Both the position numbers and the translations under genes were made by a program. The notes under the pieces were generated by a model. The model worked only from the letters and a program-made list of their open reading frames with translations. It was not told the origin of the DNA and made no database searches. Source: Hydrolagus colliei (taxonomy: Eukaryota). From it: a DNA stretch of 64,000 nt. This document shows positions 1-64,000 of the stretch, one piece after another. The stretch lies in contig CM068747.1 of the NCBI GenBank assembly GCA_035084275.1, positions 25,482,001 through 25,546,000 of the forward strand, in the 5' to 3' direction. Numbering within the stretch: position 1 is the first letter of the stretch; every line of letters starts with the position of its first letter.

Positions 1-120
1 TTCATACGTTCAGCGTTGTATTTTTGGAAAGCTACTCAAATAAATTTCTCTTTTCCTGTTTTGATTTCCATTTGCAATCTGTTCGCCATAATTTTTGTTG
101 TTGTTTTGAATAACCTACAG

Positions 121-161
121 ATGCCACACCGGACACAGAACAAATGGATTCTTCTGATGAA
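121..161 (+). CDS. UBR3: UBR3 exon (DATPDTEQMDSSDE), 41 nt
   Basis: ctacag| acceptor, |gttagt donor; DSSDE joins the next exon EDQD in frame. Confidence 0.8.
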
Positions 162-762
162 GTTAGTGCTTCACTTTTTAATTGGAAAAAATTGCGATAG
201 AATCACATACCTTAAAGTTAAAAAAAAAAAGGAATCCTGCTGAATGTGTTTGTCAAAAATGTGTTTCCCGCCCCACGTTTCTGTACCATGGGGATTGAAG
301 TAGATTTATTGCCAAGAATATGAATGCAAAGACTCAAATTTTTCCTATTATCTATTTGTACATTCGTTTTATTTGGTTGGCATTTAATGTGTTCCATTTA
401 GCCAGATATCAACCAAACCAAACGGTTGTAAAATCTCAGAAAACTATAATGACAATTCAGAAGAACGTTCTGCAGATAAAGATCGTGTAAGATGCGGTGA
501 CTGAGAAATCGTAACTTTTAATCTGTTGAGATGAAACATGGTATTACACCACAGTTTTTTTTGCATGCTGAACACAAACGTGTATTTATGTAAGCAAATG
601 TTCCTCTTGTGTTCTTAAAATGCTCGCCTTGTGACCAAATTAATTCTGGTTTAGAGGAGGGACAGCTAAATGAAAACTTTTCTTGGTTGGAAAAAGGGAT
701 TAAATGGGTTATTTTGTGCAACAACAAATATTCAAAGAAAAACTTTTGTTCTTGATCTTCAG

Positions 763-829
763 GAGGATCAGGATGTCAGTCAAGGTGTTGGCAAACGGAA
801 GCGGGTAAAACTCTGTAACAGCGCCAAAG
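763..829 (+). CDS. UBR3: UBR3 exon (EDQDVSQGVGKRKRVKLCNSAK), includes basic NLS-like KRKRVK
   Basis: ttcag| ... G|gtagtc; phase 0-1. Confidence 0.9.
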
Positions 830-1303
830 GTAGTCTGCTCTTTTTTATTTTAAAAAAAAGTTAGAAAAATGAATTAATTTTAACTGCTTCTGATTTGTAA
901 TAAGTCAATTTGATTTACATCATTGATTTAAGTGTTCACAAATTTTGTGGTGATTGAATTTTATCACTCCCTAAATTGCCTCTGTTATAACTGGTTTCTG
1001 CTGTATAATCATTTTGAAAGTTTAAGTTGATAACTTGACCAACTTTTCTGTGGTTTTTCACTAAACTTGAGTAGGCGTATCCTAGAGTAGTGGATGGCTA
1101 AGGTTAGTGGAATGTTAGGCTGCACAGGTGGGGTAGTAAAACTCGGACAAATATAATTTGTGTAATCACCTAAATCTAAATCTGCCCAAGTCCCGTTCAG
1201 GAGTTCATATTCAATGCAATTTTGACTTTATTCATACTTTGCATAAGTCATATTAAATATATTATCCAAACTGATACAATTTATGTGAGGTTTACTGTAG
1301 TAC

Positions 1304-1572
1304 TGTGTTCGAATCAAGGCAGGTCAGGGCGAAATCTTGGGCAAGTTTCCTTACTCCACACGCCTAATAATAATCCGTCCCCAGAAAAAACCACAATAAT
1401 ATAAATTGTTCATTTCAATCCACGGCTGTTTGTGGGGACGCTGCTGTGCGCAATTGGCTGCCGCGTTTCTCCTACAAATATTCAGTCAATTCGCTTTACA
1501 GTATATTCTGTGAAGCGTTTTGAGATGTCGATAAGATGTGAAAAATGCTATATCAAATGCAAGGATTATTAT
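1304..1572 (+). mobile_element. tRNA-derived SINE, 5'-truncated
   Basis: Same body and tail as the full copy at 1965; ends gcaaggattattatt. Confidence 0.85.
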
Positions 1573-1690
1573 TTACTATACTGATATCACCAACTTTGAA
1601 ATCATGATTACGCATATACGGTCTAGTTGACTTCACTTTTTATAAACTCAGCATTTTACCTCTCACCGGTTGTGTTTTTGCCTATTTCAG

Positions 1691-1821
1691 ATCCATCCAT
1701 CATGGATGTTTTAAAACATAAATGCTTTCTAGAAGAGTTGTTATTTTGGACTGTAAAATACGAGTTTCCACAAAAAATGGTAACCTTTCTACTCAATATG
1801 CTGCCTGATCAAGACTATAAG
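1691..1821 (+). CDS. UBR3: UBR3 exon (DPSIMDVLKHK...LPDQDYK)
   Basis: tttcag| ... AAG|gtattg; phase 1-0. Confidence 0.95.
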
Positions 1822-1964
1822 GTATTGATAAACGCACAGTACACCGTAATCTAGTAATCTTTCGAACATTTGTTAAACATAGTTTCTTGTTTTAATTTAA
1901 TTCTCTTGTCTACAAAATACATAGTCATAGTCAACACTTGACAGAAACTTGGTGAAGCTTTTAT

Positions 1965-2289
1965 GGAGCTCCTGTAGCTCAGTGGTTAGAGCACTCGCCT
2001 TACAAGCATGAGACGTGTGTTCGAATCCAGGCAGGTCAGGGCGAAACCGTGGGCAAGTTTCCTTACTCCACAGGCCTAATAATCCGTCTAAAAATAACCA
2101 CAATAATAAAAATTGATCATTTTCAATCCACGACTGTTTGTGGGAACGCTGCTGTGCGCAATTGGCAGCCTCGTTTCACCCACAAATATACAGTCAAGTC
2201 ACTTTACAATATATTCTGTGAAGCGCTTTGAGACGTTGATAAGATGTGAAAAGCGCCATATCAAATGCAAGGATTATTATTATTATTAT
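1965..2289 (+). mobile_element. tRNA(Val-TAC-like)-derived SINE, full length
   Basis: A box tagctcagtgg, loop cttacaa, B box gttcgaatcc; Deu-like core gctgctgtgcgcaattggc; L2-like tail and (TTA)n. Confidence 0.9.
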
Positions 2290-2512
2290 CCAGTTTCCCT
2301 TCCCCAAGCCTGTGAAGCAAAAGCTGGTCAGCTGCTCTCATTTATTGAGATGAACAGGTTCAGCGTAGATTAGTGACTGAAAGACGGTATACAAGTGTAA
2401 TTTTGTTGTTGTTGAATGGGCTTCATCACACATGACTTGGTGTTGAGCGGTCTGTAAATATCCGTCGGGGAAAGAACATGAGTTAAGAACAAACGTTCCT
2501 ATTTCTAGTGAG

Positions 2513-2755
2513 TTCAACAACAACAACAACAAAATTACACTTGTACAGCACCTTTCACATCAGGGGGACATCCCAAGGCTCCGGACAGTCACTGCTTCAG
2601 ACCCGAGCTGAGGACGGCGGTGGGGTGGGTGGGGGTAGGGAAGGGGGGGATTAGGAGTTGCTAATGGGTCCATCGAAGAGGAGAGTCTTGAGGCGAGACT
2701 TGAAGGAGGCCAGGGATGGGCCGGGGCAGAGGGACTGCGGGATGGAAGAGAAGCT
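2513..2755 (-). mobile_element. L2-like LINE 3' fragment
   Basis: (AAC)n tail plus cctttcac...tcccaagg stem-loop end. Confidence 0.75.
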
Positions 2756-2813
2756 TTCTTTTTCATGCAGTATATTTTAGATTTCTGACATGTTATTAAT
2801 GTGCTCTCTGCAG

Positions 2814-3042
2814 GTTGCTTTTACTGAGACGTTTGTTCAGCACTATGCTTTTATTATGAAAACTTTGATCAAGAGTCACGAATCCGACACCATGTCCAAT
2901 CGGATTGTTCACATCAGCGTTCAGTTGTTCAGCAATGAAGAGTTGGCACGCCAAGTGACAGAAGAATGCCATCTACTGGAAATAATGGTCACTGTATTGC
3001 TTTACATGATGGAAAGTTGCCTTATCAAAAGTGAGTTGCAAG
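2814..3042 (+). CDS. UBR3: UBR3 exon (VAFTETFVQHY...IKSELQ)
   Basis: ctgcag| ... G|gtgagc; phase 0-1. Confidence 0.95.
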
Positions 3043-3181
3043 GTGAGCTGAAATTTGATTTATAGGAGTTTTTAAAAGGAAAATCTGTATTCCTGGCAGC
3101 ATTTAAACAAAATATTCTGTACAAATATCAGAATTTTTTTAAAAAAAAACCCAGCATGGCTTGGTCTGGTATTGTGTAGTA

Positions 3182-3572
3182 CAGTGAAAGCCCGTTTATC
3201 CAGCATCCGGTGTGGGGGGGGGGTCGACTGATTGACTGTGCCGGATAATCGGACGGCAAGTTGCTGAAAACCCAACACAAAAAAATTACTTATTTCAAAA
3301 CATACCATATTAATAATATACTAAATAGTAAAAGAGTATTGTTTGGATACTTACCAATAAAGATTCCAGCACACTCGTCTAAATGATCGGTAAAACAGCA
3401 TTTTTTACCGATCAGTAAAAACCCGAGTTCGTAAATTTAATAACTGCGCATGCGTGCATATTGCACAGAATGCGCAAAGTGAGCATACTCGCAATTGCTG
3501 GAATGGGGAATTGCCCCGGGAGGGGGTCGAGCAATCCAGTTGATCGGGTCACGGATAAACGGGCTTTTATTG
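3182..3572. mobile_element. pogo/Tigger-like MITE (family A)
   Basis: TIR CAGTGAAAGCCCGTTTATCC / GGATAAACGGGCTTTTATTG with TA on both sides. Confidence 0.85.
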
Positions 3573-3852
3573 TAATTGAATGTTTCCCATAGGTTACTAC
3601 TCGAAAGTTCCACCTGGGAAAATGTACCAAATCAAATGCAAAGATTATTATTATTATTATTAAATGCTGCAAAATGTCTTTACTATAGATTTAATAAATT
3701 GGACAACAGACAGTTTTTCCATTTTTTTCGCATACATATTTCTTTGCACACGTCTTTCTAAGATGTCTGTTGCAGGAAAAAAAGCTTGCAACTTTCTGCA
3801 GTAACTTTGAACTGTGAATCTTTATAAATATTGTATCTTTTTCGCTGTTTAG

Positions 3853-4032
3853 ATGAAGAAAACAATTTTCATGTTGTTGTCAACTGTGGTGAACCCCTTT
3901 TAAAGAACAACACCTACTGGCCGTTAGTTAGTGATTTCATAAATATCCTCTCACACAAAAGTGTAGCAAAGCGTTTCCTAGAGGATCAGGGCCTTCTACA
4001 AATGTGGATGAATTTTGTTTCCTTCTTTCAAG
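3853..4032 (+). CDS. UBR3: UBR3 exon (DEENNFHVVVNC...FVSFFQ)
   Basis: tttag| ... G|gtaaat; phase 1-1. Confidence 0.95.
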
Positions 4033-4214
4033 GTAAATTTCTCCTTATTGATTTGACACATAGATAAACATAGAATCTTTCTGCTGTTACAAACCCAAAA
4101 ACCTTGATAATCCAGGGCTCCCAATTAACAATGCTTTTTAAAAAAAACGTTTTAAAGTTCTTTTGAGGTGATTGATCCGTCTGATGAAATCTTACTCTAT
4201 ATTTGTTTTTCTAG

Positions 4215-4348
4215 GCATGAATTTAAATAAGCGAGAATTAAACGAGCATGTGGAATTTGAGTCGCAAACCTATTATGCGGCATTTGCAGCAGAATTGGAA
4301 GCCTGCGCACAGCCAATGTGGGGACTATTAACACACTGCAAAGTTAGG
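4215..4348 (+). CDS. UBR3: UBR3 exon (GMNLNKRELNEHVEFE...HCKVR)
   Basis: ttctag| ... AGG|gtaagg; phase 1-0. Confidence 0.95.
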
Positions 4349-4693
4349 GTAAGGAATTTGATATGTCCTGAAAATAAGATGTTTGAAACTGCGGTAGCGA
4401 ACACGAATACGATTTATTGTAAATCAGTAAAGTAAAGGATAATTGAGTAACTTTAACAAATGTCTATTATTAACATTATTAACTTAGTAGATTTTAGCAT
4501 GGGTACTATAGTGTTAAAAATTGGCGTTGTTTGGCTCAAGGGTTTGCTCACCAGTTTTTGTGGCATTAACAATAGATGTGGAGAAGTCAGTTGTACAAAT
4601 CAGCCAAGTAAGTTCATTCCTATCACTGGGCGGATTACATATGAAGTAAGGCTGGAAAAATTCAGCATATGAAATAAAAGTAATGCAAAGTGG

Positions 4694-5007
4694 AATCCTG
4701 TAGCTCCGTGATTTGAGCACTCGCCTTACAAGTGTGAGACCTGTATTCGAATCCAGGTAGGTCAGGGCAAAACCTTGGGCAAGTTTCCTTACTCACACGT
4801 CTAATAATAATCCCTCAAAAAAACACAATAATAAAATTGGTTATTTCAATTCCACGACTGTTTGTGGGACGCTGCTGTGCGCAGTTGGCTGCCACGTTTC
4901 GCCCACAAATATACAGTCAATTCACTTTATAGTATATTCTGTAAATTGCTTTGAGACGTCGAGAAGACGTGAAAAGCACTATATCAAATGCAAGGATTAT
5001 TTTATTA
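4694..5007 (+). mobile_element. tRNA-derived SINE
   Basis: Same family as 1965. Confidence 0.9.
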
Positions 5008-5123
5008 TAAAATCCTTGGATTTCTGGCAAGTAACTTTGATACAGTTAAAAGATATTTAGTCAGCATGTGTTTGATTGCATTTAAAAAAATATATTTCCA
5101 TCTTTTTCATGAATGTTTTGCAG

Positions 5124-5210
5124 GAGACACAAGAGTACACCAGAACAGTAGCCAGATATTGCCTGGATGCACTGCAGGATTGGTTTGATGCCATCAATTT
5201 TATTGATGAG
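5124..5210 (+). CDS. UBR3: UBR3 exon (ETQEYTRTVARYCLDALQDWFDAINFIDE)
   Basis: ttgcag| ... GAG|gtattg; phase 0-0. Confidence 0.95.
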
Positions 5211-5601
5211 GTATTGATGGAATAATTAAGTATTTTATAAAAGAGTTGTTGGAATGGGAGGTGGATGTGTTGATGGGGGAAATTAGCTTAGATCAAGGGG
5301 AAGGTAATGTGGAGAGGTATTTTTATATGATTTTACATGTAACATTTTTACATATTATTCCCTCACCTCTGTTAAACTGAGATTTTTTTTTATTAAAAAA
5401 AAAGTATCTACCTTGGAGGACGTGTGCTAAGTTACCTACGATTCTCCATTTCCGAGCAGTCTGCCTTTCTGTGCCTCTAAATCCATTAGGAGATCTCCCC
5501 ACTATTAACACTGTTGATCCCACCAATAAGAAAATTCTAAGTCCCGGAACAATTTGCCATGGCTTTTGTTCTGCTTGCTGTGCAGGTGCTCTTTTCTTCG
5601 T

Positions 5602-5825
5602 GGAGTTCTATAGCTCAGTGGTTAGTGGACTTGCCTGACAAACGTCAGACTTGTGTTTTGAATCCAGGCAGATCAGGGCGAAACCATGGGCAAGTTTCCT
5701 TACTCCACACGCCTAATAATAATCCCTCCCAACAAAAAAAAACTATAATAAATTGGTCATTCCAATCCATGACTGTATGTGGGAAACTGCTGTGCGCAAT
5801 AGTTTTGCCTATCAATATACATTCA
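5602..5825 (+). mobile_element. tRNA-derived SINE, 3'-truncated and fused to a MITE half
   Basis: Head and core present, tail missing. Confidence 0.8.
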
Positions 5826-6061
5826 ACAGAATATTGTATGGATATTTACCAATAAAGATTCCAGCACACTCGGTAAAATAATCGGTTAAAAAGCATTTTT
5901 TACCGATCGGTAAAAACCCAGAGTTCGTAATTTTAATAAGTGCGCACGCATTGCACACATGCGCAAAGTGAGCATGCTCGCAATTGCTAGAATGGGAAAT
6001 TGCCCCAGGAGGGGGTCGCGCAATCCGGTTGATCGGGTCACGGATAAACGGGCTTTTACTG
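5826..6061. mobile_element. MITE family A, right half only
   Basis: Near-identical to 3335-3572; ends GGATAAACGGGCTTTTACTG-TA. Confidence 0.8.
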
Positions 6062-6428
6062 TACTATTATTATAATGGCAGAGCTCTGTCCAAAAGGCAA
6101 TCTTATTAATCTCCTGGATTCAGTTTGTCCAGATACCTGCCAAGTTAGGTACAAAATGTACCTGGACGAACAATACAAATAGTTTTGATAAAGCAGGTGT
6201 ATCCTGCATGAAGCTATGTAAATATTCTGTTAATTGTCACCATTCAGTGTTCTATTTGGTTGACATTTTGTGCAATATTAATTTTTAAGTATTAAAGTAA
6301 ACTGGACACTATTGTGTTATAGTGCATAGGTTTAAGTACTCCCGAGATGCTGCCCGCTATGTAAGGACACTATATAAATGCAAGTTGTTATAGTGACATC
6401 TGTATTGGTTTCTGTTGTTTTTATCTAG

Positions 6429-6494
6429 CCAACTCCTAACCAGGTTACGTTTCACTTGCCTCTCCATCGTTACTATGCCATGTTTCTGAGCAAG
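6429..6494 (+). CDS. UBR3: UBR3 exon (PTPNQVTFHLPLHRYYAMFLSK)
   Basis: atctag| ... AAG|gtaagc; contains the FHLPLHR motif typical of UBR1-3. Confidence 0.95.
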
Positions 6495-6911
6495 GTAAGC
6501 TCATCTCTTGTATCTGACTTGTGCATTAAATTAAACTTTTTTTTAATAACAATATATGGTGAATAAGTCGATATATTTTCTTTTGTGTGGTGTAATTCTG
6601 TCTGGATTCCTTGTTTAATTTTAAATGTACAGTTAGGGTGAGATGCCCCTAGTTGTTGAATACCTTGGTTCAAGACTGAACTTGCATCCGTTCTCTTTAT
6701 AATTTGGAAGCTTCGATTGGGCCACTTTACAATCTGCTCTACCACTGAACTGCTGGGTCTTTCCAGAGTGTCCAGTTTCTTCCATCAAACAGTGTTTCTA
6801 ACTGTCTCAATGTACCTGACTGCTTTATCTCGACTTTTGTGATTTACACTGAAGTCAGCATTGAGAGCTGCAATGTGAATTTGAAATGCAAATGGGATAT
6901 GTTTGCCAATA

Positions 6912-7735
6912 CAGGTAGACCCCGCTTAATGAAGTGGTTAGGGACTTTAAAACCTTTCGTTAAGCGAAAATTTTGTTAAACGAGAGTTTAACTGTATTAC
7001 TGTATTTGGCCACAGCCAAAACGCCGCCCCGACCCTCCCGCTAAAATCATTGCAGTTCCTAGCAGTTCCTAGCGCTAACATTTTCGATGTACAGGATGAG
7101 AGGTCAAAATCCGGAGTTCCGGAATGTAACAAAAATTACAAGAATAAAAACGCCAATCCTACCTGCTCACAGTCACCGCACTGAAATATCACAACCTGAC
7201 CCAGGCATTTCAGGACACGTGACGCGCTTCTTTCTTTCTCCCCACCCCCTCCTCTCTATTTCTCTAAACACCCCCCCTCCTCTCTATCCCCTCCCTCTCT
7301 ATCCTCCCTTGCTCTCTATTCCCCCTCCCCTCCCTCTTTATCCCCCGCTCCCCTCCCTCTCTATCCCACCTTCGTCTCTATCCCCCTCCCTCTCTATCCC
7401 CCCTCCTCTCTATCTCTATCCCCCTACCCTCTCTCTTTATCCCCCCTCCCATCCCCTCCATCTCTATCTCCCCCTCCTCTCTATTTCTCTATCTCCCCCC
7501 CACCCCCATCTCTCTTATCCCCCCCTCCTCTCTATCCCCCCTTCACGTGACGCGCTTCTGGCGTTCCGATTTGTCTGGAAGTACCCGAACCTGGGCTCTG
7601 CTATGGGCCTGAATTCAGGATGCTCAACTTGTACTAGAGAAGGCCTAAGGTAGATATAACTGCTATTGAAGGCTACACAACTTTAAATACAACAATAAAA
7701 TATTAAATGTCAGTTCGGTAAGTGGGGTCTGCCTG
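6912..7735. mobile_element. Tigger-like MITE (family B) containing a C/T-rich tract
   Basis: TA-CAGGTAGACCCCGCTTA ... TAAGTGGGGTCTGCCTG-TA (15/17 TIR). Confidence 0.8.
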
Positions 7736-7763
7736 TACATTGATTATATTGTTCACTTCATAG

Positions 7764-7853
7764 GCAATTCAGTGTCAACAACTAGATCTAGATGCATTGT
7801 TACCAGATCAAGAGATGCTCATGAAACTTATGGTTCATCCACTGCAGATTCAG
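7764..7853 (+). CDS. UBR3: UBR3 exon (AIQCQQLDLDALLPDQEMLMKLMVHPLQIQ)
   Basis: tcatag| ... CAG|gtgtgt; phase 0-0. Confidence 0.93.
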
Positions 7854-8060
7854 GTGTGTTTTTTTTTCTCTCTCTCTCTTGATTTTAAACTATTTGCTCA
7901 GATACTGTTTTGTTTCTGTTACAAGTTGAGGTTCGCTGTCATCGACATGGGTCATCTTTTGCAGAAAACAGTCAGCGTTTTTCAGTACATGTTATCTCAT
8001 GTTGTATTTTTGCCTCAAATGAAATATTCATATTTAGAACAAAATGTTTATTTGTTTCAG

Positions 8061-8189
8061 GCATGTCTGTCAGAGATACACAGTAACATGTGGGTCAGAA
8101 ATGGACTGCAGATTAAAGGGCAAGCTATGACCTATGTACAGTCTCACTTTTGCAACTCCATGATTGATCCAGATATTTATCTGCTGCAG
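8061..8189 (+). CDS. UBR3: UBR3 exon (ACLSEIHSNMWVRNGLQ...DIYLLQ)
   Basis: tttcag| ... CAG|gtatgt; WVRNG motif. Confidence 0.96.
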
Positions 8190-8250
8190 GTATGTTCACA
8201 AGCTCAAACAGTAGCTTGAGCTGTAAAATTTTTTAATGATGATGCTTAGA

Positions 8251-8660
8251 ACAACAACAACAAAATTGCACATGTATAGGACCTTTCACGTAGGGAGGAT
8301 GTCCCAAGGTGCTGGACGGTCATTATTTCAGACCTGAGCTGGGGTTGGGATTGGGGAGGGTGGAGGGAAAGGGTGGCCGATGGGACCGTCGAAGAGGAGG
8401 GTCTTGAGGCGGGACTTGAAGGAGGCTAGGGAGGGGGCGAGGTGGAAGGACTGCGGGATGGAATTCCAGAGGTTGGGGCAGAGTGGCTGAAGGCTCGCCT
8501 GCCATTGTTGGGGTGGGGGACGTGGAGCAGGAGGAGTTTGGAAGGCCGACAAGTGTCGACAAGTTGGAGTAATGGAGCCTGGATGTGATGAAGGCATGAA
8601 TGAAAGTTTAAGCGGGCTGACGGGTGAGGTAGTGACAGAGTTGGGCAATGTTGTAATACC
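8251..8660 (-). mobile_element. L2-like LINE 3' fragment
   Basis: Minus-strand AFSHSAP, LWNSIP, FKSRLKTLLF (L2 ORF2 end). Confidence 0.85.
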
Positions 8661-8769
8661 TCAATACATGAATCTTTCCCTGCCCAACAGTTGAAAAAGT
8701 TGTTTCTGATATTGATAGTATCGTTAAGAGAAACTAAATTATATTCAGATTGGTTTTCTCTCCCATTAG

Positions 8770-8822
8770 GTTTGTGCTTCAAGATTAGATCCAGATTATT
8801 TCATTTCATCTGTTTTTGAAAG
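8770..8822 (+). CDS. UBR3: UBR3 exon (VCASRLDPDYFISSVFER)
   Basis: cattag| ... AG|gtgagc; phase 0-2. Confidence 0.94.
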
Positions 8823-9300
8823 GTGAGCAGGCAATTAAAAAAAATTAACATTTTCTACGTTCCATATTCTGGTTTGGATTCAAATCCTTGGCCATAGATT
8901 TTGAAAAGGACTGCGTTTGAAGAACAGTGGATCACTTAGTCCTTCATAGATATCACTTCATCTGAACTATAACAGGTTTACTTAATGGTTCTTGAGTATA
9001 CATTCTTTCATTATTTCAATTGTATAACAGCAAATACAAAGCTAACGTACTGTAGTCTAAACATTTTCTCACTTATGGTTTAAACTGAGTATGTAATTCA
9101 GTGACACATTTGTATTGTACTCTAAATTCAGTGACTAATTTATGTGTTTGAACTGCATAAGAAAAACTAATGGCACATAGAAAGGAACAGTGTAGGTATT
9201 TTTACATAAATTAAATACCGGTCATGATTCCTGTTCCGGAGGGTATCACCTGATGGCAGTAACCGTTTGTATATTGACATAAATTCTTGTACTTTGCTAG

Positions 9301-9434
9301 ATTTAAAGTGGTTGATCTACTGACGATGGCATCACAGCATCAGAATACAATTCTTGATGCAGAAAATGAAAGACCTATGCTTGAAGGAACTCTTACATTT
9401 CTAGTTATTTTGCTGAGTCTCCGCATCCATTTAG
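9301..9434 (+). CDS. UBR3: UBR3 exon (FKVVDLLTMASQHQ...LRIHL)
   Basis: tgctag| ... G|gtaagt; phase 2-1. Confidence 0.95.
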
Positions 9435-9792
9435 GTAAGTTGTATTTGCATATTTTATACCGCGTCCCATCTTAATTCCTTTCTGCACTTTTACTTTCTT
9501 ATCCTTGTTCCTTGAATGTTCTCATAGCTGCAGTTTGTGTTTCTAATTACCTTCTTGGTTTACTGTACAGTACTGTTCAAATTGAGTTAGATTCTCCTGG
9601 GGTGAATATATATCGTATATTATATTTGTTCAGCATCTTCTGATTGGCATCCGATTCGGTGCCAATTTTAATTTGACAGACAAACTTTCACTGCCTGTAT
9701 AAAAGTACTCTCGGGTTCTCTAATGGTTCAGTGGGTAATTTACCATGCGGTGGCATAATAAGTAACTTAAAATGGTTAACTCTGAAATTATG

Positions 9793-10092
9793 TGGAGTCC
9801 TGTAGCTCGATGGTTAGAACACTCGCCGTACAAGTGTGAAACCTGTGTTCGAATCCAGGCAGGTCAGGGCGAAAACTTGACCAAATTTCCTTACTCCACA
9901 CACTCCAAAAAAAGGATAATAAATTGGTCATTTCAATCCACGGCTGTTTGTGGTGGACACTGCTGTCGCAATTGGCTGCTGTGTTTTGCCTACAAAAAAT
10001 ACAGTCAATTCACTTTACAGAATATTCTGCAAGGTGCTTTGAGACGTCTAGAAGATGTGAAAAGCGCTATATCAAATGCAGGGATTATTATT
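9793..10092 (+). mobile_element. tRNA-derived SINE
   Basis: Same family. Confidence 0.9.
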
Positions 10093-10581
10093 TATATTTC
10101 TGTACAAGAAAAGAACTTCTATAGCAAACATTAACTTTTCGAGACAGCTCTGCAATTTTGATAAATAACTGCTGGGTTTGTGATTTACATGGTATCACAC
10201 ACTCCGTTTAACCATGTTCTTTTTTTTCTTGTTTTGTCAGAGTCTTTATCTTCAAAATCTATTGAACTGTGAAGCAGAGCAAACTAATGTTTTGAAAGTT
10301 TAATGCTTGAGTCTTTCTAAGCACCTTTTTAAAAGACTCAAGGAGATAAAATATATGTCCGTTCATTAATTGTGTTGTGTGTACAAATGTTCAGTGAATT
10401 AGAATGACAAGTTTCATGTCACCTTTTTTAAGCATTTGTATTAAGTAAGAATAACCTATTTTCTGAACTGCTGCTGCTTATTGTAAGACTGTATGGTGAT
10501 GCATTTTCTGTCAAATGGAATATTAGTTATGTTCATGTGGAGACCATATTAGTATTAATTTATTATTCATTTTTATTTCAG

Positions 10582-10667
10582 GAATGACAGATGATGAGAT
10601 CCTGAGGGCGGAAATGGTAGCACAGCTCTGCATGAATGACAGAACACACAGTACATTATTGGATCTC
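10582..10667 (+). CDS. UBR3: UBR3 exon ([29 protein letters not shown]), ends at AT-AC intron
   Basis: tttcag| ... CTC|atatcctttt (U12 donor); phase 1-0. Confidence 0.93.
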
Positions 10668-11023
10668 ATATCCTTTTGCACAGTTCAGAACACTCGTACG
10701 AAAAGGAAAATAAGGGGGTGAACATTCAGGAATCAAGAACACTCCCTCTTACATGGGAGTGTGCATGCCCTTTCAAATTTACCTCTGTACTCACATTATC
10801 TCTTTAGTACAGTACATCTGAGGTCTAATGTGTAGGTGTAAGTACAAGACCTTCTTTGTGAAGTCAGCTATGAAACATGGAAACATTTCAGTTGACGAAT
10901 GATAATGTACAATGTATATTGTAGATCTGAAAGTGAATTCTAATTTGAAAAATTTTAAGATTTTGGTAACACAAGGTACATAATACTCGTCCATTTTGTA
11001 TTCTTTCTTTAATCAAAAAATAC
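10668..11023 (+). other. U12-type (minor spliceosome) AT-AC intron, 356 nt
   Basis: 5' ATATCCTTT; branch-like TTTCTTTAAT at 11004-11013; 3' TAC|; removal joins LLDL to IPENPNPKSG in frame. Confidence 0.92.
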
Positions 11024-11165
11024 ATTCCTGAAAACCCCAACCCCAAGAGTGGGATTATCCCAGGGAGCTATTACTTTGAAGCCATGCTTTCTGCTGTATC
11101 TGATTTTAAGGCACCAATTTTTGAACCCGGTGGTTCCATGCAGCAGGGAATGTATACCCCTAAAG
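11024..11165 (+). CDS. UBR3: UBR3 exon (IPENPNPKSGIIPGSY...GMYTPK)
   Basis: aatac| ... G|gtatgt; phase 0-1. Confidence 0.93.
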
Positions 11166-11252
11166 GTATGTATTATTAGATGTTGTGTTAATTTTACGGG
11201 TGTTTTAAAGGAGTAATATTATTGTATTCGCAAGACTTGTAGCCTAGTGGTT

Positions 11253-11573
11253 GGAGCTCCTGTAGCTCAGTGGTTAGAGCACTCGCCTTACAAGCATGAT
11301 ACCTGTGTTCGAATCCAGGCAGGTCAGGGCGAAACCTTGGGCAAGTTTCCTTACTCCAAACGCCTAATAATAATCTGTCCAAAAAAACACAATAATAAAA
11401 AAATTGGTCACTTCAATCCATGACTGTTGTGGGACACTGCTGTGTGCAATTGGCTGCCGCGTTTCACCCACTACTATACAGTCAATTCACTTGACAGTAT
11501 ATTCTGTGAAGCGCTTTGAGACGTCGATAAGATGTGAAAAGCGCTATATCAAATGCAAGGATTGTTATTGTTG
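11253..11573 (+). mobile_element. tRNA-derived SINE
   Basis: Same family. Confidence 0.9.
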
Positions 11574-11707
11574 TAATAACACCTGTTATTTGGGACGTCC
11601 TCCCGACGTGAAAAGCACTTTACAAATGTTTGTATATTTCGGAAATTATATTGAGTTGTTCCTCATTCCCCCCCCCCTCCCCCCAAAGTACCATTTCCAC
11701 CACATAA

Positions 11708-11721
11708 CCTGCAGGGGGCAG
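11708..11721 (+). promoter_or_regulatory. CTCF-like motif CCTGCAGGGGGCAG
   Basis: Close match to the CCASYAGRKGGCRS consensus; motif only. Confidence 0.4.
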
Positions 11722-13207
11722 TATAGTGCTGTCAGATTCCGATATGATGCTTCAGTGAAAGACCATAACCATTTTTCAAACCGAATCCTCTGCTACCTAC
11801 TGTTCTACAAGGGTATTTTTTATGATCAGTCAAACGTGAGTTTAAATGCCAGTAGGAAAGGCTATTCAATAAATAAACCGTGCTGTTAAATAACTGCTAT
11901 ATTTTAGAAGGGTACAGGTAGGGTGGGCACGACAGTGGAGGGATTTAAAAGGTCAAGATGCTGAACTCGATTCTCTGGGAGATGGGAAAGGGAATCAGGT
12001 AATCAGTTGTTGCAGATTGTTGCAAACCTGCTGTTTGTATTGCCGCTGCCAGTCACCCTTAAACATTTATATTAAACTAGGATGCATTTATAATAAGAAT
12101 AAAAGTACTCATATTTCTTTGAATATAATCTGCTTTTGTTAAATGTATGTTTAACTACAGCTAAGAGATTATCTGCAGAAAATAAATCTTGTTCTGCCAT
12201 TGAACGTGAAACACTATCAAGATATTTTACATCAATTATTTTAGTTTGTTTTTTGAGGAATTTCTTTGTTAAGGGCTCCATTGTCTCAGATCTGAAAGCA
12301 AAGGTAATTCCATGGTTAAGTTTGGTGTGTGTGTTTGGGAATGGGGAGGGGAAGGAGGAAATGAAATATTCTGTCTGCACAGCTCAAGAGCACTGTGTTG
12401 TAATGTTGAGATTATAATGCGCTGGAATAGATAAAGACTACCCTTGTGGCTTGGTTATAATACATGGAGGTATTTGTAATTCATTATGTGGTCTGAAGGC
12501 AGTGTTTCATGATGAATTAGCTGTGATGAAACCTGTTTAATAGAAAAGTCAATTTAAGGAAACATTTGCTTAGGTATTCTTTTGCCTCATTGCATTATAT
12601 TGTGTTTCTTTGGAATGCCAATTGTGTCAATGGCTTTATTTTAACAATTCAATATTCTTTATTTGGGATACATTGCTATTCTCATAAATGGGTGATGTAC
12701 CTTTGTTAATAATACTCCTGGTTTATTCCGTATTCATGCAAGAAACGGCAATTACAGCTGCAGCTCTGTTTGATCACAAATAAAATAAGTCAGCTTTCAA
12801 TTAGATTGTTGAATTCTCACCCTTCCAATTCTCTTCTCTTCCAAGACAGGTTTATCATGTAAAACAATTGTCCCCAGTATACAGAAATTAAAATACATAA
12901 TTCACCATGACTTGTTCATCTAAATACATTGGAACGTGTATTAGGCTCTGAGAAAGTTCCATCTTGTTCACATCACAGCAAAATTTCTCAGAGTCTGTTA
13001 AAACTCTATGAACAACTGTCAAGGTCAAACTAATTATACAGTTGTCCTTGTAATGGTTTCAATTGCCTGCAGCCTGCATTATAAATACCTGTATGACTTA
13101 AACTTTGTAGGTTTAATCAACTGTCTTTATCACTGATGAGATTCAGAGTGTATTTTCTTCTCTCGATGCTTTGTATTAAGTTATCATCTGCACTGATTCT
13201 CTTTCAG

Positions 13208-13304
13208 GTAATGTTTGGAATCAAGAGTTTGACCCAATTATGGTGATTCATCGAACAGTGTATCGTAGAGATGTTCAGTCAGCCATGGATAGGTACATGG
13301 AATT
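13208..13304 (+). CDS. UBR3: UBR3 exon (GNVWNQEFDPIMVIHRTVYRRDVQSAMDRYMEF)
   Basis: tttcag| ... TT|gtaagt; phase 1-2. Confidence 0.93.
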
Positions 13305-14631
13305 GTAAGTACTTTTAAAAAAAAATTTAAGTGAGCTCAATATTTGTTTGAAAATTAGTCAAACAAAGCATCAAAAAATGTAAATTGTTTGAGTGACTCA
13401 CTCTCCCCCTCCCTCCATATGCCCCTCACCACCATAGATCTCATTTAGCTTTTCTTTCAAACCTGTATGTTTGTTCATTTTTTTTTAAAGACTGGATTAC
13501 TTGCAGTATTTTAAAAAATGGTGTAACACAAACACGAACCTACATCAAAATTATGGGTTCAATTGAAATGCTTGAATCTGATAAATTTACTGTACTATTC
13601 AGAGTGAGATATTCTTACAGTTATAAGGTATACACTGTGCCGTATTCATGAGCATTCTGAATATGGGACTTAAGGAGGGAGAGTAACGATGGCTGCTGAA
13701 GAAAGGATTCCCAAATATTAATCCTGTTCAGAGTTGGAATGAGGAGGCAGATGTGGACCAAACCAAATCCAGTAGTTTGTGGTCATTAGTTTGAGGATTG
13801 AATCTCTACCATTTGGAATTTTTTCCCCTGCTCTTTCTTCAATATTTCCAACAATGATTGAAGTTTTTTTGACATGATTTTGGCAAAGTGTAATTTCATT
13901 GTGTAATATGTTATTACTAGAGGCTTTCCCCTGTTGAAAAGAGCTGGTCTGGTTGATTTTGGGGGGTTATTTGGGGGTAATCCTTGTTGTGTTGATCTTG
14001 TGATGTGATATTGTAAAATATGTCAAAATGGGAGCCAATGGCTGTTCATCATGGTTTTTTTTTACAAATTAAGTACAGTAACAGTTTCAAGGTTTATGTA
14101 GCTTTATCGGCATATTTACTTAAAGACGAAGCAACCCTGTCCCATGGTTTTCTCAATTTTAAACTTGAATTAAACAGGAGAGTTCAAAGTAATTCCTTTA
14201 AAACACATGTGCAAAAAAAAATTGGCTACTTGCTTCAGAGTGCTTTTGCCAGAGTTTCCGTTTGCTGAAATGCCAGATATCATAACCTATTGAAAAGCTA
14301 AACCCTTCAAGTTTATTTGACCTTAAACAGGAAAGTCCAGACTCTGTAAAAGGTAGTAACAGGGGAGTATTTCTGCCAGTAATTGTCTCCAATATTTTGG
14401 TTTACAAGAACTGACTCTAGACTATTTTTTAAAAATTGATCTACAGCCTGCCAGTTTGACTAAATATTATGCAGCTATCACATTGGCACAATTTAATTGC
14501 AAATTGAACAAGCAATTTTCTTCCCTGAGGCTAAAGGTAGTTCAAGGCACATGTTAAAGCAATTCTGCAACCGAGTATGTCCTTCACATTTCCTTCCATT
14601 GGCCGATTGTTGGGTGTTAACTGAGGTATAC

Positions 14632-14931
14632 TGGAGTCCTGCAGCTCAGTGGTTAGAGCACTCGCCTTACATGCGTGAGACCTACATTTGAATCCAGGCA
14701 GGTCAGGACGAAACCTTGGACAAGTTTCCTTACCGCACACACCTAATAATAATCCCTCAAAAAAAAAAAAATAATATTGTTCATTTTCAATCCATTACTA
14801 TTTGTGGGACACTGCTGTGCGTTTCGCCCAGAAATGTACAGTCAATTCACTTTACAGTATATTCTGCAAAGTGCTTTGAGACGTCTAGAAGACATGAAAA
14901 GTGCTATATCAAATGCAAGGATTATTATTAT
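14632..14931 (+). mobile_element. tRNA-derived SINE
   Basis: Same family, with an internal deletion. Confidence 0.9.
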
Positions 14932-15088
14932 TCTGTTACTTATTAGTGATAACATTTGGAGAAAGAAATTAACTTCCCCATTTTTTTGCTTCTCGTTTAT
15001 GAGTAATTCTTAGTTTCATGAACAGAAAGTGTTTATTTTCTATTTACTACTATCGAGTGCTTTAATTTTCTTCTTTACTGTTTGACAG

Positions 15089-15230
15089 CCTGAAGCAGAC
15101 GGGAAAATTCTCTGGAAACCCGTGGCCACCGTATCGGGAGAGAACTTCTCTAAATCCCAACTACAAAGGTCTTATGCGACTGTTGCACTGTAAAACTTTA
15201 CACATTGTGCTATTCACTCTTCTTTATAAG
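15089..15230 (+). CDS. UBR3: UBR3 exon (LKQTGKFSGNPWPPY...FTLLYK)
   Basis: tgacag| ... AAG|gtaaca; phase 2-0. Confidence 0.95.
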
Positions 15231-15407
15231 GTAACACACGCATGCACAGATATCTGCAAAATAATATTCATAAAATAGTACAAGCAATCAAAGCTATCAA
15301 GTTTATGTATATATTTTTAAAATTATTAAAGATAAATTTAGCACTGGTGTTGCTGGGGCATGTCCAATGTAACAACCTTTCAGTAAGATCAGGATTTTAC
15401 AAGGTTA

Positions 15408-15660
15408 CATAAGAACATAAGAATTAGGAGCAGGAGTAAGCCATTCGGCCTCTTGAGCCTGTCCCACCATTCAATAAGATCATGGCTGATCTTCTAACCT
15501 AACTCCCCCTGCCCACTTTATCCCTTAATCCCTTTGTCCATAAGAAATCTATCAATCTCAGTCTTGAATATGTTCAAGGACTGAGTATCTACAGCCTTTT
15601 TGAGAATTCTTTAAATTCACTACCCTATGAGTGAAGAAGTTTTTCCTCAACTCAGTGCGA
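15408..15660 (-). mobile_element. CR1 LINE 3' end fragment
   Basis: cataagaacataagaa-ttaggagcaggagt, as at 28346. Confidence 0.8.
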
Positions 15661-15776
15661 AAAGCATGTTTGATAGTTTCATTGAATGAGATGATGTACT
15701 CGTTTTATCTGCTGTTATCGTTTGTATATTTCAATTGGGTGGGTGAATATTTCAGAATAGTCTTGTTTTTTTTAAG

Positions 15777-15878
15777 ATCTCCATGGATCACCAGAATATG
15801 TCTGAACATATCCTGTGCATGGTGTTGTACCTGATTGAGCTTGGCCTGGACAATGTTTTGGATGAACCAGTTAATGAG
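15777..15878 (+). CDS. UBR3: UBR3 exon (ISMDHQNMSEHILCMVLYLIELGLDNVLDEPVNE)
   Basis: ttttaag| ... GAG|gttggt; phase 0-0. Confidence 0.9.
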
Positions 15879-17176
15879 GTTGGTACAAATTGCTGGACAA
15901 AAATGAGCAGGCGGCTTTGTGACGGAGGATATTAAATACACTACAAGACCTGAAGCAAATTCAATTTCTCCATTCCATTGCCTATCAAACCCTTGTTCAC
16001 GAAAGGAGATACAACAAATTATTGCCTGGAGTTTTCTGTCATTAAATTCTGTAATGTGGTTCCAAGGCTATATATATATTTTTAAAAAGTCTCTTTTATA
16101 ATGTTCAAGATAATACTTTAGTAATTTTACCCTCCAGTGCAATCAATTTATATTAAAAGTATAACATTTTCTTTTGGAGAGGACACATTTTTAAAAAAAA
16201 AGTATTATATTTCCACTCCACCTTGTTACCACACAATACCTGACACACACACACAGCAGCGGTTTTGCAGACGTCACCAATGCTGCTCTGAACTCCCCCC
16301 CCCACCCCCCCCCCCCCCCCCCCCCCCCCCGCCCATTTAGAGGTACATTAGAATGGCCTAGGTAAAATATTCCTTCATTTTATTTACTTTGTTCTCAAAG
16401 AGAGCACTTTTGCTACTTCTATTCGGTTGAGGTCCCTTATAGTGAGTGCAGATCAAAGGCAACATCCAGCCTGCGCCCATTCTGTGCCACTATTTTGGTG
16501 ATCTGGAAGCTGTACAATCTGCCTCCATAACTAAATGGCTTTTATTCACTTGAAAAGTGATGCTGAATGCAGGACCAAAGAGGTTATTATTTTTGTTTAC
16601 CATGGAGCTTGACATGCAATAGAACTAAATTGTGGTTGAGAAGTGGTTGCATAATGTAGTTGGCGAAATGCGTACCACATCGGAAATTATTGAAAATATA
16701 AGTTAAACTCATTGTGAAGTACTGCTCAATAATATGCTATACAGCAGTTTGTCAGATGATAGGTAGCAGCAGACTGCTTTGCTTGAGGGTGCTGACAGTT
16801 GGCTTTAGCTGCTTGTTTGATAGATCAACACTCTGTGCTGCCTTCAGGGAACAGAGCAGGTGTTTTGAGCTTGAAAGAGAGTGAACCAAAGAGGACAAAA
16901 CACTTATCCTTGCACAGTGAAACCATTTCCACTGATTACAATTTAGGAAAAAAAAAGACATTCATATTGTTTTGAAAATGCAAAGGCTGCATTACACTTT
17001 GGTGTACAATATGACTGTTATTAGAAATTAAATAGTCATCTGTTTTTTCTGTGTAAGAATGTTACTCAACAATGACTGGGACAATTTATAAATTTAAGTT
17101 CTGATGAATTTTCAATAAAGACTTTTTTTGTTGCGGTCCATTTATCAAATATTACAATCAATTCTTCTGCTTGAAG

Positions 17177-17344
17177 GAAACACTTGAAGAACAATGCAGT
17201 GATAGTTGGTTCAATGGGACCAACATAGTGACAAATCTTCACCACGTTATTAACTATGTTCGAGTCCGGGTTCCAGAGAATGCCCCTGAGGTCACCAAAG
17301 AGACACCTGCCAGTACCAGCTCAGATACCTCTACATCTGTGCAG
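17177..17344 (+). CDS. UBR3: UBR3 exon (ETLEEQCSDSWFNGTN...NYVRVRVPE...TSVQ)
   Basis: ttgaag| ... CAG|gttagt; phase 0-0. Confidence 0.9.
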
Positions 17345-18099
17345 GTTAGTTTAATTGCACTTTAATTCAAGTGCAATTAAAATTGCTATCTTTAACTGTT
17401 GTTCAAAAATATGTGAGTTCATGTTGTCCATTATCTGTGTGCGAGCATTTCACACAGCTCTTAATTGGTTTTTGTTTGGGTAACCCATAAAATAAATTCA
17501 CTGTGCTTACTTTAGAGGTTGATATGTTTAAGGAAATAATGTACTTCCCATGTTAGACAAGTAGTTCTGTACAAAGTGCTTCTTTAGCAATTATGTCCTC
17601 ATTCTGTTCCGAAGGTGATGAATTGCCTTGAATGATCTCCTGAGGGCAGAAAGCGACTATTGTGTATGTGCTTTATCTGTTTCCTGGCTGCATTTCACTT
17701 CAGCTGAAGTCTATAAGACAAAAGGAAGGGTTTTTTAAATTAGTCGTATTGAAACACTGAAGTAGTGGTGGACACATTGTATTTTGTCTTAGCAAGCCAA
17801 CATGATTGATAGATTGGATCAAAGCAGAAATCCATCAGTGTGCCTTCTTCCTCAAGTTGACAAGGGTACAGAAGTCGATTTTTAACTTCTACCACAATAC
17901 TGAATTCTATTTTAGAATTTTGTCATCTTTAGCAAACTACTGAGCTGTTGGTTTCACACAACATCCAAAACAATGGTTACACTTATGAAGACACATTTAT
18001 GAAGTTTAATTAAGGATGTCCTAATGGAACACAGTGTGGTAAATGGAAGCTGCCTTTCAGCTGATGAAAGGCATTGTGGACAATTGAAAATTTCTCTGT

Positions 18100-18385
18100 C
18101 GCTCTTGTAGCTCAGTGATTAGATCACTCGCCTTACAAGCGTGAGACCTGTGTTCAAATCCACGCAGGTCAGGGCGAAACCTTGGGCAAGTTTTAAACTG
18201 TCCAAAAAACACCACAATAATAAAAATTGGTTATTTCAATCCGTGACTATGTGCGACACTGCCGTATGCAATTGGCTGCCGCGTTTCGCCCAAGTATACA
18301 GTCAATTCACTTTACAGTATATTCCGTGAAGCTTTGAGACGTCGATAAGATGTGAGAAGCGCTATATCAAATGCAAAGATTATTA
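18100..18385 (+). mobile_element. tRNA-derived SINE
   Basis: Same family. Confidence 0.9.
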
Positions 18386-19059
18386 TATTAACATTATCTA
18401 TTTTCAACTGTCCAGTTGGTTATGATTAAATAATGGGCAGTGAACATTGGTGGTAAAGCTTTAGAATAAAAATATTTATATTTCTAGAATATTGTCGTGC
18501 TTTACTCACACCATTAGATTTAGATTGATATTCTGCAGTTTGGACTTAGCTAAAGAGCAAATAATTTATACTTTGCATTTGGAAAAGAGGGGGCTCCTTA
18601 TAGAGGGAAGTTCCTTATAGCATCCCTTAAACATGCCTCTGGAAGCTCCACATTTAATGAAAATTTATTTTCTTTATCTAATGAAAATTTTACAATACTA
18701 ATAATAATCTTTTTGATAATACTGCAGTACCTTTCAAGTCAGGGGGGATGTTCCAAAGTGCTTCACAGGATTTACTGTGAAGTGGAGCCACTGGGCATTT
18801 ATAGGTGAATGTGGCAACCCAATTGCATTCAAAAGAGCCATGAAGGGAATGACCAATTGTGTTTGGGGGATTTTGGGCCAAGATACCGGGCAATACTCCT
18901 TTTTCTTTTCAAACACTGCTGTGGGATCCTTAACGTCCACTTATAACACCCGCCCCCCCCCCCCCCCCCACACACACTGCATTGGAGTGTCAGCTTGTGA
19001 GATGAAGTCCTGACACGGAGGTGAGAATGCTACCACTGAGCCAGGACAGTTGGGAATGA

Positions 19060-19310
19060 AACCAGGAAGCATTTTTTTTCACGTGAATGATTGAGAAAAT
19101 CTGGAATTCTCTCCTCCAAATAGTTATGGATGCTTGGTCAATTGCAACATTCAAGACTGGAGATCAATCAGTATTTGTTAAGTAAGGATATCAAGTGATA
19201 TAGAGAAAAGGTGGGGAAATGGAGCTGAGATATAGATCAGCCATGATCTAAAAGACCCCCCCACCCACCGAGGCCTGAGGGGTTGAATGACCTACTCCTG
19301 CTCCTATGAC
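19060..19310 (+). mobile_element. CR1 LINE 3' end fragment
   Basis: gatcagccatgatct ... cctactcctgctcctatg. Confidence 0.7.
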
Positions 19311-20001
19311 ACACAAACTAGGCTGCCACACAGATTTGAGTATTGTACTATGTATTTCAGATTAGAAATAAATTATAGCTTCTAGTATTCTACAATGCTA
19401 GGCAGAGTAGCATATATTGTTTTCAGTAAACTCATGTTTGAAAAGACTTGTATGTTTTTGTCTTCTGATTCTTTTGCATGTTTTGTGTATTTTTCTTTTT
19501 GTTTCCTTACATCCATCCACTTTTTTTGTTGCCTTTCTTGAGTGCGGTTGAGAAGGGGATTGATTTGTACACCTCTTATTCAATCAATAATAATCAATCA
19601 ATAATTACATTTATATAGCACCTTTCATGTCGGGAGGATGTCCCAAGGCGCTGAACAGTCAGGTAGGGACCAGAGCAGCGGGGAGGGGTCGGGGGAAGGA
19701 GAGTAGGAAAATTTACTGTATATTTGTGGGCGAAATTCTCCCATGATTCCTGTGGTAATACACAGGCTTGATGGAAAAATGTTTTTGTATGCAAAGGAAA
19801 TAGTTTTTCCTCCTTAATTTTAATTTCTATTATTGTTTGTGGGTTGGTTGCTGCTGGTTTTGTCTGCTAAGATTAAAATATTCCACAACTTCTGAAACAG
19901 CAAACGTTTACACCGCCTGCAGACCAACATAAGGTGTTTCACAACACTTGTGTTATTATACCTTTTTACTCTGCTCTTCTGTGTTTTTCTCTCTATGGTA
20001 G

Positions 20002-20034
20002 GGTTCAAGAAGGTCCTCTGCCTTCAACCGAGAG
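20002..20034 (+). CDS. UBR3: Candidate alternative microexon, 33 nt (GSRRSSAFNRE)
   Basis: Long pyrimidine tract + tatggtag|, GAG|gtactt donor; phase 0-0 like the host intron; no stop. Confidence 0.65.
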
Positions 20035-20458
20035 GTACTTTTAATTGTCTTGCTTTGAATAATCTGCCTGCCTGCCAGCATGGCCTTTGTTCCTGCCTAA
20101 AATGTTGCTCCTAAAAATTAGCCTCACAGGTGACACAATTGAGAGCACTGTTTAAAGTTGTTTTACTTGATTCAGGTCATGCCTTTTAAGTTACAACTAA
20201 CTCCGAGTACATCTGTAACCCTATCCTTTATGTTGTGATTTATACAGCCTGTCCTGATTTCATAATTTTTTTTGTGTGTGAAATCCAAAATTATTCCTTG
20301 AGTGATGTTTGAATGCATTTGAAAGGTGTATTTTATTAAAAACAGTGCGCAAAATTGTTTCCCATCAGGTGTGACGGTAGTTCACATTGACACTATTTTT
20401 ACTTTTCAAATCTAATGGTAACATTTTTTAAAAGTGTTTTTAAATTCCTCTGTTTCAG

Positions 20459-20922
20459 AATTCAAATGCAGCTCAGGTCTTTAGCTTAGTCGCAGAACGT
20501 AGAAGGAAGTTTCAGGAGATGATAAACAGCAACAGTAGCAACGCTAATCAGCCTCCAGATGTCAGGCCAAAGACATCGAAATGGACAACTCCTAGTTCAA
20601 CTCCACAACTAACGACAACCATTTTAGAAATCCGAGAAAGCATGCTGTCTCTTCTAATCAAGCTTCATCATAAACTCTCAGGAAAACAAAACTCTTACTA
20701 CTCATACTGGTTAGAAGCTTCAGACTCCGCACCTCGGGTAGACTCAATGAAACAGATTCACGGCGATGGCATCACCGCCATAGAAAGGATTTTAGCGAAA
20801 GCTGCAGAACGCAGTCGTCAGAACCAGAGCAGCATTGAAGAGATTTGTCAGAAGGTGACACCACCTCTACCTCCTAAGAAGAGCAGCTCATCAGATAAAA
20901 AAGCTTTAGACAAAGAAGAAAG
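20459..20922 (+). CDS. UBR3: UBR3 exon, 464 nt (NSNAAQVFSLVAERRRKFQE...LDKEER)
   Basis: tttcag| ... AG|gttagt; phase 0-2. Confidence 0.95.
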
Positions 20923-20975
20923 GTTAGTGGTTTGGCCGAAGTGGGAATTCAAAACTTATCATAAAAATAATAGTT

Positions 20976-21075
20976 ATCCTTGCATTTGATGTAGTGCTTT
21001 TCACGTCTTCTAGACATCTCAAGCGCTTCACAAAATATACTGTAAAGTGAATCGACTGTATATTTGTGGGTGAAA
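20976..21075 (-). mobile_element. SINE 3' fragment
   Basis: Reverse complement of the SINE tail (tccttgcatttgat...cacaaaatatactgtaaagtgaa). Confidence 0.85.
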
Positions 21076-21934
21076 TATATTGTCAGTAAGCAAATGAAAA
21101 AATGTTCAACTTTAACTTAATTTCATTTACCCCCCCCAAAAATGTACATTACATTTGGAAATTCCAATTTCATTTTATTTTAGTTTTGAAGCTTGCTGTT
21201 AACTTTACAGTTAAACATTTCTAACTGCTGAAATGCAATGCATGCAGTGGAATGCAAAATCCATTATGCTGCATCAATACAACAAAACAACAACAAAATT
21301 ATACTTACGCCTTTCACGTCAGGAGGACGATTTCGCGTCAGGAGGACAGTACATCAAACCTCTCATTCATTTGTAAATATCTGTTTTTTGTAGGGATCAA
21401 TTAAGTTGCTATGTAGTATCGGGCTGGGGGAAAGCGGAATTTTGTGCTTTTTTAAAAAAAAATCCTTCCAACTTATCTCTATAGCTGAAGAAGTACTGCA
21501 TTGTTAGTTTTTTTTTAAGTGCAAAATGGCTATTTCTGCATACGGTACATTTTGTGTAAGGTCCCAAAGAAACTGCAGAAGCTCGTGTCTGTTTCAGGTT
21601 TAATGTATTGGATTAAAATGAGAACTAAGTTTCTCTTCACTTCGCATAAAGTGTAAATTATCATATCCAATGGTAGAGTTCCAGGAACATTGCTTCAGCA
21701 GATATCTGTAGGGGAGGCACAATTTATTTGGGAGCAAATTATTGTGTCTTTAATATCAAGTAATTGGACAAATGATTCTAGGAATAGTCTTGTTATTTAC
21801 CAAATACATAGTTATTTAAATATTTGCGATGTTATATTTCAAATTTGAGATTAATTTCATTTTTTTACACTACTTATGCTTTCCCAACAAGTTTACAGCT
21901 GTTGCAATTCTACTATGTGCAGAGTTTGATATGC

Positions 21935-22371
21935 GGAAACAACTCCATTGACTCCCCATCACCCAGAGGATCCAATTCAAGTTCCTGGTCCTCACCTTCA
22001 ACGCCCTCCACGGCCTTGCTCCACCCTCCCCACGTCCGCGACCTCCTAACCCTCTACTAACCAGCCTGCCCACCCACTCCGCTCAGCAGGCTCCGGCCTG
22101 CTCCATGTCCCCCGCCCCACCCGCCTTCAGCCACTCTGCCGCCAACCTCTGGAACTCCATCCTGCAGTCCCTCCACCTCGGCCCCCCTTCCCTGGCCTCC
22201 TTCAAGTCCCACCTGAAGACCCTCCTCTTCGGCGGTCCCATCAGTCACCTCAAATCCCTCCCCTTCCCTCCACCCTGAGCCCAGCTTGGGTCTGAAACCA
22301 CAACAGTCCAGCGCCTTGGGAAGTCCTCCTGATGTGAAAGGTGCTATACAAGCATCATTTTGTTGCTGTTA
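21935..22371 (+). mobile_element. L2-like LINE 3' fragment
   Basis: LH*LPITQRIQFKFLVLTFNALHGLAP; NLWNSI; FKSHLKTLLF; (TTG)n tail. Confidence 0.85.
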
Positions 22372-24136
22372 TGAAAATAAGTACTGTATTTGGATAAAGC
22401 CTCTGTAAGATATGTGATGATTCCTGCAGTTCCTGAAAACTGATTTTGTTGTATGTGTTTTTTTGCTGCAAAAAATCTCTATGTTCCCACATTACCACCC
22501 TCTGATGTCAGCAAACACATTCACCGAGAGAGAGCAAGAGGAACTGACAGGTTTAAGATTAAGATTAATTCAATCAAATAGCACTGCGTGGCTGAAATAG
22601 GCGAAACTTCAATTCATTTTGGGGGTTTCAAGTTAGATTTGTTGGTAATGAAGATGGAATGGGCGATGTACTGGTGATGATTCCCCATTTTTTTTCATTG
22701 CCCTGACCTGCAGACAAAGACAAAGGTGGCATCTCTCACAAGATAAGTCGTCACCATAGAAACAGTCGCCCTGCGAAAGGAGAAGCCAAATTGCTGCTGA
22801 TATTTTTCAGCCTGACTCTGTCTACCCCTTAAACTGTCAGGAAAAAATTACTGAGCTGGATGGGATCTGTCAGAGTATGTTTATGTCTTCTTATTAGGGC
22901 TCTCTATTTACAATCAGGCCAGTGTTATTTAAAGCTGCAGGGAAATCTTTCGGCAGGGAACACTAAAAGGACTTGAAAGGCAGTTTCATTCAGTCTTTCT
23001 AGGTCTTTCCTCCCAAATATATATTTTTAAAAGATACAATTCGACTGCCGTTGTTAACCTTGTATTGGCCATCTTATTTCATCTCCTTATTTGCCCCCAA
23101 AAGCATTTGCGACTCCCAACCAAAAGTCTTAAATGGGCCTTGGTTGATTTAGAAAGTCCACCATATATTTGCGGGGAAGTGCACTCGAAATGATGCCCTT
23201 TTAAGAGTTATTGGCGGTGTACAGGCCCCGATTTTGCCTTTCTCACCCACACGCTTAAACTAGCCATTCCGTACAGCAAACCGTTTTTTAGTTTATTTTG
23301 GCAGCAGTCTGTGAGCTGATCTTCAATCACAGTTTATTTGTGTGCAAGATGGCCATGAGGAGTTGATGTCAGTATCTTCCCTCCACAATCTCCAAAGCTT
23401 CTCTGGATCTTTCCCCCCCCCCCCCCCCCGATGGCTGACACCTTCAAACATGCATCTGAAGAACCATATGCCTCTCATGAATACTGAATTTTGAAAGGAC
23501 CTTCAGGTCGGACATACTATTATCCTCCCCACTCTATGTAAGTTAATTTCAACAAATAGTACAAGGTGACTCTGAAAGTAAAATAGCTTTCGTTTGAGAC
23601 CACTCAATTAGTTGAAGTTATTAGTCCTTCCTCCAGCCACTTTCACCGGTTACAGATCTATTCCACAATCTGTATCTGAACAAAATTTAGAGGGTGACAA
23701 ATCTCAAACCGATGTTTGGTTTCTTTAGTAATTGTGTTGGTTTGCACTTCTCAATTCAGTTTGTAGCAAATCAGATTATTTGCAAACATGTGGATTGAGG
23801 TCTTGGACTTTTTGCGGGGAATGTTCCTAAATATCTTGGTTAGTTAGCCTGAGTTCAATATGTCTTTGTGGTTGGGATAACTACTCGGAAGTCTGTTTGT
23901 CAGCGTATTCTTTTAAAAGGTCACAACACGCATTTATATAGTGAGTGGGTAGCTTCTTGGCAGTTTGCTTTACTTCAGGAGTAAGTTTGTTTCCACAGCT
24001 CAGTACTGTAGTTCACAAGAAAGCACATTCTGAATCTCAGTATGAATTATGCAGAGGTGAACTTTTCTTGGTATGTATGCCTTTTACTAATGGCAGGATT
24101 TGGTTCCTTGTGCTTCTTTACTCCCCTCCCCTGTAG

Positions 24137-24225
24137 ACGTCAAAAAGCCAGAGAGAGACAACAGAAGCTGCTTGCTGAATTTGCTTCAAGACAAAAGAGT
24201 TTCATGGAAACTGCAATGGATATTG
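24137..24225 (+). CDS. UBR3: UBR3 exon (RQKARERQQKLLAEFASRQKSFMETAMDI), basic-rich region
   Basis: ctgtag| ... G|gtaagc; phase 2-1. Confidence 0.96.
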
Positions 24226-25348
24226 GTAAGCTTTTAAATATTTAAATGAAAATATATTCTGCCCTAATCAGAGATCATTTTCTCAGTGTTTTGTACTCTC
24301 AGGTTACTTAGGAGGAATCCAGCATACTCTTTGAGCTGTAAGCATCTTTGACCAACAACTAACTGTCAACATAATGTTGAAATGGACAAACATTAGAATA
24401 GGAACATGAAACCTTTACACAATTAATATTATTCATTGGCTAAGATGGAAAAGAGTAATTGGGTGCATTCATTGATTTGCACACGTCAAGATGCATATTA
24501 CTGAGTGTCATTGAATTTATGCCCTTAGGGGTGGGGGGGAAGGCGGAGGGAAAGGATTACAGTAGAAAAACATTGTAAAATCGTTCCTCAAAACGTTGAA
24601 TGAGGTGGAAAGTTTGTGCTGTTCTTCCACAGACTATGTAAAATACACTCCTATCGGACCTTCCATTCCAAATGGCCTTTTTTTCTTTACTTTCTCCATG
24701 TCGTGTTCTAGATAGCCTACTCTACTTCATAATTTATTTAACTGCTGAGTACATCACGTTAAAGTTGATTTTGGCTAATAGGTTACAGAAATAGATTAGA
24801 ACGCTGCTCTTAATTCTCATAGCATTTTAAATTGAAATGATAACTTAGGCCCTTGAGGGTTTGGCTGTTTTATCATTTTGGAAGTCTTCAGCTATCCATA
24901 AGACAAGGCAAATGAGTAATGTGGAAGATGAATTATGCCTTGACAGACAGATGATGGTTTTAGTGTGCGTTATATTTACGCTTACCCCAATTTGCAAACC
25001 GAAAGTGTAGGAATTGATGCCTGATAGATTTCAGGTTTGCGAGAATTTTTATGGGCTGTGTATTATATGCGATTTATGTTTTGTGTCATATCAAATTCAG
25101 TTTAAAAATGTAGTGAAACAGTTTTTTTTTTTGCATTTTGTTAAATGTTATGCAGCCTAACCATCCTTGATCTCTGGAGAGCCTTTATATTAATTGCCTA
25201 ATTACCATTTGCACAGTACACATCCTGTATGGTGTGTGTTTTTTTGCCATAGCGGTAAATGAGTGATATTATGTTTGAAGCATTTGAGCAAATTAGTTAT
25301 ACAGTGAAAAAATTTAAACTAAACAAGTTAATTTTTTTTGTGTGTACA

Positions 25349-25612
25349 TACAACTACAACAACAACTTTGATTTATATAGCGCCCTCCACGCTGGATGGC
25401 GTCTCAGAGCGCTTCACAATAACGGATCCTGGGACCGAGCCACGGGCAGGGGTAGAAAGGTGATCAAAGGCGCGGTAGAAGAGAAAGGTCTTTAGCTATG
25501 ACCTGAAACTGGGAAGAGGAGGGGGCGAGGCGAAGGGAGTGAGGAAGGGAGCTCCAGAGCCTCAGGGCGTAATGGCTGAAGGCACGGCCGCCGATGGTGG
25601 AGCAGAGGACAT
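25349..25612 (-). mobile_element. L2-like LINE 3' fragment (second subfamily)
   Basis: caacaactttgatttatatagcgccctccac tail, also seen at 42674 and 61171. Confidence 0.7.
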
Positions 25613-27136
25613 ATAAAGATCACAGAAAAAGATCTAGACTAGGAATCAATTTGTGGAAATTCATATTGTTTCTTAAGAGAATCTTGAAAAGGAAGAATTT
25701 CCCGGGTTCTGGGGTAAGAGCTGGGGAGTGGGACTAGTTGGTAACTCTTTTAAAGAGCTGGCACAGGCACAATGGGCCTCCTTTTGTGTTGTAAGATTCT
25801 CTGATAAATGTTTGCTTTTTCTAAAGATATATCTCTTGTAAATGATGAGCCCTGAATTTAATTTGTGTTAGTAAAGTGATCTTGTAAAGGCTACCTAGCT
25901 ATGTGCGACTTGAGAAACATATTTCTCAATTGTTTCCAGTGATATTGGGTGGTCGTCGAAAACCTTGGGTGAGATAGGTGGAAAAATCCTTTCTTTTAAT
26001 ATACAACAACCAAGGTGACATCAGGAAAAACCTTGCATTCTCTGACTGCTGAATCTAGTTAGAAAAATAAATGAGTTTGAAACTCCCTTTTGGGATATCT
26101 GGTGAAGGGTTAGGGCAGAAGATCATAAACTGCTAATCGTTTTCTGACTCCAGGGAACTACCTTGACACACAGTGTTTAGTAAGGGGAAAATGTTCTTTG
26201 CAATTAGAGACTTTGAAGTGTACTCAGCAATATCTTGACATAGTTATCAAACTTTTGAACTACGATAGACCAATTTCCTTGGGATTCAGAATGAAACAAA
26301 ATATAAGCAATAACAGTGTCATGACCTTGATGACACTGATAATGGACAACATCACATGTTGGATGTGACTTGTGTTCTCAGCTCTGGTTGGGTTTTCTAT
26401 TCAGATGTTTCATAGTTGTGGCATTGGGGAGGAGGGCAGCTTTCTTTCTATTGACTGAACACACTTTCCGTCTTGTCCTGCTGCTTAAATGCAACTAATG
26501 AGTTTCTTAGCTAATGCTTTATTGGCATGTAATTATGTCATGTAATTTAAGCCTGGAATTTTTTATGGCATTTACAGACATTTATGTAAGGGCTATGAGA
26601 CTGGACTTTGGTATAATATTAGTCATTAAAGTGGTTGCCGATGTGCCTGGTCTAATACATTTCAACTGATAAGTATGTTTATAACTCAAATTGTACTTTG
26701 GGAAAGTGAATGACTGTGCACTTCAATTCATCAGATTTAAATTGCTGTACTGATGAGGGTTAATCGGTTATAAAGGTTATATGTGCAGTAAGTGCAATGG
26801 GAAGGGAGTTAATTTGTGAGTTTGTGAACTGAGATTTTTGGCCAAGTGTGGGTGGGGGGATGAGTAACACAATGGGTAACTATGAGTAACTACAACCAAT
26901 CATTTAAGCGTTTAAATCTATATTTGATTCAACCCCCAACTTGGGTGCAAACCCTTCACTAGCCAGCGCCTTGGGACGTCCTTCTAACATGAAAGGCGCA
27001 TTTTAAATGCAATTTGTTGTTATTGTTGTAGTTTTAAAAAACACTTCTGCATTAACATAGAAGAGCCATCTTTGTTACGGTATTAAAACAATTTTATAAA
27101 AACGAGTTCCATTCGTGTGCTAATTTATCAATGAAA

Positions 27137-27150
27137 CCACTAGATGGTGG
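27137..27150 (+). promoter_or_regulatory. CTCF-like motif CCACTAGATGGTGG
   Basis: One mismatch to consensus; motif only. Confidence 0.35.
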
Positions 27151-28345
27151 TAGATGCTTGGTTTTATGAAAAAAGGAGCAGAATTTAGTTTTTGAATTAA
27201 CAGAAGTCTTATTTAATCCCTTTTGCTGCCTATAATCAACTTCCATTTTTGTACAAAACATTACCACTGCAGACCTTAGTAGTAAAATCTACCTAAAGCA
27301 TTGATTGACTTAATGTAAGATTGAAGATACAGTAAATATATTTTTGATAATACAGAAATTGCCAGCGAGGATGGTTGTGGTTTTCCTAAGGAAGTTGGTT
27401 CCAATTTTAAAATGTCTAATGTTAAAACACAGGGAATTGATTTCCACTATGGCCCATTTTGATATTGATATTTTTCTAGTATTTTACTAAACAATACTGT
27501 ACATTGTTTAGTAAAATATTAGAAAAATAGTACATTTACCTATTTTCTGGTAGGATTTGTTTTGAATTGAAAGGTGAATTCTAATTCAATTAGGCACCAT
27601 TCTGACAAGTTTGGAATTTGTATATGTTTTGTATGTGTCAAAAATGTTCAGCGTTATGAGTGTGTATTTAAAATACATAAACTATGGTGACGGTGAATAT
27701 TCGTGCATCCGGAAAAATAAATAAATTGGTTCATTTTGCAGAATTGAAGTGATTTGTATGGCAACCTATGTTTGAAGGAAACAAAAGTTACCATCTGTAT
27801 TTTGTAGTTCACTTTATTGTGTGAATATAGCAATTACATCTGCCAGTTTCTATGGATGATTTATATTGTTTTTGTCAATTATTGGCACTATAGTAATACA
27901 GCGTGTTATTGTTGCCTGAAGCAGTAATACTATATATAGCTTTAATCATGAAACATGTCTTCTATTAACTGTGCCAGAGCAATTTTCCTGTACAGTTAAT
28001 AGAAGACCTTTATTTGACCTTTTATCAAAATATATTTTGGTGTATTTTCATGAAATTGAAAACAATTTGGTGACATTTAATTTAACATAGTTCATTTCGT
28101 GTTGTGGTTTTCCTAGTTGGTTCCAATTTTAAAATGTCTAATGTTAAAACACAGGGAATTGATTTCCACTATGGCCCATTTTGATACGATTTCCAACTTT
28201 ATGGAACATTTTGAAGTTGGGGTTGTAGTCATTTATGGAAGCAATTTCCTCCTCTTAATTTTATAGACATGGTAGATCCTTTGGGTTCAGTATTTCCCTG
28301 GCAAATGTCACTGGGGTTCTGAATCCCAGCTGTGTTGTTTTTGAT

Positions 28346-29232
28346 TAAGAACATAAGAACTAGGAGCAGGAGTAGGCCATTCAGCCCCTTGAACCTGCCC
28401 CGCCATTTGATAAGATCATGGCTGATCTTCTGATCTAACTCTAATTACCTGCCCTATCCCCATATCCCCTAATCCCTCTATATTTTAAAAATCTATTCCA
28501 TAAATTCACTACCCTTTGAGTAAAGAAATGTTTCCTCAACTCTGTTCTAAAAGGCTGACCCTTAATTTTAAGTTGTGACCCCTGGTTATAGTGTTCTCCT
28601 ACTAGGGGAAACAGTCCCTCACTGTCTACTTTATCCACCCCTTTAAGAATCTTATATGTTTCAATAAGATCTCCCCTAATTCTTCTGTACTCTAGAGAAT
28701 ACAGCCCTAGTCTATTCAACCTATCCTCATAGGTCAGTCCCCTCATCCCAGGAACTAACCTAGTGAATCTACGCTGCACCTCCTCTAAGGTAAGTATGTC
28801 CTTTATTAAATAAGGAGACCAAAACTGCCACAATACTCTCGGTGCGGTCTCACCAAGGCCCTATACAGTTGCAGCAAGACTTCCCTACTCTTATACTCTA
28901 AACCTTTTGCGACGAACGCTAGCATGCCGTTTGCCTTCTTAGTTGCTTGCTGCACCTGCAAACTAACTTTTTGAGACTGGTGTACAAGGACACCCAAATC
29001 CCTTTGTACACTAACACTATCTAACCTTTCCCCTTCCAGAAAATAATTTGTTTTTTTATTTTTGCTACCAAGGTGAATAATTTCACACTATCCCACATTA
29101 AATTCCATCTGCCACCTATTTGCCCACTCCCCTAGCCTATCTATATCCCATTGCAATCTTATTGCATGATCCTCACAGCTGACTCTCCTACCTAGTTTAG
29201 TATCATCCACAAATTTAGACACCTTACATTCA
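28346..29232 (-). mobile_element. CR1 LINE 3' fragment (ORF2 C-terminus plus 3' UTR)
   Basis: ORFs 28806..28997 and 28441..28833 (LYRALVRPH, QFWSP, EEVQRRFTR, RGDLIETYK, FFTQRVVNLWN); TTCTTATG tail. Confidence 0.92.
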
Positions 29233-30522
29233 ATTGAGAATGTTTTGTAAGCCATAACAAATTGTATTTATATAGCGCCTTTCACATTGGGAGGATGTCC
29301 CAAGACACAGGACAGTGAAGGGTCTGCACCCGAGCTGGGTGCTGGAATCAAGAATGGTGGAGGACAAGGGGTTTGGAGGTGAAAAGGTGACTGAAGCTGC
29401 AATCTATATGGTTAAACTAAAATTCAGGACTAGGTATGTCTGTTGGCATGCTTCTATATGGGGATTTAAGGTTTGGTAACTCATTGAGTCATCGGAGTTC
29501 TGATAATCCACAAATATTTTGTTTTGTGTTAAGTGCATCAAATTGTGATTGATAAATTAAATTAACAAATTAATAAAAAAATTGATTAATAAATAAATAA
29601 ATGTAGCTTTAGCATCTCTCTCGTAACACTCTGGAGTCCAAGAGCTCCTGCGTTCCAGAGACGGTCTGTCTCTTGTTGAGGAAGCAAGCAGGGAAGCACA
29701 GTGAACAAACAGGGACTTGGAGAGGTCGAGCCTGGAGGTGATGGAGCCATAGAGCTACGCTGCAGCATGAGTCAGTGACTTTGGGAAGAGTTTTTTTTCC
29801 CCCCCCTCCAGTTTAAAGAAAAGCAGAGCAATCATTTCAAAGAGAAACTTAAGGTCACTGCGGATCGTACTTTGTGTCTGACGTGAGCAACTGTGCAGCC
29901 TGTCACCTCTAATTAGAAGAAAGTTGAATTCAGCACTGTGACATCTTGGTTTATAGGAGAGAGATGAGACGTCAAACCTGTTTTAATCAGTTCAAAAGTT
30001 TGAAAATATATATATATTCAAATCCTGGACCTATTAAATGGGTTCATTACCAAGCTTCCTTGTGTAGTTCGAAAGTTCTGAATAAACACTGTCTACGTAA
30101 ATTCACATAGTCGAGTCTTTGTTTCATGTCAAAGATTGGATTGCTATACTGATGCTGAATAGCTTTGAATGGCTTTCGCTAATGTAATATGCTGGGTCAA
30201 ATTCACGGCAGCCCAGATTTTAGCTTCATAATGATTGGAAATGAAATGTTGAGGGTTTTTCTGTCCCTTGCAGCTATCAACTGTCCTGGTCATACACGTT
30301 ACTAACCTTTTCCAGTCCTGATTTAAAGTGAAGGACGTCAATAGTGTTTTTCTGCACAGGATATTAATGTGTTCTTAAACCATCTGAATATCTAAAGTGC
30401 AAGAGAAAGATAGATGAGTGTCAGTCTAATTTGACTCGTTCTTAGTTAAGTCTCTGCAAAAGCACTTGTCTTAATTATCGTACAAAATAATGAAGAGACT
30501 GGTTGATGTGCGAGCCATAGTT

Positions 30523-30711
30523 CAGTAAAAGCTCATTTATCCGGCACCCGATCAACCATAACTTCCGTATAACCGGCATCACAAAAAAAATCAATAAACC
30601 GGAATTTATCCGGAAAAATGCATTAATTTTTTTTTTCGGCCGAATATCCGGCAGGCGCTTTAACCGGCATTGGTCAGGTCCCGAGGGTGCCAGATAAATG
30701 GGCTTTTACTG
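30523..30711. mobile_element. MITE family A, short form
   Basis: CAGTAAAAGCTCATTTATCCGG ... CAGATAAATGGGCTTTTACTG-TA. Confidence 0.85.
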
Positions 30712-31130
30712 TAATACAATACTTTTATATTTTAAAAAATCCTTTCACTTCATGTAAATGCATGTTTTGACTAATGTTCCTTCCTCATACAAGTTCACAT
30801 CAAACAAATTCCGATTAATTGACCACTTAGTCAACATAATACAATAACACACTGGAGGCCAGTTTTGTACTGTGGGCGAGTGGCTAGGGCGGAGGGAGTG
30901 AGAATCCTAGGAGTATGAGTGTTGGGGCCGATGTCCTACTTACGTGCTTGCTGTGTGTCTAGAATCTATAAGCAACAGATGTGCGTCACGGTTCTGTGCA
31001 GGAGCTCTCGCAGCACTGCCAAAGGCTAAATGCAACCTTATTTGGCAGCTTATTTTTTTGATGCAAAAGGCCAAATATGGAAAAATTGGGGATGATTTAA
31101 TCTTCTCAAGGAATAACCTAGGGGAAAGCA

Positions 31131-31162
31131 CATATATATGTATATATATATATATATATATA
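31131..31162. repeat. (TA)n microsatellite
   Basis: Direct read; others at about 34625-34650 and 40342-40358. Confidence 0.9.
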
Positions 31163-31215
31163 CATTGAATTCATTTGAATCTACTGTGTCCTGCCTTCCT
31201 GTTTTTAATCTGCAG

Positions 31216-31269
31216 GCATTGAGGGTGAGGCTTTTTCTGGTATTGACATGAAGAATTTGCTGTCCAGTG
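31216..31269 (+). CDS. UBR3: Candidate cassette exon, 54 nt (GIEGEAFSGIDMKNLLSS)
   Basis: cctgccttcctgtttttaatctgcag| ... G|gtatgt; phase 1-1 like the host intron; no stop. Confidence 0.7.
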
Positions 31270-31601
31270 GTATGTTGTACCTTTGGGTCAATTGCAAGTG
31301 CAAGTACAGGACAATAGGTGATGGATGTACCAGTCGGTCTATAAGGAGATGTCTTTGTGCCGATAAGCAGCCTATAAATAAACTCTTATGATTTTAATGA
31401 ACTGTTAGACCTACGCAGGTTTTGCCTTGCGTGCTTATAAACAGAGAGGTGAGCAATTGAGATTGTGGATAACAGTTGTGTGATGGGCTTGCATTTCACT
31501 TTGTGTGGATGATGATCTGCGTAAATGTGCACGTGTTTTATCTTGCATCGATTTGCCCACTTGGTTGGATCCTCGATGCAGATTTTCTTTCTTCCTTTCA
31601 G

Positions 31602-31751
31602 AATCGCCTGTCAGTGAGGTTGCCATGGATATAGGATCGTCAGAACAGCAGGATTCCGAGACTGTGTACGACTGTGTCATCTGTGGGCAAAGTGGACCTT
31701 CGACAGAGGAAAGGCCGGCGGGATTAGTGGTTTTGCTGCAGGCTTCATCAG
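31602..31751 (+). CDS. UBR3: UBR3 exon with first RING CxxC (ESPVSEV...YDCVICGQ...LLQASS)
   Basis: tttcag| ... G|gtagcc; phase 1-1. Confidence 0.94.
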
Positions 31752-31929
31752 GTAGCCCTTCCCACAAGCTGCCCATTTTCAATGTGTTCCGGTTCCCCCA
31801 AAATATTTTTTAGATGCATGAATTTAACAACACAAAGACGAACAAATTGCATTTATTTAGCGCCTTTCACATCAAGAGAAAACACAGAGCAATGCTGTTG
31901 GATTCTAAAATGTAAATGGCTGCTCTGAA

Positions 31930-32262
31930 TAATAATGATAATGATAATCCTTGCATTTGATATAGCGCTTTTCACGTCTTATCGATGTCTCAAAGTGTTT
32001 CACAGAATATACTGTAAAGTGAATTGACTGTATATTTGTGGGCGAAATGCGGCAGCTAATTGCGCACAGCAGCGTCCCATAAACAGTCCTGGATTGAAAA
32101 TGACCAATTTTTATTATTGTGGGTTTTTATTTGGACGGATTATTATTAGGCATATGTATGGAATCAGGAATCTTGCCCAAGGTTTCGCCCTGATCTGCCT
32201 AGATTCGAACACAGGTCTTGCGCTTAAAAGGCGAGTGCTCTAACCAATGAGCTACAGGAGCG
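31930..32262 (-). mobile_element. tRNA-derived SINE, full length, antisense
   Basis: Reverse complement of the family consensus, including the head. Confidence 0.9.
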
Positions 32263-32799
32263 TGCATGATTGCTAAAACAAGAGTGCTCTTGAACTGCAA
32301 ACTGGAATTTAGCAGTGCTGTGTGGGATGCTTTCCTTGAAACCACCTTTGATCAAAACTTAGAAGTACTGTAGTATGAATCAGGTTTATTCAGAGTGGCA
32401 TGTTCAGTCCAATTTCTATAGTCCTACAAAATTTTTGAGAGCATTGGGAATTGAAAGATCATTTATATTGCTTCAGTGTTGATGTAATATTACTTAACAG
32501 CGACTTCTATACTTTAAACACCTGTATCCCTTCACAAAATGTAGAACTAACTTGGAAATTCAACTTGTGCTATTGTTCTATAAGGCATTTTAGTCATTGA
32601 ATTCGTTCCATGACCAGCTTTAAAAAAGTCTAATTTGGGGGGCTGCAACACTGAAAATTTATACTGCTAGAAATTTACACTGCTAGAAGCAAAAAGACTT
32701 TGTTTCAAACAGTAGATTTATGTGGAACGGGATGCTTCCTACCCCTCATCACATTGGTTTGTTGAAATGCTTAATATTATAGGGTATTATATTACACGG

Positions 32800-33195
32800 C
32801 CTTACCCCATCCTACTTAACCGATCTACTCTCCCCCTACAAGCTCACCCGGACCCTCCGTTCAACAGGACTTGGCCTGCTCCAAGCCCCCCGCCCGAACC
32901 GCCCCACCATCGGAGGCCGGGCCTTCAGTTTCTCCGCTCCCACCTTATGGAATGCCATCCCTCAATCCCTCCATTTCGTCTCTTCCCTTTCCTCTTTCAA
33001 GGCCGGTTTGAAGACTTTCCTCTTCGATCGTGCCTTTAGTTCCACCCTGAACTCTTTTACCTCCCCTTCGTGTTTCACCCCTTCCCAAACACTCCCCTCC
33101 CAGCTCGGGTCACACGCCTCCTGTTCAGCGCCTTGGGACGTCCTCCCGACGTGAAAGGCGCTCTATAAATGTAAATTGTTGTTGTTGTTGTTGTT
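32800..33195 (+). mobile_element. L2-like LINE 3' fragment
   Basis: GGRAFSFSAPTLWNAIP...LKTFLF; gcgccttgggacgtcctcccgacgtgaaaggcgc; (TTG)n. Confidence 0.85.
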
Positions 33196-33569
33196 AATGT
33201 TGTTAGAGATATGTTGGGTAAATCGTGCTGCTACTGAAATTACCTCCTCAATGTGGTCTTGGAAGCAGATCTGCCAAATGTTTCCTACTGGAGCAAATCA
33301 GGGTTTATATTGCAGTGAAATGAAACGAGCTATATCATTAAACGAAACTGTGGTCTTGAGCTTTGCAAATGGCAAATTGTAAATCCCATGCCACAAAAGT
33401 CTGAAAGTGCTGGCAGGAATTGGCTGACGTTTGCTTGACTGCCATTCTTCAGATTTTGCTGACTTGGGCTTTGTGTCCTAGAAGTTGCTATGAATACAAT
33501 AAATCTGGTTTGCAAATGTCACGGTTTAGCCACCACTGTGCCAAACAGTTATAAAGAGAGAAGGTTGAC

Positions 33570-33864
33570 AAGTCTTGTAGCTCAGTGGTTAGAGCACTAA
33601 CTTTGAAATCGAGAGACCTGGGTTTGATTCCAGGCAGGGTGAAAACTTGGGCAGGTTTCCTGATGCCTGATAATAATCCCTCAGAAAACAATAATAATGT
33701 GGTCACTCAATCCACGGCTGTTTGTGGGATATTGCTGCGTGCAATTGGCTGCTGCATTTTGCCCACAAATATACAATCAATTAACTTCACAGTATATTCT
33801 TTGAAGCGCTTTGAGACATCTAGAAGATGTAAAAAGCGCTATATCAAATGCAAGAATTATTATT
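33570..33864 (+). mobile_element. tRNA-derived SINE, variant head
   Basis: Same tail; anticodon-arm region reads actaactttgaaatcgag. Confidence 0.85.
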
Positions 33865-34349
33865 AAAATAGTGAGTTGTAACAGTTTTATGGCTACCAAA
33901 TAGGATATTTCTTCCATCTTTGTACTGGATTATGTAGATAATTGTTATGTTTTTAAAATCAAACATGTCTACTGAGTATTCTTATATTCCATTTTCAGTT
34001 ATTGACTAGACTGTGCAGTTTTACTCTGACTTAATTATTGCAATTATTCTTTTAAGGACAGAATTTTATTTAGGCTTGAAGTGTGAGCTCTTAAGCAGCC
34101 ATAACTCAGAAGCAGCTATGTACAGCCGCTTATATTTTAATATTACACTTAAAAGCAATCGGAATCTCTTGCCTTCTTCCAAATGTGTGTGCAATTATTA
34201 CTCTTCTGTTCTTGGTGTCGGGTTTAATTCTCCACCATGCTAGTTTGGGAGTTATGAAACTGTGGCGTAAATGACTGAAGCCATCATATGCTTGTTACTA
34301 TATCTGTGGCATTTAGACATACCAATACTGACTTGTTAATTCATCGCAG

Positions 34350-34483
34350 TCCTTGGGCACCGTCGAAAAAGCGTTGAACCAAAGAATCTGCCAACCAGTG
34401 ATGAAGAGCAGATTTACCCCGAGGATACCTGTGGCACCGCTCACGATATCAGAATCACAGAATTGCAGCAGTACTTCAAAGAT
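34350..34483 (+). CDS. UBR3: UBR3 exon (VLGHRRKSVEPKNLPTSDEEQIYP...QYFKD)
   Basis: tcgcag| ... GAT|gtaagg; phase 1-0. Confidence 0.93.
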
Positions 34484-35258
34484 GTAAGGACTACATTATA
34501 TTTCTGTCCATCAGACCTAAAAATAGAAACTAAATTATTAAAGGGAAGTTTGTTTATAATTGGACACACAAATAACTGCTGATATTTCAATGAAAATGTG
34601 TGGTGCAAATATATTATATACTGTGTATATATATATATATTGTATATATATTTTTTACATTCAATCTGACTTTGAACTCTGCAGCTCGATGTTCTGATAT
34701 GAAACCTTTCGGGTTAGATGAAGCTGGGCATTGGTGGAGGTGAGGTGGGGGTGGAGGTGGGGAGTTGATTTATAGATTATGCTGCTTAAATATGTAATGG
34801 CATAGAGTGACTGACAGGCAGCGTAATTGCTACATGACACAAGTCCAACTCAGTTGCTTAGAAACAAATGGGCTGTTGCTTAGAAACACAGAATGAAGGT
34901 TGGAGCACTCAAGGTGAGGCTTTTCACCCCAGGCCCTTTCTCTGTACTTCTCCACCCAAGTCCTTGTAAAAGGAAGAAGACTTGAGACCACACCTACACA
35001 ACCATTGGTAACTGATCACACACGGAGCAGCATCACTAGAGACATGGGAACAGATAACTTGTATCGCTATCACCAAGCTTTCTTGCAATACACATTGACT
35101 AAGGACTCTGTAAATGCAGTGAGTTAATTACTCTACTTGCTTTCATCGTTGGGGCATACAGGATTCAAATACCTTTGGCTGTATTAAACCTAGGTGTCCA
35201 TTCTCAGTCAACAGCAGTCGAAAAAAAATCACAGCAGCTAATTTCACACAAACACAGC

Positions 35259-35380
35259 TCTCTTAATGCCGAGTTCTTAGCTGCAGTCGGGTCCGTAGTC
35301 TGTGAAGGTGGTGTGTGTTTGTGTGTGTTCAGACCTGCGGACACCCTTTGAGTATTATGTAGTGAGTTCTAAATGGAGTT
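35259..35380 (+). pseudogene. Decayed tandem copy of the RING-core exon (pseudo-exon)
   Basis: Collinear with 35438-35555: gagttcttagctgcagtc~gagctcttgtctgcagtc and gttcagacctgcggacaccctttg~gttcagacctgtggacacactttg; acceptor CAG>CCG; in-frame TAG. Confidence 0.85.
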
Positions 35381-35449
35381 TCCCTTAATATACTTGGCTC
35401 CCTGTAATATATTATAAAATGTGATTTTTTTGATGCGTTCTCAATGCAG

Positions 35450-35560
35450 AGCTCTTGTCTGCAGTCCGTGTCGATAGGCTGGGAAGGCGGTGTGTATGTT
35501 CAGACCTGTGGACACACTTTGCATATTGACTGTCATAAGTCCTACATGGAATCACTAAGG
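35450..35560 (+). CDS. UBR3: UBR3 RING-H2 core exon (SSCLQSVSIGWEGGVYVQTCGHTLHIDCHKSYMESLR)
   Basis: atgcag| ... AGG|gtaagt; phase 0-0. Confidence 0.96.
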
Positions 35561-36033
35561 GTAAGTCTACTGAAAAATTTGGCCTAAATATTGATGGATC
35601 AATCGTCTGTCAAGAGTAATGCAGTAGTTCTCTAAACCTGTGTTTAAATCCCTCCCACTACTCTGCAACCCCGCTACCTTTCGAACTTCCTATCAGCTCA
35701 TTGCCTCCGCTCTACTGGGTCTGGCCTCCTCCTTGTCCCCCGAATCCCCCACTCCACCGTCGGCGGATGGTGTTTTTGGAGGTAAAAAGATGATTAAAAA
35801 GGTGGCCTCTATATCAACCAGAGATGATAAGAGATTACAATTATTGGTAATGCAAAATGGAATGATCAGCTGCCTATAGAGACAGGTGAGTTTATGGTTT
35901 GGATGTATTCCTTCATCGGAACAAGAACAAGCTGGCTGGAGAAACACACTCTTTTTTTATATAATCGAGAGCTTTCTTGTATTGCTTAAGAATATATTTG
36001 TCCATTAAAATTATGCCTGTTTTATTTTTTCAG

Positions 36034-36234
36034 AATGACCAGGTAGTACAAAGCATCCAAGGCGAAAATGGAGAATTCACCTGCCCCCTATGTAGACAGT
36101 TTGCAAACAGTGTTCTGCCATGCTACCCTGAAAAAAGTGAGGAAAAAAGTAGGTGGTCACCTTACAACAGCAAGAGCCTCCAAACACTGGTCAAGGAAGT
36201 GGAGGACCAGCAAGAACAGATGGGAATGTACCCA
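36034..36234 (+). CDS. UBR3: UBR3 exon with RING end (NDQVVQ...GEFTCPLCRQFANSVLP...GMYP)
   Basis: tttcag| ... CCA|gtaagc; phase 0-0. Confidence 0.96.
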
Positions 36235-36410
36235 GTAAGCATCAGTGTAAGGCTAAGCAATCATTTGAATCTAAAATTGAAGTTCTTTTACGACGCTGTT
36301 TTGATTTTTGTGCTGTTAACCTCATTTAACACTTTCATTTGTTGTTAGTAGAATTAATGGTGAATTTTGTAATGGTGAATCAATTTGCGACCTTTTTATT
36401 TCAAAAAGTG

Positions 36411-36655
36411 ACAACAACAGCAGCAAAGTTACATTTGTAGAGCGCCTTTTACGTCCCAAGGTGCTGAACAGTCAGGTCGGGACCCAAGCAAGGGAGAGGG
36501 GCAGGGCAGGTGGGAGGGAGAGAGTTGGGAGGGTAGCAGAAGGCACAATTGAAGAGGAGGAGGGTGGTAGGGGGTTAGGAGATCGCAGAGGTAGGGTGGT
36601 GCAAGGCCATGGGAGGGCTTTGAAGGTGAGGAGCAGGGTCTTGAATCCTCTTGAG
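36411..36655 (-). mobile_element. L2-like LINE 3' fragment
   Basis: Tail plus reverse complement of gattcaagaccctgctcctcaccttcaaagccctccatggcc. Confidence 0.7.
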
Positions 36656-36794
36656 TGATTCTTTGCGTAAGTGGGGTATAGATTGATTCACCTTTGGGGT
36701 TTTAATAAATTGGTTTTACAATTGGTAATTGAATAATGTTTGATTATTCTCTCTGTAATATAAAACAAAAACTTTTGTATTTGCTTTTAATTAG

Positions 36795-36931
36795 CCAGTA
36801 ACAAATCTGAGCAAGGAGATGGAATCTGTGATGAAAGACATAAAGAATACAACACAAAAGAAATACATAGATTATGGGAAAACACCTGGTTCACCTGACA
36901 ATGACTTTCTCTTCATGTATTCAGTAGCTAG
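36795..36931 (+). CDS. UBR3: UBR3 exon (PVTNLSKEMESVMKDIKNTTQKKY...FMYSVAR)
   Basis: aattag| ... AG|gtatgt; phase 0-2. Confidence 0.93.
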
Positions 36932-37048
36932 GTATGTACATCTTATTTTTAAATCTATTTTGCCCTCTAAAATTTAGATACGAAGGCCGATGAACTTCAA
37001 CTGATATTAAATGTTGGGAAAGAGCTATTCTGTGATTTTAATAAAATA

Positions 37049-37741
37049 CAGTAAAAGCCCATTTATCCGGCACCCACAGGACCTGGCCAATGCTGGTTAA
37101 AGCGCCTGCCGGATATTCGGGCGGCCTGCGGCCGAAAACCCACAACAAAAAAATTAACATTCTTTTAACACACACTAGACTAAATAATAACAGATAATAA
37201 CAGAATATTGTATTGGTACTCATTGTTAAAACTACTCTATTGCGCTTCTCACCTTTACTGATTGAGGTTTACAGTCCAGCGATGCTTTTTTAAATGGAGG
37301 ACGCCAAGCGGGTGAAAAAAATGGCAGCGCGATTTTAAAGTTACTTTACTAGCGGCAAGCAGATAGCCCTAGATTCTACTAGCGGCAAACCAAAATACTG
37401 CACCTGCGCGACAGTATAGGTTATCGGCTAGCGTTTATCGGCTTGCCGCTAGTGAGGCTTTAAAATTGTGCTGCATTTTAAAAAGAATCGCTGGACTATA
37501 AATCTCAACCGCAGCATCATGGCTGCGCAGTATCTACCAGTAAAGGTGAGAAGTGCAAGAGAGTAGTTTAACAATAAGTACCAATACAATATTGTTATTA
37601 TGTTATTATTTATGCATTTACAAATGCTCCACTGCTATTGTTCCGGATAAGTTCCGGTTTATCGAATGGGCACTTGTTTTTGGCGTGCCAGTTATACGGA
37701 AATGCCGGTGCATTGAGTCACGGATAAACAGGCTTCTGCTG
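37049..37741. mobile_element. MITE family A, long palindromic form
   Basis: TA-CAGTAAAAGCCCATTTATCC ... GGATAAACAGGCTTCTGCTG-TA. Confidence 0.85.
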
Positions 37742-38012
37742 TATATAGACAGGGCAGTTTGGCTGCATAGGTTACAATTGTACTTCTAGAAAAACTTCAG
37801 TTTAATACAAAGTTGGTAGATGTTGGTGTACTGTTTTGGTATACTTTAGTATAATCAGGTATGCTATTTAAACCTGTCTGTTTTGTCTGTGCATGGTTTT
37901 TTTTCTTGTCTACTTTTAACTAACTGCCAAGCCTTACATTTTTTCATTTACTTTTTGCTTCTCCTCCTGTCTTCATCTCTTGCACTTTATTTGTTTCATT
38001 CTCTGTGTGAAG

Positions 38013-38024
38013 CTATACATCTCT
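38013..38024 (+). CDS. UBR3: Candidate 12-nt microexon (changes R to SYTSL)
   Basis: ACTAAC at 37919-37924, ~80-nt AG-free pyrimidine tract, gtgaag|ctatacatctct|gtaagt; phase 2-2; no stop. Confidence 0.6.
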
Positions 38025-39944
38025 GTAAGTAAGATGATCAGTCATTGGGGGTCAATAGTTAGATTCAGCTTTGCAGTATGCGTTCTTAATGGTGACTGCT
38101 GTGAATTTCTAACCAGGAAAATAAGTGGTTTGAAATTTTTTGTCTGTCTGGCTGGATGACAGTTTTGCGGTGTGTCAGAGATTTGCCATCTCTGCAGCTG
38201 ATAAAGAAATACAAGACCTTTTGTAATGAACAGTATTTAAAGAGTTGACCTTTCTGGAGGCCTTCAACCAAAGTGCGGACTGACCTTTGTTGTATCATGA
38301 TGTAAGCTTGGGAATGTTCTGTTACTGCTGTGTTCATAGGCAAATGCAGGGATATCTGTAATAATCTTACATTAGATAGTATCATTTTGTCAGTGCCTCA
38401 AAGTGCAAGATGTCCTTGACGTCAGCTGCTGTGTAGGATGCACGAAACTGTCAGGTCTGTGGATCAAAGCCAAAGACACCTTTATAAGGAGGATGGATTC
38501 CAGTGTATTTCACCAGATATTTTGTGTTTTTAATTAGAACGGCACAGTCAAAAACATTAGCTCTTTTGTTCCTTTTGCTTTGTGACTGCGATGAGTGCAT
38601 TTGATTTGAACAATAGCGACAAGTCACAATATATCTTGATGCGGTCTGAAAGTGTTTCTAAATCACTGTTTGGCAGGGAATCAAAGAAAAATAAACTATT
38701 GCTCCCTGTCTTTTGTTAAATTTCATCTGCCACTTGTCTTGACGATTTGTTAGTCTGCTAAACGTTCCCCCGAAGCCTTGTAGAACCATTCTCAGAATTT
38801 GTTCACAGTCTTACCCAATTTAGTATCATTAGCAAACCTGGGCACAACCTTTCCTATGTCTGTCATTAATCTTTAGAGTAATAAGGAATGTAAGCTTTTC
38901 ACCTGGACCAAATTAGCGATACAGTATCTGGAAGAAACAGATGAGACTATTTTATTATTCACAAAAAGTTTAATTCTAAATGTAAATCTTTCACATTCAT
39001 TTGTTTTCAGGTGACGCACAATCTCTTAAAACATTCCTGTGTTTTAATAGTTAGATTTATATTTTAAAAATGTATGTCAATTTGTTTTCAAATGAATTTG
39101 ATCAGTTCCCTGAGTACTCCACAACTTTCAGTCAAATGTTCTTACATATATTTTACTATCGATGTATTCCTCCGCTCCCATCTCGCCCCCCACTCCCCCC
39201 CAAAAACAAAAGTTTAACAGTGGTCCCAGTAAGGTTTAAGTCGATTTAGTTTCCGAAAGACTTTGCTTTTAGGTTACCTTGTTGCTCGATTGGACTTGAT
39301 AGATGAACAGAACACGTGCACTGACACAAGCGTTTAAATTAAACACATTGCCCTCATTTGTATTCCCCTGGTGAACTGAACCATCTTGTTTGACTCTAAC
39401 TATCGGGCCCACTGGTCTGAAAGCCCGGTTCCTGCTCTCTCACTGGTAGTTTTTCAGAAGTTCAGTGAACATCACAAATCGCCTGAAGAGTGGAAAATTC
39501 CCCTGTCACACAAAAGCTCTTATCAGCAGCAAACAGATGGAGACCTAAGCAGAAAATTATCAATATTAAATTGCTTTTTTTTTTCTGAGGAACAGCGGAT
39601 TAAGACTTCATTTCAGACATGGTTTAAGCTGCTAACTTAGGGATAGTGTCCCGAAATAGTTTGGGTTTTTTAAATCATTTGACACCAAATTAAAAATAGT
39701 ATTGGGAAGAAATAATTTAGTCAAGTGCATCATCCTTTTACTAAACTATTATTTATCAAACCAGAAGCAAATTCAACCAATGCAAATAGCATTGTTTTAT
39801 TTCAATTATTTAATTTTGGAAGATTTTTATTTTTTAAAAAGTTCTAGTGCATTATTAATGTGTTTTTAAATTTCAACCTGGAGTGTAAAAGCGGTGCAAT
39901 AAATGTAATTGTAACTTCATGTTACATTTTAATTTCTGCTTCAG

Positions 39945-40030
39945 GGTGAATTTGGAGCTGGAATTGGTTCATCGAGGAGGGAACCTGTGTTCTGGAGTAA
40001 CAAGCACTACCTTGAAAAGATCCTGTTTAA
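39945..40030 (+). CDS. UBR3: UBR3 exon (VNLELELVHRGGNLCSGVTSTTLKRSCL)
   Basis: cttcag| ... A|gtaagt; phase 2-1. Confidence 0.95.
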
Positions 40031-42313
40031 GTAAGTACAGCATGAGTCATTTCAGTGCAAGTCATTTATTTGATCAGCAGCCATCCAGCGAATCCACAAG
40101 TACGTAACTAATGTATAGTGAATGATCATTTGAATTTGTCCTTTTGTTCCATAGCCTTTTTGTGACTGAATCATTGAGAGTTTAGAATCCGTATTTCTTC
40201 TCACTTCAGCAGCAAGTGTCTAACCACATGGTGCAATATAAACTTCCTTTTCGTAGGCTAGGATTTGTACCCAATGAGATACAAGACGGGTGTTCATTAG
40301 CATGCTTCAATCTCAGCCATTTCTGGTGAGGTGTGAGTAAGTATATATATATATATATAAATGTTTATCATTTGCCTCCAGTCTTGCGTTTGTTTAGGCA
40401 ACATTACGGAAGAGGGTTGTCATTGGAGCTGAGGAAATTGGTTGCATTTTGAAAATGGAGGGTTGTTGTTGTGTGTGTGTGTGTATACACAAATAGCTAG
40501 CTGCATCATGCCTATGCAGCCAAAATAGATATACTACACCTGACTGACCTCAGACTCTACAATCTACCCTTGGGCGTTATTTTCCACAGTGCGTTATAGT
40601 TTTTATATATACTGTATTTAAAAAACATTGTAGTGTATTACTATGTTTTTAATTTTGACCTGGAGTGTAAAAGCAATGGAATAAACTTAATAGTAGAAAC
40701 ATAGTGTTTTTACATCACATTTTACTGACATTGGATAATAGTTATTTTTAAAAACAAATCTGTGCAGAGTTCATTTTTTTGTCACTTTGTAAACCATATC
40801 CATGCAATAGTTCCCAGTTATCTGCATTTAGATAAGGATTCATGTTCAATAGTTTTGAACAGTTAATTTATTTAATTTACCATTGCTGGTAAAATTCTCA
40901 AGCTATCCCTTGATAGCTGAAATGATGTCTGAAAATTTAAGACACATGGCAAAACTGGTTTAATAAAATTAGTGATTACTACTAAATAGAATCTTAAATT
41001 AGTCTATATAGGCTTCTATTATTCACTTATTTTAATGCTCCTTTGTTACATTCATGTATGTAAAATAAGGTACAGTTTTAGAAGTTTTCATTATTTTTTT
41101 CCCCCATCTGAAGATTTATTTCTAAAATGTTGCTGCTTTGAGATCTTTGCAGCACGTTTTGCGGATTGTTTGAAAGCCAGGAGATTTTGACATCCCTTTG
41201 TTCAGATGAAGTAAATGCCTTTGTGTAGTAGAAGAAGCATATTTTTCAAAACGATCTGGTTTTAACCCCTGCGTATCAAACACCTGGATTGGATAATGTA
41301 GAAAGTGGATCGGAAAATGTATGAAAGCCTTTCTTAGTTTGGATTATGTTAGCCTGATTAGTTTTAGTGTGAACATTGTACTCATCTTTAAAAGGCTGAA
41401 CCCAATTGTGATTAACTGCTGGACATTAATACTGCCTGCCAAGTGTATCATTTGTTCTCCATTGCTAATTTGGCTTGCATCAGTGGTCAGATCTAAGGTC
41501 CTCTTAGGTTATGTGTAAGTATACATTCTAGATTAAGCAAATATTTATATTTTCTTGCTTTTTTTAAAAAAAAGAAAGATTGTGAGGGTGGAACAAAGCA
41601 CGCTGCGGCCTAAACAAGATGCTCTAAATTCATTCTGATATTTCAGTCACATTTGAATTTGTTCTTAATCAGGTTGTTAACACTGACCTCCTGTACTGGT
41701 GAGATAGTAGACATTTTATACAGAAAACGTTTCATTAGATTTTCTACTTGTCTAGTAGCTATTGATGCTCTTAAAATTGGATGGCTTTTCGGTGATTAAG
41801 TGTTGCTTGACACATTGTACTTACAGTAAAATTTGTTGATTAGATACTGTAGAAATTGAGAAAATGCTGTCCTTGGTGAGTTGTTACAGCTGAGAATATC
41901 AAAGGAGAAAATGGGAACAAATAGGTCAGGTGCTGTTTGAGTAGATTGCATTGTGAGGAACCGATTCTCTTGGGAACTGGAAATTAGTAATGATTGATGT
42001 AACTGTCTGTGATGCTGACGGAGACTGTATGACGGAAATGGTTGCGTCGAGGACCATAATGTGAACGCAGTGATCGAGAAACTGTAGACAGTCATACAGC
42101 AGTGAAAGGCAGACTCTGTGTGTGTGACATGTTTGCTGAATGTGACATTTCATATTGGACTTAGGTGTTCGCTGAGTCGTCATTGACAAATCTGTATCAG
42201 AATTTCAAACAGGCTTTGCAATAAACCCTTTTAATACTGAATGGATTTTGCGCCAACAAAAGCATATTGTAATTTGCTGCCTATATTCTACAGAAAAAAA
42301 ATACATCAAGTTA

Positions 42314-42534
42314 CAGTAAAAGCCCGTTTATCTGGCACCCTCGGGACCTGGCCAATGCCGATTAAAGCGCGTGCCGGATATTCGGCCGAAAACTAAATAA
42401 ATAAATAAATAAATTTTCTTCAATGCATATTTCCAGATAAATTCCGGTTAATTGAATGCGGACTTTTTTTTTTTGCAATGCCGGTTATACGGAAGTTACG
42501 GTTGATCGGGTGCCGGATAAACAGGCTTTTACTG
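42314..42534. mobile_element. MITE family A, short form
   Basis: TA-CAGTAAAAGCCCGTTTATC ... GATAAACAGGCTTTTACTG-TA. Confidence 0.88.
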
Positions 42535-43149
42535 TATATAGATTCAAATCACATTGGCATACATGAAATATTGTCTGAATAAATCTACAAATAGAATTTT
42601 CACGTCTTTAAATAGTTTTGCTTTGGTACAACTGTCAACTGCAATTCTTCGAAAACTACAGTATCAGTAGTCTACAACAACAACAACTTGGATTTATATA
42701 GCGCTCTCCATGCCGGACGGCGTCTTAGAGCGCTTCGAGCCTCGCCATTGAGGTCATGAAGATCAGTGTAGTACAGCAGCTTTGTGCAAATCCTATTTGT
42801 ACGTTGAAAAGATGTGATTGTGATAAAACACCAACTTAATTACATTTGTATAGTAGGGAACGGCGATATGGGAATTTTCCGGATATGGATATATCGATTG
42901 GCTCGTATCGAGATATACCGAAATACCGATATTTTCAGTTTTTTCGTTGCGCACGCGCATCGGAGTGCGCGCGCATTCCGGGTGCGCACGCATTCGGGGC
43001 CTATCTTCTCAGGAGGTAAATATATTTCTCTCTCTGTGTCTCTCACTCTCTCCATCTCTGTGTTTTTCTGTCTGTGTCTCTCTATGTCTCTCTCCCTCTC
43101 TCCTCTCTCACATCCCCCCCATCTCTATCTATCTGTATATTATCACATC

Positions 43150-44088
43150 CACCCCGTCTCTCCCCCCCCCCCCCCCCCCCGCCATCCCTCTCTCGCACCC
43201 CCCACCCCCGTCGTCTCTCTCCCCCACCCCCCCCCCAGCCGTCTCTCTCTCCCTCCCCCCCCAGCCGTCTCTCTCCCCCTCCCCCAAGCCGTCTCTCTCC
43301 CCCTCTCCTCCGTCTCTCTCTCCCTCCCCCCCCAGCCGTCTCTCTCCCGCTCCCCCCAGCCGTCTCTCTCCCCCTCTCCTCCGCCCCCCCCCCCCCAGCC
43401 GTCTCTCTCCCCCTCTCCCCCCCCCCCCCCAGCCGTCTCTCTCCCGCTCCCCCCCCAGCCGTCTCTCTCCCGCTCCCCCCAGCCGTCTCTCTCCCCCTCT
43501 CCTCCGCCCCCCCCCCCAGCCGTCTCTCTCCCCCTCTCCCCCCCCCCAGCCATCTCTCTCCCCCTCTCCCCCCCATCCATCTCCCTCTCCCTCTCCCCCC
43601 CAGCCATCTCTCTCCCCCTCTCCCCCCCAGCCGTCTCTCTCCCCCTCTCCTCCTCCCCCCAGCCGTCTCTCTCCCCCTCTCCTCCCCCCCCCAGCCTCTC
43701 TCCCCCTCTCCTCCTCCCCCCAGCCGTCTCTCTCCCCCTCTCCCCCCCCAGCCGTCTCTCTCCCCCTCTCCCCCCCCCAGCCGTCTTTCTCCCCCTCTCC
43801 CCCCCAGCCGTCTCTCTCCCCCCCAGCCGTCTCTCTCCCCCTCCCCCCAGCCGTCTCTCTCCCCCTCTCCTCCGCCCCCCCCCCCAGCCGTCTCTCTCCC
43901 CCTCTCCCCCCCCCCCAGCCGTCTCTCTCCCCCTCTCCCCCCCATCCATCTCCCTCCCCCTCTCCCCCCCAGCCATCTCTCTCCCCCTCTCCCCCCCAGC
44001 CGTCTCTCTCCCCCTCACCCCCCCCCCCCCAGCAGTCTCTTTCCCCCTCACCCCCCCCACCAACAGCCGTCTCTCTCCCCCCACCCCT
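43150..44088. repeat. C-rich minisatellite, unit approx. CAGCCGTCTCTCTCCCCCTCTCCCCCC
   Basis: Dozens of tandem variant units, directly visible. Confidence 0.95.
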
Positions 44089-44152
44089 TGCATACCTGTA
44101 TATTGTATTCGAGGACTATGAATACAAGATGGCGGCTTTGCACCTCGGTCTG

Positions 44153-46404
44153 CAGGGCCGTACGCAGGATTTTTTTTGGGGGGGTGCGAATTGCTAGTGA
44201 AGGGACCAACAATGGCCGGGGGCTTGCGGGCTGCCCCCGAAGCCCCCTCGAGACTCCGACGTTTTACACAGTTTGAGGTCTTATTTAATCGGTTCAGAAG
44301 ATCCAATATGAACGGTAAATGTTTCATGCCCTTGGTGTTTAAGAGCATCATTATTTATTCAGTGTTTTTATTTTCCCCGGTAGTCCGTGTCTAAATGGGA
44401 AGGTCGAATGTGTTCGCCGATAAAAGCCAACACGATTGTTGACTCGATGATGTAAGGAATGCGAACGATAAAGTAAATTACAATCCAATTAACACAGTAC
44501 AATGACGAATGCTTGATAAATGTATGCGTATAGAGAAAATGATCATAAACTACAGATTGACGGTAATTAATAAGTTGTTCTGCATTGTTATCCTAAGACT
44601 CAATTTCTTTCGGACTGTAATGAACAATAATGTAAGAGTAAAGTATGAATTATGTGCTCAGATATTCCAGCAAAGCAAATTTTATAAAAGACAAGAAAAT
44701 ATACAGAAACTGAAAATCAGTGTCAAACAGTTAATTCACACGTGTTACAAGCCTGTTATCAGCATTATCCTGAAAATATCGTTGAACTGTGAGCAATAGT
44801 GTAGTTAGTTTTTATTTATTTATTTAGAATCAAAATGAAAGGCAGTGACCCATCAAGCAATACTGACCTGACGAAAAAATACTTGAAAAAATAAGGGAGG
44901 GGAAATTAATTCTTTAATAGCGTTCGGTATTCGAGACGCCTCGGTCGCTTTGAAGCCAATATGTCAACCGCTCTACCAATATCGATTTCCATATTATAAT
45001 GAATGTGCATTAACGCGAGGGCTGAAAGTCGCTCCTATACGGAGCAGAATGCTGGACACTTAGGCAAACCTCGACCAGGAGATTAGGTGACTCGTGAGGT
45101 ATATACCAGGCTTCTAAGAGACGCCCTGAACGTTTACTGGCGACAGCATCTGACAAATAGCTATATGGTACACCACCACACTGGTATCACAGACATTACT
45201 GCAGAGGCGTCTTAGGTTTAGCGGACATAGCTGGAGAAGCCGGGAGGAAACTGTCCATAGTCCTACTGTCCTATGGGAACCATTGCACGGTCACAGAACA
45301 CGAGGTAGACCGACCCTAACCTACATCGATACTCTGGAGCGCGATTGGGGTATTGGCAGGCGGGAGTGTTCAGGCTGCATGGAGAGAAGGGATCAGTGGA
45401 GAAGTGTGGTTGTCAATGCCCGAGTTCGCTCGATCGGATGACGGTGAAACTATTTTTATGCCAAATTCGTGCGACATTGATGTTTTTTCACTCTGGGTAC
45501 AAAACTGAATGTGAAATAATGTAGCACTGTTTATCTTTGCGGTAATTTTTTTTTGCATGCCAGTGGACGTCTCTAAAGGCAATTTTTAATTAGAGGAATA
45601 CATCTTTAATAATGTAAATCAAATGTGATAATCAAGACAAAACAAGAAACATGATATTTCAGAAACACGCCTATCAAAACTTAAGTCATTTTTACTTACA
45701 TTTATCAGATTAAAATACGATTTCAGCTTCCACAAAGTGGTGCTACCTTTTTATGTAGTGACTGTATACGGGATGATTTCCGATTGACACACCACGTGGA
45801 ATAGGCGCTAAAGCCTAGGCCTACGTCCATGAGTATTTTTTTAAAAGATAGGCATTCCCGTCCAGACACATATAACTTTTTTGTTGGGTTCTCAAAAGCT
45901 TTAATTTCTAAGAAGCTTGTACATATGTTGTCATTGTTTGCTAGCATTACAGTCACACCTCTCAACACTTGAGTCATTTTTACTTACGGTGATCAGATGA
46001 AAAGATGATTTTAACTCCAGAATTGGTGCTGTCCCTTGTGGCTGTTTCCGGGATGATTTCCAAACGAGGATGGGTTTGAGTCTTGGCGCGCGCCTATGTT
46101 TATCCAATCACGAGTCACAGACTCGCCGCGTCATGGACTGGTCTATCGACGCGGTATGTTTTGGGTAGACGCCGATTCTGGTGTGCGACTCGATAATTTT
46201 ATATTAATACTAAATCATTCAAAGATGTGTGTTTATAATTTATACATAGTTTTGAAGAACTGATTGTTGCACAAATGTTCAATAAATTTACTTGGTATTT
46301 AAATTTGATAAAAAAATGCAATTCTCTACCCCGGAAAATGTGGACCTTTTATAATTTGGGGGGGTGCGTACGCACCCGTCGCACCCCCCCTGCGTACGGC
46401 CTTG
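44153..46404. mobile_element. Nested TIR DNA element
   Basis: CAGGGCCGTACGCAGG ... CCTGCGTACGGCCTTG (15/16); GTCTG on both sides. Confidence 0.8.
45020..45441 (+). mobile_element. RTE/RTE-X-like LINE ORF2 C-terminal remnant (frameshifted)
   Basis: Translated pieces LLYGAECWTL, YTRLLRDALNVYWRQHLTN, RRLRFSGHSWR, VLWEPLHGHRTRGRPTLTYIDTL. Confidence 0.75.
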
Positions 46405-48276
46405 GTCTGTGCATTGTGTTTCGAGATGAGCATTCTGGGTCTTGTAGTTGATTGTGCTCGCAGCCCGATTTTTTACCTCGATATATCGTTTTTCGATATA
46501 TCGGTATTTTTAAAATGTCTATATCGGCATATCGATATGAAAATCATATCGGGTTTTAGCGATATACCGATATATCGCCGTTCCCTATTGTATAGTGGCT
46601 TTCACATTGGGTGGCCATCCCAAGGTGCTGGACAGTCAGTATTTCAGACCCGAGCTGGGGTCGGGATCGGGGAGGGTGAACGGAAAGAAGGTGAGTGGGG
46701 GGCAGGAACATAGGTGTTCTTTACAAGAAGGTCTTTATCTTTTGTCACATGGCAGTATCATTATTTGGTTAATCCATCTTGAAACTGTGTGAGGGGAGAA
46801 GTAATGGTGGAGACGGGCCATGTTACAAGGGTGAGACCAAGTTGAGTGGGTAAGAACACTAATGTGGGCTTTGGGAAACCCTACCCTTTGGCAAGTCGCT
46901 TTTTAAATCCAGTTTCCTAATTAGCTGTTAATTTCCATGAGTCTTAATCCTTCAAACTCTGATATGCTGAATGTCAGCAAATGTCTTTTGAGAATTCATG
47001 TAAATTATTTCTACCAGACAACCTTCATCCACTGGTGTCACAAATCCAGATCATTGAGGCTTTTGAATCCAACTTGACTATGTGACAGATGAGTTTGGAA
47101 GAGTCTGGTATTATCTTAAGATTTCTTCCTTTTCCTCCTTTTGTTTTTACAAGCAGTTCAACTTTAGCGTCTATTTATATCCCAAAGTATTAACGATTTA
47201 ATATTGGGCAAATATGCTCCTAGACTTTTTTCTGTTTCTAACAACAACAAAATTACATTAGTAGAGAGCCTTTCACGTTGAGAGGGTATTATTTAGTTAT
47301 TTAGGTGGCAGCTAATCAGGAAAATTAATGTTGGTGTTTCCACACATGCAGAATGTGATTGTAATTGTGTTACTCACACCATAATGTCTTAACAGCATGT
47401 CAATTTTAAAGCAAGTACACAAAGAAAAGTCACCTCCGTTGAATGTTCAGTTACCTAGAGTGACAACAGTCGCTGGTGACTGGAAAAGTGTACACCGTTG
47501 GCAGAACTACTTCAAAGTAGATCGCTCTTTGTCAAGTGTAATATTGTTGGTGGCATCTGACCCACAGTGGAAAGCATTTAGTTTTTCTGGTCAAGTACAA
47601 TGTGAGTTCAATGTAGAAGTCACTTGCACCTTTAATTATTATACTTTGAATAACTTTTTCAAGCTCTGGACTGATATGGTATTTAAAATTGGCAGGAAGT
47701 ATTATTTCTATGCATTATCGTTTTACAGTGAGTTACTTAATCCGAAGGAATCCATTTGGGGGCAGTATGAGTCTAGCAGATCAAAAACATGTCCAGCCTC
47801 AGAACTTGGCAAAAGGCAAAATGGTATTTCATATGCAACTTGAGCAGCACAATATGTTGATGTTTAAAAGAAACGGCATACAGTACTTATTGAAACTATT
47901 TATTGTTTGGTTCTGTATCTTCTTCTGATATACTGTACAGCCAAGGGACAACGAGAGGAATGTGAAAGCTTGTGGTACTTGCAACAGAATTACAGGTAGA
48001 CTGAAATGGGAAGGAAGGAAGGAATGAAGGGACATAAATTGTTATTGAAACAAGATAAGGTCTAGAGAACTGAAGAGACAGACAAGATCAAGGCAGATTT
48101 TTAAATGCAAAAATCACGTGCAATCAAGTGTTTTTTTAAAGAGTTTTATGAATATAAAGTCAATGATGCTGCGAGCTAGAAAGTAAAATTGTATCCTTCA
48201 GCTCTGACCCCCAAAAATCAAAGCAGAAATCCCCCCACACCTTTATATGTGCTTTTCCATTTTATTTTTCTGCATT

Positions 48277-48473
48277 AATAATCCCTCAAAAAAAAACACA
48301 ATAATGAAATGGGTCATTTCAATCCACGTCTGTGTGTGGGACACTGCTGTGCACAATTGGCTGCCGTGTTTCATCCACAAATATGCAGTCAATTCCCTTT
48401 ACAGTAGAATCTGTGAAGCGCTTTGAGACATCAATAAGATGTGAAAAGTGTTATATCAAATGCAATAATTATT
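48277..48473 (+). mobile_element. SINE, 5'-truncated
   Basis: Core plus tail. Confidence 0.85.
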
Positions 48474-50753
48474 CTTTTTCCTGCATTACAGTTACATGTT
48501 ACAATTTTTCTCTCCTTTGGATGTGAGCCCATATATTAACCCCCAGTTCATTTTATCAAAGAAATAATGTATGGAAAATGTGCAATAATGCAAGCTAATG
48601 TTCCAGCGACTTGGGACGTCCTCCCGATCTTAAATGTCACACACAACAATAATTTTGTCTTTGTTGAAAGGTAGCCAAAGCTGGCATCTTACCAGCACTT
48701 TATTATAGTACACTACATGTTTTAGCAGGTCCAGAACAGACAAAATGGGCTGATTGGCCTCCTATCCTGTAAACTTTCTGAAATTGCTATTACCCTCATG
48801 CTTCTTGAAAGTTTTTTAAAAATATATAATTTTCAAATAGACCTAAGTTGGGACCATTTGTACTCCTACTGAGTGCGGAATTAAGAATGAGAATGAAAAT
48901 GTATGAAGTTATTATCAATATTTTCTCAGATTCTGGTGGTTTGCTGATGGGACTGTTTTGTGGGACATTTCAAGGTTATGATTTTGAAATTGAATAGGTG
49001 TGAGTGCTGTAGATCACGGGGTATGTGGTTGTGATTTCTAAGAATTAATGGACTCTTCAAAACCTGCAGCTAAATATTGTGTTCTTAATTCTTAAATCTC
49101 TAGACTTTCACAGTGCAACTGAATTCTAAGGATGTGCTGTGATGAACAACCTATGTGTATAAAGAAAGGTCTTTTTGCTTGGATTTTTCTCTTTGGTCAG
49201 ACTTGACCAAAAAAGCAGAAATTCTGCTTTCCAGCTCGCAGCATCATTGGGGGTGAATTTACATTGACTTTATATTTATAAAACTCTTTTGTGTGCGATT
49301 TTAGCATTTAAAAATCATAATCACTAGTGTTTTACATTAAACCTGCTATAAGCAATTTCCCCCCCCCAAAGAATCGTTAATCTCATGTGAGTGGGGGAAT
49401 AATTATTTAGTCATAATTATGTTTGATCACTGTTGCAATACGGGGTCAACAAGTCTCGCATGTGAGAATGTATAATCAATGTTGTGTCCTAGATTGGTAA
49501 TTTAGAAATGATGCATTGAAAAATGTACATTTTAAAACGTAGCTTTTTATCTAAAGCCGCAGAAATACATTTCGCTTAGCGTTTCGTTGCGTTTTGAATA
49601 TCTCGCTCGCTGAACTGTCAATGGCGTAGGGTGAAAATTTAAACAGACTCTTTTCTTTAAAATGTTGTCGATGATTGGCTCTCATTATCCTCAATTTTTT
49701 TTAAATATCCATCACGTGGCCCAGTCACCTGCGTTTTGCTGGTGCCTCCGGCTCCTAATCACTGCCTGCAGCTTCTCAAATAATTGAAGATCGAGATGGT
49801 CCTGCAATTGATTGCCATCATCTGCTGCCTGAATACAGAACAAATGAGGATGAAGTGATTTGGCAACCGCTCTTTGCAAACAGCAGCGATTTCAGAAAAT
49901 GTGAAAGGCACCTCGGAGATTACTAGTGAAATCAGTTTTAATTATTTTTAATGTTTAAGTAAACATGTGGTATTGAGTGAGTGTAGAATAGAATATAAAT
50001 GAAATACTGTGTTTGGCCACATAATGAAATGCCCGACCAAGTTTGTTCTTTTTGTGTGGCATTTGGAACTGTCTTGTCTGATCATTATTAGCCTAAATGC
50101 GGGTACATAACTTTTTTGTTTCAATAGTGGATGAAATTAAATAGCTGTTATAATGGGAAAGACATGCAAATTGCTCTGAACCCTTTGAAATATTTAGTAT
50201 TTCAGTGACTTGGGATGTCCCCCCGACATGAAAGGCGCTATCTAAATATATAGTTGTTATGTTTTTTTTTAAATGGTACAGAAGAGCACACTGCTGCTCT
50301 TCTGGACTAAAAGTTTCTCTGAAGGCTAACAAATCAAACCCTACTTGTCAGATTCAAATGGATGTTAAGTTAATGTTCATGTAATGAACTTCATGTAATG
50401 TGTACACTTTGTTTCTTGCCCGTTTCTTACAGTAAAAAATATGCATATTGAATGCAAACATCACTTTGTTTAAATGGCACTTGGGTTTCTGGTCTATTTT
50501 TTTCCCCAAAGTTTTCACTTCATATAAGCTATCATCGGGTATTGTAATTTAAAGTATTTTCCTCAGTGGTACCCATGGAAACCATGATTTTAAAAATGAG
50601 CAAGTATGGCCTTATGTAATTTGATATTATTGGGCTCTGTTGCATACCTTCAACTGGAGAGCAATTTGGAAGCATTAATCCATGATGTGGATCAGATTAC
50701 TGAGCTAACCTCTTGCCGAATCCGATTGTAAAATGCTTCTTTTTGTGTTTCAG

Positions 50754-50859
50754 GCCAGTTGTTCCATGTGTTAGCCATGCACATGCGCTTGTTCAGAATT
50801 GACTCCGCTTACAATCCCTGGATACGACTGACGCAACTTACGCAGGCTAACAATTCAGA
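50754..50859 (+). CDS. UBR3: UBR3 exon (SQLFHVLAMHMRLFRIDSAYNPWIRLTQLTQANNSE)
   Basis: tttcag| ... GA|gtgagt; phase 1-2. Confidence 0.94.
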
Positions 50860-51543
50860 GTGAGTGATTGATTTCATTCCTGGCTTCTTCATTTCTATAT
50901 CACACTCCCTGCAGAAGAAATGCCAATGTATTCCAAAGGAGCATTGTCTCCCTTTTGACTTTGCAGAGCAAATTTTCAGATGTTTTCCACGTCTCAGAAA
51001 TAACTCTTGTGACTACAAATAGGGCATGGGCAGGGTGAGACTGGAAAGGTGTGAAATTGCATAGTGCATCTTAATACAGATGAGCAAATAATTTAGGTTC
51101 AACATTGGAACCAGAATGTACATTTATTTTGTAGATTTGCACTAGTTAATGATTTTCTGATCCAAGATTAGTTTTGGAGGAAAAGAGAATTTAAATACCT
51201 TCTGATGTTTGTCTTTCGTGAATATTTGTTTCCATTGTGCCAAAGAACACACTTTTTTTAATCAGTATTTGTTAATAGAAGATGATTGTGAAGTAGTTGG
51301 ACCTTAGTGTGTTGCACAGTTCTCCAGAGAATCAGTCTTCAAGGTCTTAAATGAGTTCCAAGTGCGCATTCGAGTTTTAAGGTCAACTACGTAATGGAGT
51401 TCATTTGAAGCAGATAAAATCTCAACGCATTCAATAGTGTCAGGTGGTTAACATTCAGCTCACAAACAAAATGATTGGTTTTGCATATCTCAGTGTGAGC
51501 TGTAGTCTGTGCAAATCTGTATCCATTTAATTTCTGCTTTCAG

Positions 51544-51644
51544 AATCTGTGATGATGACAAACCAGAGGTGCCACTGTTATACCGGGATGTTTCATCTCT
51601 CCTCCTTATCCTCGTTTTAACTATGCCGCAAGAATTGCACAAAG
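51544..51644 (+). CDS. UBR3: UBR3 exon (ICDDDKPEVPLLYRDVSSLLLILVLTMPQELHK)
   Basis: tttcag| ... G|gtaaac; phase 2-1. Confidence 0.93.
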
Positions 51645-51814
51645 GTAAACTTTAACCTTATGGTTTGTTGATCTTAATACACGCAAACACGTTGTTGTTG
51701 TTATTATTATTGTACAATAGACACTCAACAACAAAAGGAGGATGTCCCATGGTGCTGATAAGATTCAGAAGTCACCCTAGTTGAGCAAACTGCTAACTTT
51801 TTAAAATTGATATA

Positions 51815-51931
51815 ATAACAATAACAATCCTTGCATTTTGACATAGCACTTTTCACACCTTATCGATGTCTCAAAACGCTTCACAGAATATACTGTAATG
51901 TGACTTGACTGTATAATTTGTGGGTGAAACG
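51815..51931 (-). mobile_element. SINE 3' fragment
   Basis: Reverse complement of the tail. Confidence 0.8.
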
Positions 51932-54900
51932 TACGAAATATGTGCAAATGAGCACAAACAATATTTTTACCATATGAATCTGACCTACTTATTTGGGTTG
52001 CCTGATTTTATTTTCAGCTTGTTAGAATGAAAGGACATGATGCTTAGAAAACCATCCAGGCTTTTTTTTAACACCAGTGAAATAATGTCCTTAGAATGAC
52101 CTTCATCTGTTAACTGTTCTGTGATCTGTGTGATCCTTGAAGCTCAGCTGACTGCCGGTGGGGGAGGGGGGGGGGGGGGGGGGGGGGAGAAAAAAAAGAT
52201 AGCAATTTATGTTGAATTTGTGAAGTTACAATTGCAGCAATCATGTATAATAAGAGGTTGCACACAAGTGATAATTACAGTCATGTCTACTGGATATGAC
52301 TTGGAATGTCAACATGTAGCCTGAGGGAGGCTGCAATGTGTGATGAATACAAAGTCGCCAGGCTGTTTAGTCAGTGTCACCAAATACGAGCCATCTATTT
52401 TTAAATTGTTTCTGAGTAAAATCAAATTTGAAATGAAACAGCAACAAAAAAAGTCCAGATGCTTCGTATTATTAAAAAAAAAGGAGAGTTTTACAAAAAT
52501 TTTCAAATATTGGCTGCTTTTATTTTAGATTGATGTGTGGTGCAGGGGAATTTAGACAATCTTTTTGCCCCTGAACTGGAACAATGGGAATCATATCAAC
52601 TGTCTTGTTAGCATGGGAGTTGGTGCTTTTTCCAATCCAACATTGATTAAACCAAAGTAAATGTCATTTATCCTTTCTATTTCGTGAACGAAAATTGATT
52701 TGCTCCCATCACAAAGAGGCACAGCTGCAAATTGAGTCTTTTGTTACAGAAAGGACTTCATGATGAAGGTCAAAACATTTGTTAGTGTTGATAATTTGAA
52801 TGTTGGTCAAGAAGGTGAACGAAAGAAAGGGGATGGAAGACACATTGATTAGTTAGACTGGCTTCAGATGTAGAGTGACTTTTTAACTGAAGTGATGCAG
52901 TGTGCGTGACCTAAACCTATATCTGCGCAATATCGGGTGTAGCTTTGTTCCCTTTTAAATATGAGGCACGGAGAACGGGGGAATCTGATTAGATGCATTG
53001 TAAATTGCAATTATCTTCAGTACTTTTTTATTTTTTTACAAACAGGGTCAGAAGCAAACAATAAGTGACATTGAAACGAGGAGAGGGAATAGTACCGTAC
53101 TCTAATACAGGAGTGGAAAGAAAATGATATTCTGCTCACAGTGTGTGTCGTGCGTCTGCTGTTTATACTGTGTTTTTCAACCCCGGAACAGATTAGTAAC
53201 ATCTGCCTTTTCTCCCGTCACCCATCCCACCGGCACAATTACAAAATTCTGATATTGCAAAATGTAGTAGTAACAGCACCCCTAGAGCAGGCTCCACACA
53301 TTTAGAGGCGATGGAGTGTAAATTGTCTGCAGATTCCACTCCAGCAGTGACCTTGTTGCCATAGTGATGTTGTCATGTAGGGAGGCACGCACATGCCATC
53401 TGAAAAATAATGGCACGGACTATGGATTTTAGAATGCAAAACGGGCCACTCTGTTACTCTCAGTGTGCCGGATTAACTCGCGTAGTTCAAAAAGGAAACC
53501 GGGTCAAAGTGGAACTGGCAATTACTATTGTCCTAGTCTCTTGTTATTTTATGTGGTGGCAATGATCATTATTTCCTACCCATGCAGTTCTGAACACCAC
53601 ACTTTGCCAAGTATTTAGGGGCCCTGGACAAGGATTCAATACTAATCTTGACTGCTCTCAGCTAGATATAGTGTAAGAGTATATTCTGTAACAGTATGAT
53701 TTCCTCACCATCACCACCATCACAGTATACTCTGTGAAATGCCTTGAGAGGCCTCATCAACGTGATAAGGTGCTATATGAAATGCAATGATTATTATCAT
53801 TCAGTGTTCCCATTTCCTACATTTTTATGGCCTGTCAGACAAAAATGCTGATTTATTCATATTTTGTGCCAATAGGTGGATTAATTTGAACAGTTCCATA
53901 CCTACCACAAACCAAACCTATTTAACATTGAACCCTCATAGACTAAACAAGCTACTTTCATCAGATTATCCTGGACTGATTCAAACCCAAGTCCCAAGAA
54001 TTAAAATGCTCGTGGGTTAATAACCCACTGTGCGATTTACACCTCTTTCTCAGTTTTCATTTATTGAGGTTATTTTCCTTAGTACATCTCGCCTTGTCTA
54101 ACATTGATTGCTGAACTCCTTTAGAAGCACATCATTTGTTATTGGCAATGGGGAATGATTAATAGAAACAGCGGTGGAATTTATTTTGAAGGTTACAGCA
54201 GTGTCCAAATGGCTTTGGAAAAAATGTAAATAGCTTTTGACATTAACTGAGCAATAATAATGATTCCCAATTTATTTGAAATAATTTATCTAAAATCTAA
54301 TTTATCCACTTCATTTTGTCTGTAGCACCAATGAATATATTATTTTCTGACAGCAGTATACCACTGATTTCTATCAGGAGGTAATTAAGTATTTTGAGGC
54401 AGTTATTGCGTTGGTGTGTGTGTGCACAGAAATACAATAGATTACAACCAAAATACTTTGGCGCTGCAGAGAGAGAGATTTGTTTTTATGGTATGAAAGT
54501 TAAATAATCTAACACATTCGTGGAAGCTTTGAGCACTCGAAACTCAACATGAGGAACGCACTCTTGTGTTCATCTCTTTCAGCTGTTAAACAGCTGTATT
54601 TAAAGAATATTTACAGCACAGGAAGATACTGTTAGGCCCATCATGGTGTATTTGTGCGGGTGCAGTGGAAACTAGTACTGACCCATCAGAGTAGAAATCA
54701 GAAACATCACGCTTATCTACAAAGAGCCAAAAGCTTGCTGCGAGCTGTAGACAAATCTTTTTGTAGATTTTATCAAAGTCGATTTAAAAAAAACTGGGGA
54801 ATGTGAAACTCTCGCACCATCTTAATTGTATTTTCTATCATATTACTCTTTGGGCTTCCAACTAGTTTACTTACTTTGTCTTCAGATTGTGGTCTCTCAA

Positions 54901-55204
54901 AGTGACACAAATACTTGTACGGCTGTTATTCCTAATGTTAATGTAAAGGTTCCTTGGGTTAAATAAAGTGTATCGCTGAAAAGGTGGAAAAACTTAACTC
55001 AATTTATACTCATAATGATAATAATTCTTACATTTGGTGAAGCAAGCACCTTATCAAGTCATTGAGACATCTCAAAGTGCTTCACAGAATATATGAATAA
55101 TTCTTTAATTATTTTGAGATGATGCATATTCGTTCACTATGCATGACCTTCACAGATTTTTTTTTAAATAAAGTTAAGTGCCAAATATTGTGTTTGTTTT
55201 GCAG

Positions 55205-55326
55205 AGCACTTTACCTGTACTGTGAAAGTGTTGTATAATTTTTTATACACACAAGCTATTGCAGCACTGGCTGGCAGATTGAGCGCTGAGGAAAGAGCAG
55301 CCTGGAAGAATTCTGGCAAACTGAAG
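55205..55326 (+). CDS. UBR3: UBR3 exon (EHFTCTVKVLYNFLYTQAIAAL...SGKLK)
   Basis: ttgcag| ... AAG|gtcagt; phase 1-0. Confidence 0.93.
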
Positions 55327-56026
55327 GTCAGTCTATTCATATACAATTCAAGGAGGTGAGATCAAAATATGTCAGGCTAAGTTTAATCTGTATGCAAGAC
55401 TGGTGCTTCTTTTACAGTTGCGCTTTCAATAAAATGATATAGATTGTACCCATGTACAATTGAAGCAGATTGCATAAATGTGACAGACATCCATCCAACT
55501 GTATACTATACAAGTCTTGATGTAAAGTTGTATGTAAAGTATGTGTCGCTCATTTGATTTGAATGTTATGGACATTAATTAGTGAGCAAACCACAGCATG
55601 ATTGTCAGCATGCAAACATTGCTATCTGCAAATGATCTTTTTAAAGAATAAAGAGTGTATTTGAATAAACAAGTCACCACTATTTCCTCCCAAGTTAATT
55701 TGAATACTGGTCGACTTAATTTCTTAATCCGTAGCCTCTGAATGTTATTTATAAAACTCTGATCTAGGTTCCCACTACTCGCAAATTAATGATTTTCTAA
55801 AAAGCAAATAGTAATATTGTGTGTTCTCGTGCACCAATACAACTATAATTTTGTTGTCGTGTTTATCTGCTGCTCATTCATCAAACAGAGGGGATTTCAC
55901 TCGACATTGATGTGATCAATGGTCCATATATGTAAACTAATTTAAATGGAATTCAGTTAATCACTATAACTGAATTAGTCCCATTATTTTCATAGTTTAA
56001 AAATGAAAGGCCCATTTCCCTATATA

Positions 56027-56906
56027 CAGTAAAAGTCTGTTTATCCGGCACCCTTGGGACCTGGCCACTGCTGGTTACACTGCGTGCCGGATATTCGGAC
56101 GGCAAGCTGCCGAAAATCCAACACAAATTTTTTTTGCTTTTTTTTTAAACATACCACATTAATAATAGACCAAATAATAACAGAATATTGTATGAATACT
56201 TACCAATAAAGCAATAAATATCAATTACAGTCTATAAACACAGCACACAATCACAAAGCAAACTTCTACAACGGCAGACGGTACTGCCTTAAAGCGGTAT
56301 TGCCGATTTTTCCTCTTTTTTTTCTTTCTCTCCCTCCTTCCCTCTCTCTTTCACACACATAGTCAGTCTGGCATCTCTATGGCTCCAAACCAACCCCATT
56401 CCACTCTCATTTTCCTTCTAAATTAATCAACTCACACCCCCTCTCTCTCCCCTCCTCTCCCCCACCTCTCTCTTCCCCTCCCACTCCTCTCTCTCTCTCC
56501 CGCCTCCCTCCTCTCCTCTCTTTCCCTTCACCCTCTCTCTCTCCTTGTCTCACCCCACTCCCCACCAAAACATTGTCGAAACCCACAATACCGTCAGGCT
56601 ACACAGGCAATGTAGTATCCGTCAGAGAAAGAGGGAAAGAAAGAAAAGGGAAGAGAAAGAAAAAGAGAGAGAGAGAGAAAAAGGAGAGAGGGAGAAGAAA
56701 AACAATGCCCCGTTAAGATAAAAACCCGGAAGTGCCACTACTGGCACCTTTCAGAACTAATTGTACTGTACTCTTGTGCGATAATCGACTCATTAAATAT
56801 GCCACCGTGATTGTGCCAGATAAGATCCGGTTATTCGAATGGTTTTGAGGTGCCAGTTATAAGGAAGTTACAGCTGATCGGGTCACGGATAAACGGGCTT
56901 TTACTG
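56027..56906. mobile_element. MITE family A, long form with CT/GA tracts
   Basis: TA-CAGTAAAAGTCTGTTTATCC ... GGATAAACGGGCTTTTACTG-TA. Confidence 0.85.
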
Positions 56907-57869
56907 TACTCTGTGATACCAAGAAGTAACCTTTAGAAATGATTCGAAATTTCAGTAAGACATAATGAATTCTATAGTGATGCCTATTCATTTAGTTTTC
57001 CTTCACTCAAATAGTGGACAAATATTATACGAGCAAATACCCTCTACTAATGTAGAGAAACAACATGGACTTTTTTTCTCTGATTTTTGCTTCATATTAT
57101 CATGGTGTTGTTTGACATTCACGATTTTTCCTTCCTATTCCACATAAAACCTTCTCTGACCTGATAGATTAGTGCATTTCTCTATTTTTAGCATGGTAGC
57201 CTTTCCCACTGGTGCTTCTGATTGATGATTTTTGTTTGGGGTGGGGGTGGTGGGGGGGGATTTGCTTGTCAAGTGAAGTTTTATGGTTTAGCCAATGCAT
57301 CAAATGTTATCAGAATTCCACAGTGGTGAATAGCCATGTTTTGTGGCTGCTGTCACAATGCGATTGTCTGTGTGAAATATGTCTTAGATTATGTTTCAGC
57401 ACAAGAAACTACTCTTCCTCTTACATTGCCCAGAAGTAGTTTATTCAATGACAGATCGGCATCAGAACTCAGCATAATAAAATACTCCCGAGAGCCAATG
57501 GGGTGACTGGTCACCACAAATCCAGGGTGCTGTTTGAAAGACACAGAGCTACATCAAGCAATCTCTGCTCCTCTAGCTTTTTGTCTGATGTAAGGATTTA
57601 AGTGGGTGCCACACCGAGCAGTGATACTCTGGAAAGTGAATCCAAATTCTAGTTGGCTTTCGTGCCCTTTCTCTCATTCATTTCTTGGTATTCTTGTAAG
57701 TTGTTTTATTTTCTTGAGGTCAAAAAGGTGACATTGGAAGGAAGTCTGTTCCCATCACCTCCTGAATCAGCGCCTTGGCATGTCCTCCCGAGGTGAAAGG
57801 CGTTATACACATGTCATTTTGTGGTTGTTGCAGTTATATAGGAAAATTGTGGGCGTTACTTTGCACCTA

Positions 57870-58188
57870 CGGAGTCCTGTAGCTCAGTGGTTCGAGCACT
57901 CGCCTTACAAGCGAGAGACCTGGGTTCAATTCCAGGCAGGACAAAACCTTGGGCAAGTTTCCTTACTTCACACGCCTAATAATAATCCCTCAAAAAAAAG
58001 CAATAATTAATTGGTCATTTCAGTGCACGACTGTTTGTGGGGACGCTGCTGTGCACAATTGGCTGCCGCGTTTCTCCCACAAATATACAATCAATTCACT
58101 TTACAGTATATTTTGTGAAGCACTTTGAGTCATCTAGAAAACCTGAAAAGAACTATATCAAATGCAAGGATTATTATTATTATTATTA
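57870..58188 (+). mobile_element. tRNA-derived SINE
   Basis: Same family. Confidence 0.9.
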
Positions 58189-58999
58189 CCATTTCTTTAG
58201 TTAGTGCCACTCAGGACATATCATTGAATCATCCTTGACAGGAGTTTCAACCACCTGCGCTCTGCAACAACAAAAAAGTCCACGTAAACATATCTTGTTC
58301 ATTGAATGAAAGCACTGTATCAACACAACCTGGTTGTATTGTAGTCTGATGCATTTTGATGTTTGTCCCTGAAACCCAATGTTACCTTGTGAAACCTGCT
58401 TGTTGCCTTCATGTGCAACAGATAAGACATTCGTAGCTTCAAACCAGCAGTTTTTGTTGTGTGCTTTTCTAAACCAAGATTGGAAACGTTGAACACTTGC
58501 CTTGTTGGCAGGAATTATTTGTATAATGTCTTTAGGCAATTCCACTTGCATCTATTGGCTGTGACTTGGAACTAATCTTAAAGCCATCAAATAGCATCTG
58601 CAGATCTGCCACTTAGAACAATCCTCTTTCACCAAAAACATTTAGGTTTGGATTTATCAGCCAAGAGTGAAGCTAATTAGTCTATAACGGACCTGAAAGC
58701 ATTTTTCTTTCAGCGTTTATCCAGTTCAAGTTTTTTCAAGCTTTCTGTCCATCTTTCTCAACCTGGCTTTGTAGTTTGTCCTTCTCTGTGTTTCGTATCA
58801 AGCTGCCTTAACTACAATCATTATACTTCAGAATCATCCTTGTAATCTTTTCTGTTTCTTTTCACAGTTACCAAAATAATTTTTCCTTACTTCTGCTGAG
58901 TTGTAAAGTGGCATTAGAATGAATGATAGCCTTAACCCATAAGGGCATTAATTTCTCTATTTTCACTTTCACTTTGAGTGAGCTGGACTTTTTATTTCA

Positions 59000-59196
59000 C
59001 AGTAGAAGCCTGTTTATCCGGCACCCTCGGGCCCTGGCCAATGCCGGTGCCGGATATTGAGACGAAAATGCAAAAAAAAAATATTTTATGCATTTTCCCG
59101 GATAAATTCCGGTTAATCGAATGTGGATTTTTTTTGGCGATGCTGGTTATACGGAAGTTACGGTTGATCGGGTGTCGGATAAACAGGCTTTTACTG
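59000..59196. mobile_element. MITE family A, short form
   Basis: CAGTAGAAGCCTGTTTATCC ... GGATAAACAGGCTTTTACTG-TA. Confidence 0.85.
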
Positions 59197-59853
59197 TATA
59201 TTTGTAAAATATTGGCAGAACATTTCTGGACAATGCTTTCACTTGTGCTATTTTGTCATCCTTAAGAAGTCTTCAGCTCCAGCCAATCATGTAGCCAATC
59301 AAGCTAGACATTACACAAATGTAGGAGTGAGATAAATTCCTTACCAGAAGAACACTTTCTGCAATTAAAAATGCAAAGAACTGACTTTGCTACAGGGACT
59401 TTCAGTTAGTTATCGCAGTGAGGCTTGAGGCAACACTGCAATGTCATTTAAAGCTCACAACTAATATTACAGCTCGAGATGCTGAAATTCTTGGCTTTAA
59501 TCTTCCTATATATTATACCTGTTGTTTCCAGTTAATCTTTCATTTCCGGTTAATTTTATTTATTTGCCAGTTGGCTATCAATGGTCCTGGATATTTCTGC
59601 GATTGTAGGTTCATGTAAATTGCAACTGTACTTAAACCGTTCGATATTGCTTTTGATTTATGTTTAAAAAAAAGTAAAATTTACAACTTTGTGAAATATA
59701 GGTTGCACCTACCTTATTCTTTCACCAACATTTTAGTGACTATATTTATTTAAATGATATGATTTGCTTATCACTGTGCATGTTATATTTTGTATTTCAT
59801 GGACTCAGATGCACTGCGTAACCCGTTACTATTTTTATATTTAACTTTCATAG

Positions 59854-59961
59854 ATCATGTGTAATTCAGATAAATCCTTGGAGGTATTACTAAGCCATGT
59901 AATCAGCGAACTGTCCAGAGGCAAACTTTACTTTGAAAAGGAGAGTGAACCCGTATCCATG
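59854..59961 (+). CDS. UBR3: UBR3 exon (IMCNSDKSLEVLLSHVISELSRGKLYFEKESEPVSM)
   Basis: tcatag| ... ATG|gtatga; phase 0-0. Confidence 0.9.
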
Positions 59962-60584
59962 GTATGAACATAAAATTAATTGCACTATAAATCGTTGTTA
60001 TATTTGAAATCTTGTTTAACTTTTATGGTGTGTGTGTATAATACTGTAGCGAATTGCCCTGTCCTTTCATGACTGACCATCATAGGTTTCCTGCAAAACC
60101 GATGATTCTAGTGTGTTTTGTATCTAAATATAAATTCTCGACAGCTTTACAAATGTCAGCCACAGTCTTGATCTTGTGTAGCTCCTCCCCACATTTTGTT
60201 CAGGGGGCACCTATTGCTACGGGCTACATTGTGCCCGGTTTAATATCCAGCCACAAGCTGTGACAGTCCACGTGAAAGGATGCTATGGCAGAGTCCTGAC
60301 GACCTTGGTTGCTGCAGAACGGGAAACTATGCAACACAAGAGTTGTCAAGAGCAGACTTAATGTCAATTAATTTAAACAGTCTGTTTTGAATTGAAAATG
60401 TGCTGCCTGTGTAGACACAATGCTAAATAGTGAAAGCTCAAATACATTCTGTATATGACACTTCCTTCAATATCTTGCACAGATGCTCACTGCACCCCGC
60501 GTAACCGTTGAGGGACCTCAGTGTTTTGTTTGACCCCCTTGTCTTAGCTTTTTTTCATTTTCACAACATTGCCTGTCCCTACTG

Positions 60585-61118
60585 CTATCTCTATGTCTTC
60601 CGCCCGCCCCCCACCCCTCCCCGCACCAGACTGCTGAGATCCTCATGTGTCTATTCATAATCTCGGCCCTCTTTGTACTACATAAACTATCCAGAATTCC
60701 GCAGCCAGTGGTCTCTCCAGCATAGGCTGTACAATCTGATCGCCCCACACCGAGCTTGATTCCACTGGCTTCTCATCCCCCAGCAGATTAAATTCTGAAT
60801 TCTCTCCCTTGCATTCAAATCTCTGCACAGCTTCACTCACACGCCCTATCTTGGTCACCTCCTACCTTACCCACCTGGCCTTTCCCTCCACTCATCAAAA
60901 CACTTGACTGCTTAATGTCCCTCGAACAGCCTGCCCCATTGTTGATATGCAAGCTTTCAGTCATTCTGTCTCCCCATTTCATTCCCCACCTTCAGAATCC
61001 ACTCCTGACTCTGCCCCCTCTTCCCCACCCCTACCCCACTACCCTCTTCTATAGCTCTTCAGTAGCAAGCACTTAGACTGCCTTCTGATGAGAATGGTGC
61101 TATATAAATGTAAATTGT
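60585..61118 (+). mobile_element. Old L2 LINE fragment
   Basis: ctgagatcctcat...tccactggcttctcatcccccagcagattaaattc; tail ggtgctatataaatgtaaattg. Confidence 0.65.
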
Positions 61119-61430
61119 ACTGGGTGATTTGGATTGCTGTCAGCCTTCCTTGTTGAATAACATTTTACAAAAACTTTGATTTATACAGCGCCCTCCACGT
61201 CAGACGGCACGGTGCCTCAGAGCGCTTTTCAACATCTTTAATATAAAATATTCAAATTTATAACCATATGAAACCTAATTTAGAATTTGTTAATGTGTGA
61301 TCATTTGTGCATTAAAATTCATGATTAAAATGCAATTTCTTTTTTTTAAATCCTGAACCATTGCTGTATTTTTCTTAAACTGTCTTATTTCCCCCCCACC
61401 CCTTTCTTTAACCTTCCTCCCACTCATCAG

Positions 61431-61559
61431 CTTGGCGGCACCAGCGTCTGGTCTCTTCAGTCTATAGAGCACAGCATCAAGCAGTTCTGTCTACCTTTTC
61501 TCAGGATTACCAGCCTTCTTCAACACCACCTCTTTGGGGATGATCTTCCCAGTTGCCAG
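61431..61559 (+). CDS. UBR3: UBR3 exon (LGGTSVWS...FCLPFLRITSLLQHHLFGDDLPSCQ)
   Basis: catcag| ... CAG|gtatga; phase 0-0. Confidence 0.95.
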
Positions 61560-62315
61560 GTATGATTAATTCTCCTCTGTTATTATGTGTCTGTGACTTG
61601 AAGAATCAAGTCATTGTTTTGAATTCCCTCACACTAAAGTGAAAGAATGAGGTAAGTTCTGAGAAGGAATATGTATGTCATATAAATAAAGATTGTGCTG
61701 AGGCATGAGTCTCGTTCCACCCAATATTTTCCCGTTTACGCTAGTCTTTTAAATATTGTCGTCACACGAACTGTGGGCCAATCTGTTAAGTGTTTTGTGA
61801 GCAGTGAAATTTGCTGTCGCTGCAGTTAAAATACAATTTCAAACCACATTCGGAAAATCTTAGATTCTTGGTTCCTGATATGTAATTATAGAACAAAACT
61901 AGAATTTTGGTATGAAAATAATGCAAGTTTAATATATACAAGTGCAAAATTTCCAGATAATTAAACACTTGCACACATGAAGTGATGAAACGTTGTCAGT
62001 AATTAGTGTTTATTGGGTAATTATCTGCATTTTCAGTGACCAATATCTTGCCAGTTTGCATTAAATAGAAGTTGCACTCATCTGTCAGTTTTCTATTTCT
62101 GATTTTCTTGCAATGCATGGCAACACTATTTTCCTGCAGTGTTCTTAAATATAACTATGTTTTTGCCCTGATTTTTTTTGCATGGAGTACTGATTAGTGA
62201 TTAAATTACAAATCGATTATCGTTCAGACATTTTGTTGTTAATAGGTTGCAATATTTATTCAGGGGTATAAATGTTATGAATCAAAAGTAATCCAGAATT
62301 TGTCAAATACATTTC

Positions 62316-62470
62316 ACAACAACAACAAATGGCAATATACAAGTTGGAAAGATGTCCCAAGGCACTGGACAATCAAGGGTTTGCACCTGAGCTGGGGGTT
62401 GGATACAAGAGGAGATGGGGCGAAGTGTGTGAGGACGGGAAGCTGACAAGGCATAGACAAAGAGAAAGGT
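62316..62470 (-). mobile_element. L2-like LINE 3' fragment
   Basis: (AAC)n plus gatgtcccaaggcactggaca. Confidence 0.65.
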
Positions 62471-63514
62471 CCACATTGTCCACTTTTTTGGGACAGAATC
62501 ATAGAGATTTATAATGCAGAAGGAGGCCATTTAGCCCATTGATTGTGCATTGGCAGATAAACACAGAAAATGCTTGTACTACAACAAGTCAGTGAGCAAC
62601 TCTTAAAAGATACACAGGTTAACATTGCTGACAGGACCCTTCATCTATTCTGTTCTTAGTTTTATTACTCATCATAGTTTGGGGGCCCGTATGTTAGTAG
62701 AAATTTCAGTTTGTGCAACCCTTCCTTCTGTTGCATACGTTCATGCAAGTTTGAGCAATTTTATATGTTACCAACACATTTTATGGTCATGATTACACTA
62801 TTAATAACACTTGTGTAACAAACCTATTTCCAGTTCGACATCATTTGAAGACTTAACAATAATAATCCTTGCATTTGTCAGTATTATTGTTATTTGAAGA
62901 CTTGATTTTAAAAAAACACAATACGTGGGGTTTTTTCAGCGTTTCTAAAATATTCAAAAATGCCCTGGATTCTCACAGGATTCTGCGAGCGTTAATTTAG
63001 TTAATCAAATTGTATGCCAGATTTATCAGTTGATCAGTCTGTCTTATTAATGAGACTTGGACATTGATACTCTCAACCCTGTGATCTAAAGCCCCAATAG
63101 ATAGAGCAGAACGATCTTAACAACAAGCTTGCTGTGTGGTTGCAACAGTTCAAACCGTTAGCTTTCAAGGACACTTTGTCAGTTTTACAAAAGAGAATTC
63201 ATTGTGCACGTTTTCTGAGTTGTGTGTGTGTGTGTGTTTTTTCATGACTGACCTTTTAATGTTATGAAATGGCGTTTAGAGCCCATTAACCTATTTTGTG
63301 AACTGCTGGAGTGGCAGGTGTGTTGTTTGTCCTCTTCCATCAACATCAACGTGATGAAACCACGCTGCCACAAAACTGTCACCGTGTTTGCATTTAATGA
63401 TGGATGTCAGATGAATGTGTTTTATACCTTATTGCCTCAATGGGTTATTAGAACAGATGGTCTGTGTGGAAATTGGCTTCGTGTTTTTTTTTAAAAAAAT
63501 TCTCATTTACAAAG

Positions 63515-63697
63515 GGAGCTGAGGAAGAATTTGGGATGCTGGCCTCCTGTGTTGGATTACTCTCCTCCCACTTTCAGCCGGGTGATCCAGTGAACAGTTC
63601 CTCCTGCCTCGAGTGGACAGTCCCAGCCCTAGATATTGTAGCTCAATGGTGCTCGGAGGTAACGTCTTTTGCAGAGAATTGCTCAGAGCAAGCAACG
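63515..63697 (+). CDS. UBR3: UBR3 exon (GAEEEFGMLASCVGLL...SEQAT)
   Basis: acaaag| ... ACG|gtaagg; phase 0-0. Confidence 0.92.
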
Positions 63698-63726
63698 GTA
63701 AGGCTCACCCGCAAATCCCTTTTTCA

Positions 63727-64000
63727 CAACGTAACTACCGCGTAAATATGTTCAGTGATTAACTTTCCCCTCCTCCACGCATTCATCACATCAAGGCTCG
63801 ACTACGGAAATTCCTTCTTCGTTCGGCCTTCCTGGTTCTTCCCTTCCACAAGCTGCAGATCATCCAGAACTCTGCGCCTCATGTCCTCACCCATACCAAG
63901 TTCCGCGACCACATCACTCCCACCCTCACCTGGCTCCATTGGCTTCCCATTCCCCCAGAGGATCGAACTCAAGATCCTTGTCCCTTAAGGCCATTCACGC
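63727..64000 (+). mobile_element. L2 LINE ORF2 fragment running off the window
   Basis: LLHAFITSRLDYGNS, KLQIIQN, HITPTLTWLHWLP, RIELKIL. Confidence 0.88.

Follow-up and report, generated by a model that had tools for sequence, protein, structure and literature searches.

A conserved 33-nucleotide cassette exon of UBR3 in the chimaera Hydrolagus colliei and the kinase sites predicted to come with its inclusion

What might a 33-nucleotide (nt) exon contribute to UBR3 when its 11 residues, GSRRSSAFNRE, are spliced into the protein? The exon lies in the 64,000-nt stretch of the Hydrolagus colliei genome analysed here (the window; contig CM068747.1, positions 25,482,001 to 25,546,000). A first-pass annotation, made from the sequence alone, had described it as a hidden microexon that adds an internal PKA site and works as a tissue-specific phospho-switch. 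By tblastn, about 31 collinear exons on the + strand match UBR3 proteins between positions 760 and 63697 of the 64-kb window, and the UBR box of UBR3 falls upstream of it. The UBR3 proteins of relatives carry the domains PF02207, PF22960 and PF18995, in keeping with an architecture of UBR box, winged helix and PRT6_C. The exon that follows the cassette is 94% identical to UBR3 of the elephant shark Callorhinchus milii and 76-78% identical to shark and ray UBR3. The features discussed below are collected in Table 1.

Table 1. Positions in the window of the UBR3 cassette, its neighbouring exons, candidate sites and motifs; a slash marks an exon-intron boundary
Feature	Position	Strand	Remarks
Constitutive UBR3 exon 5' of the cassette	17177..17344	+	168 nt, ends ...TSTSVQ, phase 0 donor CAG/gttagt; from tblastn, splice scan and the skipping junction in reads
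Cassette pyrimidine tract and acceptor (tag)	19961..20001	+	66-nt AG-free zone; TGC 19972-19974 within the tract
Cassette exon GSRRSSAFNRE	20002..20034	+	33 nt, phase 0-0; inclusion junction reads; elephant-shark RefSeq GSRRSSAFSRE
Site A codons R-R-S-S (internal RRx[S/T], PKA-type motif)	20008..20019	+	not conserved in non-avian amniotes
Codons F-N-R-E, giving the -5 hydrophobic residue and -3 Arg of the junction-spanning CaMK-type motif (site B)	20023..20034	+	consensus from PMC9336311
Donor gtactt and downstream motifs	20035..20201	+	six YGCY 20051-20109, GCATG 20078, ACTAAC 20196 (candidate MBNL, RBFOX and QKI sites); definitions from PMC12721327 and PMC2853123
Constitutive UBR3 exon 3' of the cassette	20459..20922	+	starts N-S; Ser codon 20462-20464 is the site B acceptor; conserved AQVFSLVAERRRKF helix then follows
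Best 54-nt candidate exon	31216-31269	+	phase 1-1, in frame, ctgcag/...GTG/gtatgt, IEGEAFSGIDMKNLLSS in the middle; intron 24225-31601

That the cassette is a real exon is practically certain. Its sequence reads ...ctctctatggtag/GGT...GAG/gtactt, between the donor after 17344 and the acceptor before 20459, with all junctions in phase 0, and it ranks first among 150 stop-free, in-frame AG..GT candidates of intron 17345-20458 by a crude pyrimidine-plus-donor score. The coordinates, tract, donor, phase, peptide and absence of a stop given in the first-pass annotation all match the sequence, and a length of 33 nt places the exon within the micro-exon definition of PMC4317164 (<=51 nt). Both splice forms occur in RNA. 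The reads came from three single-cell RNA runs, X3 to X5, that carry one shared sample code; 27-30% of each run was read, and over the 464 nt of the downstream exon their source shows five fixed differences from the window (about 99% identity). The inclusion junction 20034^20459 (GT..AG), which had been proposed as a check of the exon, was found in five reads (four in X3, one in X5 and none in X4), those of X3 having four different starts and at most 33 letters on the short side. Skipping (17344^20459) was found as well: among the joints listed, in one read of X3 and 12 of X4; by loose ends, in 13 reads of X4 and four of X5; and in one contig of X1, a run of more distant source. The 33-nt UBR3 cassette is an alternative exon, with both inclusion and skipping forms. 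Included reads made up 4/5 in X3 and 0/12 in X4 (Fisher p=0.002, calculated on reads that are possibly mates or duplicates), and this gap between libraries of one sample code is suggestive only and is not evidence about tissue. Repeats spanning 18003-19808 dominated read matching over the host intron, in which high-copy interspersed repeats, abundant in the RNA reads, occupy 18100-18390, 18650-18900, 19050-19300 and 19550-19750; many introns of the window contain similar repeat sequence.

The exon is conserved, and hidden it is not: elephant-shark RefSeq models (C. milii ubr3, XP_042192181.1 and XP_007888159.1) already carry GSRRSSAFSRE at the same junction, identical to the chimaera peptide in 10/11 residues, with Ser there and Asn here. 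Among 217 UBR3 proteins, 84 have an insert of 10-12 residues at this junction, 124 have none and 9 are unscorable. Among vertebrates the sample covers the jawed groups, and the scoring rule included a terminal R-E/Q, so that the invariance of these residues is partly a product of the rule. Long linkers without terminal R-E/Q (P0076, P0433, P0435, P0443, P0450, P0456, P0475 and P0502), which resemble gene-prediction read-through, were disregarded in the insert count, as was P0483, a skip form; P0441 was left out too, and so were further records of a species already represented. Frame and length (10-12 residues) are conserved in every jawed-vertebrate group sampled, teleosts also retaining the cassette, and this junction holds the sole recurrent 11-residue indel of full-length UBR3 proteins. 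Same-species isoform pairs agree with the junction reads that the exon is alternatively spliced: in Scyliorhinus, Heptranchias and Mustelus the cassette peptide is the sole difference, and in Xenopus, Amia, Lepisosteus and Denticeps it differs together with other small indels. Some records vary in other ways. The exon encodes 10 residues in the bird records P0031, P0032, P0169, P0171, P0172 and P0176 and in the frog records P0066, P0087 and P0093; in carp, catfish and knifefish (P0421-P0432) the loop that contains the insert has an expanded (ER)n tract ahead of it; and the tilapia UBR3 record P0218 bears the source name 'MFS transporter (molybdate-anion transporter)', apparently a mislabel.

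Splicing catalogues already hold a mammalian exon of the same kind. In the accessible part of PMC4317164, a UBR3 exon of 33 nt figures in Supplemental File 1 as one of 310 human micro-exons, novel at the time, from brain, muscle and nerve samples, in a screen in which brain samples predominate; the same part does not place it among the 145 brain-specific micro-exons. In Table S4, the portion of PMC5630039 used here, the human exon HsaEX0068976 (chr2:170804415-170804447, 33 nt) is classed as SwitchAS, with a mean PSI of 8.0 and a range of 0-99.5 in 96 samples, and so is the mouse exon MmuEX0050341 (33 nt; mean PSI 6.2, range 0-95.3, 126 samples). Switch-like behaviour in human and mouse, as far as that table goes, fits the proposal that the exon is regulated. 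The chimpanzee UBR3 isoform X7 carries SSRRPKVLQRE at the same junction, and gene, length and primate isoforms together make it likely that the chimaera cassette is the counterpart of HsaEX0068976. The cassette is an ancient exon, already present in RefSeq models and probably listed as a switch exon in splicing catalogues. It did not appear in the available supplements of PMC12148930 (12/20 files), PMC9303857 (12/18), PMC5577920 (one file) or PMC4801060 (three files), and the Ubr3 cassette given in what is accessible of the PMC5989265 supplement is another one, about 134 nt long. Among the freely accessible papers listed by our literature searches, we found none on the function of the UBR3 cassette.

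A further claim concerned a 54-nt exon, which together with the cassette was to add 29 residues, about the extra size of a supposed longer human isoform. Taking the candidate at 31216-31269 to be the exon meant, we found no 18-residue insert at its position among 314 scorable UBR3 proteins, and the link of 11+18 residues to a human isoform is unsupported. Two bat isoforms (P0075 and P0141) have a 6-residue insert, EKIFSS, at that position. The segment 8770-8822 was rejected as the '54-nt exon'; it has 53 nt and is present in 182/186 proteins. Elsewhere in the window, tandem donors 12 nt apart at 36235-36246 (+) add or omit VSIS, a 4-residue indel by which isoforms of sharks, gar, Xenopus and mammals also differ; going by these protein isoforms, the pair is a conserved alternative 5' splice site. 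The block 42001-44000, which lies within the long intron 40040-50744 and is strongly skewed (GC 0.55, GC skew -0.48), is probably a C-rich tandem repeat.

RRx[S/T] is the PKA consensus, and in the chimaera this motif (site A) lies in a region predicted to be disordered. We scored one insert-bearing, hand-labelled record per species (n=99, the species not being independent) and found site A in 68/99 species: 12/12 cartilaginous fishes, 35/36 teleosts, 12/12 amphibians, 6/6 birds, the coelacanth, the paddlefish and one unlabelled record. Where site A is kept, Ser and Thr interchange and the x residue varies. It is absent from 18/18 mammals, 6/6 squamates, 2/2 turtles and 1/1 crocodilian, which have kept the exon, and bichir, bowfin, gar and Takifugu lack it too. 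Because none of the exons of 27 non-avian amniotes has site A (0/27), a PKA switch cannot be the general function of the exon, nor can it apply to mammals. The idea that the exon adds a PKA site therefore keeps its footing in cartilaginous fishes, teleosts, amphibians and birds and loses it in mammals and non-bird reptiles, and a cAMP-controlled switch at RRxS is unlikely to be the whole account. The shortening of the bird exon to 10 residues creates an RRxS site, RRKS, which is absent from other amniotes, and brings an Arg to position -8 relative to the junction Ser.

A second candidate site spans the splice junction. Site B consists of hydrophobic-x-R-E from the cassette and x-S from the next exon, and it is complete in 61/61 species with a junction Ser, all of which thereby show the minimal CaMK-group motif (R-x-x-S/T with a hydrophobic residue at -5). 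In the 38/38 neopterygian fishes without the junction Ser, the -5 hydrophobic residue is replaced by H, P or N; this covariation counts as one evolutionary event, on the neopterygian stem. Of 114 skip-form records, two have R/K at -3, both with atypical linkers. At least one of sites A and B is present in 96/99 species, and bowfin and gar keep the cassette with neither. Such motifs are common, elephant-shark UBR3 having five of the CaMK type. Moreover, site B does not explain the Arg at -3, because this residue persists in the fishes that lost the Ser, and it may be the splice donor that constrains the last codon (Glu/Gln).

The insert may instead act without phosphorylation, by extending or capping a conserved helix and adding a basic patch, with the effect of altering the localisation of the protein or one of its contacts. 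In an AlphaFold2 model that covers 700 residues of elephant-shark UBR3 (38-sequence alignment, mean pLDDT 67), the insert falls between two strands, within a segment (model 337-418) of pLDDT <50, a predicted loop that agrees with the disordered Ser/Thr-rich linker expected by the first-pass annotation. A low-confidence helix (model 377-393) comes directly after the insert. The segment AQVFSLVAERR(R/K)KF is near-invariant among jawed vertebrates, which suggests a docking helix, and the loop of distant relatives is unalignable and 17-317 residues long. There was no solved UBR3 structure among 20 PDB matches, the UBR1/UBR2 alignments shown stop short of the loop, and yeast Ubr1 was the sole Foldseek match at E<=0.001. 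Several features of the inserts would suit a role of this kind. RR is present in 92/99 species, and R-E/Q ends all scored inserts, including those of the 38 fishes without the junction Ser, although this invariance comes in part from the scoring rule. Lys/Arg replaces the site A Ser/Thr in non-avian amniotes (the RR alignment is lacking in alligator), the teleost W-R-E-N-L/V-R-E abuts the helix, and bowfin and gar retain the exon without either site. However, Ser/Thr interchange at one position beside a variable neighbour resembles the conservation of a phospho-site, and AlphaFold2 gives no confident structure for the region. A phosphorylation-free role is a possibility to be taken seriously, if on balance a doubtful one.

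Alternatively, the exon may have been kept mainly for its splicing signals, the peptide itself being near-neutral. The loop is hypervariable, the middle residues of the exon vary, and the last codon is always NAG-compatible (Glu/Gln), as the weak donor gtactt would need; average inclusion in human and mouse is also only 6-8% in the table of PMC5630039 consulted. Yet frame and length are conserved across jawed vertebrates, 14/18 mammals have an identical peptide, and the same table records inclusion of 95-99.5% in some human and mouse samples. A near-neutral peptide accordingly strikes us as quite improbable.

In which cells the cassette is included may be hinted at by the motifs around it. Those noted in the first pass, namely a TGC in the tract, three TGCC copies, a GCATG downstream and a TGCATG at 19475, are all present. 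The TGCC copies start at 20065, 20069 and 20073, with a fourth at 20094, and the GCATG at 20078; ACTAAC at 20196 had been overlooked. The copy of TGCATG 527 nt upstream is unremarkable because the window has 18. Downstream, the first 100 nt contain six YGCY, a number that 0.27% of 1129 intronic windows match and that ranks highest among 32 exons; against dinucleotide shuffles it is not significant (p=0.28; TGCC p=0.07, GCATG p=0.12). A YGCY cluster, GCATG and ACTAAY come together within 200 nt at two places only in the window, by a test devised after the motifs had been seen. The second place, at about 28400-29300 (-), has fragmented reading frames that we take to resemble those of a retroelement reverse transcriptase. 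As far as the available parts of PMC2853123 and PMC12721327 go, MBNL, RBFOX and QK motifs (YGCY, GCATG, ACTAA) downstream of an exon are associated with its activation. The candidate motifs fit this MBNL/RBFOX/QKI, muscle-type pattern better than they fit SRRM4, which had also been proposed.

The cassette could instead be a neural microexon of the SRRM3/4 class. It is short and frame-preserving and has a UGC in the upstream tract, and the human exon was discovered in the brain-dominated screen of PMC4317164, to judge from its accessible part. In what is available of PMC13174390, the SRRM3/4 neural microexon class comprises exons of 3-27 nt, and SRRM4 requires a UGC between the pyrimidine tract and the 3' splice site. 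The cassette, at 33 nt, exceeds this range, and the nearest TGC lies 30 nt before it, inside the 5' half of the tract, with no UGC between tract and AG. The human exon is also absent from the 145 brain-specific micro-exons in the accessible part of PMC4317164, and the 12/18 supplement files at hand for the retina microexon paper PMC9303857 gave no UBR3 match. The SRRM4 reading is thus weak, and we think a neural SRRM3/4 microexon rather unlikely. Striated muscle fits better than neurons because near-complete inclusion in a few samples goes with low means and with absence from the brain-specific list. We assume that the VastDB sample set contains many neural samples. Inclusion in muscle or heart has, in our estimate, a slightly better than even chance, and neural inclusion a low one.

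We propose that these elements work together as follows. The downstream YGCY, GCATG and ACTAAC would let MBNL, RBFOX and QKI switch the cassette on in a few cell types, striated muscle being the likeliest. Inclusion would then set a hydrophobic residue at -5 and an Arg at -3 of the first Ser of the next exon, a predicted CaMK-group site missing from the skipped form and conserved from chimaera to mammals. Site A would be a second site, of PKA type, for lineages other than mammals and non-bird reptiles. Phosphorylation could tune the binding of a partner by the neighbouring helix and, through it, how active UBR3 is in those cells or which substrates it chooses. That a tissue-restricted insert adds predicted basophilic kinase sites beside a conserved helix, with the junction site kept in mammals, is the mechanism that we favour, while giving it somewhat less than an even chance. 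A broader version is that UBR3 becomes a kinase target only in cells that include an ancient muscle-type exon, through a CaMK-type site built across the splice junction, so that calcium or cAMP signalling would be tied to UBR3-dependent turnover, with lineages trading two predicted sites: both in sharks, amphibians and birds, the junction site only in mammals and other reptiles, and the PKA-type site only in teleosts. Taken in full, this version is rather improbable.

The exon itself was already known; our study adds splicing evidence from a chimaera, conservation across jawed vertebrates, the absence of the PKA-type site in mammals and the idea that inclusion builds a predicted junction-spanning kinase site. 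Knockdown of UBR3 raises cardiac Nav1.5 in the accessible part of PMC4568919, for which reason a muscle-restricted, kinase-sensitive isoform, if confirmed, would be important for heart biology. If the broader version is true, calcium or cAMP signalling would bear on the turnover of substrates that depends on UBR3, for example that of cardiac Nav1.5; a link between the cassette itself and Nav1.5 turnover is speculation.

Several known systems offer points of comparison. The human and mouse exons HsaEX0068976 and MmuEX0050341 resemble the chimaera cassette in gene, length (33 nt) and cassette mode, whereas the mammalian peptides lack the RRxS of the chimaera, and the introns flanking the human exon measure about 190 and 1670 nt as against 2657 and 424 nt in the chimaera. 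Like muscle-type exons activated by MBNL, RBFOX and QKI, the cassette has a YGCY cluster, GCATG and ACTAAC downstream, within 170 nt, as candidate sites. With SRRM3/4 neural microexons it shares shortness, frame and an upstream UGC, and it departs from them in length, in the misplaced UGC and in its absence from the brain-specific list, as far as the accessible sources show. In the part of PMC9336311 available, the CaMKII motif is R/K-x-x-hydrophobic-x-R/K-x-x-S/T-hydrophobic, with Gln preferred at -2. Site B resembles it in the Arg at -3, the hydrophobic residue at -5 and an acceptor Ser provided across the junction. Unlike the full consensus (basic -8, Gln at -2, hydrophobic +1), it has a disfavoured Glu at -2, Asn or Gly at +1 and, in the 11-residue form, its basic residues at -9/-10 rather than at -8.
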